DNA of 64,000 bases from Thalia democratica (taxonomy: Eukaryota): assembly GCA_965202585.1 (NCBI GenBank), contig OZ241833.1, positions 34,782,001 through 34,846,000 of the forward strand, written 5' to 3'. Made by a program: the position numbers and the translations under genes. The notes under the pieces are model-generated. The model was not told the origin of the DNA. It did no database searches and was given only the letters and a program-made list of their open reading frames with translations. Positions 1 to 64,000 of this stretch are shown piece after piece (the stretch's first letter is position 1; every line of letters starts with the position of its first letter).

Positions 1-650
1 ATTTCATAATCTTTCAGATGCTTTTTTTAGATTTAAAAAATATAAAGTAACTTTTTTTTTATGACCGGTTATATAAAGGGTTGTCTTTATAAACGTATAT
101 AAAGGGTAACTTTAAAGCCGTTTTTCTCGAGTTTTTAAAAACGGGCTTTAAAATCTATCTTCTCCTTCATTTTTCAAGCAATCTTCTTCAAATTTTCAGG
201 AAATGTTCCTTACATTATGAGAAAAAAACGTTATTTGTGAATTTTAATAATTTTAAAAAATAAAAATTTTATGACAAAAAAAAAAATGTGATTTTTTATC
301 AAAAAAAATGTTTTTTCAAAAAAAAAGTATTTTAACTTGAAATTTTTTAAAGTCACAAATAACGTTTTTTTTGTTATTGTATAAAAAATAGACTGTGAAA
401 GTTTGAAGAAGATTGCTTAAAAGATGAAGGAGGAGATAGATTTTGAATGCATTAGTCTTTTTTTGCCGTTTTTCGTTTAAACATATTATTTCCTTCCCCA
501 TAAGGCACCTGTTATGCGGCCCGACTTTGGCCGGTCATATCTCAAATCTAATTCGAATTTTTAAAAACGGTAAAAAGCAACTTGAAGCTTAGTAAAAACT
601 CTATAAAATAAAATCAACTTGTAAAAAACATGGCCTACCCCCCTATGGCC
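1..650. mobile_element. Non-autonomous DNA transposon (TTAA-flanked, GG-ended), left end outside the window; contains an internal inverted repeat
   Basis: The right end CCCCCTATGGCC|TTAA (650) resembles the termini of the element at 61063-61743, and both share an internal GGAGGAGATAGATTTT motif (about 431 and 61516). About 148-241 is the reverse complement of about 353-450. Confidence 0.55.
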
Positions 651-760
651 TTAATAAACTTTTATACTTCAAGCTTTTCAATAAATTCTAAAAACAGTAA
701 AACATAATAAAAATTTCAGTAAAAAATAAATAAATATTTAAATACTTTCCACCCTTCAAG

Positions 761-3700
761 GCGAGAGAGGGATGTACTGCGTGGAAATGAACGGAAAATT
801 GAGGTTCGAAAAGAAGTTCGAGTACCAGCCATCCTGCTTCCACTGTAATTATAAGAACCCTTCTGATGGCGTCAGGACGTTGATTGCTACCCAGCACAGG
901 TTGTTTTATTACCATAAATGTTCATGTTTATACTTGTTTTTAGATTTTTGTTGCATTTTACTGGTGACTGCCCATCACAGATTCAACTTTATTTTATACT
1001 AGAAATGTTATACTAGCACTTGCTTATATTTTTATTGTTTTTGAAACAATTGCATTGTTAACAGACAAATGCTCGTGTATTCCAACACGACGCTTTTGTG
1101 GGCCGCCTCCCTCAACTCCGTCCCCGTTTGCTTGAAAGTCGCCACACTGCTGTTAGTTTTTTGAATATTGAATAATACGTAGTAGTTTCCTACGTGTAAG
1201 AAAAATAAATTCTTTAAATTAAGTTCAATATAAACTGTTTTACAATATAAAGTTTGTGCCTGTTTGCTTGTTAGTATCAATATTGCTGTTAGTTGGTTTT
1301 ATGTTAAAATGGGTAAATAAGCTATTAGTTTATTTACAGCTTTAAAATTTGTTTAAAAAAACCCTCCTCTTCTTAAAAGTTTATTTTCGATGATACTTTT
1401 TTTTTTGATAAAACAAACTAAATCCTCAAATCACAGCAACACCAAAATACCAAAGATGGAAAGTATAAGTAATATTTTCAACCAGAAGTAATGGCTATTT
1501 TTTTCAGTCTTCAACAAAAACACTTTTTTATCTTTATAAGCATTATAAAAAAATACAAGTAAAACTTGCAATCTATCGCGCAGCAACACTCAAGGAGCGC
1601 TGGTTCTTCTCACTGAAGACATGCACGTGAGCTGTTGCTACTTAGGGACTGTCCCTTCGCTGTTCACCATCGGTAAGTCGAGCAACAGGGCCGCCAGCGT
1701 GGAAGACATGGAGAAGGAAATACAGCAGTTGAGAAAACAAATAAAAAATATAAAGAAGCAAGGTTTTGAAAAGATTTGAAATTTTAATAAAGTTTGTATA
1801 AGTTTACCAACTGTTTGGTTTTTTAGTTGTTTTATAACTTTTTCAGACTGTTATAAGATTTATGTTAAAAAAGAGTTATTAATACGCACAGGTCAACTGT
1901 TAGTTTTTCCAGCAGTTGTGAAACTAGTAGGTAACATACTGTTTATTGTTGTACTATTATTTTTATTCTGTGCAGATAATATTGTCGATTCACCCTACAA
2001 CGTAGCCGATGAGAACCCGCTAACAATAAAGTACCAGTTTCAAGCGGTCGACCAAAACGTTAGTAAATTTTATGATTTTTTTGCATTATGATAACTGTAT
2101 GCTGTTTTGCAGAGTTCGTTCGAGCTGTCCAATGAAATGCGGCCTGCGATTGTGTGCCAGGTTGTTATCGTTTTCACAATTTTTCGAATAATGTCCATAT
2201 TAATTATTAATGCAAAAAATTGAAGTCCAGTTACTTTTTAAACAATTTATACAAAAGAGACACTCAATGCAATATGCCAAATATATATTTTTTGAAACTT
2301 GGATAGATTTAAAATAAGTTAAAGTTGTTGTAACATTTTTGACTTAATTAAAATTGAGGCTATTTGTATTTTAAATAAAAAATCTACTCCTAGTAGGCAA
2401 AAGGAATTTGATAACAAAGTTGCTTTATTTACTTTTTTTGTGTTCATATGTTCTTACTTAATAAGCATTAATCATAATTAGTATTTTCATTAGTATTATA
2501 TGTAATTATAATTTGTTTATTATGATTACTACTATTACTATATAAGCTCAAATTCATCTTTTATTTATTGCTATGTATCCACTGACGAGAATAGTGTGAA
2601 AAGTATTATTATTTAAACTATAATTAATGAGCTTTACCGCAAGGTCAACAATAACATCATCCGAGACAACCTACGATAGGTTTCGTCCTAGTTAAGACTC
2701 ATCAGGCAGGCATAGTCGCAAGAAACCGCTCAACTCTGTTGATGATGGCCGTAATAAGTACTGATTAAAACTGATCAAACGAGCCCAGACTATAATCTCA
2801 CAATAAGCTGACAATGTCTGAGACGTTGGGTTGTGTACGGTTTAGCTGTGTCATTTTTTAAATTTTTACCCACAAACGGTCGCTTCAGCACTTCGTACTT
2901 AATCCCGCTTGGTTAGGATCACAACAGCGGTTTCTCGCGACTATGACTGCCTGATGAGTCCTATCTAGGACGAAACCGGTCGTAGGTTGTCTCAAATGCT
3001 GTTATTGTTTTTATCCTACGGTAAAGCTCATTAATTATTATTGATAGCGAGGAACATCTCAACTCTGTTGATGATGGCCGTAATAACTACTGGTTATTTT
3101 TTAACTATTAAGTTTTAAGTTAGTTTTTTCAAGGATTTTTAAATTTTCACTATGACTGTTTTGTATACTTCTTTTGACTTAATTTATTTTTTTATTGTTT
3201 TTATGTTTTATAACTATAACATCACTGGTTTGTTGTACAATTTAAGTTGAAAAAATTAAAAATAGTAAATAGAACCAAAGTCATGGATGATAAATTTTAT
3301 AAAAAACAGTAAAACAGAATTTATAACAGAATCATTATTAACAAAATCAGACTAGTTTGGTATTTCAATTCATGGTGTAAGCTAATTGATATTTTTGTTT
3401 TGCTTAGCTTTAAAGATATTATTTGCTCAAGAAAAAAAAAACGTGTTGAACAATAGAAAACAGAATTATAAAAAAATATTAAGGCGTTTTTTAATTTTTG
3501 ATCAGGTATTTTAAATTACTTTTGTATTACTCAAAACAGGTAAGCCTGTCAACTTCAAGAGCAATAAAAAACGTAAGTTTATCGTTGCAATGCCCACTAG
3601 GAATTATTTCGTCCGTGAATCACGTTACATTTACTAGAATTGGTGAGTTTTTCAGACTGATTACATTCTTGTTTAAAATTTGACTCTTGTTCCGCATACT

Positions 3701-6700
3701 TAAAAGAATTAACGTCAAGTTCGCACATTTATTCTCTCACTCAAACTATTTGACATGTTTTAATCCAAAACTAGTTTTAAAATTGTTTTAATACAATACT
3801 CGAAATAATTTTTTAAATTTTGTTGTGATGTAAAGTTGAACTTGATTTAAGCTTGTGGGCATGAGTTGCAAATAACCGCTTTAGAGAAATTTGAAAGTCC
3901 AAGTATTACATAATTCTTTATTAGATCCGTAAACCCTTTTTAAAAGGAACATTGCGTTGAAAGTTTGAAGTTTTGTTATAATACTTTTTATTTTTAATCA
4001 ATTTATTTAAAAACAGAGAATAGCGATCAGATGGAAACAAATATTAAACTGGACAGTTCTTGCCTGCCAAGCAGTTTAGACGTACAAATGTCTGTGTGCT
4101 ATCAAAATAACGATCGTTAGTGATTGTATAACAACTTATATAAGTTAACTTGAAAAGTCCTCTTTGTTATGATGTTTCATGTTTAAAAAACAATCATAAG
4201 TGAGTTATTACACCATTTTAAAGGATTCTAAAAGTGCTGTTGATTTACAAAGTTAATATTGTACGAGCTAATAAAAATATTTTGGCTATAATTAGCACTA
4301 AGGTTTTCATGAATACTTGATGTGAATAAGTGTTGAAAATATAATATTTTTATTTAATTAGAAATACCTACCATCTACTATTTTGTTTGAACTACTTTAG
4401 TAGCTTAGTTTAGTGTAAGTTTGATTTTTGGTTGTAAGGTACAAGTTTGGTAAAAATTTGCACTATTTACTCTAAAAATCATATAACTATTTTCTATGAA
4501 GAATGGTTTAAATACTATCTTAATTAATATTTGTTCAAAAAAAAAGCTTATCCACACAATAAAAACTCTAATACTTTTATCTGACAGCGAAAAACGATAA
4601 TTATTTGTTGTTATATGAAATGAGGTATATTGTTGTACAAATTTTCTGAAATAGTTTCATTTTATTCACATGTAAAAATATTTATACTATAATTATTTTT
4701 TTTTGATATATGTTTAAACAATTTAAGAATTCCAAAATTGATGATTTTTAAAGGTAGGTATATTTTGAAATAAAAACATCTTTATCTTTTTTCACTTTAT
4801 GTTGCACTTTCAACCCATATAATTTTTTTTTGTACTGAAACTAACAGTGAAATAATACTAATATCATTAAAATGAGACATGTAATAAACAATCTATCACC
4901 AATTAAGAAACGGGTAAAACAAAAGTTCACAGTCAACAAATCAAGTTGCCATTGACGCTGGTTGCAAAACCTAGTGAGACGCCGAAGAAAATGAAGTACA
5001 GATTCACCATAGAATCAAGCCAACCCTGCGCCGACCTAGCCAGATTGCTACCTGGTAAGTTCTATTTTGTTAAATCGTTGAATGGTTATTTGTATTCTGT
5101 AAAAACTACAAAAATGTAGTTTGACCAGATAAGTACCAAGTAAAATTCCTTTTCTTAGTAGCTAGTTATGTTTTGAAATTTTGTTAACAGTAGAAAAAAA
5201 AATCTTTGACAAACATTGAATTTTATAGTAAATAAATCTTTTGTTTTGGTGCATAAAATTATTTTGAGTCATGCAAATTAATGACCATATACATTTTTAC
5301 ATGCTTGATTTTTTTTGCTAATTTGTTTAAAATAGTTTCAATGAATCCAGTTGTATAGTAATTAAAAGTTTTCTATTTTATTATAACTTCTAATCTAGCC
5401 TAACATTTTTCTAAAACATTTGGTTTTTCAACATTACAAAAGTTGTTGTATACGTTCATTTATTTGTCTTAGTTAAATTTAAACCACCTTACTCTTTAAG
5501 AAAAAGTACTTAAATATATATATGAAATATTATTTGGACGTATCAACAATTAAATTATTATAACCTAGTGTAATAAATTTGTTAAAATAAAACTTTTACT
5601 GTGAAAGTTTACAAATGTATATAAAGAATTTGATAAACATAACATTCATGACAATTTAAAGGTATGACATCACCTGAAAACAGTTCAAATTGTGTCGGAA
5701 TGCAATACATACACGGCCCAAAAGCCACTATATTGACTTCAAAATCCAGCAGTTAGTTTTTAAATTACAATTTCATAAAATTTCAGGTTATCAAGTTCTG
5801 TTGTTTCAATTTAAAAATTTAGCTGTACAGAACTAATAGTGAACAAAAATACGAGTAAGATTAATGAAGTGAAATATATTGATTGTATTAGTTGTATTGT
5901 ATTAAATATTGTATATAGCTATTAAAACAATTATGTACAAAAATGAAACAAACAAAGTAGATAAAAGTGACTATAAAAAACTTTAATATAAAATCAATTA
6001 GTAAAACGAACAGAAAAGCTTACCTATAATGTGTACAATAATCTGAAAACTACTAAATAAGAACTAATGAAACAGTTTAAAGACAAAATAGAGAGAGACT
6101 GAAAACATAAAATTATTATAAACAATGCAGACAAGTACAGGATAGAAAGTGAGGAGCTGCCGTGCATGTGGCTGCTGATGAAGCATTTCGTGCGAAGGCT
6201 GCTGATTGTTCACAGTGACGTCATACTCAACTGCGGCGACAAAATTAGTCTGAACGAACTTTTCGTGCTCATCGACAGGCACGTTGAGGTTTGAATTAGT
6301 TTCTAGAAATATAAATGTTGGAATGTGAAATTTATAGCTTTAAATCATTTCTAAATATTCTATCAAACTTTTTTTTTTATAATAAATAAAAAAGGTGAAC
6401 TATTACTCTCATTTGGATTCTAAAGTAAAAGACTTTGTTTGGGTTATATATTTAATATTCAAAATTTTATAAAATACTTAAATTTTTGTTTAGTGCAGTT
6501 TTATTATTATTTAACGATTCTTAGGTGCGAAAAGCGCGCTTGGAAGTGTGTGGGGTTTTGGAGAAGCGTTCAATGCAGTACACCTCGATCCAACGACGGC
6601 TGTTATCCAAATACAAAGACAAGAACCCCCATCAACCGACAGTGGCAAGTCTGGATAACTTGCTGAAAAATACCCATGAACAAGTTATTATTATTATTTA

Positions 6701-9700
6701 TTTGAAAGACTTCATTATTTGTTTCTAGAACAAAAAGTCAACGTATAACCAGTGTTTTAATTATATGTTATATTTTTATAACTTAATTTATAAGGCAATA
6801 AAAATAAAATATATTTATTTATCTTCTTTGCATTAAAAAGAACGCAAACAAAATTAGTAAAACAAAAAGAGCACAAATAACTTTTTTTTAATCACCTTCC
6901 AAAATGTTGATTAAGTTCATGAACCAATCAATAGAAATGTGGGCCTCTATTATATTATTTTAATATCTTAGTTTATTGTAAAACTTAATTTTTATTATTC
7001 ATAATTTAAAACCAGTTCATACAAACAGTTATTAATGTATTTTTATCTAAAATGTTTGCATTTAAATTTTATAGTACTGTGCGTCCTCAATTAATTTTTC
7101 ACACAAATGAATTTTGTTTCAGTTGATGACACTGATGGAGGCTTACGACGATTACACGAACTTGCTGAAACGCGTCGGTAGCAACATGATATCGGTTGCC
7201 ATGCTCATTTCACGCCTGAGTGATTTCCATGGCAACCACCACGATTCGCTTCAGTGGGCAGATTACAAAGACTTGACCACTGATTCCATGGTGAGTTGGA
7301 CATATATTTACAAAAACTATTTTTTAATAAGAGTTGTCTATCTATTCAATATGTTCTTATTTTGAATGAGTGTGTGCATTTTAGGTTATTATAAGTAAAT
7401 TAGTATTATTATGTAACAAATCAGGGTTTCCCAAACTTTTTTTTCAAAAGGTCGCCTTCTTTATAGAAATTTAAAAAGCTATGGGCCTCCTCCAACAACA
7501 TTTCTGAAAATACTTTACTTTTGCTCTTTATCATCAACTCTAGAATATCTAGTGTAAGTTTCAAACTATGGCCTTGTGGCTTCCCCTTTTACGGCTTGTG
7601 GCCCCATAAATTTCCTAAATTTTCTCGATAATATCTAGTATAAGTTTCAAAACTACTATTATAAACGCCTAACACCATTTTGTGCTCTTCATCATCAACT
7701 CCTGAATATCTAGTGTAAGTTTTAAGTTATGACCTTATAGCCCCTGTGGCCCCTTTACTGCTAATGGTCTCCTAAATTTCTGTAATGGCCCCAAGGGGAA
7801 CACTTGGACCACTTTGGGAAACCCTGTAATAAATTTTAGCAGTTGTTTTTTAAAAAATTTAAACAAACAGTACGTTGGATAAAACTTGCATAAATTTTTT
7901 AATAATTTAAGTTTTTAGTTTTAGAACATAAGTACTATAACAACAACACTTATATTTTAGTTTTAAATTGTTGTAAAATGTAACACAATTTAAAGTCGTA
8001 TAAGAAATAAAAGGATTTAATATCTTAAAAATACAAACTAAATTTCTTATTTTAAGGCTACCTAAAGCTAGATTGCTTCTAAAGCACTGTGAATAGTATT
8101 TACTTTTAAAAGTTAACTTTTTACAATTAAAATACTTTAAGAGAATTGTTTATCGTTAGCTAAATAAAGTTACTTAACAGAACTTACTACTTTATATTTT
8201 TTAATAAAATTATCTTAATAGTTGTTGAAGTTTACTTTAAAATACTACGTTGTCAATAAACAAGAAGCTTTTTTACATTTTTTTATAACTTAAAATTTTT
8301 AGATTTTTATCCGACATCAATTAATCCTAAACAAGTAGTGATTTTACAAAAAAGTAAGAAAAACTAGGGCTTGTTAATGTTTTATTGATCAAGTTTACCC
8401 ATTGGTGTAACTATCTTTGTTTGACTGAATACTTGTTTCTCGTTGCAGATTCTCAGTTGTTTTCATTTAATAGTTTGAAAAAAATTTCATCACAAATAAT
8501 AATTGTAGGGTTGGGAGGAAAATACAGAGATGATGCTGTCACATTTGCTTCAGAGCAAAAAGTCAACTTTCACTGAAAAATCATGGCAAGACACCACTAA
8601 AGTGAGTACAAGCTCATATTTTGTCAGCATTTATTTGTGTATGAACAATTTTATTCTACATAGTTTCACGCATCTAAAAATTTGTTTATTAATGTTAGAG
8701 TTAGTATTGTTTTTTTTTGTTTTAATCGGGCTTGCCAAAAGACCTGTAATCCTGAAAAAACCTTGAATTTGAGAAATTTTGAAAGAAACCTAGAAAAACC
8801 AGGAATTTCGAACTAAAATAACTTAAAAACCTTGATTTCTTTTGCATGAAAAGTATAGTAAATACAAAAAATATATCATAGCGAAAGAATAATATTAAAC
8901 TACTTATTATATTTAGCCTTAATGTAGCTTTTCAATGTTGTTATATTATTTAAGACAGTTTTATACCTTAAACTTAATTTTATACTAAAAACTGACTAAA
9001 AAAATTGTACTTTTTAAACCTGGAATAAATTCAAAAAATATGGAAAAAACTTACTTCAAACCTTTGGCAACCCTGTATACATTTTTATAATTCAAATTTG
9101 ACATTGTCTTTACAGAAAATTTAAATGCTTTTATAATATTAGTACTTTTAAGGGAATGGTGTTTTATTAACCTTATGCTAATGATTCTTCACAAAAGCAT
9201 ATTTACAAATACTGATTTAGTATAGTTACTAGTTTGCACCTTAAGCAAGTATTGAATTCTATTTTTTTTGATAAGAAATTCAAATTTTTAACAATTTCAG
9301 TTGAAAAAGCTGCTAACAGTGTATTTTGATCGATTGAAAAACAACGAAAAATTTACTGAAAGTTTACACAAAATAAGAAATATAAATGTTGAAAATATGA
9401 GTAAGTTTTTTTAGTAAACACTTATATGATACCAAATAACCATGAAAGAATTTTCTTAAATTTACAAAAAAAAAAAGGAATTGAAAAAAATTACGTTGAT
9501 ACTATATTCAAAATTTAGTTATTTGGAAGTTTGCAGATTCAAGTTATATTATTTATTTGAATGTTCAAATTAAGTTTATTTTCTATTAATAGTATTTTTT
9601 TAATCATACTGAAATTATCAAATTAGTTTTAAATTGTTTCTAATGCTAATAATTTCTACATTTCATGTCAACCATATTATTTTCAGAAAATCTGAGCATA

Positions 9701-9709
9701 TGTTCGTGA
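761..9709 (+). CDS. BBS9: Bardet-Biedl syndrome 9 / PTHB1 (BBSome core subunit), 3' portion; 5' exons lie outside the window
   Basis: Hand-spliced GT-AG exons keep phase: 761-899, 1065-1151, 1584-1762, 1976-2058, 2113-2160, 3540-3642, 4017-4115, 4908-5054, 5662-5751, 6131-6288, 6525-6683, 7123-7290, 8509-8601, 9301-9401, 9687-9709 (TGA). Peptides match recalled BBS9 motifs: GERGMYCVEMNGKLRFEKKFEYQPSCF, CCYLGTVPSLF, IKLPLTLV, KYRIESE, SIQRRLLSKYKDKNP, GWEENTE, LKKLLTVYFDRL. The last short exon is the least certain. Confidence 0.93.
2665..2717 (-). ncRNA. Type I hammerhead ribozyme, partly degenerate copy
   Basis: The reverse strand reads GACTATGCCTGC-CTGATGA-GTCTT AACT AGGAC-GAAA-CCTATC-GTAGGTTGTC. 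The core boxes and stems I and II are intact; stem III is altered (ACCTAT rather than ACCGGT). Confidence 0.65.
2939..2991 (+). ncRNA. Type I minimal hammerhead ribozyme (Penelope/retrozyme type, dimer-forming stem III)
   Basis: CTGATGA (2951-2957), stem II GTCCT-ATCT-AGGAC (2958-2971), GAAA (2972-2975) and palindromic ACCGGT followed by C. The predicted GUC cleavage is after 2981. Stem I is CTGC/GTAG plus GAC/GTC across an internal loop. Confidence 0.8.
7422..7826. mobile_element. hAT-type MITE in a BBS9 intron
   Basis: TIRs CAGGGTTTCCCAAA / TTTGGGAAACCCTG; 8-bp TSD TAACAAAT / TAATAAAT (7 of 8 match). An internal duplication spans about 7520-7580 and 7682-7750. Confidence 0.8.
8726..9075. 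mobile_element. Degenerate MITE with CAGGGTTGCCA-type termini
   Basis: Left end CGGGCTTGCCAAAAG versus right end CTTTGGCAACCCTG. It has the same terminus type and internal CCAGG/CCTGG motifs as 56855-57211. No clean TSD. Confidence 0.5.
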
Positions 9710-11859
9710 TTTGAACCAAAATTGACTTCAAAATTTCTTCAATAAATACTTCATATGTATTTCATAATACTGTAAATTACAAGACTGTGAAGATTATTAT
9801 TTATTCAAACCTCTTTTAAAAATTATGTTTCTATAGCAAAAAAAACTTTTAAACTTTCCGTCTTATATTGTTCTTTTGCACCACTGTTATTTTTGTCTGT
9901 GTAATTTTTAAATTCAAATATTCTTTATTTAAGATAATTCTATAACCAACTAAATAGTTAAACAAAAAAATAGAACGAGTTAAATTTATAATCAAATTAA
10001 AAAGTAAAAGTTTTTATGTAGTTGTGAAGGTATAAACGAGTTTGTATCATTAATGTTATTTCGATTTATTTAATTAATTTAAATTACCCTTTATAATTGT
10101 CGAAAAAAAACTATTTAACTTTGAAGTATAAAAGTTAAATAATTCCTGTGCTATTTTCGTTAACAAATTCTGTTACAAAAGATTAACTAAATTTTTATCA
10201 AATTTAAAGTTACGTTTAAATAGTTAAACTTGACATCATGATAAGGTTATAAATGTTTAACGACTTCTTTTGGAACATTATACTTAGTTTATTTTACTTT
10301 AACAGTAGAGATTTTCTTATAAATGACGGTAAAGAAAAATTTATTAAAAAAGAAAAGGTTAAAAAGACATTTTTTAATACTTAAAACAGTTTGAAGTTTT
10401 TTAATTTTTTCTAATACATATACTATGAATTTTTCGAAATTGACTTATCTCAACACAATAATATTGTTTTCTATAATATTACTGCAAATAGGTTTGTTTA
10501 ATATAAAAAGCAGTTATATATAATGTTTTTACGAAAATTAAGTGACATCAAATTACTGTTCTATGAAATTTTAACCCTAACTTACATCGGTACTTTTTTA
10601 AAGTACTTTTATTAATGTTTTTAGTATATTCAGTGATAATACTAAGGGGAGTTATTTTATTGTAAAAAAACTATTTTTGTCGTCTTAATAATTACTACGT
10701 GTATAATTTTTAACATAAAATAATAACTATTTATTAAGTCAAATGCATTTAAAGTTGCTATAAGTTTATTAAAAACAAAATAAGGCTACTACTTGAAAGT
10801 TTTGCTCAGTAAGTTGAGACCCTTCAATTGGAAATGTCAAATGTGCTGGGTTCTTACTAAACTTTAAAGTTCTAAAAAAGTTTTTTTTCATAAGAAAACA
10901 CAGGAAAAAATTGAGATAATTTAAGAGTTTATAGGCCGTGCCTTTTTAAACTGTTTTTAAACAATTCTAAAAAATAAGTTTTGTTAAAATTTTTTGTGCA
11001 AAATACATTCAAACTGAAAATTTCTAAATCTTGCTATTTTGTTTAGTTGAACAATTTTCGTTAGACATAAACATTTTAGTGGTTCGAGAACTATTTGCAA
11101 GACCTTTAGTTTGACAAGGTTCTCGTGTTCTATAGTCGTCGTTGTACAATTAGTATTACAGGATTGCCATACTAAATTTTCTTTTAGGTCAGCGAGACAT
11201 CGAACTCTAGCTATTTTTTTGTGAATTTTTGAATGTCTCTGACTTAATTTTTTATTTCTTAAACTGTGTTTGTCCAGTTTTTTTTTATTGATACATTATT
11301 TTGTTCTGTTAATTTAACCTTGAAGTCTTTATCTTAATAATACTGATACCAAAACTTTTATCACTTGCAAGAACATTTTTACTTCTACAAGTGTGCGAAA
11401 ATTAAAAATTTTGTTAATGGTATATAAAAGTAAACAAGTATAGAAAAGTTTTAAATTATTTTGACATAATGTTATAAAAATAATAAATAAACATATATAG
11501 AAAGCATTTATATATACATAATTAACAATACAGTTTTTTAGGTATATTTATTTAGTACGACTAAGTTTCACTGCTAAAGTGCCGGTATTAAGGTATGAAT
11601 AAACAAACAACTGATTGAAGCACTCTATACAGAAAGATTTATATTTAGTAGTAGTTAGTAGCAATAAAAAATATTTAGTATTTTCAAGTATAAGCACAAT
11701 ATTCAATCAATTTTAAGCGTTTGCAATAAAATGAAACTAACAAAAACTTAAAAATACATAAAAAAATATAAAAACAATAATCACAAGCAAAGTTAAACTA
11801 ATACAAATTTTATAAGAAATAACTAAATTTAAAAGTAGGTCAAATTGAAATTAGAAATA

Positions 11860-12180
11860 AGGCGGCAAGCTCTGATCTTTTATTAATGATATTCTCTGTT
11901 AGCTTCTGCAATGGCCATTTCCACAAAATCACATACACGCTTCTGATTTTATAGGAGGATTACATGAAGTTTTGTACATGATGGTCCATGAAACATTAAT
12001 GCAGCCTAGATTGTTTTTCTTTATGCCGACAACGTAGTTTGGGTGGTTTTGTTAGATTTGAAGCTAAGTATGTGCTGGTTGTATCTCGTTTGAAAGGTGA
12101 GCCTATGTACTCTTAAGTTGTGTTTTGGTGTGACATTGTGGCTTTGTATTTACCTTTTTGCAGGCATTCCAGGCTAAAAA
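11860..12180 (-). mobile_element. Decayed Penelope-like retroelement GIY-YIG endonuclease fragment
   Basis: Broken reverse-strand frames read ECLQKGKYKAT...EYIG...FK(T)RYNQHILSF...TTLS...VSWTI...EMAIAEAN...IINKRSEL. This is the recalled C-terminal pattern of Penelope-like ORFs; stops and frameshifts are present. Confidence 0.75.
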
Positions 12181-12377
12181 ATCATACTTGAACAACTGTA
12201 TTGTTAATTATTCTGTTTCATCTCCTGTGTTTGAGCACTATAAATATTGTCCAGTTAGAGAACTTTATTGTCTAATATATGTGTACATATAAAAAAACAA
12301 AGAAAATAATATCATTTGATAAACTAAACCATTTTCCACAGAGCCCACTTGAAGGGCTTTTAGATTGGTTTAGAATA

Positions 12378-12555
12378 ACTTGAGAGGTGATAAAAAGAGC
12401 ACGGCCTAAAGCAGACGGTAATACCTATGTGTGTAGGCTGTGCTTCAAAGAATCAACTGCCTTTATGTATGCATTAAAAAAATAGGATTGCTTAAAAAAG
12501 AGGAGCGAGTTTATGTCGTCTTTTCAACATATGAAAAAGCTCCCTTTAAAGTTTA
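12378..12555 (+). mobile_element. Second decayed Penelope-like GIY-YIG C-terminal fragment
   Basis: Reads *EVIKRARPKADGNTYVCRLCFKESTAFMYALKK*DCLKKRSEFMSSFQHMKK, matching W.I...A.PY...C.LC..E...LNKRSE...CRH..K. Confidence 0.65.
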
Positions 12556-14111
12556 ATAAATCCTAAAGCATTATTTTTTTAGTCATTTATTTGTAGTTTT
12601 ATGATTTTTAGTTGTTTGTTTAGAATTAAGTTTAACTTTTGCACAAAAACTTGTTACCTAAAAAATTTCGTAGTTATGTCACGATGTTTTATGTTTTTTG
12701 TATAACTTTTGTATTAGTGTTAAGCACGGTGCAATTCAATTTGGGCTTTAAAAGCTAAGGTTTTATTGTTTGTATGAAACATATGTACTTTTTTTTGAGT
12801 TCAACTATTTGCAATAAACTATAAATAAATATAGATACATATAGATTTATAATCAACCAACAAGTTATACTTATAAGTGATAGAATGTTTTACAACGACT
12901 AATTTGCTAGTTAGATATCTAAATAAAAATAAATGCTTTTTATCTACATTTATTTGTACCTAATAATCTGCTCTAGCAGTAAAACATTGTTGCACTCCAA
13001 TAAACTTGGCTAAGCATTGTTGTTAGTGTTATATCTATTATTCCTTACTTAGTGTTAAGAAACTCAAAATTTGTCCAGTTAACACTTCAGTTTTAAACAG
13101 CTTGATTTGTAATTAAATATAAAGAAAAAAGTAAACTGCATTAAAATGCAAATTTTTCAAAAAAAACTCTAATAAGTTCAAGCTGAATACCGATAAGGTT
13201 ACACATTGTTTTGGTGAGTTTATGTGTTTTTGATTTTTGTTGGCTATTTTTGAATATATAATACTTAAAACTATGTTTTAAGTGAAAAATAGTGTTTAAT
13301 TTTTGGTAAATAGAATTCAACAGAAGTTATAAAAGATTTAGACATTTGATTCTTTGAAAGTTCAAAGGTTAATTAGTACCAATTTGATATAGTTTTTAAA
13401 AACTTGTAAGTATTTTTTTCAAACTTGTAACTGTTACTTAATTAATTAAAACTTGTACATGCTTAAAAAAAAGATTACATTGAGTTTATAAATTATTTAA
13501 CAAACAATACTTTTATTTAAAGTATTGTAATTTACTTAGGCTTTATTAAAAGGCTTGTATATTCTTTTTTTATAACATTATATATGTACGGTGTACATGT
13601 TGTGAATATTTAAGTAAAGGTTAAAATAACTTTAATATCAATTAACTGATAATTACGTTATTTAAAAGTAATGATTTGACACTACATCATTAACTAAATC
13701 TTATTAGTTTGGACTCATACTACCAAATCTCAAATTTAAAAGTTTCATTTAATATTGCGAATGATAAAAAACTCTACTTGTTCATCCGTAAAGTAACAGT
13801 GTAAAATGAAAGTTTTTTACAACTAAAGTTACAAATACGATGCTAGAAGACTTCAACCTATATCTACAGAATTCAAAACATTGAAGGGATGTTTTGTCAA
13901 TACTTCAAAAAAAAAAAATCTCATTGAAGGTCGCCGTTTCGGCACTTATTCGGTGCAAAATTTCCGAGTGCTAGTCTTTAAAAACAAACCGACAGATACT
14001 CTACCAGAAAAACAGAACAGTTTGATGCTGTTTCATGGCACAAAAAAACCGGAATTAAAAAAAAACGGTTACGAAAATTCTCGACGCGTTTTTTACGGAA
14101 GGCGGGTTTGC

Positions 14112-14467
14112 ATGACGGATTACAGGACCTTCGAGTACACTCGCGACGGCTCCGGCGGCAACCAGAAGTGCACTTTTGCAAACAACGTGTTGCAAACGGT
14201 CAATTTTGAGAGCGTTTTGGATGTAAGAAGCACTGACGAGGAGCTTCATCCGTTTCACAGGCACGTTAATAGGAGAAGTCGGCTGCCTGTTGAATTGGAC
14301 TATAGAGAAGGCGGGAAAAGATAAGAGATGTTGCGGTTGGTGAATGCAGCATGATTGATGAGTACATGGCAAAGGCGTGTTTGACGATTCCGAGATATTT
14401 GATGGCGTTTGAAGAGTACCAAAAAGACGAATTGATTGAAACTGACGATTATTTTAGTTGTGTTTGA
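14112..14467 (+). CDS. Small unidentified ORF (70 aa to TAA at 14324, or 91 aa if 14223-14305 is spliced out)
   Basis: This is a GC-rich island in AT-rich DNA, with an ATG at 14112, coding-like codon use and AATAAA near 14580. A second open frame at 14306-14467 (RRREKIRDVAVGECSMIDEYMAKACLTIPRYLMAFEEY...) follows. No family recognised. Confidence 0.4.
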
Positions 14468-16103
14468 TTTATGCATGTTATCGTGGCTTATAGAAAAATT
14501 TATATACATTTTAGTTTTGTTTTTTATTACTGCATAAATTGGTGACATTATAAAGTGATATGTTACTAAAAATTACTGTAATAAAGATGTCTACTATACA
14601 CTACCTTGTGCTTTTATTTGAAAAATTTTTAATGTCTTTTTTGAACTGGTTAAAAATTTAAAACAAAAATGTGTAAAAAGTTGTAATTGTTATCAATATA
14701 CACTTTAGTACAATAACTATATGTTTTGTTAGCTGAGTAGATGTAAAAGTTTAAGAACTCTACTTCAAAATTAAAAACCATAGTGCGAGAAGACTTTTCT
14801 TGATAATTGAAATTGAAAACTTAACAATTTTATACTAGTATTCATAAATATTTTATACTAGTAGTAAAAGAAAATAATTAACCTTTATACTTGCAAGATA
14901 AACTCAGTTATCCCTATTATTTTTATCTTACCACCTGTTAAAATTTTTTTACCTTTTTTTACTTAAAAACGAAATGTAGCTATAGAAAATCACTAAATAT
15001 AATTAAAAGCTAATTTTTTTTTGAAAATGTTTATAATTTTTATGTAAAATAACTTGAAATAATGCTAATTGCTGTCACTAAAACAGTTAGTAGTTTATTT
15101 AAAAATCACAGCTTATTTAAGCGTAAGTATTCTCATAGTAAACGTTAACTAAAAAAAGAAACAAGTCGTCAACTCAAAACTTTGATACATAATACTTGTT
15201 TTTCTAGTGTACATAAAATTTTTCTACTATAATGTCTCAAATATTTAATTTAATAAGTCCAATACAAGTTAAGATATAATTTAAAGTTAATAGTTTAGTA
15301 GTTCAAATGATTTTAGTATGACTAAAGGTTAAACTAGAGCATTCTTAATTAAGATTAACGTTCCTGTTTTTTGCGAAAAAAAAACAAAATTGTATACATT
15401 TATTGTATTCTTAAATGTATTTGAATATTTTTCCAACATAGTATATACGTATGATTATACTTAAAATTTATTTTATATGATAAACTTAGTAAAATACTTT
15501 AAAAAACATCAAGTTTTTACAAAATTATTTTTATAAATGTTTTTTTGTACAAAAATATTGTTAAATTTTTATAACAAAATGATTGTGCAGATTATTTCTA
15601 GTGTTATCAAAATATTATTATTTAGACATATCATCATTTCAAAATTAAATTAATTATTTAACATAAACCAAAGTTTATACTTAGATTTTGTAATAAAATA
15701 ACTAGTTTTATACAAGAAAAATTGCACGAGTATAATATTTATATATAAATCAATTGTTTGTCTAGTTTAGTACAGTCACAAGCTTTGCAAATAGAATTTA
15801 ACATGTTTACTTAATTTTCTAAAACATGATGTCAACTAGAGCACAACAACCAAAAGAACAATACAGATAGGTAAGTATTTTTAGATATAGTTTAAAAAAT
15901 ATAAAAAGTTTTCATGGCAATTGCAGTATCAAAAGAATTATGTTATAGTTGATTTAGAAAAATTTAATCATAGAAATAGACTAAGGAATGTTAACAAAAG
16001 AAGCATATTGATTATAGTTTACAGATAGAAGAAATGACAGTTTTAACTTGAATAGAAAATAATCTTCCTTAGAAAATAATTAGCAATGTAAATTTTTATA
16101 GGT

Positions 16104-18394
16104 TCAATTAGATTTCTTCTTCTTACGACGTTTTTTGTTATTGTTCCTTTTTGAAACACTTTTGTAAAATTCAAGCAAGTTTTTATGAGTTTCACAATGA
16201 GAACTGTTTTTGAACATCTCTTCGTATTTGTGATATATTTGTAGCAAGCAATATGCATCTGTAGCAGCATAAATAATTTGATTTTTATTCAGAGGTCTGT
16301 TCATCCAATCTGATATTTGGTAGGCTTTGTTCAAACTCTTTCCCAATACCTGTTACAAGTGTTTAATTACTGTACAAAACATAAAGTAGATTGTAATATA
16401 ATAACATATGTATTTTCTATATAAAGTTTTAAACACATCTTCTAGTAAAATTACTTACTTACAATCAATAACTAAACGGATAACATAAATAAAATATAGC
16501 CAAAGTAAAGTATTAAGATTACTAAAAATAGAGTAAAAAGAGTAACATCACTTAATTCAGCTTAAATTGTATTAGAAAAATATTTAATTTGTTACGTTTT
16601 TAGCGCAAGTATGTTTTTATTTTATAAACAAAAAAAAAACAACCAGAAAAAGCAGAAGCTTACCCGATAACACAATTTGCTCAGCCCTCTCAGTTGTTTT
16701 TCAGTGTTTGGACAATATTCAAAGTCTGTTCCACGATTAGAAAACATTTTCGAGCTTCTGCTTTTCAGAAAGTCCATCATGCGTGTATCTACAGTCCAAA
16801 GTGCATCTGTGAAATATCTTTTTAGAACTTTTTTGTCCTCGCTTACACCGAACCCTAGGATAACAAAAGCTCCTGATCGAAATATATACTCTACAAACTC
16901 CGTAAGAAGTTGAATGCTGGTTTGCTGAAAGTACACAAAGTCAATGAGATAAACGCGATCACTTACTGCAAACTGAATGAGAGCTAAATCTACTAGTCTA
17001 ACGTTAGTTGTTGAAGTAATCCACTCAGAATCAAACCCTATCGGCAATAAACTACCGTCTGATGGCTCGTTATCCTCAAAGTAGTCGAAACAATCGTTGA
17101 GCTTTTCTTCGGAGTCAACCAAACACACGTTTTCAAATGGGATTGCAAGCTTCAGTTCGTGATCACCTATTGGTATTTCTTCTTCATCTCCCCATACTGG
17201 CGTTCTCCAGTTTCCAGGTTGCATACTTTGGCGGAGAAGATCTGCTTTGTTTTTGTCTTCGTATTTATTTTCAACTATGTAGGCAACTTTTTCAACCAAA
17301 CCAGGGTCGTTTTCAACATACCTGAAGATTAAACTTTCTAAGGAGCTGCCAGAAATTTGTTTGTTTTCCCACTGTTTAAGTAGATATTTGATGTGTAGTA
17401 TAGTTTTCCAAAATTGTGCTTTTTTATTAACTTTTGCGGCTTTTTCAATTTTATCTACGCTTACAGCTTCAGAACTTTGAATTTTTGTTTCAGAAGTTTG
17501 AATTTCTGCTTCAGAGTTTTGGGGCTTTTTGTTAGACTTTTGGTTTTTTTCTTCATATTTTTGAATGTTTGGTTCTGAATCTTGACTTTTAACTTCAGTG
17601 CTTTGAACCTTAGCTTTAGTACTTTGAGTTTTTATTTCTGAATTTTGAATTTTTGTTTCAGAATTTTCAGATTTTACTTCATTGTTTTGAGGTTTTGGTT
17701 CAGAACTTTGAACCTTTACTTCAGAATACGCAGTTGGATATCTTTTCTTTGCTGTTTCTAAAAACGATAAAAGCTTTTCAACAAGTTCTTGTTCTTCAGT
17801 TGTGCTTGTGTTGGAGTTAAGTTCACAAATAAGTCTGCCAACAAATCTCAATACTCTGATTTGAGTTTCCTTTGAACTATTTGTATAATTAAACACACAA
17901 TTAAAATGACGTCCTTTTGCAAGCATTGGGATAAAAACCTTTTCAGTTATTTCATCATCATGAAGATTGAAAAGTGTGTGATAAGCCAGGAAGTTTCTTA
18001 CTTTTCTGTTGTCTAAATGTTTTTTAGCCATTCTTTCTATAAACAACTTATCTAGTTGATCAAGTCTAAATGATTCATGTAAAAGTTTTCCATGTCTCTT
18101 GTTAAACCTGATAATCAATTCAGCCACCTGCTTTTTAACTTTTTCGCTAGCAGAGTTTTTTTCAGTATTGTAAGGTTTAAGATTTGCTGTAACAATCTTA
18201 CATATTGACAATTTATAAGAACATTTTTGTTTTGATTTTTTAAGAATGTCAAGTGCAGTTGTAAATGGACACTCTGACTGTTGAAGCAAATCTTTTACAC
18301 GACTATTAACTATTTCTGTGAAATTTTCTTGTATCAACTGTTCTAGCTTTTTTACTTCCAAATTGTCCGGATAAATTATCTTTCGTTTACTCAT
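16104..18394 (-). CDS. EXD3: Nibbler/MUT-7/EXD3-like DEDDy 3'-5' exoribonuclease, copy A (658 aa, catalytic residues intact)
   Basis: Exons 18394-16664 and 16349-16104, with a phase-0 GTAAGC...CAG intron. ExoI is IGFDSEW, followed by LALIQFAVSDRVYLIDF; ExoII is GFGVSEDKKVL; GLSKLCYRVLGKSLNKAYQISDWMNRPL precedes ExoIII YAATDAY. It has a long helical N-terminal domain and no Mut7-C domain. Confidence 0.88.
17465..17716 (-). repeat. In-frame 21-bp tandem repeat (12 heptads, consensus about K-x-Q-x-S-E-x) inside EXD3 copy A
   Basis: KVQSSEP KPQNNEV KSENSET KIQNSEI KTQSTKA KVQSTEV KSQDSEP NIQKYEE KNQKSNK KPQNSEA EIQTSET KIQSSEA. Confidence 0.9.
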
Positions 18395-21300
18395 TTAAAT
18401 TTGTTGTGCCAAAAATTCTGTATAAGATTATTGATCTTTGTATATAGTACTTTAAATGAAAGTTATTATAGTACAAAAAATAGTAGATGAACATACTTTT
18501 ATTGTTTATCGGATTATTTTCCGAAACTTAAGTTTTTACTGTTGAGAATTCTTCCTAATAAAATATTGTTTTAAAGCTAAACGCATGCATTATTAAAACA
18601 TAAGTTAAATAAATAAGTTTTACAGAGGTCAGCATTCTTATATAAATACAAGCAAATTTTCTTAGAAAAATTTTATCCCGTCTCCCACTTTATAAAAAAA
18701 GTTTTCTTTTATTAAAAAATAATTGAATTAAAAAAAAAAAGCTTTAAACTAAAATAAAAATAGAATAAACCACTATTTGTGACTTATTAAAAATCAAAGA
18801 ACTAATTGTAAGTTTTGTCAAAAAACTTCTCTTTATTGCTTTTAAAAGCTATGTTCATCGCTAAAAAGCTTATCTCGGACCGTAGCTTTCCGACCGCTGC
18901 ATAAGTTCTACTTTCATAAAATTACATTAGCGTTACAGTGCAACAACACCTACTTTTTCTCATTTGTTTAGCTATTCAGTATACTTTATCGAAATTTGTA
19001 GTATCATAATAGTAAAATAAGTCTATAGCTAACTAAAACAAATTTGAGCAAGTTATAAAAACTACATTATGAAAATGGTTTTCACTAAAAGAAGTTTCAA
19101 ACAAATAAAAACAAGTTACTAAGAGTACAAATACTTTATTACAACTCATTAAAGTTTCGTTTAAAATAAGCTTATAGTGAAAATGTTCAACTAAAAAATG
19201 CTTTTTCTTTATCAAAAAGCTCAACTTACATAAACATATAACTCAGTCTTAGCAAAAAATTGTTATAGTAAAACGAAGTTTTACCTTTTTATCATCTGCT
19301 TTGTACACTAAACTGTAGTTTTGTTAATGACATCAAGTTTTCAACATAGCGTTTGGTTAATAATTAACTAGGTTTTATCTTTTAATCACATTTCAAAAAT
19401 ACGTTTTTTTACAATCATTTATTTATCTTCTAAGCAAACACATAACTAGTAATATTTGTTTTAAAAGACTGTAACTTTTGTAGTTTTGTTTTAGTTTTCT
19501 GAGCTTGTATAGATTTATATAGGACACTTAATTGAAAACAACTTTCAAGTTAAACTCAAAAATTTATTTTTTCCCCCAATATAATGTAACTTTTTTCAAC
19601 ATGAAACAATAATTCGTTTTCAAAGCTAATTTCTAAATTAAACAAAACTACTTTATTTGACTTGACACTATAACAAACCTTTCAGCGGAAGACAACTAGT
19701 TTTCAAAATTTTAGTTTTGAATTAATATATATCTAGTAAAGCTATTCAAACTTTTTACCGTTTGAATTATTTGAAAAACTTTTTTCGTTTCGCTTTTAAG
19801 TGTTATTTGCACTTATTTGTATATGTTCTTAGTTTATTTTCAGTATTTATCTTATTGAAACAATTTAGGTTTTTTATAAATTAAATATATTTTATTTTTG
19901 CTTAAATATAAACCCATATAGCTATCCCATATAAATATAGCTATTAAATGAAATACATAAACTTGCATTTTTTTTTATAAGGTTAAACGCTAAAATACAA
20001 TTGTACAATAAATTTTGCTAATCTTAAAAAAAAAGTATTTATCGTGTTATATGTTAGATATAATAAAGTTTTTGATTTAAAATGAAAATAAAGTTTTTGC
20101 AATAAACTTAAGTTTCGCTTAATTTTTTTTACTTAAATTTTTCCTGCTTTTATTTTTTTATTAATGTTTCCACATGATATGCTTTTATCAATACTTATTT
20201 ACTTTCTACGCATAAAATATTTTAGAGCAACTTACAGCAACACTTAAAATATTTATTTTATCAAAGTTCACTCAAAATTAGATGTTGGCTAACAGTATTT
20301 AATTATCATTGATATACATGGTTTAGCTTTATTTATTTTATTATAAATTAATTGCTAAATATATGTAAAAACAGTATTAGTATTTATTGTATATGTCTCT
20401 ATAGTTTTAATCCTGCAAAGTTATACTAAGAAAGTTTTGAGAACTATAATTGAAAACCCCTAAGCTATCAGGAAATATCAAACATTGCATATATATAGCT
20501 GAAATATGCCACAAAAAGGATAAATTCAATTAATAATCTGTAATCCTAAAATATATATTATTTACAGTAAGTTTGTGGCAGGTAATTTAAGTTGTTGCTT
20601 TTTGTTAAGTAAAAATAGTAAGTTAAAAGTTTAGTAATTCATTAAGTTTATAAAATTATATTCTAAAACGTTACTATTCAATAAATTCAATTGTTGTTGT
20701 GCAGTTTAGCTTAGCTAAAGTATGTAACAAACACTTTTATAAGTTTTTCTATTATTAAATTTCACAACAGATAGAAATTCAAAACATAAATTAGTTTTCC
20801 TCTATAGAAAATTCCCGTACTTACATTATAGTATTTACTAACAATATAGTGTGTAGTATGTTATACTTATAAAAATAACACACAAAGGTTTAAAATAAAA
20901 AGTAAAAACATGTGTGTTTTCTGTTATACATGTATAAAACTTATAAAAATATCATATATGTAAGTGTTTTATAATTCTATAAAAACAGAAAAGTCATTAA
21001 AGTCATTAAAGTTAGTTATTACCGTTAAAGTATAAAGTCATTAAAGTTTAATTACGCAATGATTGTCCAAAGCACGTTAATATAATCTAATTCTATTTTA
21101 TACTTGTTTACTGCAAGTTTTTGCAAAGTTATGCTCGTTTAATACACTATATAAATATTATGTCTTATAGAAAGATTACAAAAACTTTATAGTTCTTGTT
21201 TAGAGTTTAAAAAATATATATTTAAACTTAAAGTTACAATAAGTATGTTTTACGTTTTTTTAGTTTCATAACTACCATATTAAAGTTGTAAAATAAAGTT

Positions 21301-22091
21301 TAAAACAGATAAGACATTAATATACTGATTCAAACTTTTTGTTTTAGTGATACACATTATTTGTGAAGTTTGTTATGTATTCTTTATGTTTAACTATAAA
21401 AAACGTTTGTTTCTTACTTTAACTTCGATCTACAAAAGAATGTTTTCAAACTCTATGCATAACTGACTAAAAGTTAGAAAAAAAGTATTTTTTAGTGATA
21501 AGTTTAGCCCATAAATATAAAAGCAAATACGAAAGTTTAGACTATTGATTATGTAAAATTTTGATAATGGTATAAAATAAGTTTTAAGCTTAGAATAATA
21601 CTTGAGTGCAAATAGATTCTACGATATGGTAGTTTTCTTTTTTAGACTGTAATATCTATCAAAGTAAATACGTATAATGAATTAAGAACCTTAATTTTTG
21701 TATCCTATTTTTTATTTTAGCTATAATTCTTTATATTAATGTTGTTATAGTTATAAGCAAATGAATAAATTGAAAATTAAATAAACAAGTTTCTCAGTAT
21801 TTAAAAATTATTTATTTGATTTTCAACTACGAGATACAGGCTATAATGCAAAAAGAAATGCAATAATATAAAACTGAAAAGCTTTTTAAAGCATTCAAGT
21901 TCTTTTTTAATTAAATATTTTTGGCTTCTAAAACTAAGTTATAACTTAAACACAAGTAAAACAGAAGTTTAGTAACAAATAAAATAACAAGCCAAATATC
22001 ATACTTACTGATTTTATATAAATAAAATACTTTGTTTTTACAAAACAAATTAAAAATAAGAAATTGAAAACTATTTAAAAATTAAAGATGC

Positions 22092-24168
22092 CTAAATAGC
22101 ATCTGTATTATTTATTTCTTTTATACGTTTAGTGTATTTTTCAAGAACATGTTCGTAGTATTCAAACAAACTTTCGTGAACTAAACAACAAGAATTTTTT
22201 TCAAAAAGTTCCTGGTATTTACGATATATTTGAACCAAGCAATTCACATTTATGGCAGCATAAGCAATTTGATTTGCATCCAGAGGTTTTTCCGTCCAAT
22301 CTGAAATTTGGTGCGTTTTTGGCAGACTCTTTCCCAGAACCTGTTACAGATGTTTCAAATATATGTATAAAATGTAAAGCACATAAGTTTATTTTAAAAT
22401 CTTTATTAGATACGAAAAAAAAAGTATCTCTTTAATAAATAAACGGTGCACATATTGACTTAAATTTAACTATTACTGTAAAGGCAAACTAAAATAAAAA
22501 TAAACAAAAGTAAACATTTAAAAATCTGAAAAAAAATTGAATAAAAATTAACAAAAATTGCTACAGCTTTAACTGTACGTATAACTAATATTTTTTCTTC
22601 TTAAACCGACTTCTTAAACCATTTATCCTTTTAGCGCAAAAACTTCTTTACTTTAAAACATAAGGCACCAAAAGAAAACATAAACTTACCCGATAACATA
22701 ATTTGCTCAGCCCAGTCAATTTTGCTTCAACTTGTTTAAAAAATATAAAATCTTTAGAAACTTTTGAAAAAAATATCAAGTGTTCGCATTTAAAAAAGTC
22801 TAATAAGCGTGTTGTTTTAGTCCAAAGTTCATTTTTAAAGTACTTTCCTATAACACTTTTATCATTTTCTAACTCAAATCCAAGAATGATATAAAAGTCT
22901 GATTGAAATATGTGTTTTACGAAGTCGGTTAGGAGTTGCATGTTGTTTTGCTGAAAGTACAAGAAATCAATTAGATAAACGCGATTATTCACAGCAAACT
23001 GAAAAAGAGCACGATCTTCTTTTATTGGGTTAGATGTTGATGAGGTCCTTTCTGAGCTAAATCCTATCGGCAACAGTTTGCCTTCTGGTAGCTTCTTAAA
23101 GTATCCAAAACAATCAAGCAGCTTTTTTTCTGAGTCTATGTAAAACAAATTTTCAATTGAAATGGCAAGTTTAAGTTCGTGATCTCTTACTGGGATTTCA
23201 TCATCATCACTCCAAATAGGTGTTCTTTTACACCCAGGTTGCAAACGTTGACGAAGAAGATCTGCTCTTTCCTTGTCTTCAAACTTATCTTCGACTAAAT
23301 TCGCAACTTTTTCTAGCAATGTAGTGTCATCGCCAATAAAGCTGAAAATTAAACTTTCTAAGGAGCTACCAGATATTTCTTTACATAACCATTGTTTTAG
23401 ATATTTTACAGGCAGTTTCAAACGTTTCGTTTCAAAGTTCTGATCTTTTTCTTCGTAGTTTTGGAGCACCGCCGCAGAACTTTGCAGTTTTGCATCAGAA
23501 AATGAACCTGGAAACCATTTTTTTGCTATTTTTAGAAACATAAAAAGTTTTCTGACAAACTTATCTTCATTAACTAAGTCAATGTTGGAGTTAAGGGCAC
23601 CAATAAGCCTGTCAGCAGCTTGTATTACTCTAGCTTGAGCCTCCCTACATCTATCTGCGTATTTCAACACAACATCTAGATTGTCTCCTTTTTCAATCAT
23701 AGGAATAAACACTTTTTCAGTAAGTTCAGTATCGTGAAGCTTGAAAAGTATATGATATGCTAGAAAATTTTTAAATTCCTTGTTGTCCAAGTGTTCTTGG
23801 GCCAAAGTTTTTATAAACACAAAATCTAGTTGATCAAGTCTAAATGCTCTTACTATTTTGGATCTAACTCTTTTGTGAAACTCACAAACTAAGGCAGCTG
23901 CGCTTCTTTTAATATTTTCGCTTACCACCATGTTTTCAGCACTGTATCGTTTAAGATTTTTACAAACAATGTTGCATATAGTCAAGCTGAAATAGTCTTT
24001 GTAAACTGATTTTTGAAGAATGTCTAGAGCAGTCGTAAATGGGCAGTCCGACTGCTGCAGCAAGTCTTTTACACGACTACTAACTATTTTTGTGTATCTC
24101 TGTCTCACTAACTGTCCTAGTTTTTTTACTTCCAAATCATTTGGATAAATAACTTTTCTTGTACTCAT
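22092..24168 (-). CDS. EXD3: Nibbler/MUT-7/EXD3-like paralogue, copy B (575 aa), predicted catalytically inactive
   Basis: Exons 24168-22690 and 22340-22092, with the same intron position as copy A and an uninterrupted ORF. ExoI is IGFSSER (D to S) and ExoIII is YAAINVN (D to N); the ExoII Asp is retained (GFELEND). Confidence 0.85.
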
Positions 24169-25432
24169 TTTAATTTACCATGCTTAGAAACCTGTTTATA
24201 ATTATAGTTGTTTGTAAACAATACTTATTGATAATTACACATGTTATATAGTATATAAGTATAAAATAAATATATAATATATACTACATATCTTTTTAAA
24301 CTTATAAAAAAGTAAAACATTTAACAAAATTAAGTATATTAAAAAGTTTGTATTTAAAAAAAAGGTAATACATTATCTTAAAATTAGTAACTTTAAATAA
24401 ACTGTCCTGGACGAGACATAAAAAAGGTACCTTAAGACAAAGTATTTTGAGCATTCTTTTTTTGTCGTTCAATAAATATAATAATAACTGCTTAAGCTTA
24501 AAATATGTTAGTCAACAAAGTACTTGTTTTCAGCAAAATATGTACACCAAATCATACAAACTTTAACAAAGAATGAATGCACACTATGACTAGCAAAAAT
24601 ATTTTTGTCTACACTTTCGACATTATCTAAAATTTCTATTTATCTTTACAGTGGATTTATTTCGAATTTCTTACAACTTTAATTGTAAACATTTTCAAGC
24701 AAACAAAGCTTAAAACAAATAAAAAATGAAATATTCATTTAGCAAAGTTATTTAAACTACACAAATACCTACATAATTCTGTTTAAAAAACAACAAATTT
24801 TAGTTTTTTTATAGATAAACAATAGCTTGAAAAACGAGTTGACTTTCGACTTAATTTTATTTTAGACTTTAATAATGTTCAAAGCTGCAATTGATAAATT
24901 GTGACTAGCGTGATTTTTTATTTTTTTATTCAAAAAAACTAACTCATGTTGAATAACTAAAACTAAATTTACAAACAATATTATATATAAAAAAAGCAAC
25001 TAGTTATAAAATGTTAATTTTCCTATTTAGGCTGAATAATGTGTTTGAAATGAAGTTTAAAGCTTTCGGTTAATGATTAAATAAGTTTTATTTAAATAAA
25101 TAAACAAAACAGCACACTTCTCCGCATTCTATGTGTTTATCTCCTATGATTATAAAAACAACTAGTATTTGTTTTACAAAGCTGCAACTTTTAAAGTGTA
25201 AATTTTTTGTTAGTTTGTAAGCTTTTAAAAAATTATACAACTTAAAGCAAAAGTTTGTTATGTTACTGTATGCAATGTAGTTTATGTACCAGAAAAACAA
25301 TAATTTTATTTAATTTTGTTGTCCGAAACAAGCAGAGCAGTTTTTAGAATTATAAGACTTTAAATTAATCTTTAAGCCTAAAACCAAGAGTTTTAACTTT
25401 TTTATTTATGTCAAGCAAATTTTTATCTAAAT

Positions 25433-26110
25433 AAGGAGTGGGCAACGTAGGGCCCGCGGAGTGAAAATGACTGACCCCAGACCGTTTTTCAAATTTAAAT
25501 AGAATCCGGCCCGCATATGAAATTGACCAGCCCGCGAGCGATGTGACAGGTCAATATTATATTTTTTACAAATTTTGTATCATATTTCTACAAAACAAAA
25601 CTGGAAGAGTTTGACTTCGAAAACATGCTTAAAAATGGCTTTTAAGTTCAATGTTTACTGATAAAAACACCATTTGTCCTAATATTTTGTGTATAATTAT
25701 AACTTAGTTGGAATATCCTTTTCTCAAATTACCCAAGCACAAAGTTTATTTAAATCTGTTTTTTTACATACCTAATTTTGTCAACTAATATGTCAATTTT
25801 AGACATTGTATAAACATCTGACATGTCTCAATCTACATCTTAAGTTGTCACACTTGAGAAATTTTTGTGAGTTTGAAGTATTCAGAAAAGTGATCTCCCG
25901 TATCAATAAAATAATATTCCGGCCGGATTCAAAACTTTCGTTTAAATTAGAACCCGACAGGATCCGGATGAAATTTTAAAATTTGGATCCGGATCTAAAA
26001 AATCATTATCCGGCTGGATCCGGTAAACCACCATCTCGAAATGCTCCGGCCCGTTAAAGACTAAAATTGTCCGTACCCCGCCCACCGATTAAAAACGTTG
26101 CCCACTCTTA
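25433..26110. mobile_element. hAT (Charlie-like) MITE
   Basis: TIRs (A)AGGAGTGGGCAACGT / ACGTTGCCCACTCTTA, with subterminal GGCCCGCGG and CCGGAT motifs. The 8-bp TSD is ATCTAAAT / ATCTAGAT, an NTCTAGAN-type target. Confidence 0.8.
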
Positions 26111-28855
26111 ATCTAGATCATAATTTTTTTTAGTTCGAACCTTTGAAAACTATTTAAATTTTCGCTTTTAAGTTTTATTTGCGCTCAATTAAATATGAAC
26201 TTTCTTACTATGACACTTTAAAAATCATATCTCTTTCATAACTTTTAAGTGGAGATAACTTATTGAAATAATGAATTAATCCTTTCTCAAGAATTCAACA
26301 CAGGGTACCTTTTCTTAAACGTTGGTAAGTTTTTTGAATTTAAAAAACTGCTAGCATAAACTACGAATGCTTTAATTAAGTTTGTAACTAAATTGAATTT
26401 AATATCAACGATAACTAAACAGCTCTCATTATCTAAATTTTATTTATAAAAAGTAGCTTTAAACGGTTTTCATATAAAATATTACTGAAAGAGCTAAAAA
26501 TACAATTAGTTTTAAGTTTGTGTTTGATGTACATTGTAAAAAGTTGTAAAAAATACTTAGATTCCTACAATCGTGGTGTACTGTTTCTCTTAACTAGTTT
26601 TACTACAAAGATTCAACGTACGAATTGCTAAAGCGCTACACAAAATGTTTTTTTTAATAGTTTAGTTTTTTGGACAATTTTAGGTTATTTCTTTTCAAAA
26701 TAGGTGATGTATAAGAAATATATAAATGTTTTTTTAATGTAAAAACATTAGTTTTTATTTTACTTGGATTATTTACTATTTCCTTATTGTTAATAGTAGT
26801 TTACGGTAATAGCTTTGAAAATTTTAAAACATTCGTTTAGTTAATCACAGATGAAAATTAGTTTGTGCAAATGTAGTTTTATTCCTACAAAAACTTATTA
26901 TATTCTTGTTTAGTTTACTTGATTTGTAAAAAAGTTAGTTTAGATATTAACGGTCTGAAAAATACTAATAAAAAAGTTAATTTCAAAACAATAGAATTCA
27001 TCACTAAATTAAATTCTATCAAAAGGCTGACATAGTAATAATTGCTAAACCCGTAAAGTACACATGCTAATTATCTAGAACTTTGTACCCAAATCTAAAA
27101 AAACTCCTGAAAATGAGACATTGTAATTGAAGTTGCTCTATATCTAGTGGTCCTGAAACTTATAAAGTTAGATTCGTATTAATTAACAGCATAAGGTCTA
27201 ACAAAGTGTATGAAAATATGGCATTTACAAATGTTAGCTTTACAAGAACTTAAAATAAAAGAAAAATGCCCTTTAATTCTAGCATATGTTCTTATAATGA
27301 TTAGTTTTATAACTAGTTTAGAATGTTTGTTAAAAGCTTGCTACGTAATAACAAAATACTTTATTAAAGAGGTCCTTTTACTATGTGTTCTTATATTGTT
27401 TAATTTGATAAAAAATCAAGAATTTATGTCAAAATTTATTTATATCGTAAGAACATATTTGACTAGGAGATACACGTACAATTAATATAAAAAAAAAGAT
27501 TATAAAATAGTACACAAATATAAAATATAAAATCATAAGTATAAACAAAAATTTTTTTTAAACTTTTAAGCGAGAGTTTGATTTAAAAGTAATCACAAAA
27601 AACTTTAAGACTTTAAAAATACAAAAATATATTATTTTCTGACTTTTATACAAAAAAAAGAATTAAAAAAGTTGTTTCATGTCTGAATGCTTTTTATGAC
27701 GAAATGTCATAAAACTTGTTTATTTTGTTCACCATTTTTTATCTTGAAATGCTTTTAAATAAAACTATAAACTTTTTTTTTGTTAGTTCTTAAAAAATTA
27801 TTTAGGATATAAATCAAAAGATAATAAAATAAAACCAAGCAACCGATAATGCAAAAATGTAAAAAACATAAATTTGTTTTCTAAATAAAAAAAAGTTAAT
27901 CTTAAATTATCGACTTTTAATTTTTAGGCAGTATTTTATTGTTTAACTTACTACTAAAAATTTTTCCAGTTATTTTGCAATCAAATAATCAAATGTAGAA
28001 CTTTACTATGTTTAATCCCTAACTTAAAAAAATAATTCTTTGTTTATTTTAAAAATCACCAAAACTCACAACCAAACACGAGAACAAATGTTTTATAGTT
28101 ATCTTTTTAGTTAGACTGCAAATGTAAGTAAAAAAAACTTGTTTTAAAATCTAAACAGTTCAACGGCACACTTAACCAGCATCTGGACATAAGAAACTTT
28201 ATCTGTTTATTATTTTTTAAACTATTGGCAATAACACCAATGTTTTAAGGCAGTTACAGCTTCAACCAAAATTAAAAATACCAGTTTAAAACAAAAGTGG
28301 ATCCAGTTAAAGCTAGGCGATTTAAAGGGTTTTCGCATGAATCAAGTTTTGATGTTTTTAAAAATAAAAAAACTAACCATTAAAATAGACCTATTTAATT
28401 TTTTAAAGTTTAAAAAAAGTATTTTGAAGCTTTGTTAAACAAGTTTGAATAGTAGGTAACAATCTTTTTTTAGTCTTTTCACAAAAAACTAAGTGATAGT
28501 TTTCTAATTTTTGCACATTTTTGCTGATAACCTTCTATACGTTCAAAGAATAAGACGACCAGGAGATACATGTATAATCAAAAAAAAACCTTTGTGGGTC
28601 AGAATTTTTAGAAACAACTTTAGCAGGCTGCGAAATTGTGTATTTTGAAAACTCAAAAAATTACTTTAAAACATAAAATAGCAATGAAATGATGATTTGA
28701 TAAGCATTGCTGTGTACAGTAATATAAACACAAATAAGGGTTTTATTCTAAGTATTGTTATGAAAGCAGTCATGTCTGTTTGAACACACCAGATGATTTT
28801 AAGGTAGAAAATAAGTTGTGAGAAATAGTTTTCTGTTTGTTGACCGAATCTAGAC

Positions 28856-28880
28856 CGCGGACTGTACGTTGCCCACCCCT
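28856..28880. mobile_element. Isolated terminus of the same hAT MITE family
   Basis: CGCGGACTGTACGTTGCCCACCCCT matches the right TIR at 26095-26108. The other end was not found. Confidence 0.45.
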
Positions 28881-29963
28881 TAATTAAACTATAAGAATCA
28901 AAGTGCATATTTGACAGTAATTTTATATAAAATAGATGTGATAATACTTGTACACTTTCTTCTTAGAACAAATTACTCTTTTGATTAGTACCTTTTTTTT
29001 GCAAATAATAAATTGACAAATAAATATTTAGAAATCAATAGTTTCAAACAAATATATGCACCTCGATCATTAATATTTATTGTTTAGAAAATTTTATACT
29101 TTAAGTTTCAATTGCAAAGATTGAGGATAAATAATATAACTAACAAATAATTCTGTATATTGTTTTTTAGAATGTATCTTTGTTAAAAATATATTTTGTA
29201 TTGAAATGTTAACTAAATATGTCTTTTTGACAAAAGTTTAAGTAGTGAAATTTATTTCGGCTTTTACATTCTAGCTTTATTTGTACTAATAAACATATAA
29301 CTAAAAATGATATAGAAAAACTTAATGACTTATAATTTATATGTGGTAAAATCTATGCTGAAAACAGTAAAAATAGTTCTTAATTCCAAAATATTAAAAC
29401 TTAAAACTATTTTTGGTTAAAATACAAATTTACAAACTATTAACAGACCTAGTAATAAAATTTAGTTAAGGTGAAAAAAAAAAACTTATAATAAAATATT
29501 ATATGAACAAAAGTGTTGTATGTCTGTGTAAAATTTTGATAAAAAACTTTGTTTAACTTATTATCTAGATTTAAAGACTTCACTACATTTACACAAAAAT
29601 ATGCTAAACTATTAACAGCAAAAATGTGTTTAATTTTTCGAAAAATTCATGCAAAGACAAGTAAAAGGTAGAAAAACAACTTACAACAAAAACACTAAGC
29701 AAATTAAAAACTATTTAAACATTAATAAAACTGAACTTAACTTTTACTTGCATTGGTCATTACTAATAAGCAAAAATGTAAGAGGAACAAAAAAAAAAAA
29801 GGTTTGTTCAAACGAAAACTAGGTATTCAGAATTGCATAAATCGACACAAAAAATTTTTCAAACAAAAAAAAAAGAAGACAAAAAGGCAGAAGTGGTTAA
29901 ATTACTGGCATCAAAAAAAAAAAAAAACCAAAAAAAAAGTTTATTATTTTTATTTTCTATGAT

Positions 29964-32900
29964 TCAATTCAAAAAAAGCTTGTCGCCCGTGACGCTTTTC
30001 AACCTTTTCCACCTTTCGGCGTTTCTTATTGAAAGTTTCACTTTGTAGGGCCGGGGCACCTGGGTGAGGTCGCCCACGCCCTCCAGCGAGTACCCCTCCC
30101 CCTCCACCCCTTCCGCGCGGCACACCGAGAAGAAGACCACCGCGAAGTAGGACGCGAGCAGGAGGGCGAACCTCCTCCCGGGACACTTCCTGGCGCCCGC
30201 GGAAAAAATCAGGTACTTTTCCGCCTTCTTGCCGTCCAGCCGCCCGCTCCCGTCCACGAACCTCGCCGGGTCGAACTCGTCGGGGCTTTCCCACTCGCGC
30301 GGGTCGTGGTTGGGCGTGCGCTGGTCCACGAAGACGATGTGGCGGCGGGGAATTTTTTTTCCCGCCACGGTGACGTCGCGCGTGGCGGCGTGCGGGATGG
30401 TGAAGGCGACGAACGACTGGTGGCGCGTCACCTCGTGCATGAACGACTGCAGCGACGTCATCGCTCTGACGTCACTCATCGTCACCTGGCCGACGTCGCC
30501 GTTGTTGCGCTGCAGGCAGTCTTCCACTTCGTCTATGATCTGTTTTTTTTGTAGTTAATTAACTTTTACTATTTAACCATTTAAATTTAAGTTTTATCAA
30601 ACAGTTTAGTTATCAGTAAGTAAACATAAGGTATACCAGTTGTATTAAGTTATAAAGTGTTAATTCCGGTTAAACTGTTTTAAAGATTGTACTTGTTTAT
30701 AGAAAACAAAAAAATTAAAACTGCACGATGCTTACAAACTTTGTACTGTAAATCTAAAATGCAAGTACGGAAACAGCTGATAACTTATTGAATTGAGCAA
30801 AAAATAAGCAATTTTTATGGCAATAGAATTTGGTTTAAGGTAATTGACACTCATCATTAAAAACTATTCTAAACCGAACACATGAAAAAATTTTTTGACA
30901 TGGCAATCACATTAAACTCGCAAAACATCTCGTAAACTTCAGGGCGTTTAAGAAAATCTCACACCAACTACCAGTTAAAAAATATCAAAAACAAACAAAC
31001 TTTTTTCTGGTAGTGGTCGTACTTGACGCTGTACAGCAGCATCCACTTGATCAGGGCGGCCGTGGTGTCCTGGGACGCCCCGAATATGTCCGTCATGATC
31101 GCCACTTTCTCCATCTGGGACACGCGCTCGCCCGTACCGTCCAGCTCGTCCAATAGGGAGCCGTATATTCCGAACCGCTCCGAATCGTACCGGTACTCGA
31201 GGACTCTGTCGGATTATTTTGATCTCATGTTTTTACAAGCATTTACTAGTTTGTTTCGTTTAGGTTGGCGTTTATTGAAAACTAAAACGTTAGAGGGTTT
31301 TAATAGAAGCCAAATGATTTTTTTTCGGTTTTGTTTAATACTTTTTCATTTTAGAAAACGATAAAAAAAACATCAAGGTTGTTCAAAAAAATTTTTAAAA
31401 AAAGACTAGTTAATTTTGCTCGTGTTGGTTCAGTATGAAAAGTATATCTTAAAAGATTCGGGTTTTTGTATAAACGACCACTGAAAATTTAATAGTTTAA
31501 GTACTTGTAGTGAAAAAGAGCTAAAAGTTTTAGAAAATTATAGTAGCTGTACTTTAGTATAAAAAACGAAACCATTTGTTTTGTCAAGTTGTAATCATAA
31601 AACAAATTTTATTACGTATTTTTAAGCGAACTACATGTGTTTTTTTATTTGATTGTGTAAACTATATGTAACTCAAAGATATTATAAAACTAAAGCTTTT
31701 AGTTTTAAAAACTAATATTTAGCTATCTAAAGTGCTACCTATTTGAACTTAACAATAATCGAAAAACTTAAGATAATTATTTTATACATATGTTTATGTT
31801 TTGATAGATAACATTAGAACAATTTATTTACAAAGAGTGTTTATGCATAACTAATTTACTATATCTACATAAGTTCAGCGATTGATTTCATAAATGGTTA
31901 CTTATTACTTTAACAACGAGTCTCAGGTTTATTTTTATTTATTTTGAACTCAAACCTCTGTTTGTTCCAATTCGTCATGTCATCCATCAGTTTCTTGAAG
32001 CTGAGTTGCTTTTTCTTGAACACTGGTATCTTCTGCAAACACGATAAACTTTATTATAAAAAATACAATTGTACATATATGATTATCTAATTTTTTTTGC
32101 ATATTTGGTTGTTTTAACATTAGTTTTTAGTTATTTTGCACATTTTTTATTTAAAATGACTGATAAAAAGTCGAAACGTAAACGTCACAAGTATGTAATA
32201 AACTATGAATTTACAATGTGTATCTCTCTAAAATGGTATTTAAAAATTAAAAAAGTTTAAGAAAAATTTAACAAAAGATATTTGTGATTAAAATATTTCT
32301 CTTTTTCAAAAGACAAAGTAGTGTCTTTTTAGTAAAAAACTGCAGACTACAAAATTAATAAAAGCAAAAGACAAAAATGTTTATGTATGAAAACTTATGG
32401 AGGCTCTGTGCGAAACTCTTTAAAACAAGTTATAAAAGTTTGTATGGCACAACAAAAACAGTAGTAGATAATTTAAAGTTAAAAATTCCCAAACCAATAA
32501 AATTATGTCGTGTGAAAATGGAACGCCTTACACAGCTCGTTTAGTTTCACTGAACTCATTTTATGCTTTCAATCGCCATAACTGCTGGTATATATAGATA
32601 TAATGACAAAAACTGACGTAACATTAAAACTATATCGCCGTTATTAATAATTCATTTAAAGCGTTTTCATTTAATTTACATGATTCTTATCAGTAGTTTT
32701 TATATTTTTACGTACTAAAAAACAAAAGTGTTTCACTATCGTTTTTTTTTCTAGACGAAGTTGTTTTTTTCATTGTTCTTTTATTTTTTAAATGATTTTT
32801 TAAGCAACAAAACGTAAAAGAAAACGCTTTGATGATAGTTAAAAAAAAATCTAATAGCTAACATAGTTAAAAGCTAGTAAAACATTTTATATTGCTTGTA

Positions 32901-34638
32901 CACCTATAGGTTAAAGAAGAATTAACAAAGACCGGAAAGAAAGTAAGTGACTCATTTAAAAAAAGTTTTAAATAGTAACAGTTTAAGTAATTAAAAAGTT
33001 ATAACGTTATAGCATTTACGTCATTTTAACTCACATGAGAGCTATAGTAGGTTTAATAAAAATGTTTTAATAACTTGTTGCAAACTTACGACTTATGACT
33101 TAAAGAAAACTAATATAACATATAATAATTAGAGATAAACTTTACTGAATCTTAATCATTAATATATTTGTACTTTAAGTATAAAAACTTCAATATAATA
33201 AAAAAACACTTTAGGTTTTTAAGCTATTTAAAAATATTCTAATTTTGATTTGAAAAAGTGTATATTTGGACATTATTATACAGATATATTGGAACAGGAA
33301 TATAAAAGCATTAAATAAAAAAAAACCACTCGTTTAATTTTAACAAAAAAAAGTAACTATTTTAAAACTAGAAATTAAACTAGCTTTAAAGTAGTTTTAT
33401 AACTCGTTTTGTTTTAAAGTAACATTTTATCAAAAATAACTTATATAAAGCTTAGTTTCACTATTTTGGTAACTTTTTTGGATTAATTTTTAAAAACTAA
33501 ACTAAGTAAAGTCATAAAAAAAGATTGAATAAATTAGATTAATGATAGTTTAGTTTAAAAAAAATATTTTAAAAAATAAAGGTTTTAAGTAGCTTAAATT
33601 GCTTATTCTTCGCAAAATGTGAAGTTTTAAACTTTTTAATTCTAAATTTTCTTCGGAAAAAAGCAGTAAACATAGACTTATATTTGCTTATTGCACAAAT
33701 TTTAAATTTAAATACTTTTTCATTAGTTTTGCCTTAGAATAATAAAAAAATATTTTAGATTTTATTTAAATCTAAAATTAAGACTTAGCTCAGATTTGTT
33801 GAAAAGCTAAAACTTATAGAACGTTTGTTAATGACTGTAAGTCATTTTGATACTAAAATGTACACTTTTCTTTTAAAATAACTCTTAATTTAGAAAATTA
33901 ATTATATCTATTTAAATGTTTAAGATCAGCATTTTTTTTTTGGTGTAACGGCTCATAAATGTTTTACAAATAAAAGGGTCGTTAAAATGTTTTGTGAAGA
34001 AATAACCATAACGTGTTAGCATGAGATGTTCAATAGAAAAATAAAACTATTTGTTTGAAAACCTTTATGTTATGAAAATTATCTCCATGAAAGTTTATCG
34101 CTATCATATTTCACCGTTTCTTGAATTTTGTAAGATTAAAATGGCATAAAAAATTTAAAAGCAACTGAAAATAAGAAGGGTTACAAACTTACGTATTACA
34201 AAAAATAATGCAATAAATAATTTATACTTAATAGAACTGGTTTTATGCCTCGAAAACAATTTATTTATATTTTATTTATTAAAAAAGCTATTGATGCTAT
34301 TAAAATTAATTTTTAGTTAATCCAGAATAAGTAAAGCTGTACACTTTTTCGCCTCATGGCCTCCTTCAGGGTAATACTGCAACTTTGGTAAAATCCTGCT
34401 TTAGAAGCTACTCCCAGTTTAAGTCAGTAATTTTTATGACTACAATATGACTTTTCATAAAAAACTTTATAAACAAACTGACTTGTACCCAAGGCATGCA
34501 GTCAATTTTGTTGTTGACTCCAATCATTTGTCCGAACTCTTTGTTGTTTCGGATCAACTGCTTGAATTGCTGTAAAAAAGACAACATATATATATTTATC
34601 AATACGTAGTTTTTTAAAAGTGAAAAATTAAAAATAAA

Positions 34639-34678
<40 letters not shown>

Positions 34679-37600
34679 TTTATTTTTAATTTTTATATAT
34701 ATATATATATACATTTTTTATTTTTGCCACAATTATTATCATATATAATTTATGTATTTCTACCACTAAAAACAACTAATGTTCGTATTGTTTACTCAAA
34801 TTTAAACATTTAACCCGTTTCATCAGAACATAATTTTATATATATACAGACTAAAAACTACGCTTTAGAAATATATCTGGGATTTGAAAGATAGAATTTA
34901 GCATTAGCTGGGACATTTTAAAACGAACAAAAACAAACTTAGTTTAAAACATGGCTGCACTCTCTGCAGTATGGAAAAACACGAGATCTCAAAATTAAAC
35001 TCAAATTTAGCTTTAAATAAAGGAAATGAAATTTTTAGTAATTGTAAACATTTTTAATCATTCATATCAACTCATTTTAAAAACAATTTTGAACATTTAT
35101 GCAAGCTTAGTATGTCTTATTATTTTTTTGATTTATTTAGTGACGTAACAATCCTTAAACTTTTTGCTTATTTTCATGTACATTTTGAGTTATGTTTTAA
35201 GATATTATTACAATAAACAAACCGAAGATCTGTTCTTTAACAGAACAGTGAAACAATTGTATTAAANNNNNNNNNNNNNNNNNNNNNNNNNNNNNNNNNN
35301 NNNNNNNNNNNNNNNNNNNNNNNNNNNNNNNNNNNNNNNNNNNNNNNNNNNNNNNNNNNNNNNNNNNNNNNNNNNNNNNNNNNNNNNNNNNNNNNNNNNN
35401 NNNNGGAAGAACTAAAACAAAATCGAAAACAAAAAAACATGCCATTTATGTTGCTTAGAAAAGTACGAAATCGAAAAAATTAAAAATGATTTATCAGTAA
35501 ATAAAATAAAAGAAAGGCAGCAGCCCTGTCTTCACAATCAAAACATGTATTTCAAAAGAACAAAACCCACTAATCAATAACAACAAACAACAATAAAATA
35601 AAACCAAAACAAGAACAACCAAAGCAAAAATAAGTTGACTTGTACATAAGTTGTTTTTAAGATAGGCTAACTAAAATTATTCAATTTTCTTTGAAACGTC
35701 ATAATGTGTTTTTTGTGTGATTCTGTAAAAAATTTGCTAAGTACTTTATTTCGTTCTGAAGATACGTGTTAAACGTTGAGACTAAGTAAACGATACGAAA
35801 ATTAGTTGTTTTTTTTGCATTATAAATAAATAAATAAATATATATGGTAGGCGAAAAACTATCAACACTTAAAAAATATGTATTAAGTAATAGTTTCAAA
35901 AATTGACAATTTCTAAGAAAAGGAATTGAGCATGTTAAAATTTATTTCAACCACTGAAAGTCTAGTTCTTTTGGTATAAGGTCGTTATACCAAATTGCCG
36001 CGTTTCAAAGCAACTTTTGCGGAAACTTTATCACGTCAAAGGCGCTTCGCACTTAGCAAACAACACCTCATTGGTTGGCTTTGATGTCACGCCCGATGCT
36101 CATTGGCTCTTTGAAGATACGCTCTGTTGATCATTTTAGCTTGCACGCTATACTTAGCTAGCACGCGAGTCACTTCCTAATAACTAACTTCGGGTTACAC
36201 ACGCGATGTTTGTGTGCGAATAGTTGGAATACTTTGCTGCTCGAGAAGAAGTATTAGTTTTGATGGGTCGCTCAGGTCAATTGTGTTTGGAGTTTATTTT
36301 GGAAAGTTGGCTGTTTTTTAACTATTTACTATTATAATACTCGCACCAAGCTTTGTAGCGTGTCTAAACCAGACAAAGAAATAGTTATTAGTATCTTGGA
36401 AATTTAATTATTATTTTACTATAAAAATGAAAATAACCTTTTTTAGGACCGAGTTTTAGCTTTAAAAATAAAAGTTATATTTTGCTATCAAAAAGTCTAA
36501 AATTAAGTTTTATATATACCACAGATCTTATTAAAAAGAATCAATTGTTTTTGTAGTTTATAAATTTAATTATAAAACATTTTTCAAACAACAGTCATCA
36601 ACTGGAGAAAATAGCATACGTTTTAATTAAATTTCAGAACGCTTAAGACATGAAGATAATATTTTAAAATGCTAAGAATTTAAAATCTGTAGCTTTTTGA
36701 GCAAAAACACGAAACAAGCCTTAAAACAGATAGAGGATATGAGCTATTTTATTAATCAGTTGAATTATAATAATCAATTTTAAAACACAAGATAACCATT
36801 AACTAAATAGTTAATGTTTAAAAACTACTCAACTACAAGAAAAGTGCTCACTTGGTCGTGAAACTGGAACCTTTCTCCGTATCCCAACGAGCAAGCAATG
36901 TTGGCCACAGCCAGGTGGATTGAGAGACCAGGGTCCACTTCGACCGAACATTTTACTGCTTGGGTCAACAAATGATCGAGCATGTGACCGACTTCGGTGT
37001 ATATGCATGAGTTGAACTCTGGTCTGTTTTGTTTGACCGATTAAACTTTACTGTCAAAATATAGACTGTTTTGTGTATTGAAGTTTTGAAATACTACTTA
37101 AATATAAATTAATTGGTACTTAAATATTTTTTTTAATCGCTGCTCATTTATTTTGCTTTTAACGTACTAATAAAATACTCTGGACCAGGTATTTAAGTTA
37201 TGCTAGTGGTTCTATAAAAAATAAAGTTCAATAAAAAAGTGTTCAAATTATACTGTAACTTTTGTAAAACGTCCTTAACTTAACTAAATTAAATATGCAC
37301 AAAAGAGTTGTTAAAAAGCGACCTAGTCAATATTCTGACGATATAGTTAGTCAACTTGTTTAAACTTATGAAAAATTTTCGATTAACCGACTTTAAATAT
37401 ACAAAGACACTTAAAAGTTGTTTACTTGATAACTCATAACCATTGTTTAAAAACTCGTACAAGCAGAAAAAATTTCAAAACTTTTCAAGTTACACATTTT
37501 GTCGCTGTTTAAAAAAAAAAAACTAAAAAAAGTTCAAATACACAACTAAAAAATGCTTTAAACAGTAAAAACCACCGACTTGTTCACGTTCTGGTTCAGT

Positions 37601-40600
37601 ATCTTGATCATCATCTGCTTCTTGCTCCGCCACTCCATCCCCTCCTCCCGTTCCGCGTCGTTGAACACCAGCCCCTCTCCCGCGCTCACGTACTTGTACG
37701 ACTTGAAGCGGGGACGCCCCGAAAGCGCGACCTGGTTGCCCACCAGCGCCTCGTGGATGACCCGGTACCCGCTGAGGACCACTACGTCGGTGCTTCCCAG
37801 CCGGATTAGGTATATCGGGCCGTACCTGTACGGTGGTTCGGCTGGTTAGGGGTTTGTTGATTTTTTATTTGTTTGATATCTCTTCAATTTAATTGGTTAA
37901 GTCTCATTTAAAGATTATCTGTTAGATAGTTTGAAGAAGCCTGTTTAAATATCTGATTACATGATGTAGTATATTTTTTTACTTTATGTCTGATCAGGTA
38001 TATTAGCCTGTACGTGTAGGTAATATTGTTTTTTAAGCTCGGTTGATTTAGTTAGATCTATATTTTATCTTTTGTTTGTTCTTATGATTGGTTTAAAATA
38101 AAACCTGTTAAACTATCTGAATATTTCACAATTTTTTAACATTTTCAGTAGCTTTAATCAGAGTTTCCCAAAAAGGCTATACCGTCCCTTAAAGTCGGAG
38201 GTCAATATCTACTAAGGGGGCGAAGGAGGGGAGAGCAATTTAAAAACTTTGGGTTACAAGGGGGCGATAACTAGTAAGGGGCATCAACTAACTTAGTTAA
38301 GATTTTTTGGAATTTGTAGTAAATGGGTTTGGGGATAGTCATTTTTTGTTGAGGTAAAATAAAAAAGAGTTTTGAAAACCCTGCTTTAAATGTATATTGA
38401 ATTTCTGTAAGTTTTTTTATTAAAAATTAAGTATTTTCTTATGGTAAGTAATCTAACTTGAATTTAATAATTGGTTTAATGTTGGTTTTTTTTCTTACTT
38501 ATTTGAACTTTATCTTCATTAACTGCAAATTATTTTATTATATTACATAAAAAATATTATACCACTTTTTCGTTATCATTTGTTTTCATTCTAAAATTAT
38601 GAACAAATTAATATCACATAGTTATTTACTTATTATAATATTAAAGTGCTAAAATATTTTTTAAAGCTAATGTAAATATACTATAAATACTATAAGCTAA
38701 ATAAATACTTAAAAAGCAATGTTTTGTAAAACGTTTTAATAAAAAAACTGTGGTAGTTTAAAAGTTATATTTTAATGTTATAATTAAATTTTATACCACT
38801 CAATGCAGACAAAGCAATGCTTGCTGATCTGTAGTAAACAAACTCGAGTTGACCTTTTAAAGTTTCATTGAAAGGAAATTGCGTGTTGTGTTACGCAATA
38901 AAATGTCAAAAACTATAAACAAGCTTCGTAATCGGCGATTGAGAATTACTTGACGGGCGAGTAAAACTACTCGGTTGTCTAATCAGTTACCAATTAGCTA
39001 CTCAAAAATTTTTTTTTTATCTTTAAGCCTTTTAATTCTTTTATTGAGCCATTTTTAAAAATTTATATCAAACTTTTTTTATAATAAATAAGATATTATT
39101 ACCATTTAAATGCATTAAAATAAGTCTTTGTTTTTATTTATATCACTCTGCAGTATAATTTGGATAAGTTTAAGATAAAAAACATAACAGGAATTTTTTC
39201 TACTGACTAAAATTGATAACAGTACTATATATGACAACTAACTATCTCATAAAATATTAATTTATCAGTTATGTAACTTAAATTTTGAATAAGTTTTATG
39301 AACAAAAGCTTGTAGTGGAATTGAAAATTATTTATAGCAACTTAAAATATATACAAATACAACAAAAAAACATTTTATTATTTACTAGTTATAAGAAAGA
39401 TATGTGTCTGCATATATTATAATCATAAGTTTAATTAAATCCTTGATTTTGTAATGTACCAAAAAATTTATATTTTTAAAACCCATAATAAAAACCAACT
39501 TGCCAGCTTTATAAAAAACCGTAAAAAAATTGATAATATAAACCCCAAACAAAAACTAAATTTGAAAATAATTAACAAAAAATAGGTGGAAGTTTCACAT
39601 TGAGACATGCAAGGCTAGTTTTTAAAACATTCAAACTCAAACTACTTAGTGACTGTAGAAAATATCAATAGCTCGTCACGCGCCGCTGAACACCAGGCAT
39701 TCTCAGCATTTTCCGCACAAAAAAAAGAAATATTTAAATTAATCTTCCCCGCATGTTTTCCAAATTGCACCCCATTGCGTCACGCTTCATCGCACACCGC
39801 GTGTTTTCAAAGCCAGCGCTTTTCTAATCCGGCTGATTAATTACTTCTGCGTTGTCGGAGTTTATTAAAAAACACTGAAGCTGGGGTGTTTGTATTGACG
39901 CGGTTTTTTTCCCCATATTGATCACTTAATTCCGAAATGTAGGTTGCACTATTTTTAGCAATGTAGGTTGATTTGTCTTCTTTATTGCTCCAGTGGAATA
40001 ATTTCACATATCACTTGTTTAAGCTTCACGATTTTGTACTAACAAAGGTTTTAAACTAATTACAACTTTAGTTACCACAAATAGGAGTATAAAGAGCAAA
40101 CAGTCAAAAATACAACAGTTTGTTCTTTACATATATATTGTTCTAAAAGTAAAGGGCAGATTGTTTGCTCTGTCTCAATCAACTCAGCAGCTTAAAGTCA
40201 ACAGTTTAAAAGTCCACTCTGGTTTTTTCTAACAACTTAAGTAAGATTGATGTCGGTTTCCTCACACATGCATTTCAACAAGTAAACCAGAAATCAGCCT
40301 GCTTCGGCGGTTGGCAGGGAGGTTGAAGCGGAGTGTTTGGGACACGAAATCAGTAACAAACCCAAGTTGTGTATGAAGAATGTTTGCTATTAATAACTGA
40401 GTTCATGTGAAACACCGCTTTGTGTTTATACAATTTTGAAACACATTTGAAGTTGCAAGTTTGTTTAAATAAATTCCTCAAGTTTGTTAATTATAGGTTT
40501 TGGATTATTATTTATCAAGAAAAATACAATGGTACTTTTGTTTTTTATAAATAAATATTACTGCAAGCACAAACATGATAATAACAACAGTTTTCACAGT

Positions 40601-41307
40601 ACTGTACTTTATCATTTTTATATGTTTATTTTTTACAGAACTCTGTGGGCTGTGTTAACTGGTTAACACAGAGAAACGTACGCAAGTTAAATAAAAAACG
40701 TATAGTGCAAATTGTTGTTATTATTGTAAATTCCTACAAACTTGTTTCGTTAGGATCTTTATTAACAAACAAGTAATCTTTTTGAAATTTGTAAACGCAT
40801 CAATGAATGATCAATTTATTAGTTTTATCATAGTTTTTATAAGAAAAACTGCTAAAATTATTTTTCCTATAACTAAAATCAAAAATCAGTCTGTTTATCT
40901 AAGAATAAATTTTACATTTAAAAAATTATTAGTAATCAAGCTAGATCAAAAACTTTTCACCTTTAACTTGTTTTATTTTTCTATTAAACAATCCTATCTT
41001 GTGCTACTTTTTAACACATAACGTATATCCGAAATTCATTAAAAGTTTAAATTTAAACTTTTAAAAACAAGTTCAAAAAAAGATCAACCAACTTTTCATT
41101 CCACTTTTTCATCTGGCCCTCGTTGGCCATGGACAGTGAGTTGCCCACCACGGGCCACGGGTACGGACCGCTGATGTCCGGCCTGTTGACCACCGACTGC
41201 AGGTGGGCCGCGACCATTAGGACCACGAGGGCCGTGAGCAGTAGTGACGAGGTGTGGTCGAAGGACGGCAGGAGTTCGAACAAGACGTGACTGGTGGCAT
41301 TGTGCAT
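29964..41307 (-). CDS. Cytochrome P450, CYP1-family-like (CYP1B/1C/1F-type I-helix), 525 aa, 7 coding exons
   Basis: Exons 41307-41093, 37825-37580, 37023-36852, 34569-34483, 32032-31956, 31205-31001 and 30539-29964 total 1578 nt, with phases consistent. Motifs: TM anchor, SGPYPWPVVGN, YGPIYLIRLGS, SGRPRF, I-helix TDIFGASQDTT, ExxR HEVTR, FTIPH, FDPARF and heme FSAGARKCPG. Confidence 0.93.
34623..34694. repeat. Perfect palindrome centred on an (AT)n microsatellite
   Basis: AAAAATTAAAAATAAACCAA-(TA)n-TTGGTTTATTTTTAATTTTT, followed by a further short (TA)n run. Confidence 0.9.
35267..35404. other. Assembly gap (138 N) within CYP intron 3
   Basis: Run of N. Confidence 1.
36060..36210. promoter_or_regulatory. 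CpG-rich promoter- or enhancer-like module in CYP intron 3
   Basis: Two ATTGG (CCAAT) boxes 32 bp apart (36070, 36102), TTTGAA at 36110, three CACGCNA cores (36144, 36162, 36200) and a CACTTCCT ETS-like site. Motif evidence only. Confidence 0.4.
38159..38383. mobile_element. hAT-type MITE in CYP intron 1
   Basis: Termini CAGAGTTTCCCAAA / TTTGAAAACCCTG, the same type as 7422-7826. Flanks are CTTTAAT / CTTTAAAT. Confidence 0.6.
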
Positions 41308-44300
41308 GCTTGAACTGCGGTTTGTTTTAAAATTTATCTGTTTTTGAAAAAAAAAATAGTTGATGAAAAAAAAAAACCGTTTTAATCTCTCTACAAGTAG
41401 CAAGACCTTTTTTTGAGATTGATGGTGAGTAAAAAGTTTTGTTTTTTACTTTATGGTAAAATATGTTTGGTATTTTAAGCTTTAAATTGAGAAAAAGTCT
41501 TTAAAGTACAAGTTTTTTTTGTTACTTCGTGAACTTAAATTCGAAACTCGTGAAAATTTAAGTTCTAAATAATTACAATTAAAGTATACATTACAATTTT
41601 CACGGTTTATTTTAATATTTAATAAAAATTATTTCATATGTACTGTATAAATTTTTTGGGATTTAAAAGAGCTTATTGTAGTAAAATTGTCAATAATTTA
41701 TAATACTTTAACAATTGTTAATACTCTAATGTTTTTTCTACCGAACGGTTTAAGAAAAGACATTTTTATTGCATTTAAAACTTTGTCAACTTTAATTAAT
41801 ATACACTATGAGGCTTAACTTAGTTTTTTTCTAAACTAACAACTTGTATAGCTTGAAAAAGAACAAAAGCTTTAATTTACAACTTAGTCTAACATAGAAT
41901 CACAACCAACAAAATCTTAAACAGTAAAACTCTTAATTTATGCAAAATTTTTATATCTTTTCAAATTTGTTTAACCATGCTAAAAATACCTAAGCTAGCT
42001 TTAAATTAATTAATTAAGCACACAGTTCTCATAAAAAACACATAACTAAATATTTAAAAAGATCTATACACAGGAACAGTTTTTTAATATAAAAAAGCAC
42101 AAAACCACCTTAAAAACATCTGGGAAAAAGCAAACGGCGAAATTCTATGAACGCAAAAGCAGGAGACCATTTCAGAGTGGTGTTTTGGAATTCAAATTGC
42201 GCTAATTTGAGCTTAAATTCCAAAACTGCTTTCATGTGGCCGTCTCCAGCGCTTTCGGTGGAAGGCAGCCCGGATTGAGAGCAATTTGAGCAATTTTTTA
42301 ATTTTAATTCAGGCTAAAATTTCTCAGTGCGCTGGCTAATTACGGCGTCTACTGAAGCTGCTTTTGGAAATAAAGTTTATTTTTTCGATTTAACCAAAAT
42401 ATTGAGCTCTTATTTTGCTTTAACTAACTTATATCAAAAATTGTATGTAATTATTGTTTAAGGGGTATATAAGATATGTTTTTAAAATATAAAATATTAG
42501 TAGTTTACCTATTAGAATTAAATTAAATTGCTTCGATTTTTAAAAAACATCTTGATTTAAAAAAAAATCTTTACAAAATACACTTAACTATCACTACCAC
42601 TGTATTGGAACTTTATATACAACATTATAACACTTCAGTTTCTCTGCTTAACAAAGAAAAAAATATTTGTATTTTATTTAGAGCTTGAAAAGAATTTTGA
42701 ATAATTCTAAACAGACTGACCTTTGAATTAAATGAGCACTAAATTTACAAATAGTTCGATTTACTTCAGTAAGCAAAATAAACAATAGCATGTTGAAAAC
42801 ATACATCGTAGTAGAATGAGTTTATTCATCGGGCAAAAATTCTTTAGATTTTTCAGCAAATAGGAAACTTTTCAAAAACTAGACTAAGATCTAAGTTTAG
42901 AATTAAATATGTTAATACTAAATATTAGTTACTGAAAAAACTTTGCAATTTTTTTAGCATTATTTTGTTGTTATCTATTTGCATCTTAGCCTTTTCAAAA
43001 AAAATATTCTAGACTTCTAGTTCTTAAGTCGATTTTATTTTTAGTTTATCTAAACTTGAAAAGTTAAATATTTTGTTTATACTTGTTAAACGTGATTTCC
43101 ATAAAGTTTTAAACGGTAAGAATTCGATTTTTTTTTGCCACTGAAATCTGTATCTCTTTTTTAGTTTTTAATTGAGTCGAGTAAGTGTATCAACAGTAAC
43201 ATATTTTTTTTGTTAGTTTTCAATTTATAAAATTTAGAACTTTACCACTTCAAATAAATCAAAGCTAATTTTGAAATGGTTTTTTTTTACATCTCCTTTT
43301 CAAAATATCTTAAGTTAAATTGAAACAAACAAAATAAAAATAAATAAAGTTAAAACCTGTTACCTAAGAATTTACTGCTTTATGCAATTAAAATAAATAA
43401 AAGTATTGGTTTTATAATTTAAGGTAAAATCCTAAAATTGTTAATTAAAAAGTAAGTATTGTAGTATAACTTGTTATTGTGTAAAACTTACAAAAACTTT
43501 TAAAGCAAGTAATATGCGTAATAATAATGTGGAGCCTAAAAACTGGTTGCCTAAATAAGAGATTTTTTGTATTTTATAAACTTAAAAAAAAAACAGATTT
43601 ATACAAAGTACATTTACAAGTGCAGCCGTTATTTAGTCTGAACAAAACGTTGAGTAACTAAGTTTAACTTTTCATTAACCTAAATTTCCAAAACGTAAAA
43701 ATGCATAGCAAAAATAAAAACATTTTCTTAAAAAAATATCGTTTTAACTTATTGACACTCACCATAAGTCGATCAAAGCAGTTAGAATTTTTTCAAACCT
43801 GCCAACTCAAAAGTTAATTTGCTATAATCACCTTCTCGTTCAGAAAAAGTAATGAAATTAAACGCGCGTCACTGCAGAAACAATCGCACACCGCACAACA
43901 ATGAAGTCGCGAGAAGGCCGAACGGTTAAGATGAGGTCAAGAAAACTCGAGTTTGTTTTGTCAAGCCTGCGTGCGAAAAAGCTAAAGAAAACTTTCATGG
44001 TGTCGTTTCGCAGCGTCTAGAAAAAACACTTGAGTAGGTGTTAATTTTTTTTTTTATAATTTTTGCTGAACCAGACGGTTTGTTTTTTGCTTTAAAAAAT
44101 GCAAAGGTTAGAAAATATTTTTTACTAAAAAAAAATTTCTGATTGAAATTCTATGTTACTGCTTTTAAGACTCTATGCTGACATGTGTTTTGAAATAAAT
44201 TACTAAAGTGTTAGTAGTGTTTGAAAATCAAAACTTTTCTAATAGTTATTTAAAAAGTTGAGTTTCCAATTTTTGTTATTAGATATACTTAAAAATTTTT

Positions 44301-44559
44301 TGTGTGTTTTATTTCTTTCTTATCTCTTAAATGTTGTATAGAATTTAAAAAGTTAATTAAACTTAATACCAAACCTATTGAACAAACTAATTTAGCTTCA
44401 ATTTTTCTTACATACTTTTCACATATACCAAAGCTTTATAAACATCTAAACAAAATCTGTTCAAAGCTTGCAGAATTAAACACAACAACCAGAACTTTTT
44501 AGCACAAATAAAGCAAACTGCCACTGCCAAGAGCTGACAAAAAGACTGCTTCTTATCAA

Positions 44560-46190
44560 CTCAACGAGCAACGTTCAACTTTTGCTTGTCATCACAGAAG
44601 CTCTCACGCAGCAGCTAGGCAGTCGCTTTAAATTCGCGCAGACATGTGTTTGCTAAACAAAACGAGAGAGGCGAAAAAGGCGCGCGCGGCGAAAACGAGA
44701 GAGCGTGTCAAGCTCGAGCGAGCGAAAATGCCCAGAAGAAGTTTTCGAGAATTTCGCAGTTCGCACGCGAGCCGTTTCGGCTTTTCCGTTTTCTTTTGAT
44801 GCCAGCGAGCAAATCGCTTTCTCGCAGCGAAGATCGCAACACGCGATTTACCGCGACAGCAGAAAAGAGATGTTTGTTTGAGATGGGAAGCGCTTGCGTG
44901 TAGAGTCGCGATAAGAGGCGAGTTTGTTTGTAATTTTCTCATGGTCTTTCACACTTTCAAGCAAAATTGAAACCGAATTTAATGCGTTTTAAAATTTGGC
45001 GAGGTGCTTTAAAAATTAATGCGAAAAGCCTCGACTTTTATTAAATGATATTTTTTGGTTCCGTTATTTTCCTAAAAACACTCATGATTAATTAAATCAA
45101 TCGATTGTTATAGCAAGCGCATATAAAATTCGATTGACGTCGAATTGCCTTCAATGTTTCTGTGATGTTTTGACATAAACAAAAGCGAATACTAAACTAT
45201 TTACGAATTACACACCCAATTACTAAGCAATTTCCGGTTTTCCAGAAAAAAGTCTTAACAAACTTATTCATTTCCAAACTACTAAAATCGTATTTCGCCT
45301 TAGTTAAACAACATAAAAAACTTTTGTTTGTACACATTTTTTATGCACTATTGGTAGCTAAAAGTTCTTAAAGTTACAATTTTTGTTTCCTGTCAAACGC
45401 ACTTTATCGCGCGGCGTCAAATAACAGCACTGTTAAAAAAAAGTGATTACAAACTTTAAAAAGGGCTTCGATGTTTCACCGGTTGCTGAATTCCGTTTTT
45501 GTTATTCAGTTAGCTTTTGCAACTTAAGACGGAAGGATAAGTTGAGCGGGAATTTGCGGAATTAGGCATTCATTGCAAGCTTACTCACGCGATCGCACAA
45601 ACACTGAAAAGAAGGTTTGGCTTTTCGGCGAATGTTGTTGTTGAAAAAAAAAAGGAATTAACAGTCAGTTTGGTATTAAAAAATTTGTTTTTTCTAGCAT
45701 CATAGTAGCAACAAAAAAAAAAAACTAAAAAAAATATTTTTTTATTTTCAAGGGTGGCGTTTCACTGGTTAGTTTATCTAAACTAAACAAAACCAAGTAA
45801 GTTATCAAATTTACCAGGTAAAAAAACATGATCAATTAAAATAAAACACAAACACACAAAACTTGAACGAAACGAAAAGCCCATCGGTTCAACCGGCGAA
45901 ATTCAACAGTCTCACACGCAACAACAACAACATCCAGCAGCGCAACACGTGTTGCGTGATATAATTAATTGTGACGTCACAGCTCGCGTGCGAACGCGCA
46001 ACGGTGAGCTTGAACCCGGCTCCAAGTGCAAACACGCTGCGAAGGTGGATGCGAAGCTCGCAAGCTGCCCGATTATTTGCTCGTCGGTGGATATTTTGTT
46101 GCTGGCTTAAGTCGGTTTTGATGTTTTAGCAAACAAGTGTTGCGTGGGTTGTGAATTCGGCTACTGCACGCAATCAATGACGTAAGATTT
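44560..46190. promoter_or_regulatory. CpG-rich regulatory island upstream of the CYP1-like gene, with nine XRE (TNGCGTG) motifs
   Basis: XREs start at 44764, 44840, 44894, 45586, 45915, 45952, 45984, 46140 and 46167. There is also an E-box palindrome at 45941-45956 and a CRE at 45970-45981. Confidence 0.55.
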
Positions 46191-49100
46191 TTGTTTTGAA
46201 TAAAAATAATGTCGATTCTTAAGTTAGTTTTAACTTGTTTTTTCTGTTTAGGAATTTTGTAAAGGACTCTGGTTCTGCCAAGGTTTGCTTTTAAACTTTT
46301 CAAGTGTACCGAAAAAAAAAACAATTCCTCTTTGGAAAATAAACAATTTACGTTAATTTTTAGTTATCTAACCCTTGAAGTGTAAATTTATGTTATTTTT
46401 CATAAAAGTGTTACGAAAAATTATTAGATACCAACACAAACAACTAATTAGTCTCTACCAAACAAAATATTACTTAAACTAAATTAAAACACAATTTAAA
46501 AAAGTAAAAAATGTATATACAAACTACTTTTAAAATAAAAACTAAAATTTATATGTTTAATGCATTCAGTAAAAACCAATCACTTCAACCAAACTCTTTT
46601 TTTGCTATTTAGTTCTAGGTTTTCGAAAAACATGTTTTACTTTTAACTCAAACAAATCAGAAATGTTCCTAATTTTTATTAGTAACAAGTTTCAAACAAA
46701 TAAATCAGTATTTTTCAAAGAAATGCACAAATCTGCACGAAGTTGCAGTAGATATATACAAATTACAATTAATATGTATTTAAGTGCTTTGAATAATCAT
46801 TACGTAATTAAACTTTAATGACTTATGTGTTTGAAACTTGCTTTTATCTAATTACAAAACACTTACATTTATGATGTTTAGAGGTTTTACACATGTACTA
46901 CAGAAAAAAACTGTTTCTACTTTTATATGAAATATATGTATTTAAATTTTAACAGTGAAAACATCAAACTATTGTTTTCTATTGGTGTTTCAATTGGTAT
47001 ACTACGATTTTGAATAGTAATTCTTTACTTTTTACAATAACAACTTAATCTTGTCCAAATCTTTTAAATCAAAGCTAATTGTGTTCAAAATAACTAATTG
47101 CATACTTAAAAAAATTAGTTAAAACTAGTTCAAGTTGTTTTTATATAAACATCCATGAACTATTTATCATACTTCTAACAAATACTATCACCTTAAAACA
47201 AAATGCTGCTAACAAGTTTCTGTTGAACATTTCTACTAGTAGTGCAACTTAGATGAAAAAGTTTCTAGTTAAAGCATTTGTTATATATTTTACCTAAGCT
47301 GAACTGCATGTGGAAACTTTATTTTAACGAGTTTGGAACTTTCACTAAAAACAACATTTTTAAGCTTACTGTATGAATTTTAAGTAATAATTTTAGTAAA
47401 TAAAATGAAGAAGATAAAAAAGTATACTACTAATAAACATTACTGAATTAATGATTTTTATATGCTAGCATCTCTTGCAGTTAAAACTTAAGCTTTTAAA
47501 TATGGTCATCACGAGACTAATTGGCAAAGTATTATAAAACAGCTGTTTGAATTACTTTAATAAGCAGCTAATTTAAAATCTAATTTAGCAATATCAAACA
47601 GTGTTTATTAAAGGATTTTTGAATCAGAGTTTCCTGCACTCTTTTTTATAACTACTCAAAAGGCAGAAATTAAAAGAATAATTGCCCCCTTTATTATAAT
47701 TTAAACCTTTGAAAATTGATTACGCATTTTGTTTTTATTTACCTTATTAGTTATTGCCCCTTGATAGCCAAAATCGCCACCAAGAAGCGATATTGTCGAA
47801 ACCGGAAAATCGTTTTCCAAGTATTCAATGTCAGTATCTGAGATAAGGGATTTTTTTTATCAGTATGGAAACTGACACTGTAAATGTTTTAAAAATAGGC
47901 ATAAAAGTTTTCTTTTTATTAGATCGTAATTCGTATCATATAGAAATATTTTAAAGCCATTAAATAATTAAAATTAAGCACGTAATAGTAAAATAGCATT
48001 TTTTAAACAGAACTTAAGTTTGTCACAAACTTTTTACGGTTGTTTAGTTCAGACATTTTGTACTTTTGAATTTTTAATCTATGAAAAATACTTTTAGTTA
48101 TATATTTTAATTCATAGAAAATTTGGAAAAACTAGTTCACGACTACACCTTAGTATTCTACTTTAAACAAAACTTAAATTATATGTATCTTTATTAAATT
48201 GGATACACTTATATATAAAGGACGATAAGCTGAGTTTGATATTTTCAGTAATTCTTAAAACTAACCAAAAATGATACACAATTAATTCATAAGATAGTTA
48301 ATCTGTTCAAAATAACTATAAAAAACCAGCTTAAAGGACTCATAACGGCTTTTAAGATTGTAGTTAAGTCTCTACAAGAAAAGCAGTTTGACCAATGACA
48401 CTTTTGCATGAACTTTGTCCTTGCAAAACGACTTTTAAACAATTTTAATTGTCATTATTTAAATACTGACAGCATTTCATTTGTGTTTTTACCTTTTATT
48501 TACTTAGCTTCACTAAGTCGTCCAGTGCACCTAATAGTTAGTCATAGTTTATGTTAACACAAAGTAAAGAAATAGTATGCTTGTAATAATCGAATAATAT
48601 TTTTTTGAAAACCTTTTCGCAAACTATAAACAACCAATCTTTCACTTTATTTAATGTACGCTGTATAGAAACTTCTTATTACTGGTCTGAGCGTTGTTCA
48701 GTCAAAATACCGCATGATTTTTCACAAGCTACTATGAAGTTGTCACAAAATTATTTTTTTAAATTTTAAGTATATTGATATTGTTAAAGATATTGACAAA
48801 AAAAAATAATTCATTTTTAAATCATTATTTAATTTATGTGTTTAAAACAAATGTTGGCTGTTAGTTGGTGAGAAAGAAGCAAATGCAGTCGGATAACGAA
48901 CTAGAGTTAATTGATGTGCGTTTTATTTAAATATTTCAGTTGCAAACTATGGTTTCATCGACAAGCACTGATTAATGATTTTTTGATAAACACCGTTTAC
49001 GTTGCAGACATGTAAAAAGCACTGTTGTTCAATAGTTTATGTCATGTATTTAAACTTTATTTAGTCATTATTTTAATGCTTTATCATTTAAGTTTTGCTT

Positions 49101-49504
49101 CTTTTCTATCTTCAAAAATAGTTTGTTCTACATGTATATTTACATTGACATAATTCAATATAATACTTTCTCACTTTTTTGATTATAAAACACTCAATGC
49201 TTCATTTGAACTAAAAATATTATGTTGTAAAAAGGTACAAAAAAATAGCACTACTAAAATATACTAATACTTGTAAATTAAATGGTAAAAATACATTTTA
49301 TTTTTCGCTTCAAATGATTGATGATAACATGGATTATTTAATTGTTGTACTATAATTTCTCTCAAAAGTGTAGCCTTTTTGTATACTTTAAAGTTTAAAC
49401 TAATTTTGTTATTCCGAAAGCCAGTCTAGCTAATTAAAAAAATTATTACCAAAACACTACTTATATCCTATATAAATTTAAGTTGTCGTTCAACATTTAC
49501 AAAC

Positions 49505-52030
49505 TTAAACTTTTTCATTTTTCACACTAATTTTTTGAAAAGTAACAGGTGTTATAGTTTAAAAATCATCCCTCTGAACAAAACAAACAAAACTTTATTT
49601 TAAAATATGTTACATGACTTTACAAGTTTTTTTAGAATAACATGTTTGTTTAAATACATAAGAACAAATAAAATATTTTAAACATTTTATTATCACGTTG
49701 TCACGAAACTTCATTCAGAATGTTTAATGAAATGTTTTAAAGTTCCATACAAATCCATGTTCTTTTAGAAATATTAAAAGGCGAAATTAGATTTAGGATA
49801 CTCTAAAATTACCAAATCTTAGTGCTTACTTGTAAAACTATGTTTTATTATAACTTTCTCAACCAAATTAAAAGTGCTCGTAGTTGATAGATTTAAAGGT
49901 AAAGAAAGCATTTTTATAGCTTTGTTAGTCAGTTAAAAAAAGTTTTAAAACATTGCTGTTAAAATAAAATTAAAAAGAAAGTTATGGCTTTGAAATTCCA
50001 AAAAAAATGCCTGCCTTATAGTCTTATTTTACCGAAAGGTCAGCAGGCTAAATTTCTAAAAAAAAAGGTGTAGTTTAGTTTTTACTCTTTTAAAATATTT
50101 AGTGCGTGTTTTTAATTTTCTGTAAATTTTACCTAGGACCTTTTTGTACTCTTCACTTTAAACTTCATAACATCTAATTTAATAAGAAAAAATTCTATCG
50201 CAGGCTAAAATTGTAATCTCGCGAACAGCAGTATACTTTCCATGAGACGCCTGGGGCCTGCAGGTCGAAGTTTGCCGACCCCCGATTTAAGCAACAGTAG
50301 CTCTTCTACAATTTATTCCTTTATGTTTTTATTGAACTTGTTTATTTAACTAAACATTATCCGATAGCAAAATCTAATTGAGTTAACAGCAAATACAGTA
50401 CTTGAGTCTTACTAGCATCAGACAATGTTAGTAATAGACAAAAGTAATAACTTTTTTGGTTTTATACGCAGAAAAAATTAAAAAAGTTGTAAAGTTACTT
50501 TTAATAAAGACTTGTTTTGCCAAGTTATGATTTTAAGTGATTTTGAAAAGCAAATAAATGTCTTTTTATTAGGACATTATTAAACGTAAAAATAAGTTGA
50601 AAAAAACAGCTTTTGTTTTAGACAACGTTAGAACACTTACTGAAAAATAGTAAAAACTTAAAAAAATGATTTAACCCCGTTTTATCGTTATACAACTAAG
50701 TTTATATATAATCTTTAGTTTACTTTTAACTTATAAAATTATAACTCGAAAAGAATTGTTATAAGTGTTAAGTTTTTCATTATAACATTTTTAGTTTGTT
50801 TCTCTTCTTTTCAGTAAGTTACCATCTAAATTCTAAAATACATTTCTGTTGGAAAACTAACAAGAGCTAATCAGTTTGTATTTTACCTAATTGTTTCAGC
50901 TACATACTAAGTTTCATCAGCTAGCACTTATTAAAACAAATTAGCTGAACAATATGCTTAATTTTATTGATTAAAAATCGCTGTTATGTAAGATTTTACT
51001 TCAATATGTATACAATTTTAACAGCTTTTTTGTTAGTAATGTGTACTTCTATAAAAAAAGAATATTTTTGATTTTCATAAACAATCTGTACAATTTCGCT
51101 TATAAAAAGTTTAACAAACATACTTAGATTTTTTGGTTTTTATACTCTAAGCAAAAAATGCATCCTGAAAATGTAATGTTGTGTTAAGCTACAGAAAAAT
51201 TGTAAAAAATATAAATTATTTTAGATGGTCAGCTACTTTTTTGGTTCAGTTAATTTTTTAAGGTTCACTTACTTTTTATCCTTTTGAAACGGAAGTAGAG
51301 TTTATTGAGTTCTTGTAGTGTTCTTTCTCCCTAAAAACTTTTACTGTTATATCAACTATTCCAGCTTTTTCTTCTAATAGGAAGGTTAGTAAAAAATAAC
51401 AAAATATAAAGCTTGAAAAGTGATACCAAGAAAAAAACCTGACTTTACAGAAAGTAAATAGAAAAATTGCTTTTAAGTTATTTAGAATTTAATTGTCTCA
51501 AATTGAAACTTTTTCACAACTATTTTTCTGAAAAGTATCAGTTGTTATAATTCAAAAACCATCCTTCTAAACAAAGCAAATAAAGTTTTATTTTTTAATG
51601 TGTTACATGACTTTACAGGTTTTATTTTACGATGATATGTTTGTTTAAATACACAAGAACAAATAAAATTTTTTGAACACTTTTATTATTAAAATGCTTT
51701 CACGAAGCTAAATTGAGCATATTTATTGGTGTTTTGAAACTATTGCATAGGAATCAAAGTTACTTGTGAAAACTTAAAAAAACAAATAAATTAAAAAAAC
51801 ACGAAATTTAAAAATTATGACTTAATTGCAATCAAATTTTATGGTATTTTTACTAAAAAAATATTTTATCTATGGTTTAGAAGGTAACAGAAAAAGTTTT
51901 GATAACTTTAAAAAAGTTGTAAAAGTTGTATCAATACAAAAGTTTATCTTTTTTAAGAACAAAACTAATAAATTTTAAAAATAAGTTTTACGTCTGAACG
52001 GTGCTGTTAAAACAAAGTTAAAAAGCAATG
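49505..52030. repeat. Diverged direct duplication, about 49505-49990 versus about 51500-52030
   Basis: Shared blocks include TGTTACATGACTTTACA, ATGTTTGTTTAAATACA(T/C)AAGAACAAATAAAAT and GCTGTTAAAA(T/C)AAA. Confidence 0.75.
50010..50283. mobile_element. Degenerate hAT-type MITE
   Basis: The right end GGCCTGCAGGTCGAAGTTTGCCGACCCCCG resembles CAGGGGTCGGCAAAC-type TIRs. The left end is decayed. Confidence 0.4.
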
Positions 52031-55000
52031 ATTAAAACTCCACAGAACCTATATTTCAAATATTTTCAGATAGTCAATAGTAACTCTCCTGCAGTTTATA
52101 GTTGAGCAAAATCGTGCTGAACTTTACTTAAGGAATGGAATTTTGTTTATAACATTTTTAAGTTTTTTGAATACGTTAGAGAAAATTGACACTCAAAAAT
52201 TTTTTTAACAAGGACCTAGTTTATTGAAAGATCTTTCGGTTATCGTGCTGCTCACAAATTATTTACTTTATCTATTTTGAACAATAAAATATTGAGCAAA
52301 AAAACTTACGTTTCACTACAAAAATTGTACTTAAAAAAGTAAAATGTTTATGAAGAAAAACATAAGTTTAAAGAAAAAGATAACAAGACATGATACTTTT
52401 TTCAAAATAGCTTAACATGAAACAATAAACTGTATTTAAAAATTAGAACAAATTTTGCCGAGAGTAATATTAGGGCTGTCGATTGTTTTAATTTGTATAA
52501 TATTCGAAATCTATGTGTTCCCAGAATACAAAATAATATTTTTGTCTATGTTAAACTAACTAATTAAATAAGTACAAATTCAAATCTATACCTATAAATT
52601 AAATTATAACAAGACAAATCATGTTAAAAATACATAAAAATCGAATCAAAACTGTTTTACACCACATGTTAAACACAATACGTGTTTAACAAGATAATAA
52701 AAATAAAGCACTAACTATACAATTAAATTTATTATTATTTAATATTTTCAATTCATATTGTATAAGTAATTTGGTAAATAATTTTACCATGAAACGTTTT
52801 AAAGCAATTTCATCAAAGACTTTAAAATATACCAACACAACTACACAAGTATTAACTTTTTAAATAAAACCTAGTAATAGTTTGTGAAAAAAAATAGCAA
52901 TATGGTTGTACTTTCTACAACCTATACTGGATCAAAACCATCGGAACCCAATTAGTATAACTAGCGAGGACTATCCATATATGTAGTGATTATCAGTTTA
53001 CTCCTATAGCATAAGAAAGTTATTTAAACATTTCAACTTATTTATGTTTTATTCATTCATTTGTTTTTTTTAAAGTCTTCCAGATTGACCAGGTGCATTT
53101 CAAGGTGATTTTGATCTTCCAAGTGTTTTGTCATTCACTTTATAGTTTACTACCCTGATGAGCAACAGATTTAAGACCATCATTTACAGCTTGGTAAGAA
53201 AAAGTTTTTTTTTAGAAGCATTCCATAAACGGTTATGTACTTTGATTTATATCAATAAAAAGAACATATAAAATTAAATGGCAAAAATATATAATTAAAA
53301 TTGTACATAACGACAACTAGCTTATATCTAAACAAATTTTTAACATTTAATATTCTTGTATTTTTTTTAAAAATATCTTTTGTAATGAGACATCTAAAAT
53401 CTATATTAACCTGTATTTAGACTTGGATAAACTTTTATTTTCTCTGCCCCCCAAAACAACTCATGTATAATGTGACCCAAGAAGAGTGAGATAAATGCTA
53501 TGAAATTTAACATAAGTTATAATTTTCAATACAAATTAATCAACAGATTTATAATAGACCTCTATATCAGTTTGAAAATTTGTTTGAAAAAAATCACTTT
53601 GCGAGGATATTACAGTAACCAATGAGGTAATTATATTATAGTGTACTTAAACATATAAGAATAATATTAATTGATGACTTTTTGGTGATGAATTTTGTAC
53701 AAAAGCTTTAAAGAAACGGTGTTACATGAAGAAAAATAAAATTTTATTCAAGTACTGTTTAATTACTTGCTTAATAAAAACTACAGAGGGAGAGAAAACA
53801 GTTTAAACTTGTTATACTAAATTAAGCTGGATTTACTATTAGGCCTTTTTTGTGATAATCAATTAGTTTTAAATATTTTTAGAAGTGTTGACTTGAGATA
53901 TATATTTTAGTACAAGATTTACTTAAATTACAATTTATAGCTATTAAACTTTATTACAAACATTTTAAAAGATAGTTTTCAAAACTGTGTGAAAAAGTAC
54001 TACTAAAATTGAATTTTTATTCTACAAAACTTTTCTAAAACTACTGATTTTCCGTTAAAACCATAAGTAATTATTTAGTTAATATTTAAAGTAAGCTTTT
54101 TTTTATTAGTAATTTAGATACTAAAACTAAGGATCTATCTTTTTTACTATGGCTTATTGACAAAGTAAAATATAAGTTTTACTGATGAACGCCATAACAA
54201 AAGAACATAACAATTTTTTTCAAGTTTATTTCAATTATAATGTTACTGTGTTTTTTGCTTTAAATTATAAAATACTTCATTATCAAATACAATAACTAAA
54301 CATTACAAGCTACTTAAGAATAAAACGAGCTTGTTGAGTTGCACTCCATCTTCCTGTAATTAAAAAAAACTTTGTTTTTGCGGAACAACATATTTAGCAG
54401 CTTCAGAGTCCGATAAGTTCTTCCTCGTTTGTCATAAAAAAAAACTGTAAAAGTTTACTTTGTAAAAATAGCGTTTCAAAGATTTTCCCCGGAAAGGGCA
54501 GTATCTAAACCTTGCGAGATTTCAAGATTACATTCGTGACCCTATATCACGTGATTGGAAACGTACACGATAAATCTCTTTCATAAAGATCTTTTAGCAA
54601 AGAAAACAATGAGTATTCTGTTATCTCAAACCTGTCGTGATTTTCTCACATTTCCTGGAATTTTAGGCAGTCTACTAACAAAAAACCATAATACATTTAA
54701 ATTTCCTGGTTTTAAAAATGCTTTAGTAGAGGTATGTTGAAAGTGTTTCTTGCAAATCACTTATGATAACTCTTGGTGTTGATCTATCTCACGTAATAAG
54801 GTTTTATTGTCAACGTGAATATAGCAGTGTTATTGGTCGTATTACAAGGTGTACTTGTAGACTACAGCTTCTAATAATGGGTTTTACTTAGTTGTGACAC
54901 AAACTTTGATTTCAACAATTTTTTGATATTTAAAACAAAAACAAGAAAAAAAAAGTTTACTGGCCAAGAAAAAATACAAAAAGGGACGTGAAAAGTAATT

Positions 55001-56420
55001 ATCATTTAAATACATAAGAATTTTTTATAGATATTCTTCCGTAATTTAGCGTTCTACTGGATAAAACTTTGGTTAGATCCAGATCTTGGTAACTTATGGC
55101 ACTATCCGGAGTTACTATGATGTAGAACACTAGTAACTAAATCAAAAATATGTCAAAAATGTTGCTTATTTACTAATACTATAACAATTTACAATATATG
55201 AAAAAATTGGTCGAACAAGCTAAAAAAAAGTTTAAATGCTAACATAGTTCCTTTTCAAAAAAAATACAATTCCTCTCAATTGTATATAATTACTTTATAA
55301 AAGTTTTAAAATACTTTTATATGGCTTAGTTTGCTTGAAAGCTAATCAAAATTCTCTCAGTCTTGGTTGCTGTTTACATGGTTTGCAAATCTTCTCAAAA
55401 TTCATTTTTTAATTGTAGTTTCTTTGTACTTTTCTTGCAATCGTCCTTTTAAGTTTAACTTTTAGTTATAGTTTCTTTGTTCTAGAAAACTAACGAAATT
55501 CGTAACTAACTTTTTAATTATACAATTTTATTTTAGCTCTTCTGAAAAACACTGCCTCCTCAGCATAAACAGGGTTTACATTCGTATGACTTGTTTAAAA
55601 AATTTTTTTTTTTATCTTAAAATAAAAAGTATCAAAAATATAACTATTTCTTTATCTGAAATACTTATGACTTTTTATACATACTTATAACATGTTTTTA
55701 GTTATATAAAAGAAGTATCTAGTCATAAAAGTTAGATAAAAAAAGCAAAATAATAAATAATGATAACAATTCAGTTTATCATACCTTTTAAAAATTACCA
55801 TTTTTTGAAGTTATTTAATTTAAACAGACAATAAATGAACAAGTAAAAAAAAATTTTAAATTATTAGTTTTTACTTGTAAAATTTATTTTAGAAGCACTG
55901 ATAACTTTATTAAATTTACTACAACATTTCATATTGTTGTGCACAGATAACAAAATTGTTGATTTAATAAACAGAAAACTATTCGAAAACGTACATTTAA
56001 GTATAAAACAAATGCTATTCGTATTTAAAATTTTAAAAGAATTAAAATTAAGCTGTAGCTATTAGTAATTAAAAAAATTCATCAGTTAAGCGACTGAATA
56101 TCAAAAAGTTTGCAAGAATAATTAAAAAGTATATGTAAAAAGCTAAAAAATAAATACATTTAAAAGACTAACAAAAAGAAATACACTACTTTAATGTATT
56201 TGAATAGATTTTTTTTTCCTTTTAGCTACATAAATAAATAAGACACCAGATACTAATATGAAAAAAAAGTTTTTTTAAATTAAAACGGTGTCTGGGGGTT
56301 AAAATAAAAATCTAGTTTTTTTAACATGGTCCCTTTATAAGTATTGCAACATTTTATAAGAAGTTTTAATTTGGTCAGATTAATTTTTCATTAGACTCCT
56401 ACATGTCTTTTGCCTTCATC

Positions 56421-59400
56421 TTAAGTTGTTCTTATCTCATAATCTGTTATTTTTTAAAAATTGATTGACAAATTGAAATAAACCTTAAGAGTAGAATATA
56501 ACTTTTTTTAGCTTAATACTTTAATAAAGTAAATCTAAAGTAAATAGAAGTTAAAAACTAATTATGTATTAAACAGTATTTCAAACCAGCTTTTCACATA
56601 ATCATGTAATAAAAAGTTTAGTTGAGATTTTTAAATTGTAAGTTTACTTAAAAACACTTGAGGGTGCTGTAGTACACAATTTAAAACATTAAACTGTAAT
56701 ATAAAACTTTAAAAATAAACATGTAGATGAGGTAGTTTCAAAGTATGCATTTTTTTGGCAAAATTTTTATGCTTTTAAAACTGTTTTGAATTAATTTATC
56801 AAAATCTAATTTATTTACAAAACTTGTACTAAAAAAACCTCTATATTAAATAACCAGGGTTGCCACTCGCTTTTTCAAAAATTTTCCAGGTTTTCTAAAT
56901 TTCCTCCAGGTTTTTAAAAGTACATATTTTCGGGTTTATTTTTAGTTTAAATTTAAGTTTAAGGTAAAAAACTGTGTTAAGATACTAATAGTTAATAAAA
57001 ACATTGAAAAGATACTGTAAAGCTACTTAAAATGTGATTTTTAATAAAATGAAGTTTTGATAATGAAAAAAAGTTTTTATTTATTTATCATTAGATTATT
57101 TGTGTCAAATCAAAATTTTTCTACTGAACATGCAAAACTTATTAAAATTCCAGGTTATTTAGGGATTTTTGTTCAAAATTCCAGATTTTTCTTGGTAAAG
57201 TGGTAACCCTGAATTACTTATTAACAAAATAAAGCTGTTCTTTAGTAGGCAACAATTTTTTATTTGTCTAACAGCTTTAAGATTTAAGGACTTACAACCG
57301 GGATCATTCTATCGAATACATGACTAATTTTATTGTTTACTATGTTAGTCGTTAAAACCTTTAATATGAAAAGACACAAACAAAACGAAATTGTTGGAAA
57401 ATATCAACAACAATGTCACTGATGAAACGAAATTAATTAATATTAAATAACAAAAACAAACCTCCGTTTTGAGTTATGTACCTGACCCAAGGCAGAGCTT
57501 GGTACCCGCTCTTCTCAATTATCTTCAAATACCTAACCTGTTTATTCATATATTAAAAGTAATTGTGTTTACAGGAAGGGGTTCTTAATATTTTTATCTC
57601 AGTTGTTAATTGGTTAAACTTTATTGCTACCTTTTGTAAGTGTATTACACAAGTGTATTAGCTAATTGAAGGCTAAAAGAACCTTAAACACTTTGCTTTT
57701 ACTAAACAAGAGTATATGTATCTTAAAACTAAATTAAACTTTTTTAACTAAAACAAAATTTGACTTTTCTATAAAGAGTACATTTAAAAAAAATCAGATT
57801 GACGAAAAGATAAATATCATTATGATAAAATAAATACAATGTTTAAGTATTAGTTTTTAAGAACCATTAAAACTAACAAAACATCTTTTATTTAATATAA
57901 GATAATTCATACATATTAAAAAACCTAAAACTTTTAATTTTTTAATATCATAGTCGTTTCGTTATGTAAAAATTGAAAACAAAATCGAACCTGAATTCCG
58001 CTGGTGGTGAAGTATGGAATTTCGAACTTTACTGAAATAGGGGGTTTCCCCTCCAACTCCTCGCTTTCCACGGAGGGGAGGCCGAAGTGCGCCCTCATCA
58101 GGAACTCCTTGCCGCCCTAACAAGGTTTCAGGTCGTCATAGTTACGTACTCGCGGTTGTCAAGTAATGTAAAGGTAGATGTGCAAATGTACAACTTGTAT
58201 TTATCATTTAACAGGGTTTGAATATAAATGTGTTTAGCTTGGTTTTAGCCGTGGCAGAAAAAAAAAACTCAATTTATTTAGACTTTTTTATAAACGAAAA
58301 ATTTATAATAAATAAAAGCATAAAGTTTTTTAGCTTATACGTCAATAAAAACTAACGGGAAACGACTTGATGTTCCAGTTCAGGCTGGACGTGGCGGGCA
58401 TCCACTTGACGTTTCCCACCGATGTTTTGAACTTGGGGGTGTCGGCGTCGTTGGGAACCGGCACGGTGATCTCCACGTTGTTCGCCGTCGACCTCCGCTT
58501 GAACTGAGATTTCGCCTGTTGTGATATGAATTGGATTGGAATGATTTGAAACAGGGAAAATGGACACATAGTGGGCTTAAAAGGGGTCATGCGCCATTTG
58601 ACTACAGTAAGGATAATAGTAATACTTGAAAATAACAGTGCGCTAAAACGAAAGCATAAGTAGTAAATTTTTTAGCTGTAGACCTCCTCTTTAACTGATA
58701 CTTCGCCTGTTGTAATATAAACTGGATTGAGAAAATATGTTAGAATAAAGTGGCTTAATTAAATGTAGAATAGCAATTTGTTACTGTTTTTACAGCTTGG
58801 ATTTTGCTTGTTTTGATGCTATAAAAACGTTGTTTTTATAATAGTTTAACCTGGTATTTATATTCTAATTCCTTGATTTACTAAATTTAGTACCCCAGTA
58901 AATAAAGTGACTGGATTTTTATTAGCACCGTTTTTTAACATAAAAATTCAGTTGATTATGACATGTGATTAAAACTAGATTATATTTTCGGAATAAACTT
59001 TTTTCAATTGCTTGGTATGTCTGTTTTTTAGTTCACTAGACAGTTTAATTGAAGTCAGTTAAAGTAATGGAGTCTAGAGTCTGGTGATCGTCACATGTTC
59101 ATTGATGATCAATAATCATATTTTGATTTTTACAAAAAATATCGAAAACAACTTATTTAGGTTCCAAAGTTAGAAACAAATTAACACTAAAATTTAAAAT
59201 AACGAAACAATAAACAAATTGAATACCTTGACCATAATTTCCACTCTGCTGTGTGAGTGTCTTTCGATAACTGATTCAATCCAAATAAGCGGTTTCACCT
59301 GCATGAAGTAGTTTCATAAAAGACATTACTGTAATGTGGAAAAAATTCATACGCAATTTCTAATTTTTTTAGTTTAACAAAATTGAATTAGATTAGATAA

Positions 59401-62400
59401 ATAAAATCTTAACATCATACAAGCGTTTCGAGTCAGTCGTTCATTAAAATGTTTTTGTTTCTGAAACTATATTCCTTACAAAAAGAAGCACATTGATTAT
59501 AAGTCACAACACTATAAATCTACGGAGTCTATAAAATAATAACACACATTAGAAAAAAAAAACATGTATAATCATCTATAATGTTTATGTGAATAGTAAC
59601 TATAAACAAACTTTGTGGTTTGAAAACAAAGTTTGGAATATAAACATAGAAATGTAAAGTGGTCTACAAAATTAATAAAAGCATATACTAACCTCAAAAA
59701 AGCTCTAAGAATAGGTAGTTTTTAAAAATGAAAATTAAATTAAGTTGTGCAGAAGTGTTATCCATTTAGTTGGTATAATATTTTTAAAACATTCTAAAAG
59801 TTTATTTAAGTTAATGCAGTGTTATAACTCAGTTTGCATATAGCTTTGTAACAGCAAGTTTAGTAAAAACAGATAACACCAACATGAGTGTTGAGCCGAT
59901 AGCTCATGAGTTCGAATTCCCCATCGGGTGGGATGAACGATATCGTTCTGTCGTTTTCGAACCTGGAAAGTCTCACGCACTGGTGGAACTTCACGTCCTC
60001 CATATCCACCGCCTTGCTCTTACCTCCTGTTAGGTAGTTGTACTATATTTTAACAAACTTTGAAAACCACATTTGGTAAAATACCGTTTAATAAATTTTA
60101 GCTTTGTCTAATGTCAAACATTCTTTTTGATTGTTTTACTCTTCCCCTTAAAAATTGATATTTGCTATTATTTTTTTAACATTTTAAAATAGTTTACTTT
60201 TTTAATTTCTGCTCAATTTGATATTAAAAACACTTATTTCTCTTGTGGTATTTCTCTTAGGTGATGCAGAAAAAAAAATCCGAGTTACCGGTGATCGATT
60301 TGCCTATACTCGAGTTGTCTCTGCTCGGATCGCTCCTGCTCTGCTTTTTCATTTTTAATTTACAATCGCTTGTGGAATGTTACTTGAGTGTGTACTGTTT
60401 TAGGGATTTTTCAACCTAGACTACTTACCGCAAAATATTGATTTTGCGGTATTTCTTAAAGAAATTTTGTTTTTTTGACTTCATTTGCGGCAGTCAGCTA
60501 AGAGTTTGCGGTAGTGTAGTGAGCAAAATGTCTAAATTGTAGTTTTATAAGAGATTTTGTTCTATAAAAAAAATTAAAACGTTAGAGATACTTAATTTTT
60601 TTGTTACACAATTTTAAGGTGGTGCAATTGCGGCAGTGCAACACCCCACGCGACGCCCCTGTTATTGACTGTCGTACTTTTAATATAAAACAATCTAAGA
60701 ATATTGTATTTAAGACATTTTTCCTTGATTAGAAAATATTTTTTAACTGTAGATAGATTTAGTTTTACTAAATATCCTTGTTTTGACTGTCCAAAACTTT
60801 TTTATAATATATCTCTTTGTGTTAGAAAACATTATTTTTTGTGTAAAAATCAATTATTCAGATTTAACTTTAAGGTAAATTTTGTATTAAAAAAATATTA
60901 ACTTTAATATTTACTCATCCTAATGCTTAAATAAAAAAACTTAATGATCACATAATTTCAAGATGAGCTTTTAGTAAAATTCGCCATACTATATGCACTT
61001 TTCATAACTTATCAGGTATAAAGTAAAAATATGTAGACATGCTTGGTTGGTACAAAATTTAATGGCATAAGGGGGTTAACACTTTTTTTTTGAAATTTAG
61101 TCTTGTTTTTTACAGGACTAATCAAGCTACCAGTTACTTTTTACCTGTTTGTTAAAATTCGAAGTAACTTTTGAGATATAAGCAATCAAAGTTAGAGGGT
61201 ACAATAGATTCTTTATGGAAGGGGCAAACTAAAAAGGCAAAACTAGGCTATTTCACTAAAAAACTATCATTTCTTTATTTCTTCTTTCAGTTTTAAAGTA
61301 ATATTTTTAAACATTTTTAGAGTTAAGTTTAATAAAATTATCATATTTTTAACCAAAAAATTTTTTCTTAAAGAAGAAATAAATAAAAAATGTTTTTATT
61401 TTTAATTTTAGACATAATAAAATTTTTTTTTCAAAAGTCCGCTTACTTAAGTTGTTTGTATTATCATAAAAAATATTTCCAAAAAATGTTGAAGGATACT
61501 TCTTTAAAAATGACGGAGGAGATAGATTTTTAACAAACTTTTTAAAATTCTGAGAAATTTGGTCTTGAAAATTTTTGATTAAAAACGATTACACCGAATA
61601 TTTTTAGAAATCTGGTTTTATCTCAAAAGTTTATTTATTTATTTTTGTTCTATAAAAAGTATATTATAGCATAAAGCTTTCAAATAAGAGCCAACGTTAA
61701 TTTTTGTAAAAAAAAAAAAGAAATGTTGGACTACCTTATGCCCTTAAAATGAAACTTTTATTTTTTCACGATTGACTGCAAGAAACTAAGACAAACATAA
61801 ATGATTAAATTTTTCTGATTGAAAGAAAAAAAAAAGTTTGAAATCAATAACAAATGGTACATTTACAACTGTAAAGTCGTAGACAAATGACATGACTGTT
61901 GAAAAATAACTTGCAAAATTCAAATACAGTTTTATTGTATCACAACTGATTATAGTTTTGAATTAATTAAGTGCACTTAAAAACCAGTTTTATTTTTGGA
62001 GAAGTATAAAAAAAATTATACTGTTTTAAGAGATAGTCACGTAGTTTTTTGTCAAGTAAATCAACTTTGTCCTTAAATAAATCAATGAATATAAATATTT
62101 AGAGCATTATTTTGCTAATTTGTAGTTCCGCTTGCTATTTTGTATAAAAAATTACTAATGTTTACTGTAAAGAAATTGTATTTTTAAACGTATTTATAAA
62201 GTCTTTGTTATTGGTAAACTTGAATATGGCATTTGCAAACCTAGTTTACTTGTATTTTGTCCCTCTATTGAAAAAAATGTTTTAAAAACCACACCAGTTC
62301 AAGAATGGTAACTTCTGCTTTCACTATTTGGCTTGCAAAGAAATTTGTAACCTCAGTAAACTTTACAAAAAGTCCTATGCAAAGAGAAGAATGATGAGTT

Positions 62401-63393
62401 TTTTTTTTTGATAATTTTTGTTTAAAATATCATTGAAATTTTCTTTTTGGTAGCAAGCTTTTTGTTTTTGTTGGCCCTAGTTTATATCAACATGCAAAAT
62501 TAAAGTCTACTTGTGTCATTTCAATAAACAATATAAATAAAAATACAAAAACGATTGGTTAAACATTAGATTTCAGCAAAAAATAACAAAACACAAATGC
62601 AAAACGATAAAACTTAAATCGTTCGAAATACGTAAAGCAATTTAAAGTATAACAAACTTTGTTTTATTTCAGTCAAACTCAACACATAGCCTAAAATTTG
62701 ATTATAAAAAAAAACTTGCCTAAACCAGCATAAGGAAGCAGCTTGCCTTCTAATAGTAGTTATAACATGTTAACTTAAACAAACACCACAAAATTTACTA
62801 AGTACTTTTTTTTAACACTAATTATAGTACACTTAAAGCCTTGAGTTTCAACCAATACTACAAGTTTTTAATAAATACTTATTGTTTAACTTTTTTGAAC
62901 ATAATCAAAATTACTTTAAAAATCTTCTTTTAAACACTACTAATTAGAGCAAATTTGTAGTTCTTAATTTCAAAATCACAATTTCTATAACTATCGTAGT
63001 TATTTATACCATACAAACTATAGCACATTAATATATATATATAAATATATACTAATGTAGTTATTTACACTACACATACTAATACATACTTCATAATCAC
63101 TACAATACAAATCTTCACTACATCTTCTCTTAAACACTCTAGTGAGAGTAAATTTATAGTCCTCAAATTAAAAATTCACAATTTCTATAATTAATGTAGT
63201 TACACACACTAATACTTCACAACCACTAACTGCCGGTGTTCTGGAACAGTATCTTGTCGTTGAGTCCCAGCCTCAATTCCGGCATCCCCGACAGGTACAC
63301 CCGCATCTTAACCGATCCCACGATCTCCGACCGCAGCACGTTTCCGTTGGCAGACACCAGCAGGTTCACCGACTCTATAACGTCCAAGAACAC
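56421..63393 (-). CDS. AP1M1: AP-1 complex subunit mu-1 (clathrin adaptor medium chain), 3' portion; 5' exons lie outside the window
   Basis: Exons 63393-63231, 60026-59884, 59298-59227, 58515-58357, 58116-57991, 57537-57462 and 56443-56421. They give [26 protein letters not shown]...[56 protein letters not shown]...[14 protein letters not shown]...[16 protein letters not shown]...[32 protein letters not shown]. Confidence 0.97.
56855..57211. mobile_element. MITE in the last AP1M1 intron
   Basis: 13-bp TIRs CAGGGTTGCCACT / AGTGGTAACCCTG (1 mismatch) and repeated internal TTCCAGG. Same family as 8726-9075. Confidence 0.7.
58660..58735 (-). pseudogene. Decayed partial duplicate of an AP1M1 exon start, including its 3' splice site
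   Basis: Reverse strand CAG|GCG AAG TAT CAG TTA AAG AGG AGG TCT ACA GCT ([11 protein letters not shown]) versus the true exon CAG|[11 protein letters not shown]. About 25 nt of upstream intron is also homologous. Confidence 0.85.
60426..60661. mobile_element. DNA-transposon remnant
   Basis: Ends in GCGACGCCCCTG (a CAGGGG-type TIR), with repeated TTGCGG(C/T)A motifs and an 11-bp hairpin TACCGCAAAAT-ATTG-ATTTTGCGGTA. The left TIR was not found. Confidence 0.4.
61063..61743. mobile_element. TTAA-flanked non-autonomous DNA transposon (Kolobok-like ends)
   Basis: TTAA|TGGCATAAGG ... CCTTATGCCC|TTAA. It shares terminal and internal motifs with 1-650. The superfamily assignment is tentative. Confidence 0.6.
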
Positions 63394-63909
63394 CTGGTAG
63401 GAAAAGAATATATTTATTTAAGGTTTTTAATAAAAAGAAATGTACAATCATAATTTTACACTTCAAGATTTCAATGAAGGTATCAATTTTATCACGTCCA
63501 AGAACACCTGGTTGAAAAAATTATGAATGTATACTAACAATATATTTTTAGAGATATTTTCTTTTTATTTACTATATTCAACAACACCTTGGGGGTTAAT
63601 TGGTAAACTTTTATGTGAATTAAGTTTTTTGGTAAAAATTAACTCTTATAACGTCCAAGAACACCTGATTGAAAAATTATAAATATGCGTAAATTTTTCT
63701 GGTAAAAAGATACGTAAACTACATTTATCATTTTGCACAAAAATTTGAATAGGGTTTTAGTTTTAACACGTCCAAGAAAGCCTGGGGAGCTATTGGTAAT
63801 TTTTATATCAGTTCAGTTTTTGATAAAATAAAAGACATATGTAAAATTGTCATTTTACACTTTAAAATTTTGGTGATGTTATCAGTTTTGTCACGTCCGA
63901 AAACACCTG
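63380..63909 (-). repeat. Diverged tandem repeat whose conserved core is the AP1M1 intron/exon junction
   Basis: The ACGTCCAAGAACACCTG core occurs at 63380 (true junction), 63494 and 63651, with variants at 63768 and 63893 and a partial copy near 63580. Inter-core sequences are related to each other. Confidence 0.9.
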
Positions 63910-64000
63910 GGAATTCGTTGGATTCAATTCATATTGGTATTTTTAAAACTGATTTATATTTTTGGACCTTTTGTTTTTTGGTTTGTTAAAGTCATATGTG

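Follow-up and report, generated by a model that had tools for sequence, protein, structure and literature searches.

A selectively retained, putative pseudonuclease in a MUT7-C-less branch of the MUT-7/EXD3/Nibbler family in Thalia democratica

The window analysed here is a 64,000-nucleotide stretch of the Thalia democratica genome (assembly GCA_965202585.1, contig OZ241833.1, positions 34,782,001 to 34,846,000 of the forward strand), and all coordinates below are positions within it. It contains two neighbouring minus-strand genes of two exons each, which we call A (16104-18394, 658 aa) and B (22092-24168, 575 aa), with the following features.

18394..16664, minus strand: A exon 1, 577 codons, encoding a basic helical N-terminal domain, a 7-residue repeat insert, middle helices and the exonuclease (EXO) domain with ExoI and ExoII
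17723..17468, minus strand: A tandem repeat, a 21-nt (7-residue) unit rich in Ser, Glu, Lys and Gln, without counterpart in B
17032..17024, minus strand: A ExoI Asp-x-Glu, GAT (17030-17032) to GAG, intact, with Trp (TGG) next
16837..16835, minus strand: A ExoII Asp, GAC, intact
16663..16350, minus strand: A intron, 314 nt, GTAAGC..TAACAG
16349..16104, minus strand: A exon 2, 81 codons plus stop, encoding ExoIII (YAATDA) and then a Lys/Arg-rich C-terminal tail
16271..16257, minus strand: A ExoIII Tyr-x3-Asp, TAT to GAT (Asp at 16257-16259), intact
24168..22690, minus strand: B exon 1, 493 codons, encoding a basic helical N-terminal domain, middle helices and the EXO domain (ExoI altered, ExoII retained)
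23058..23047, minus strand: B ExoI, Asp to Ser (AGC, 23056-23058), Glu kept, Trp to Arg (AGG, 23047-23049)
22863..22861, minus strand: B ExoII Asp, GAT, retained
22689..22341, minus strand: B intron, 349 nt, GTAAGT..TAACAG
22340..22092, minus strand: B exon 2, 82 codons plus stop, encoding ExoIII altered to YAAINV, with the basic tail absent
22262..22248, minus strand: B ExoIII, Tyr kept (TAT), Asp to Asn (AAT, 22248-22250)

The two genes are approximately 50% identical overall and share their intron position, with 47% identity across exon 1 (E = 3e-175) and 53% across exon 2, values far beyond those expected by chance. Both introns are of the GT..AG type, end in the same acceptor (TAACAG) and interrupt the frame after the same codon, between CYR and VLGK. 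Spliced mRNA contigs from orthologues align to each gene: L002, of the A type, matches A exon 1 over 18417..16662, and L001, of the B type, matches B exon 1 over 24184..22688 at 89.8%, each skipping the corresponding intron precisely. An earlier note on this DNA had described B as a 575-codon open reading frame with both splice sites preserved, and the recomputed gene model agrees. The N-terminal domain is equally basic in both proteins (net charge +13 in A; net charge +12 and pI 9.5 in B), and the 7-residue repeat of A is also found in the A-type orthologues P0001 and P0002.

The DEDDy-type 3'-5' exonuclease domain PF01612 was found in both A and B. Against a cut-off of 23.6 bits, exons 1 and 2 of A score 24.7 and 40.3 bits respectively, the exons of B scored separately fall just under the cut-off, and full-length orthologues reach 75.8 bits (A type) and 46.4 bits (B type). 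Only 13 relatives came back when A, B and the EXO region were used as queries in word-based protein searches; a subfamily profile search matched 242 proteins, the nearest named of which are annotated 'exonuclease mut-7 homolog' in Ciona, Clavelina, oyster, Priapulus and a scorpion, all carrying PF01612 and PF01927 and all matched from profile position ~13-35 through 493. For structure searches we used Foldseek with predicted models of the orthologues A' (P0001) and B' (P0003), the latter with a mean pLDDT of 84.8 and an RNase D-like EXO domain. The top matches of both models are human EXD3, fly and mosquito Nibbler and worm MUT-7, spanning residues 1 to ~540 of the B-type and 1 to ~620 of the A-type model, and both models have, upstream of EXO, the helical N-terminal domain specific to these proteins. 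Among solved structures, the Nibbler EXO entries 7jw2 and 7jw6 match best (TM by target 0.76 and 0.70), and both are also matched by sequence (E = 1e-8 and 2e-6). Profile search, protein names and fold searches therefore agree over both domains and bear out the family assignment first made from the letters alone: by sequence and by predicted model, A and B are members of the MUT-7/EXD3/Nibbler family and have its N-terminal helical and EXO domains. A Pfam scan for MUT7-C (PF01927), the RNA-binding domain of canonical members (PMC11347159), found it absent from A, B, P0001 and P0003.

A and B are not Nibbler or EXD3 themselves, as that first description could be taken to imply. No one-to-one orthology with either was found in the tree, and the canonical gene of this genome is L024, an 805-aa form with MUT7-C that lies on contig C4, a different chromosome from that of A and B. 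The two genes group with four others, C to F, in a clade with support 100/100 and a stem length of 1.1, apart from the L024 group and from the Ciona and Clavelina mut-7 homologues. This subfamily without MUT7-C has at least six loci in the genome, and the MUT-7-like family as a whole at least ten intact genes. A and B are accordingly described as tandem paralogues in a lineage-specific branch of MUT-7/EXD3/Nibbler that has lost MUT7-C, and the genome shows a second, independent loss of this domain in the family, a systematic survey having reported such loss only in drosophilids (PMC11347159). The idea of a tandem pair holds in that A and B adjoin, but the pair is not isolated within this larger family, and because tandem duplication accounts for the adjacency, adjacency is no evidence of partnership. 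Elsewhere in the genome are three further intact active paralogues, none with a dead neighbour; the broken sister loci L018 (in exon 2), L019 and L021, which carry stops, frameshifts or insertions; and L026/L027, a 1144-residue protein with two MUT-7-like units in one chain, the first EXO site degenerate and the second intact, which is matched by a JGI/IMG sequence of the same 1144 residues (P0018).

Every catalytic codon named for A and B in the earlier note was confirmed base for base. A has all five residues of the DEDDy set, which is also complete in C, D, F, the canonical copies and E (L018, broken elsewhere in its exon 2), and which neither B nor B' retains. As judged from these residues, A and its sisters C, D and F are competent nucleases. 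B' shares the Ser and Arg of ExoI with B and has Asn for Asp in ExoIII, the Ser and Asn codons differing synonymously between the two (AGT in B' against AGC in B, and AAC against AAT). The sequences indicate that B lost two of its four metal-binding carboxylates before splitting from its orthologue in a related species. The pocket of B' is eroded beyond that of B, with His in place of the ExoIII Tyr and an RPL motif that reads KAP. In the alignment with the Aedes Nibbler EXO chain 7jw2, a crystal structure, the ExoI Ser of B falls on an Ala at this position of the motif.

Between B and B', dN is 0.076 and dS 0.131, giving dN/dS = 0.58 (bootstrap 0.40-0.89, with 0.8% of replicates reaching 1); this is one pairwise comparison, between the only two B-lineage sequences that exist. 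The corresponding value for A is 0.37, and the gap widens in the EXO domain (0.55 for B, 0.20 for A), where constraint on B is far looser. Since the old A/B split (dS ~0.87), dN/dS as estimated by a three-point split of pairwise distances is ~0.45-0.53 in the B lineage and 0.2-0.3 in the A lineage, and in the tree the stem branch of B is four times longer than that of A (0.47 versus 0.11). Among positions at least 90% conserved in active members, the EXO domain of B is altered at 22%, its N-terminal domain at 14% and its middle region at 9%. In neutral simulations run at half the B-B' dS, an intact frame remained in 3 of 10,000 trials per lineage. The L001 contig, from a related marine organism, joins 22690 to 22340 exactly and carries the same dead site, which shows transcription and splicing of a B-type gene in that organism. 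The proposal that B is selected and not decaying is upheld by the intact orthologue, the dN/dS, the simulations and the spliced mRNA, and the converse, that B evolves neutrally or is disrupted in relatives, is contradicted by a dN/dS below 1 and by an intact orthologue with the same dead site. On this comparison of coding sequences, purifying selection on B since the loss of its active site appears relaxed but real.

Several further observations concern the same sequences. For an essential gene, a dN/dS of 0.58 would be high. The mRNA contigs of A' and B' are identical over their first 115 nt, through either gene conversion or an assembly chimera, and the codons of this stretch were excluded from the dN/dS estimates. 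Conversion of the A' N-terminal domain from B' was considered as the source of the mosaic pattern of A' and rejected, codons ~46-180 of A' lying at about the same distance from A (66-79%) and from B (67-77%). One marine metatranscriptome run contained 6% of B's words, which would fit a transcript ~90% identical, like L001, and was not counted as evidence.

Loss of the catalytic site is also seen among other paralogues in relatives. Another clade contains P0008 and P0009, with Asn in ExoI and Lys in ExoII, and P0010, with His and Lys in ExoI and ExoII deleted; dN/dS in this group is 0.40-0.46, so it too is constrained. Well-supported branches force at least two separate catalytic losses, and the existence of a second constrained dead-site clade means that the loss has recurred. 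No additional B-type loci were found in JGI metagenome contigs.

Several known systems bear comparison. Drosophila Nibbler (Nbr, Q9VIF1) and mosquito Nibbler share with A and B the helical N-terminal and DEDDy EXO domains, and the fly protein also lacks MUT7-C; A and B are nevertheless not its one-to-one orthologues, having undergone their own loss of MUT7-C beside a canonical gene that keeps it. A resembles Nibbler in its complete DEDDy set, from which B departs by two missing catalytic carboxylates, and no natural dead Nibbler paralogue was found in the literature searched. Profile, names and fold, across both domains, put MUT-7 of C. elegans and vertebrate EXD3 in the same family as A and B, but the canonical members carry MUT7-C (PMC11347159), which A to F do not. 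Also among the top fold matches is C. elegans ZK1098.3, the product of an independent nematode duplication: a MUT-7 paralogue that has the N-terminal and EXO domains, is reduced at its C-terminus and does not stand in for MUT-7 (PMC11347159). Like B, the piRNA biogenesis factor EXD1, listed as a pseudonuclease (PMC8097288), retains a DEDD-type fold without a working site; it is a weak fold match (rank 29) from another PF01612 branch, lacks the MUT-7-type N-terminal domain, and does not share the recent origin of B from an active MUT-7-like gene. In Exuperantia, Egalitarian and Maelstrom a nuclease fold lost its catalytic residues and was turned to RNA binding (PMC8097288), but these proteins are unrelated or distant in sequence and are ancient single-copy genes, whereas B is a recent tandem duplicate. 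A pattern similar to the two or more separate losses seen here is found in the fungal Ssd1-type pseudonucleases of the Dis3/RNase II family, in which catalysis was lost repeatedly and independently after duplication and the dead copies were kept (PMC8097288), although these belong to another nuclease superfamily and another kingdom.

Because B has a dead site yet is kept by selection, is transcribed and spliced in a relative and has a confidently predicted fold, we consider it probable that B is a pseudonuclease rather than a pseudogene, acting within the MUT7-C-less branch as a non-catalytic binder of RNA 3' ends; its most likely role is to bind RNA or to regulate, without cutting. The conserved basic N-terminal domain and an uncleaving EXO pocket would together bind single-stranded RNA 3' ends or, alternatively, RNAs bound by Argonaute or PIWI proteins, and B could then shield such ends from the active paralogues or recruit other factors, in a mode of action like that of EXD1 and Exuperantia, which use dead DEDD folds. 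RNA binding, a link to small-RNA pathways, and antagonism or adaptor action are all suggested by this scheme, and the roles advanced in the earlier note, in which B would be a small-RNA factor or would assist, regulate or act as a decoy for A, would follow by analogy with Nibbler/MUT-7 and with known pseudonucleases. A function based on the pocket is not assured, since the EXO domain of B is far less constrained than that of A and the pocket of B' has eroded further.

Two readings that would deny B the status of a maintained pseudonuclease both seem very improbable. A pseudogene that has so far escaped disabling mutation would account for the dN/dS raised relative to A and for the sub-threshold PF01612 scores of the separate B exons. 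It sits poorly, however, with a frame held open in two lineages against the neutral expectation, with a dN/dS below 1 in 99% of bootstraps and with spliced B-type mRNA in a relative, and true family pseudogenes in the same genome are visibly broken; with these sister loci as a control alongside dN/dS and the neutral simulation, we rejected it. Residual cutting of RNA through a non-canonical active site might draw on the ExoI Glu and ExoII Asp that remain and on the confidently predicted fold, and on the ExoIII Tyr, which persists in B only and is gone from B'. Set against this, two of four carboxylates are missing, and inactive Nibbler (D435A), MUT-7 (D453A) and EXD3 (D399A) were each made by a single catalytic Asp to Ala change (PMC11347159); a further matched solved structure, 3saf, is human RRP6 with an active-site Asp to Asn.

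The remaining alternatives accept a dead B but assign it other work. It is possible, if unlikely, that B now serves a new purpose unconnected with small-RNA pathways, as a non-catalytic RNA-binding adaptor, for instance in mRNA localisation or storage, like Exuperantia and Egalitarian. DEDD-type pseudonucleases are known in mRNA localisation (PMC8097288), an Egalitarian homologue is among the weaker fold matches (rank 21), the stem branch of B is long, and B, lacking the basic C-terminal tail and repeat insert of A, may occupy another site in the cell. The closest proteins by sequence and fold over both domains are nevertheless MUT-7/Nibbler proteins, and the better-kept part of B is its N-terminal domain, whose counterpart in Nibbler is the proposed means of recruitment to Argonaute-bound RNA (PMC11347159). 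That B is an obligate physical partner of A, a dead subunit pairing with a live one to tune or target its activity, strikes us as distinctly doubtful. A and B adjoin in the same orientation, and the degenerate and intact units of L026/L027 offer a fusion-type hint that dead and live units can cooperate; yet duplication alone explains the adjacency, the A/B split is old, the other intact active paralogues have no dead neighbour, and the two-unit protein comes from a different branch at ~30% identity.

Nibbler, MUT-7 and EXD3 are usually single-copy trimmers, and to our knowledge their roles outside flies and worms are largely unknown. Against this background, the second independent loss of MUT7-C, a complement of ten or more intact genes and the repeated conversion of members to selectively kept dead-site proteins are new for the family. 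As a speculative extension that we consider unlikely, the family in pelagic tunicates might form a multi-member system of RNA 3'-end control, in which dead members antagonise or target active trimmers and the ratio of live to dead paralogues sets small-RNA length or stability; the dead members counted here have at least two origins as separate genes and one as the first half of a two-unit protein. Should the dead copies bind the substrates of the active ones, they would provide a natural experiment on how trimming is restrained, together with separation-of-function variants that bind without cutting, in a family for which little is understood of how substrates are recognised. Should their function be a different one, they would be a clean and recent addition to the known pseudonucleases.

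Both members of the MUT-7/Nibbler-like pair are two-exon genes on the minus strand of the window, and a codon-by-codon check reproduced every codon that the earlier note had named for them:

18394..16664 and 16349..16104, minus strand: gene A, exons 1 and 2, 658 aa
24168..22690 and 22340..22092, minus strand: gene B, exons 1 and 2, 575 aa
17468-17723, minus strand, within gene A: coding 21-nt tandem repeat, about a dozen units, common to A-type orthologues

The introns of A (314 nt) and B (349 nt), both GT..AG with an acceptor ending in TAACAG, lie at the same codon boundary (CYR/VLGK), and protein identity is 47% in exon 1 (E = 3e-175) and 53% in exon 2. Their difference in length corresponds to an 84-residue (~85) low-complexity insert in A, rich in Ser, Glu, Lys and Gln and encoded by the tandem repeat; A also carries a Lys/Arg-rich C-terminal tail that B lacks. 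Between A and its A-type orthologue A' (protein P0001, mRNA contig L002), dN exceeds dS in the repeat (0.17 and 0.11), contrary to the remainder of the gene.

The catalytic codons of A comprise Asp-x-Glu (GAT, GAG), the ExoII Asp (GAC) and Tyr-x3-Asp (TAT, GAT). B retains the ExoI Glu, ExoII Asp and ExoIII Tyr; its ExoI Asp is replaced by Ser (AGC), the following Trp by Arg, and the ExoIII Asp by Asn (AAT). Both the ExoI and ExoIII Asp are also absent from the B-type orthologue B' (P0003), which additionally lacks the ExoIII Tyr. A single catalytic Asp-to-Ala change yields an inactive enzyme in Nibbler (D435A), MUT-7 (D453A) and EXD3 (D399A) (PMC11347159). HMMER aligns the B-type Ser opposite the Ala of 'IAFASEW' in the crystallised Aedes Nibbler EXO chain (7jw2), where the Ala presumably marks an engineered inactive form, and the matched solved structures include 3saf, an active-site Asp-to-Asn mutant of human RRP6. 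From these residues we strongly infer that B is catalytically dead.

The mRNA contig encoding B' (L001, JGI sample 3300019144) specifies a protein 83% identical to B with the same Ser, Arg and Asn. It covers 24184..22688 and continues without a break at 22341..22110, skipping the intron region, and therefore represents a spliced mRNA with exactly the predicted B junction. For this one pair, the only two B-lineage sequences, dN is 0.076 and dS 0.131, giving dN/dS of 0.58 (NG86; bootstrap 0.40-0.89, with 0.8% of replicates reaching 1 or more) or 0.62 (YN00), after exclusion of the first 45 codons because of the identical starts of L001 and L002. The ratio is 0.60 in the N-terminal part and 0.55 in the EXO domain; for A and A' it is 0.37 overall and 0.20 in EXO. 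Splitting pairwise distances three ways with locus C or D as outgroup assigns a dN of ~0.24 to the B lineage versus ~0.10 to A at similar dS, or dN/dS of ~0.45-0.53 versus 0.2-0.3, values that are approximate as outgroup dS is near saturation; this approximate split gave no sign of a B-lineage phase with dN/dS above 1. When neutral evolution was simulated at the local AT-rich base composition over half the B-B' dS, with indels not counted, a mean of 7 premature stops accrued and the frame stayed open in 3 of 10,000 trials per lineage. B and B' use different synonymous codons for the Ser and the Asn (AGC/AGT and AAT/AAC), and unneeded family members in the same genome are visibly broken (loci L018, L019 and L021). 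Together, the spliced B' mRNA, dN/dS, simulation, synonymous codons and broken sister loci identify B as a protein-coding gene that has been maintained, though under relaxed constraint, and very probably a selected dead paralogue. The original proposal thus holds in its core, a pseudonuclease kept by selection next to an active copy.

Positions 1-115 of L001 and L002 (5' UTR and 30 codons) are identical, and codons 46-180 of A' are equally distant from A and B; this shared start and mosaic could reflect gene conversion, a chimeric assembly or a third paralogue.

Pfam finds PF01612 in A and B and no further domain. An exhaustive profile search with the subfamily alignment as query matched 242 proteins, the nearest named being 'exonuclease mut-7 homolog' of Ciona, Clavelina, Crassostrea, Priapulus and Centruroides; these named homologues carry PF01612 followed by PF01927 (MUT7-C), and several match across both the N-terminal and EXO domains. 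Predicted structures of A' (mean pLDDT 62, poor in repeat and tail) and B' (mean pLDDT 84.8) have human EXD3, fly and mosquito Nibbler, worm MUT-7 and ZK1098.3 as their best five Swiss-Prot matches, with both domains aligned. Among solved structures, the B-type model matches the Nibbler EXO domains 7jw2 and 7jw6 best, and both are also matched by sequence alone. Assignment to the Nibbler/MUT-7 family was therefore correct on profile, fold and sequence matches.

The framing as a pair proved too narrow. A six-frame search of the whole 802-Mb assembly, in which the window is C9:34782001-34846000, recovered many additional loci of the family, and A and B are not Nibbler orthologues, the MUT7-C gene lying elsewhere (L024 on C4):

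C9:34643000-34680000, 105-140 kb from the window: second subfamily cluster, L016-L019
C4:72456500-72473000, ORF 2127-4541, minus strand: L024, canonical mut-7 homologue, 805 aa, single exon, PF01612 and PF01927
C4:72456500-72473000, ORF 1983-3842, minus strand: L025, tandem neighbour of L024, 620 aa, MUT7-C lost
C2:51303000-51310500, ORF 2476-5907, minus strand: L026, 1144 residues, single exon, two MUT-7-like units
C6:64550500-64558000: L027, 1144 residues, single exon, two MUT-7-like units in one chain
C9:27167000-27366100, also C321 and C496: ~40-copy EXO-fragment array (sample: L028, 3018-3563 and 9205-9750)

Three intact sisters share the intron and have every DEDDy residue: C and D on the contig of the window (~120-145 kb off) and F on C10; C and D are young duplicates (dN/dS 0.35 at dS 0.09). 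Among the three broken loci, L018 (locus E) has a stop and a frameshift in exon 2, with exon 1 intact in its metagenomic orthologue P0006, and L019 is a broken orthologue of P0007 (88% identical). Another relative without MUT7-C, L022, lies on C8. L026 and L027, matched by a 1144-residue JGI/IMG sequence (P0018), combine a degenerate EXO site in the first unit (Asp-x-Ile, with Thr replacing the ExoII Asp and Lys the ExoIII Asp) with a complete DEDDy site in the second. The array, a higher-order tandem array, consists of near-identical open frames of 181-193 codons restricted to the EXO portion of exon 1 (~60% identical to A), with Val for the ExoI Asp and no N-terminal domain; no exon 2 was found near the copies, which look like an amplified gene fragment. 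Exon 2 of A (window 16107-16349) shares 84-86% protein identity with that of C and D (L016 3211-3429, L017 2827-3045), despite only ~50% in exon 1 and in contrast to the 53% it shares with exon 2 of B, reflecting either very strong constraint on the ExoIII exon in active members or exchange between paralogues.

In a maximum-likelihood tree, A-F group with their metagenomic relatives in a single long-stemmed clade (support 100/100), apart from the MUT7-C gene group and from ascidian mut-7 homologues, which places A and B in a lineage-specific subfamily with an independent loss of MUT7-C, a loss described as drosophilid-specific in a survey (PMC11347159). Tunicates supply the nearest named homologues, and every close relative derives from Tara Oceans plankton metagenomes or metatranscriptomes, consistent with a pelagic tunicate source. 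Dead sites recur in the family: in another subfamily clade, the ExoI motif carries Asn and the ExoII motif Lys in the metagenomic paralogues P0008 and P0009; in P0010 ExoII is deleted and ExoI contains His and Lys, but YAATDA in exon 2 is retained; and the changed residues in P0013 are Asn and Met. The catalytic site must have been lost independently at least twice, given the well-supported branches of the tree, and dN/dS is 0.46 (0.35-0.61) at dS 0.38 between P0008 and P0009 and 0.40-0.45 between each of them and P0010, so dead-site members are a repeated, retained outcome, much as fungal RNase II pseudonucleases have repeatedly lost catalysis with dead copies retained (PMC8097288).

Of the 112 columns conserved in at least 90% of catalytically intact members, 19 carry a change common to B and B' (13/60 in EXO, 4/29 in the N-terminal domain, 2/23 in the middle region), the ExoIII Asp-to-Asn change falling outside this filter and adding to the 19. 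The N-terminal domain of B equals that of A in basicity, and in Nibbler RNA binding depends on basic patches of this domain, and the domain is proposed to bring the enzyme to Argonaute-bound RNA (PMC11347159). Since the changes in B fall mostly in EXO and its N-terminal domain is still basic, this role in Nibbler suggests that binding was kept and cutting lost. B would then bind RNA 3' ends, or Argonaute/PIWI-RNA complexes, and shield or route them.

Such a selected, non-cutting binder of RNA or Argonaute/PIWI is overall the best reading and probably the right one; that B acts as a small-RNA binder, argued by analogy, we put forward tentatively. A new role outside small-RNA pathways is unlikely. 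Rather less likely still is that B is an obligate partner of A: the two-unit protein, degenerate in its first site and intact in its second, is a mere hint from a distant branch, and adjacency is accounted for by duplication. We regard residual nuclease activity in B, given its lost catalytic residues, as highly improbable, and equally so a pseudogene, given the maintained frame. Read as a selected pseudonuclease, B is, as far as we could find, the first conserved dead-site MUT-7/Nibbler member, and A and B lie in a previously undescribed MUT-7/Nibbler expansion without MUT7-C.
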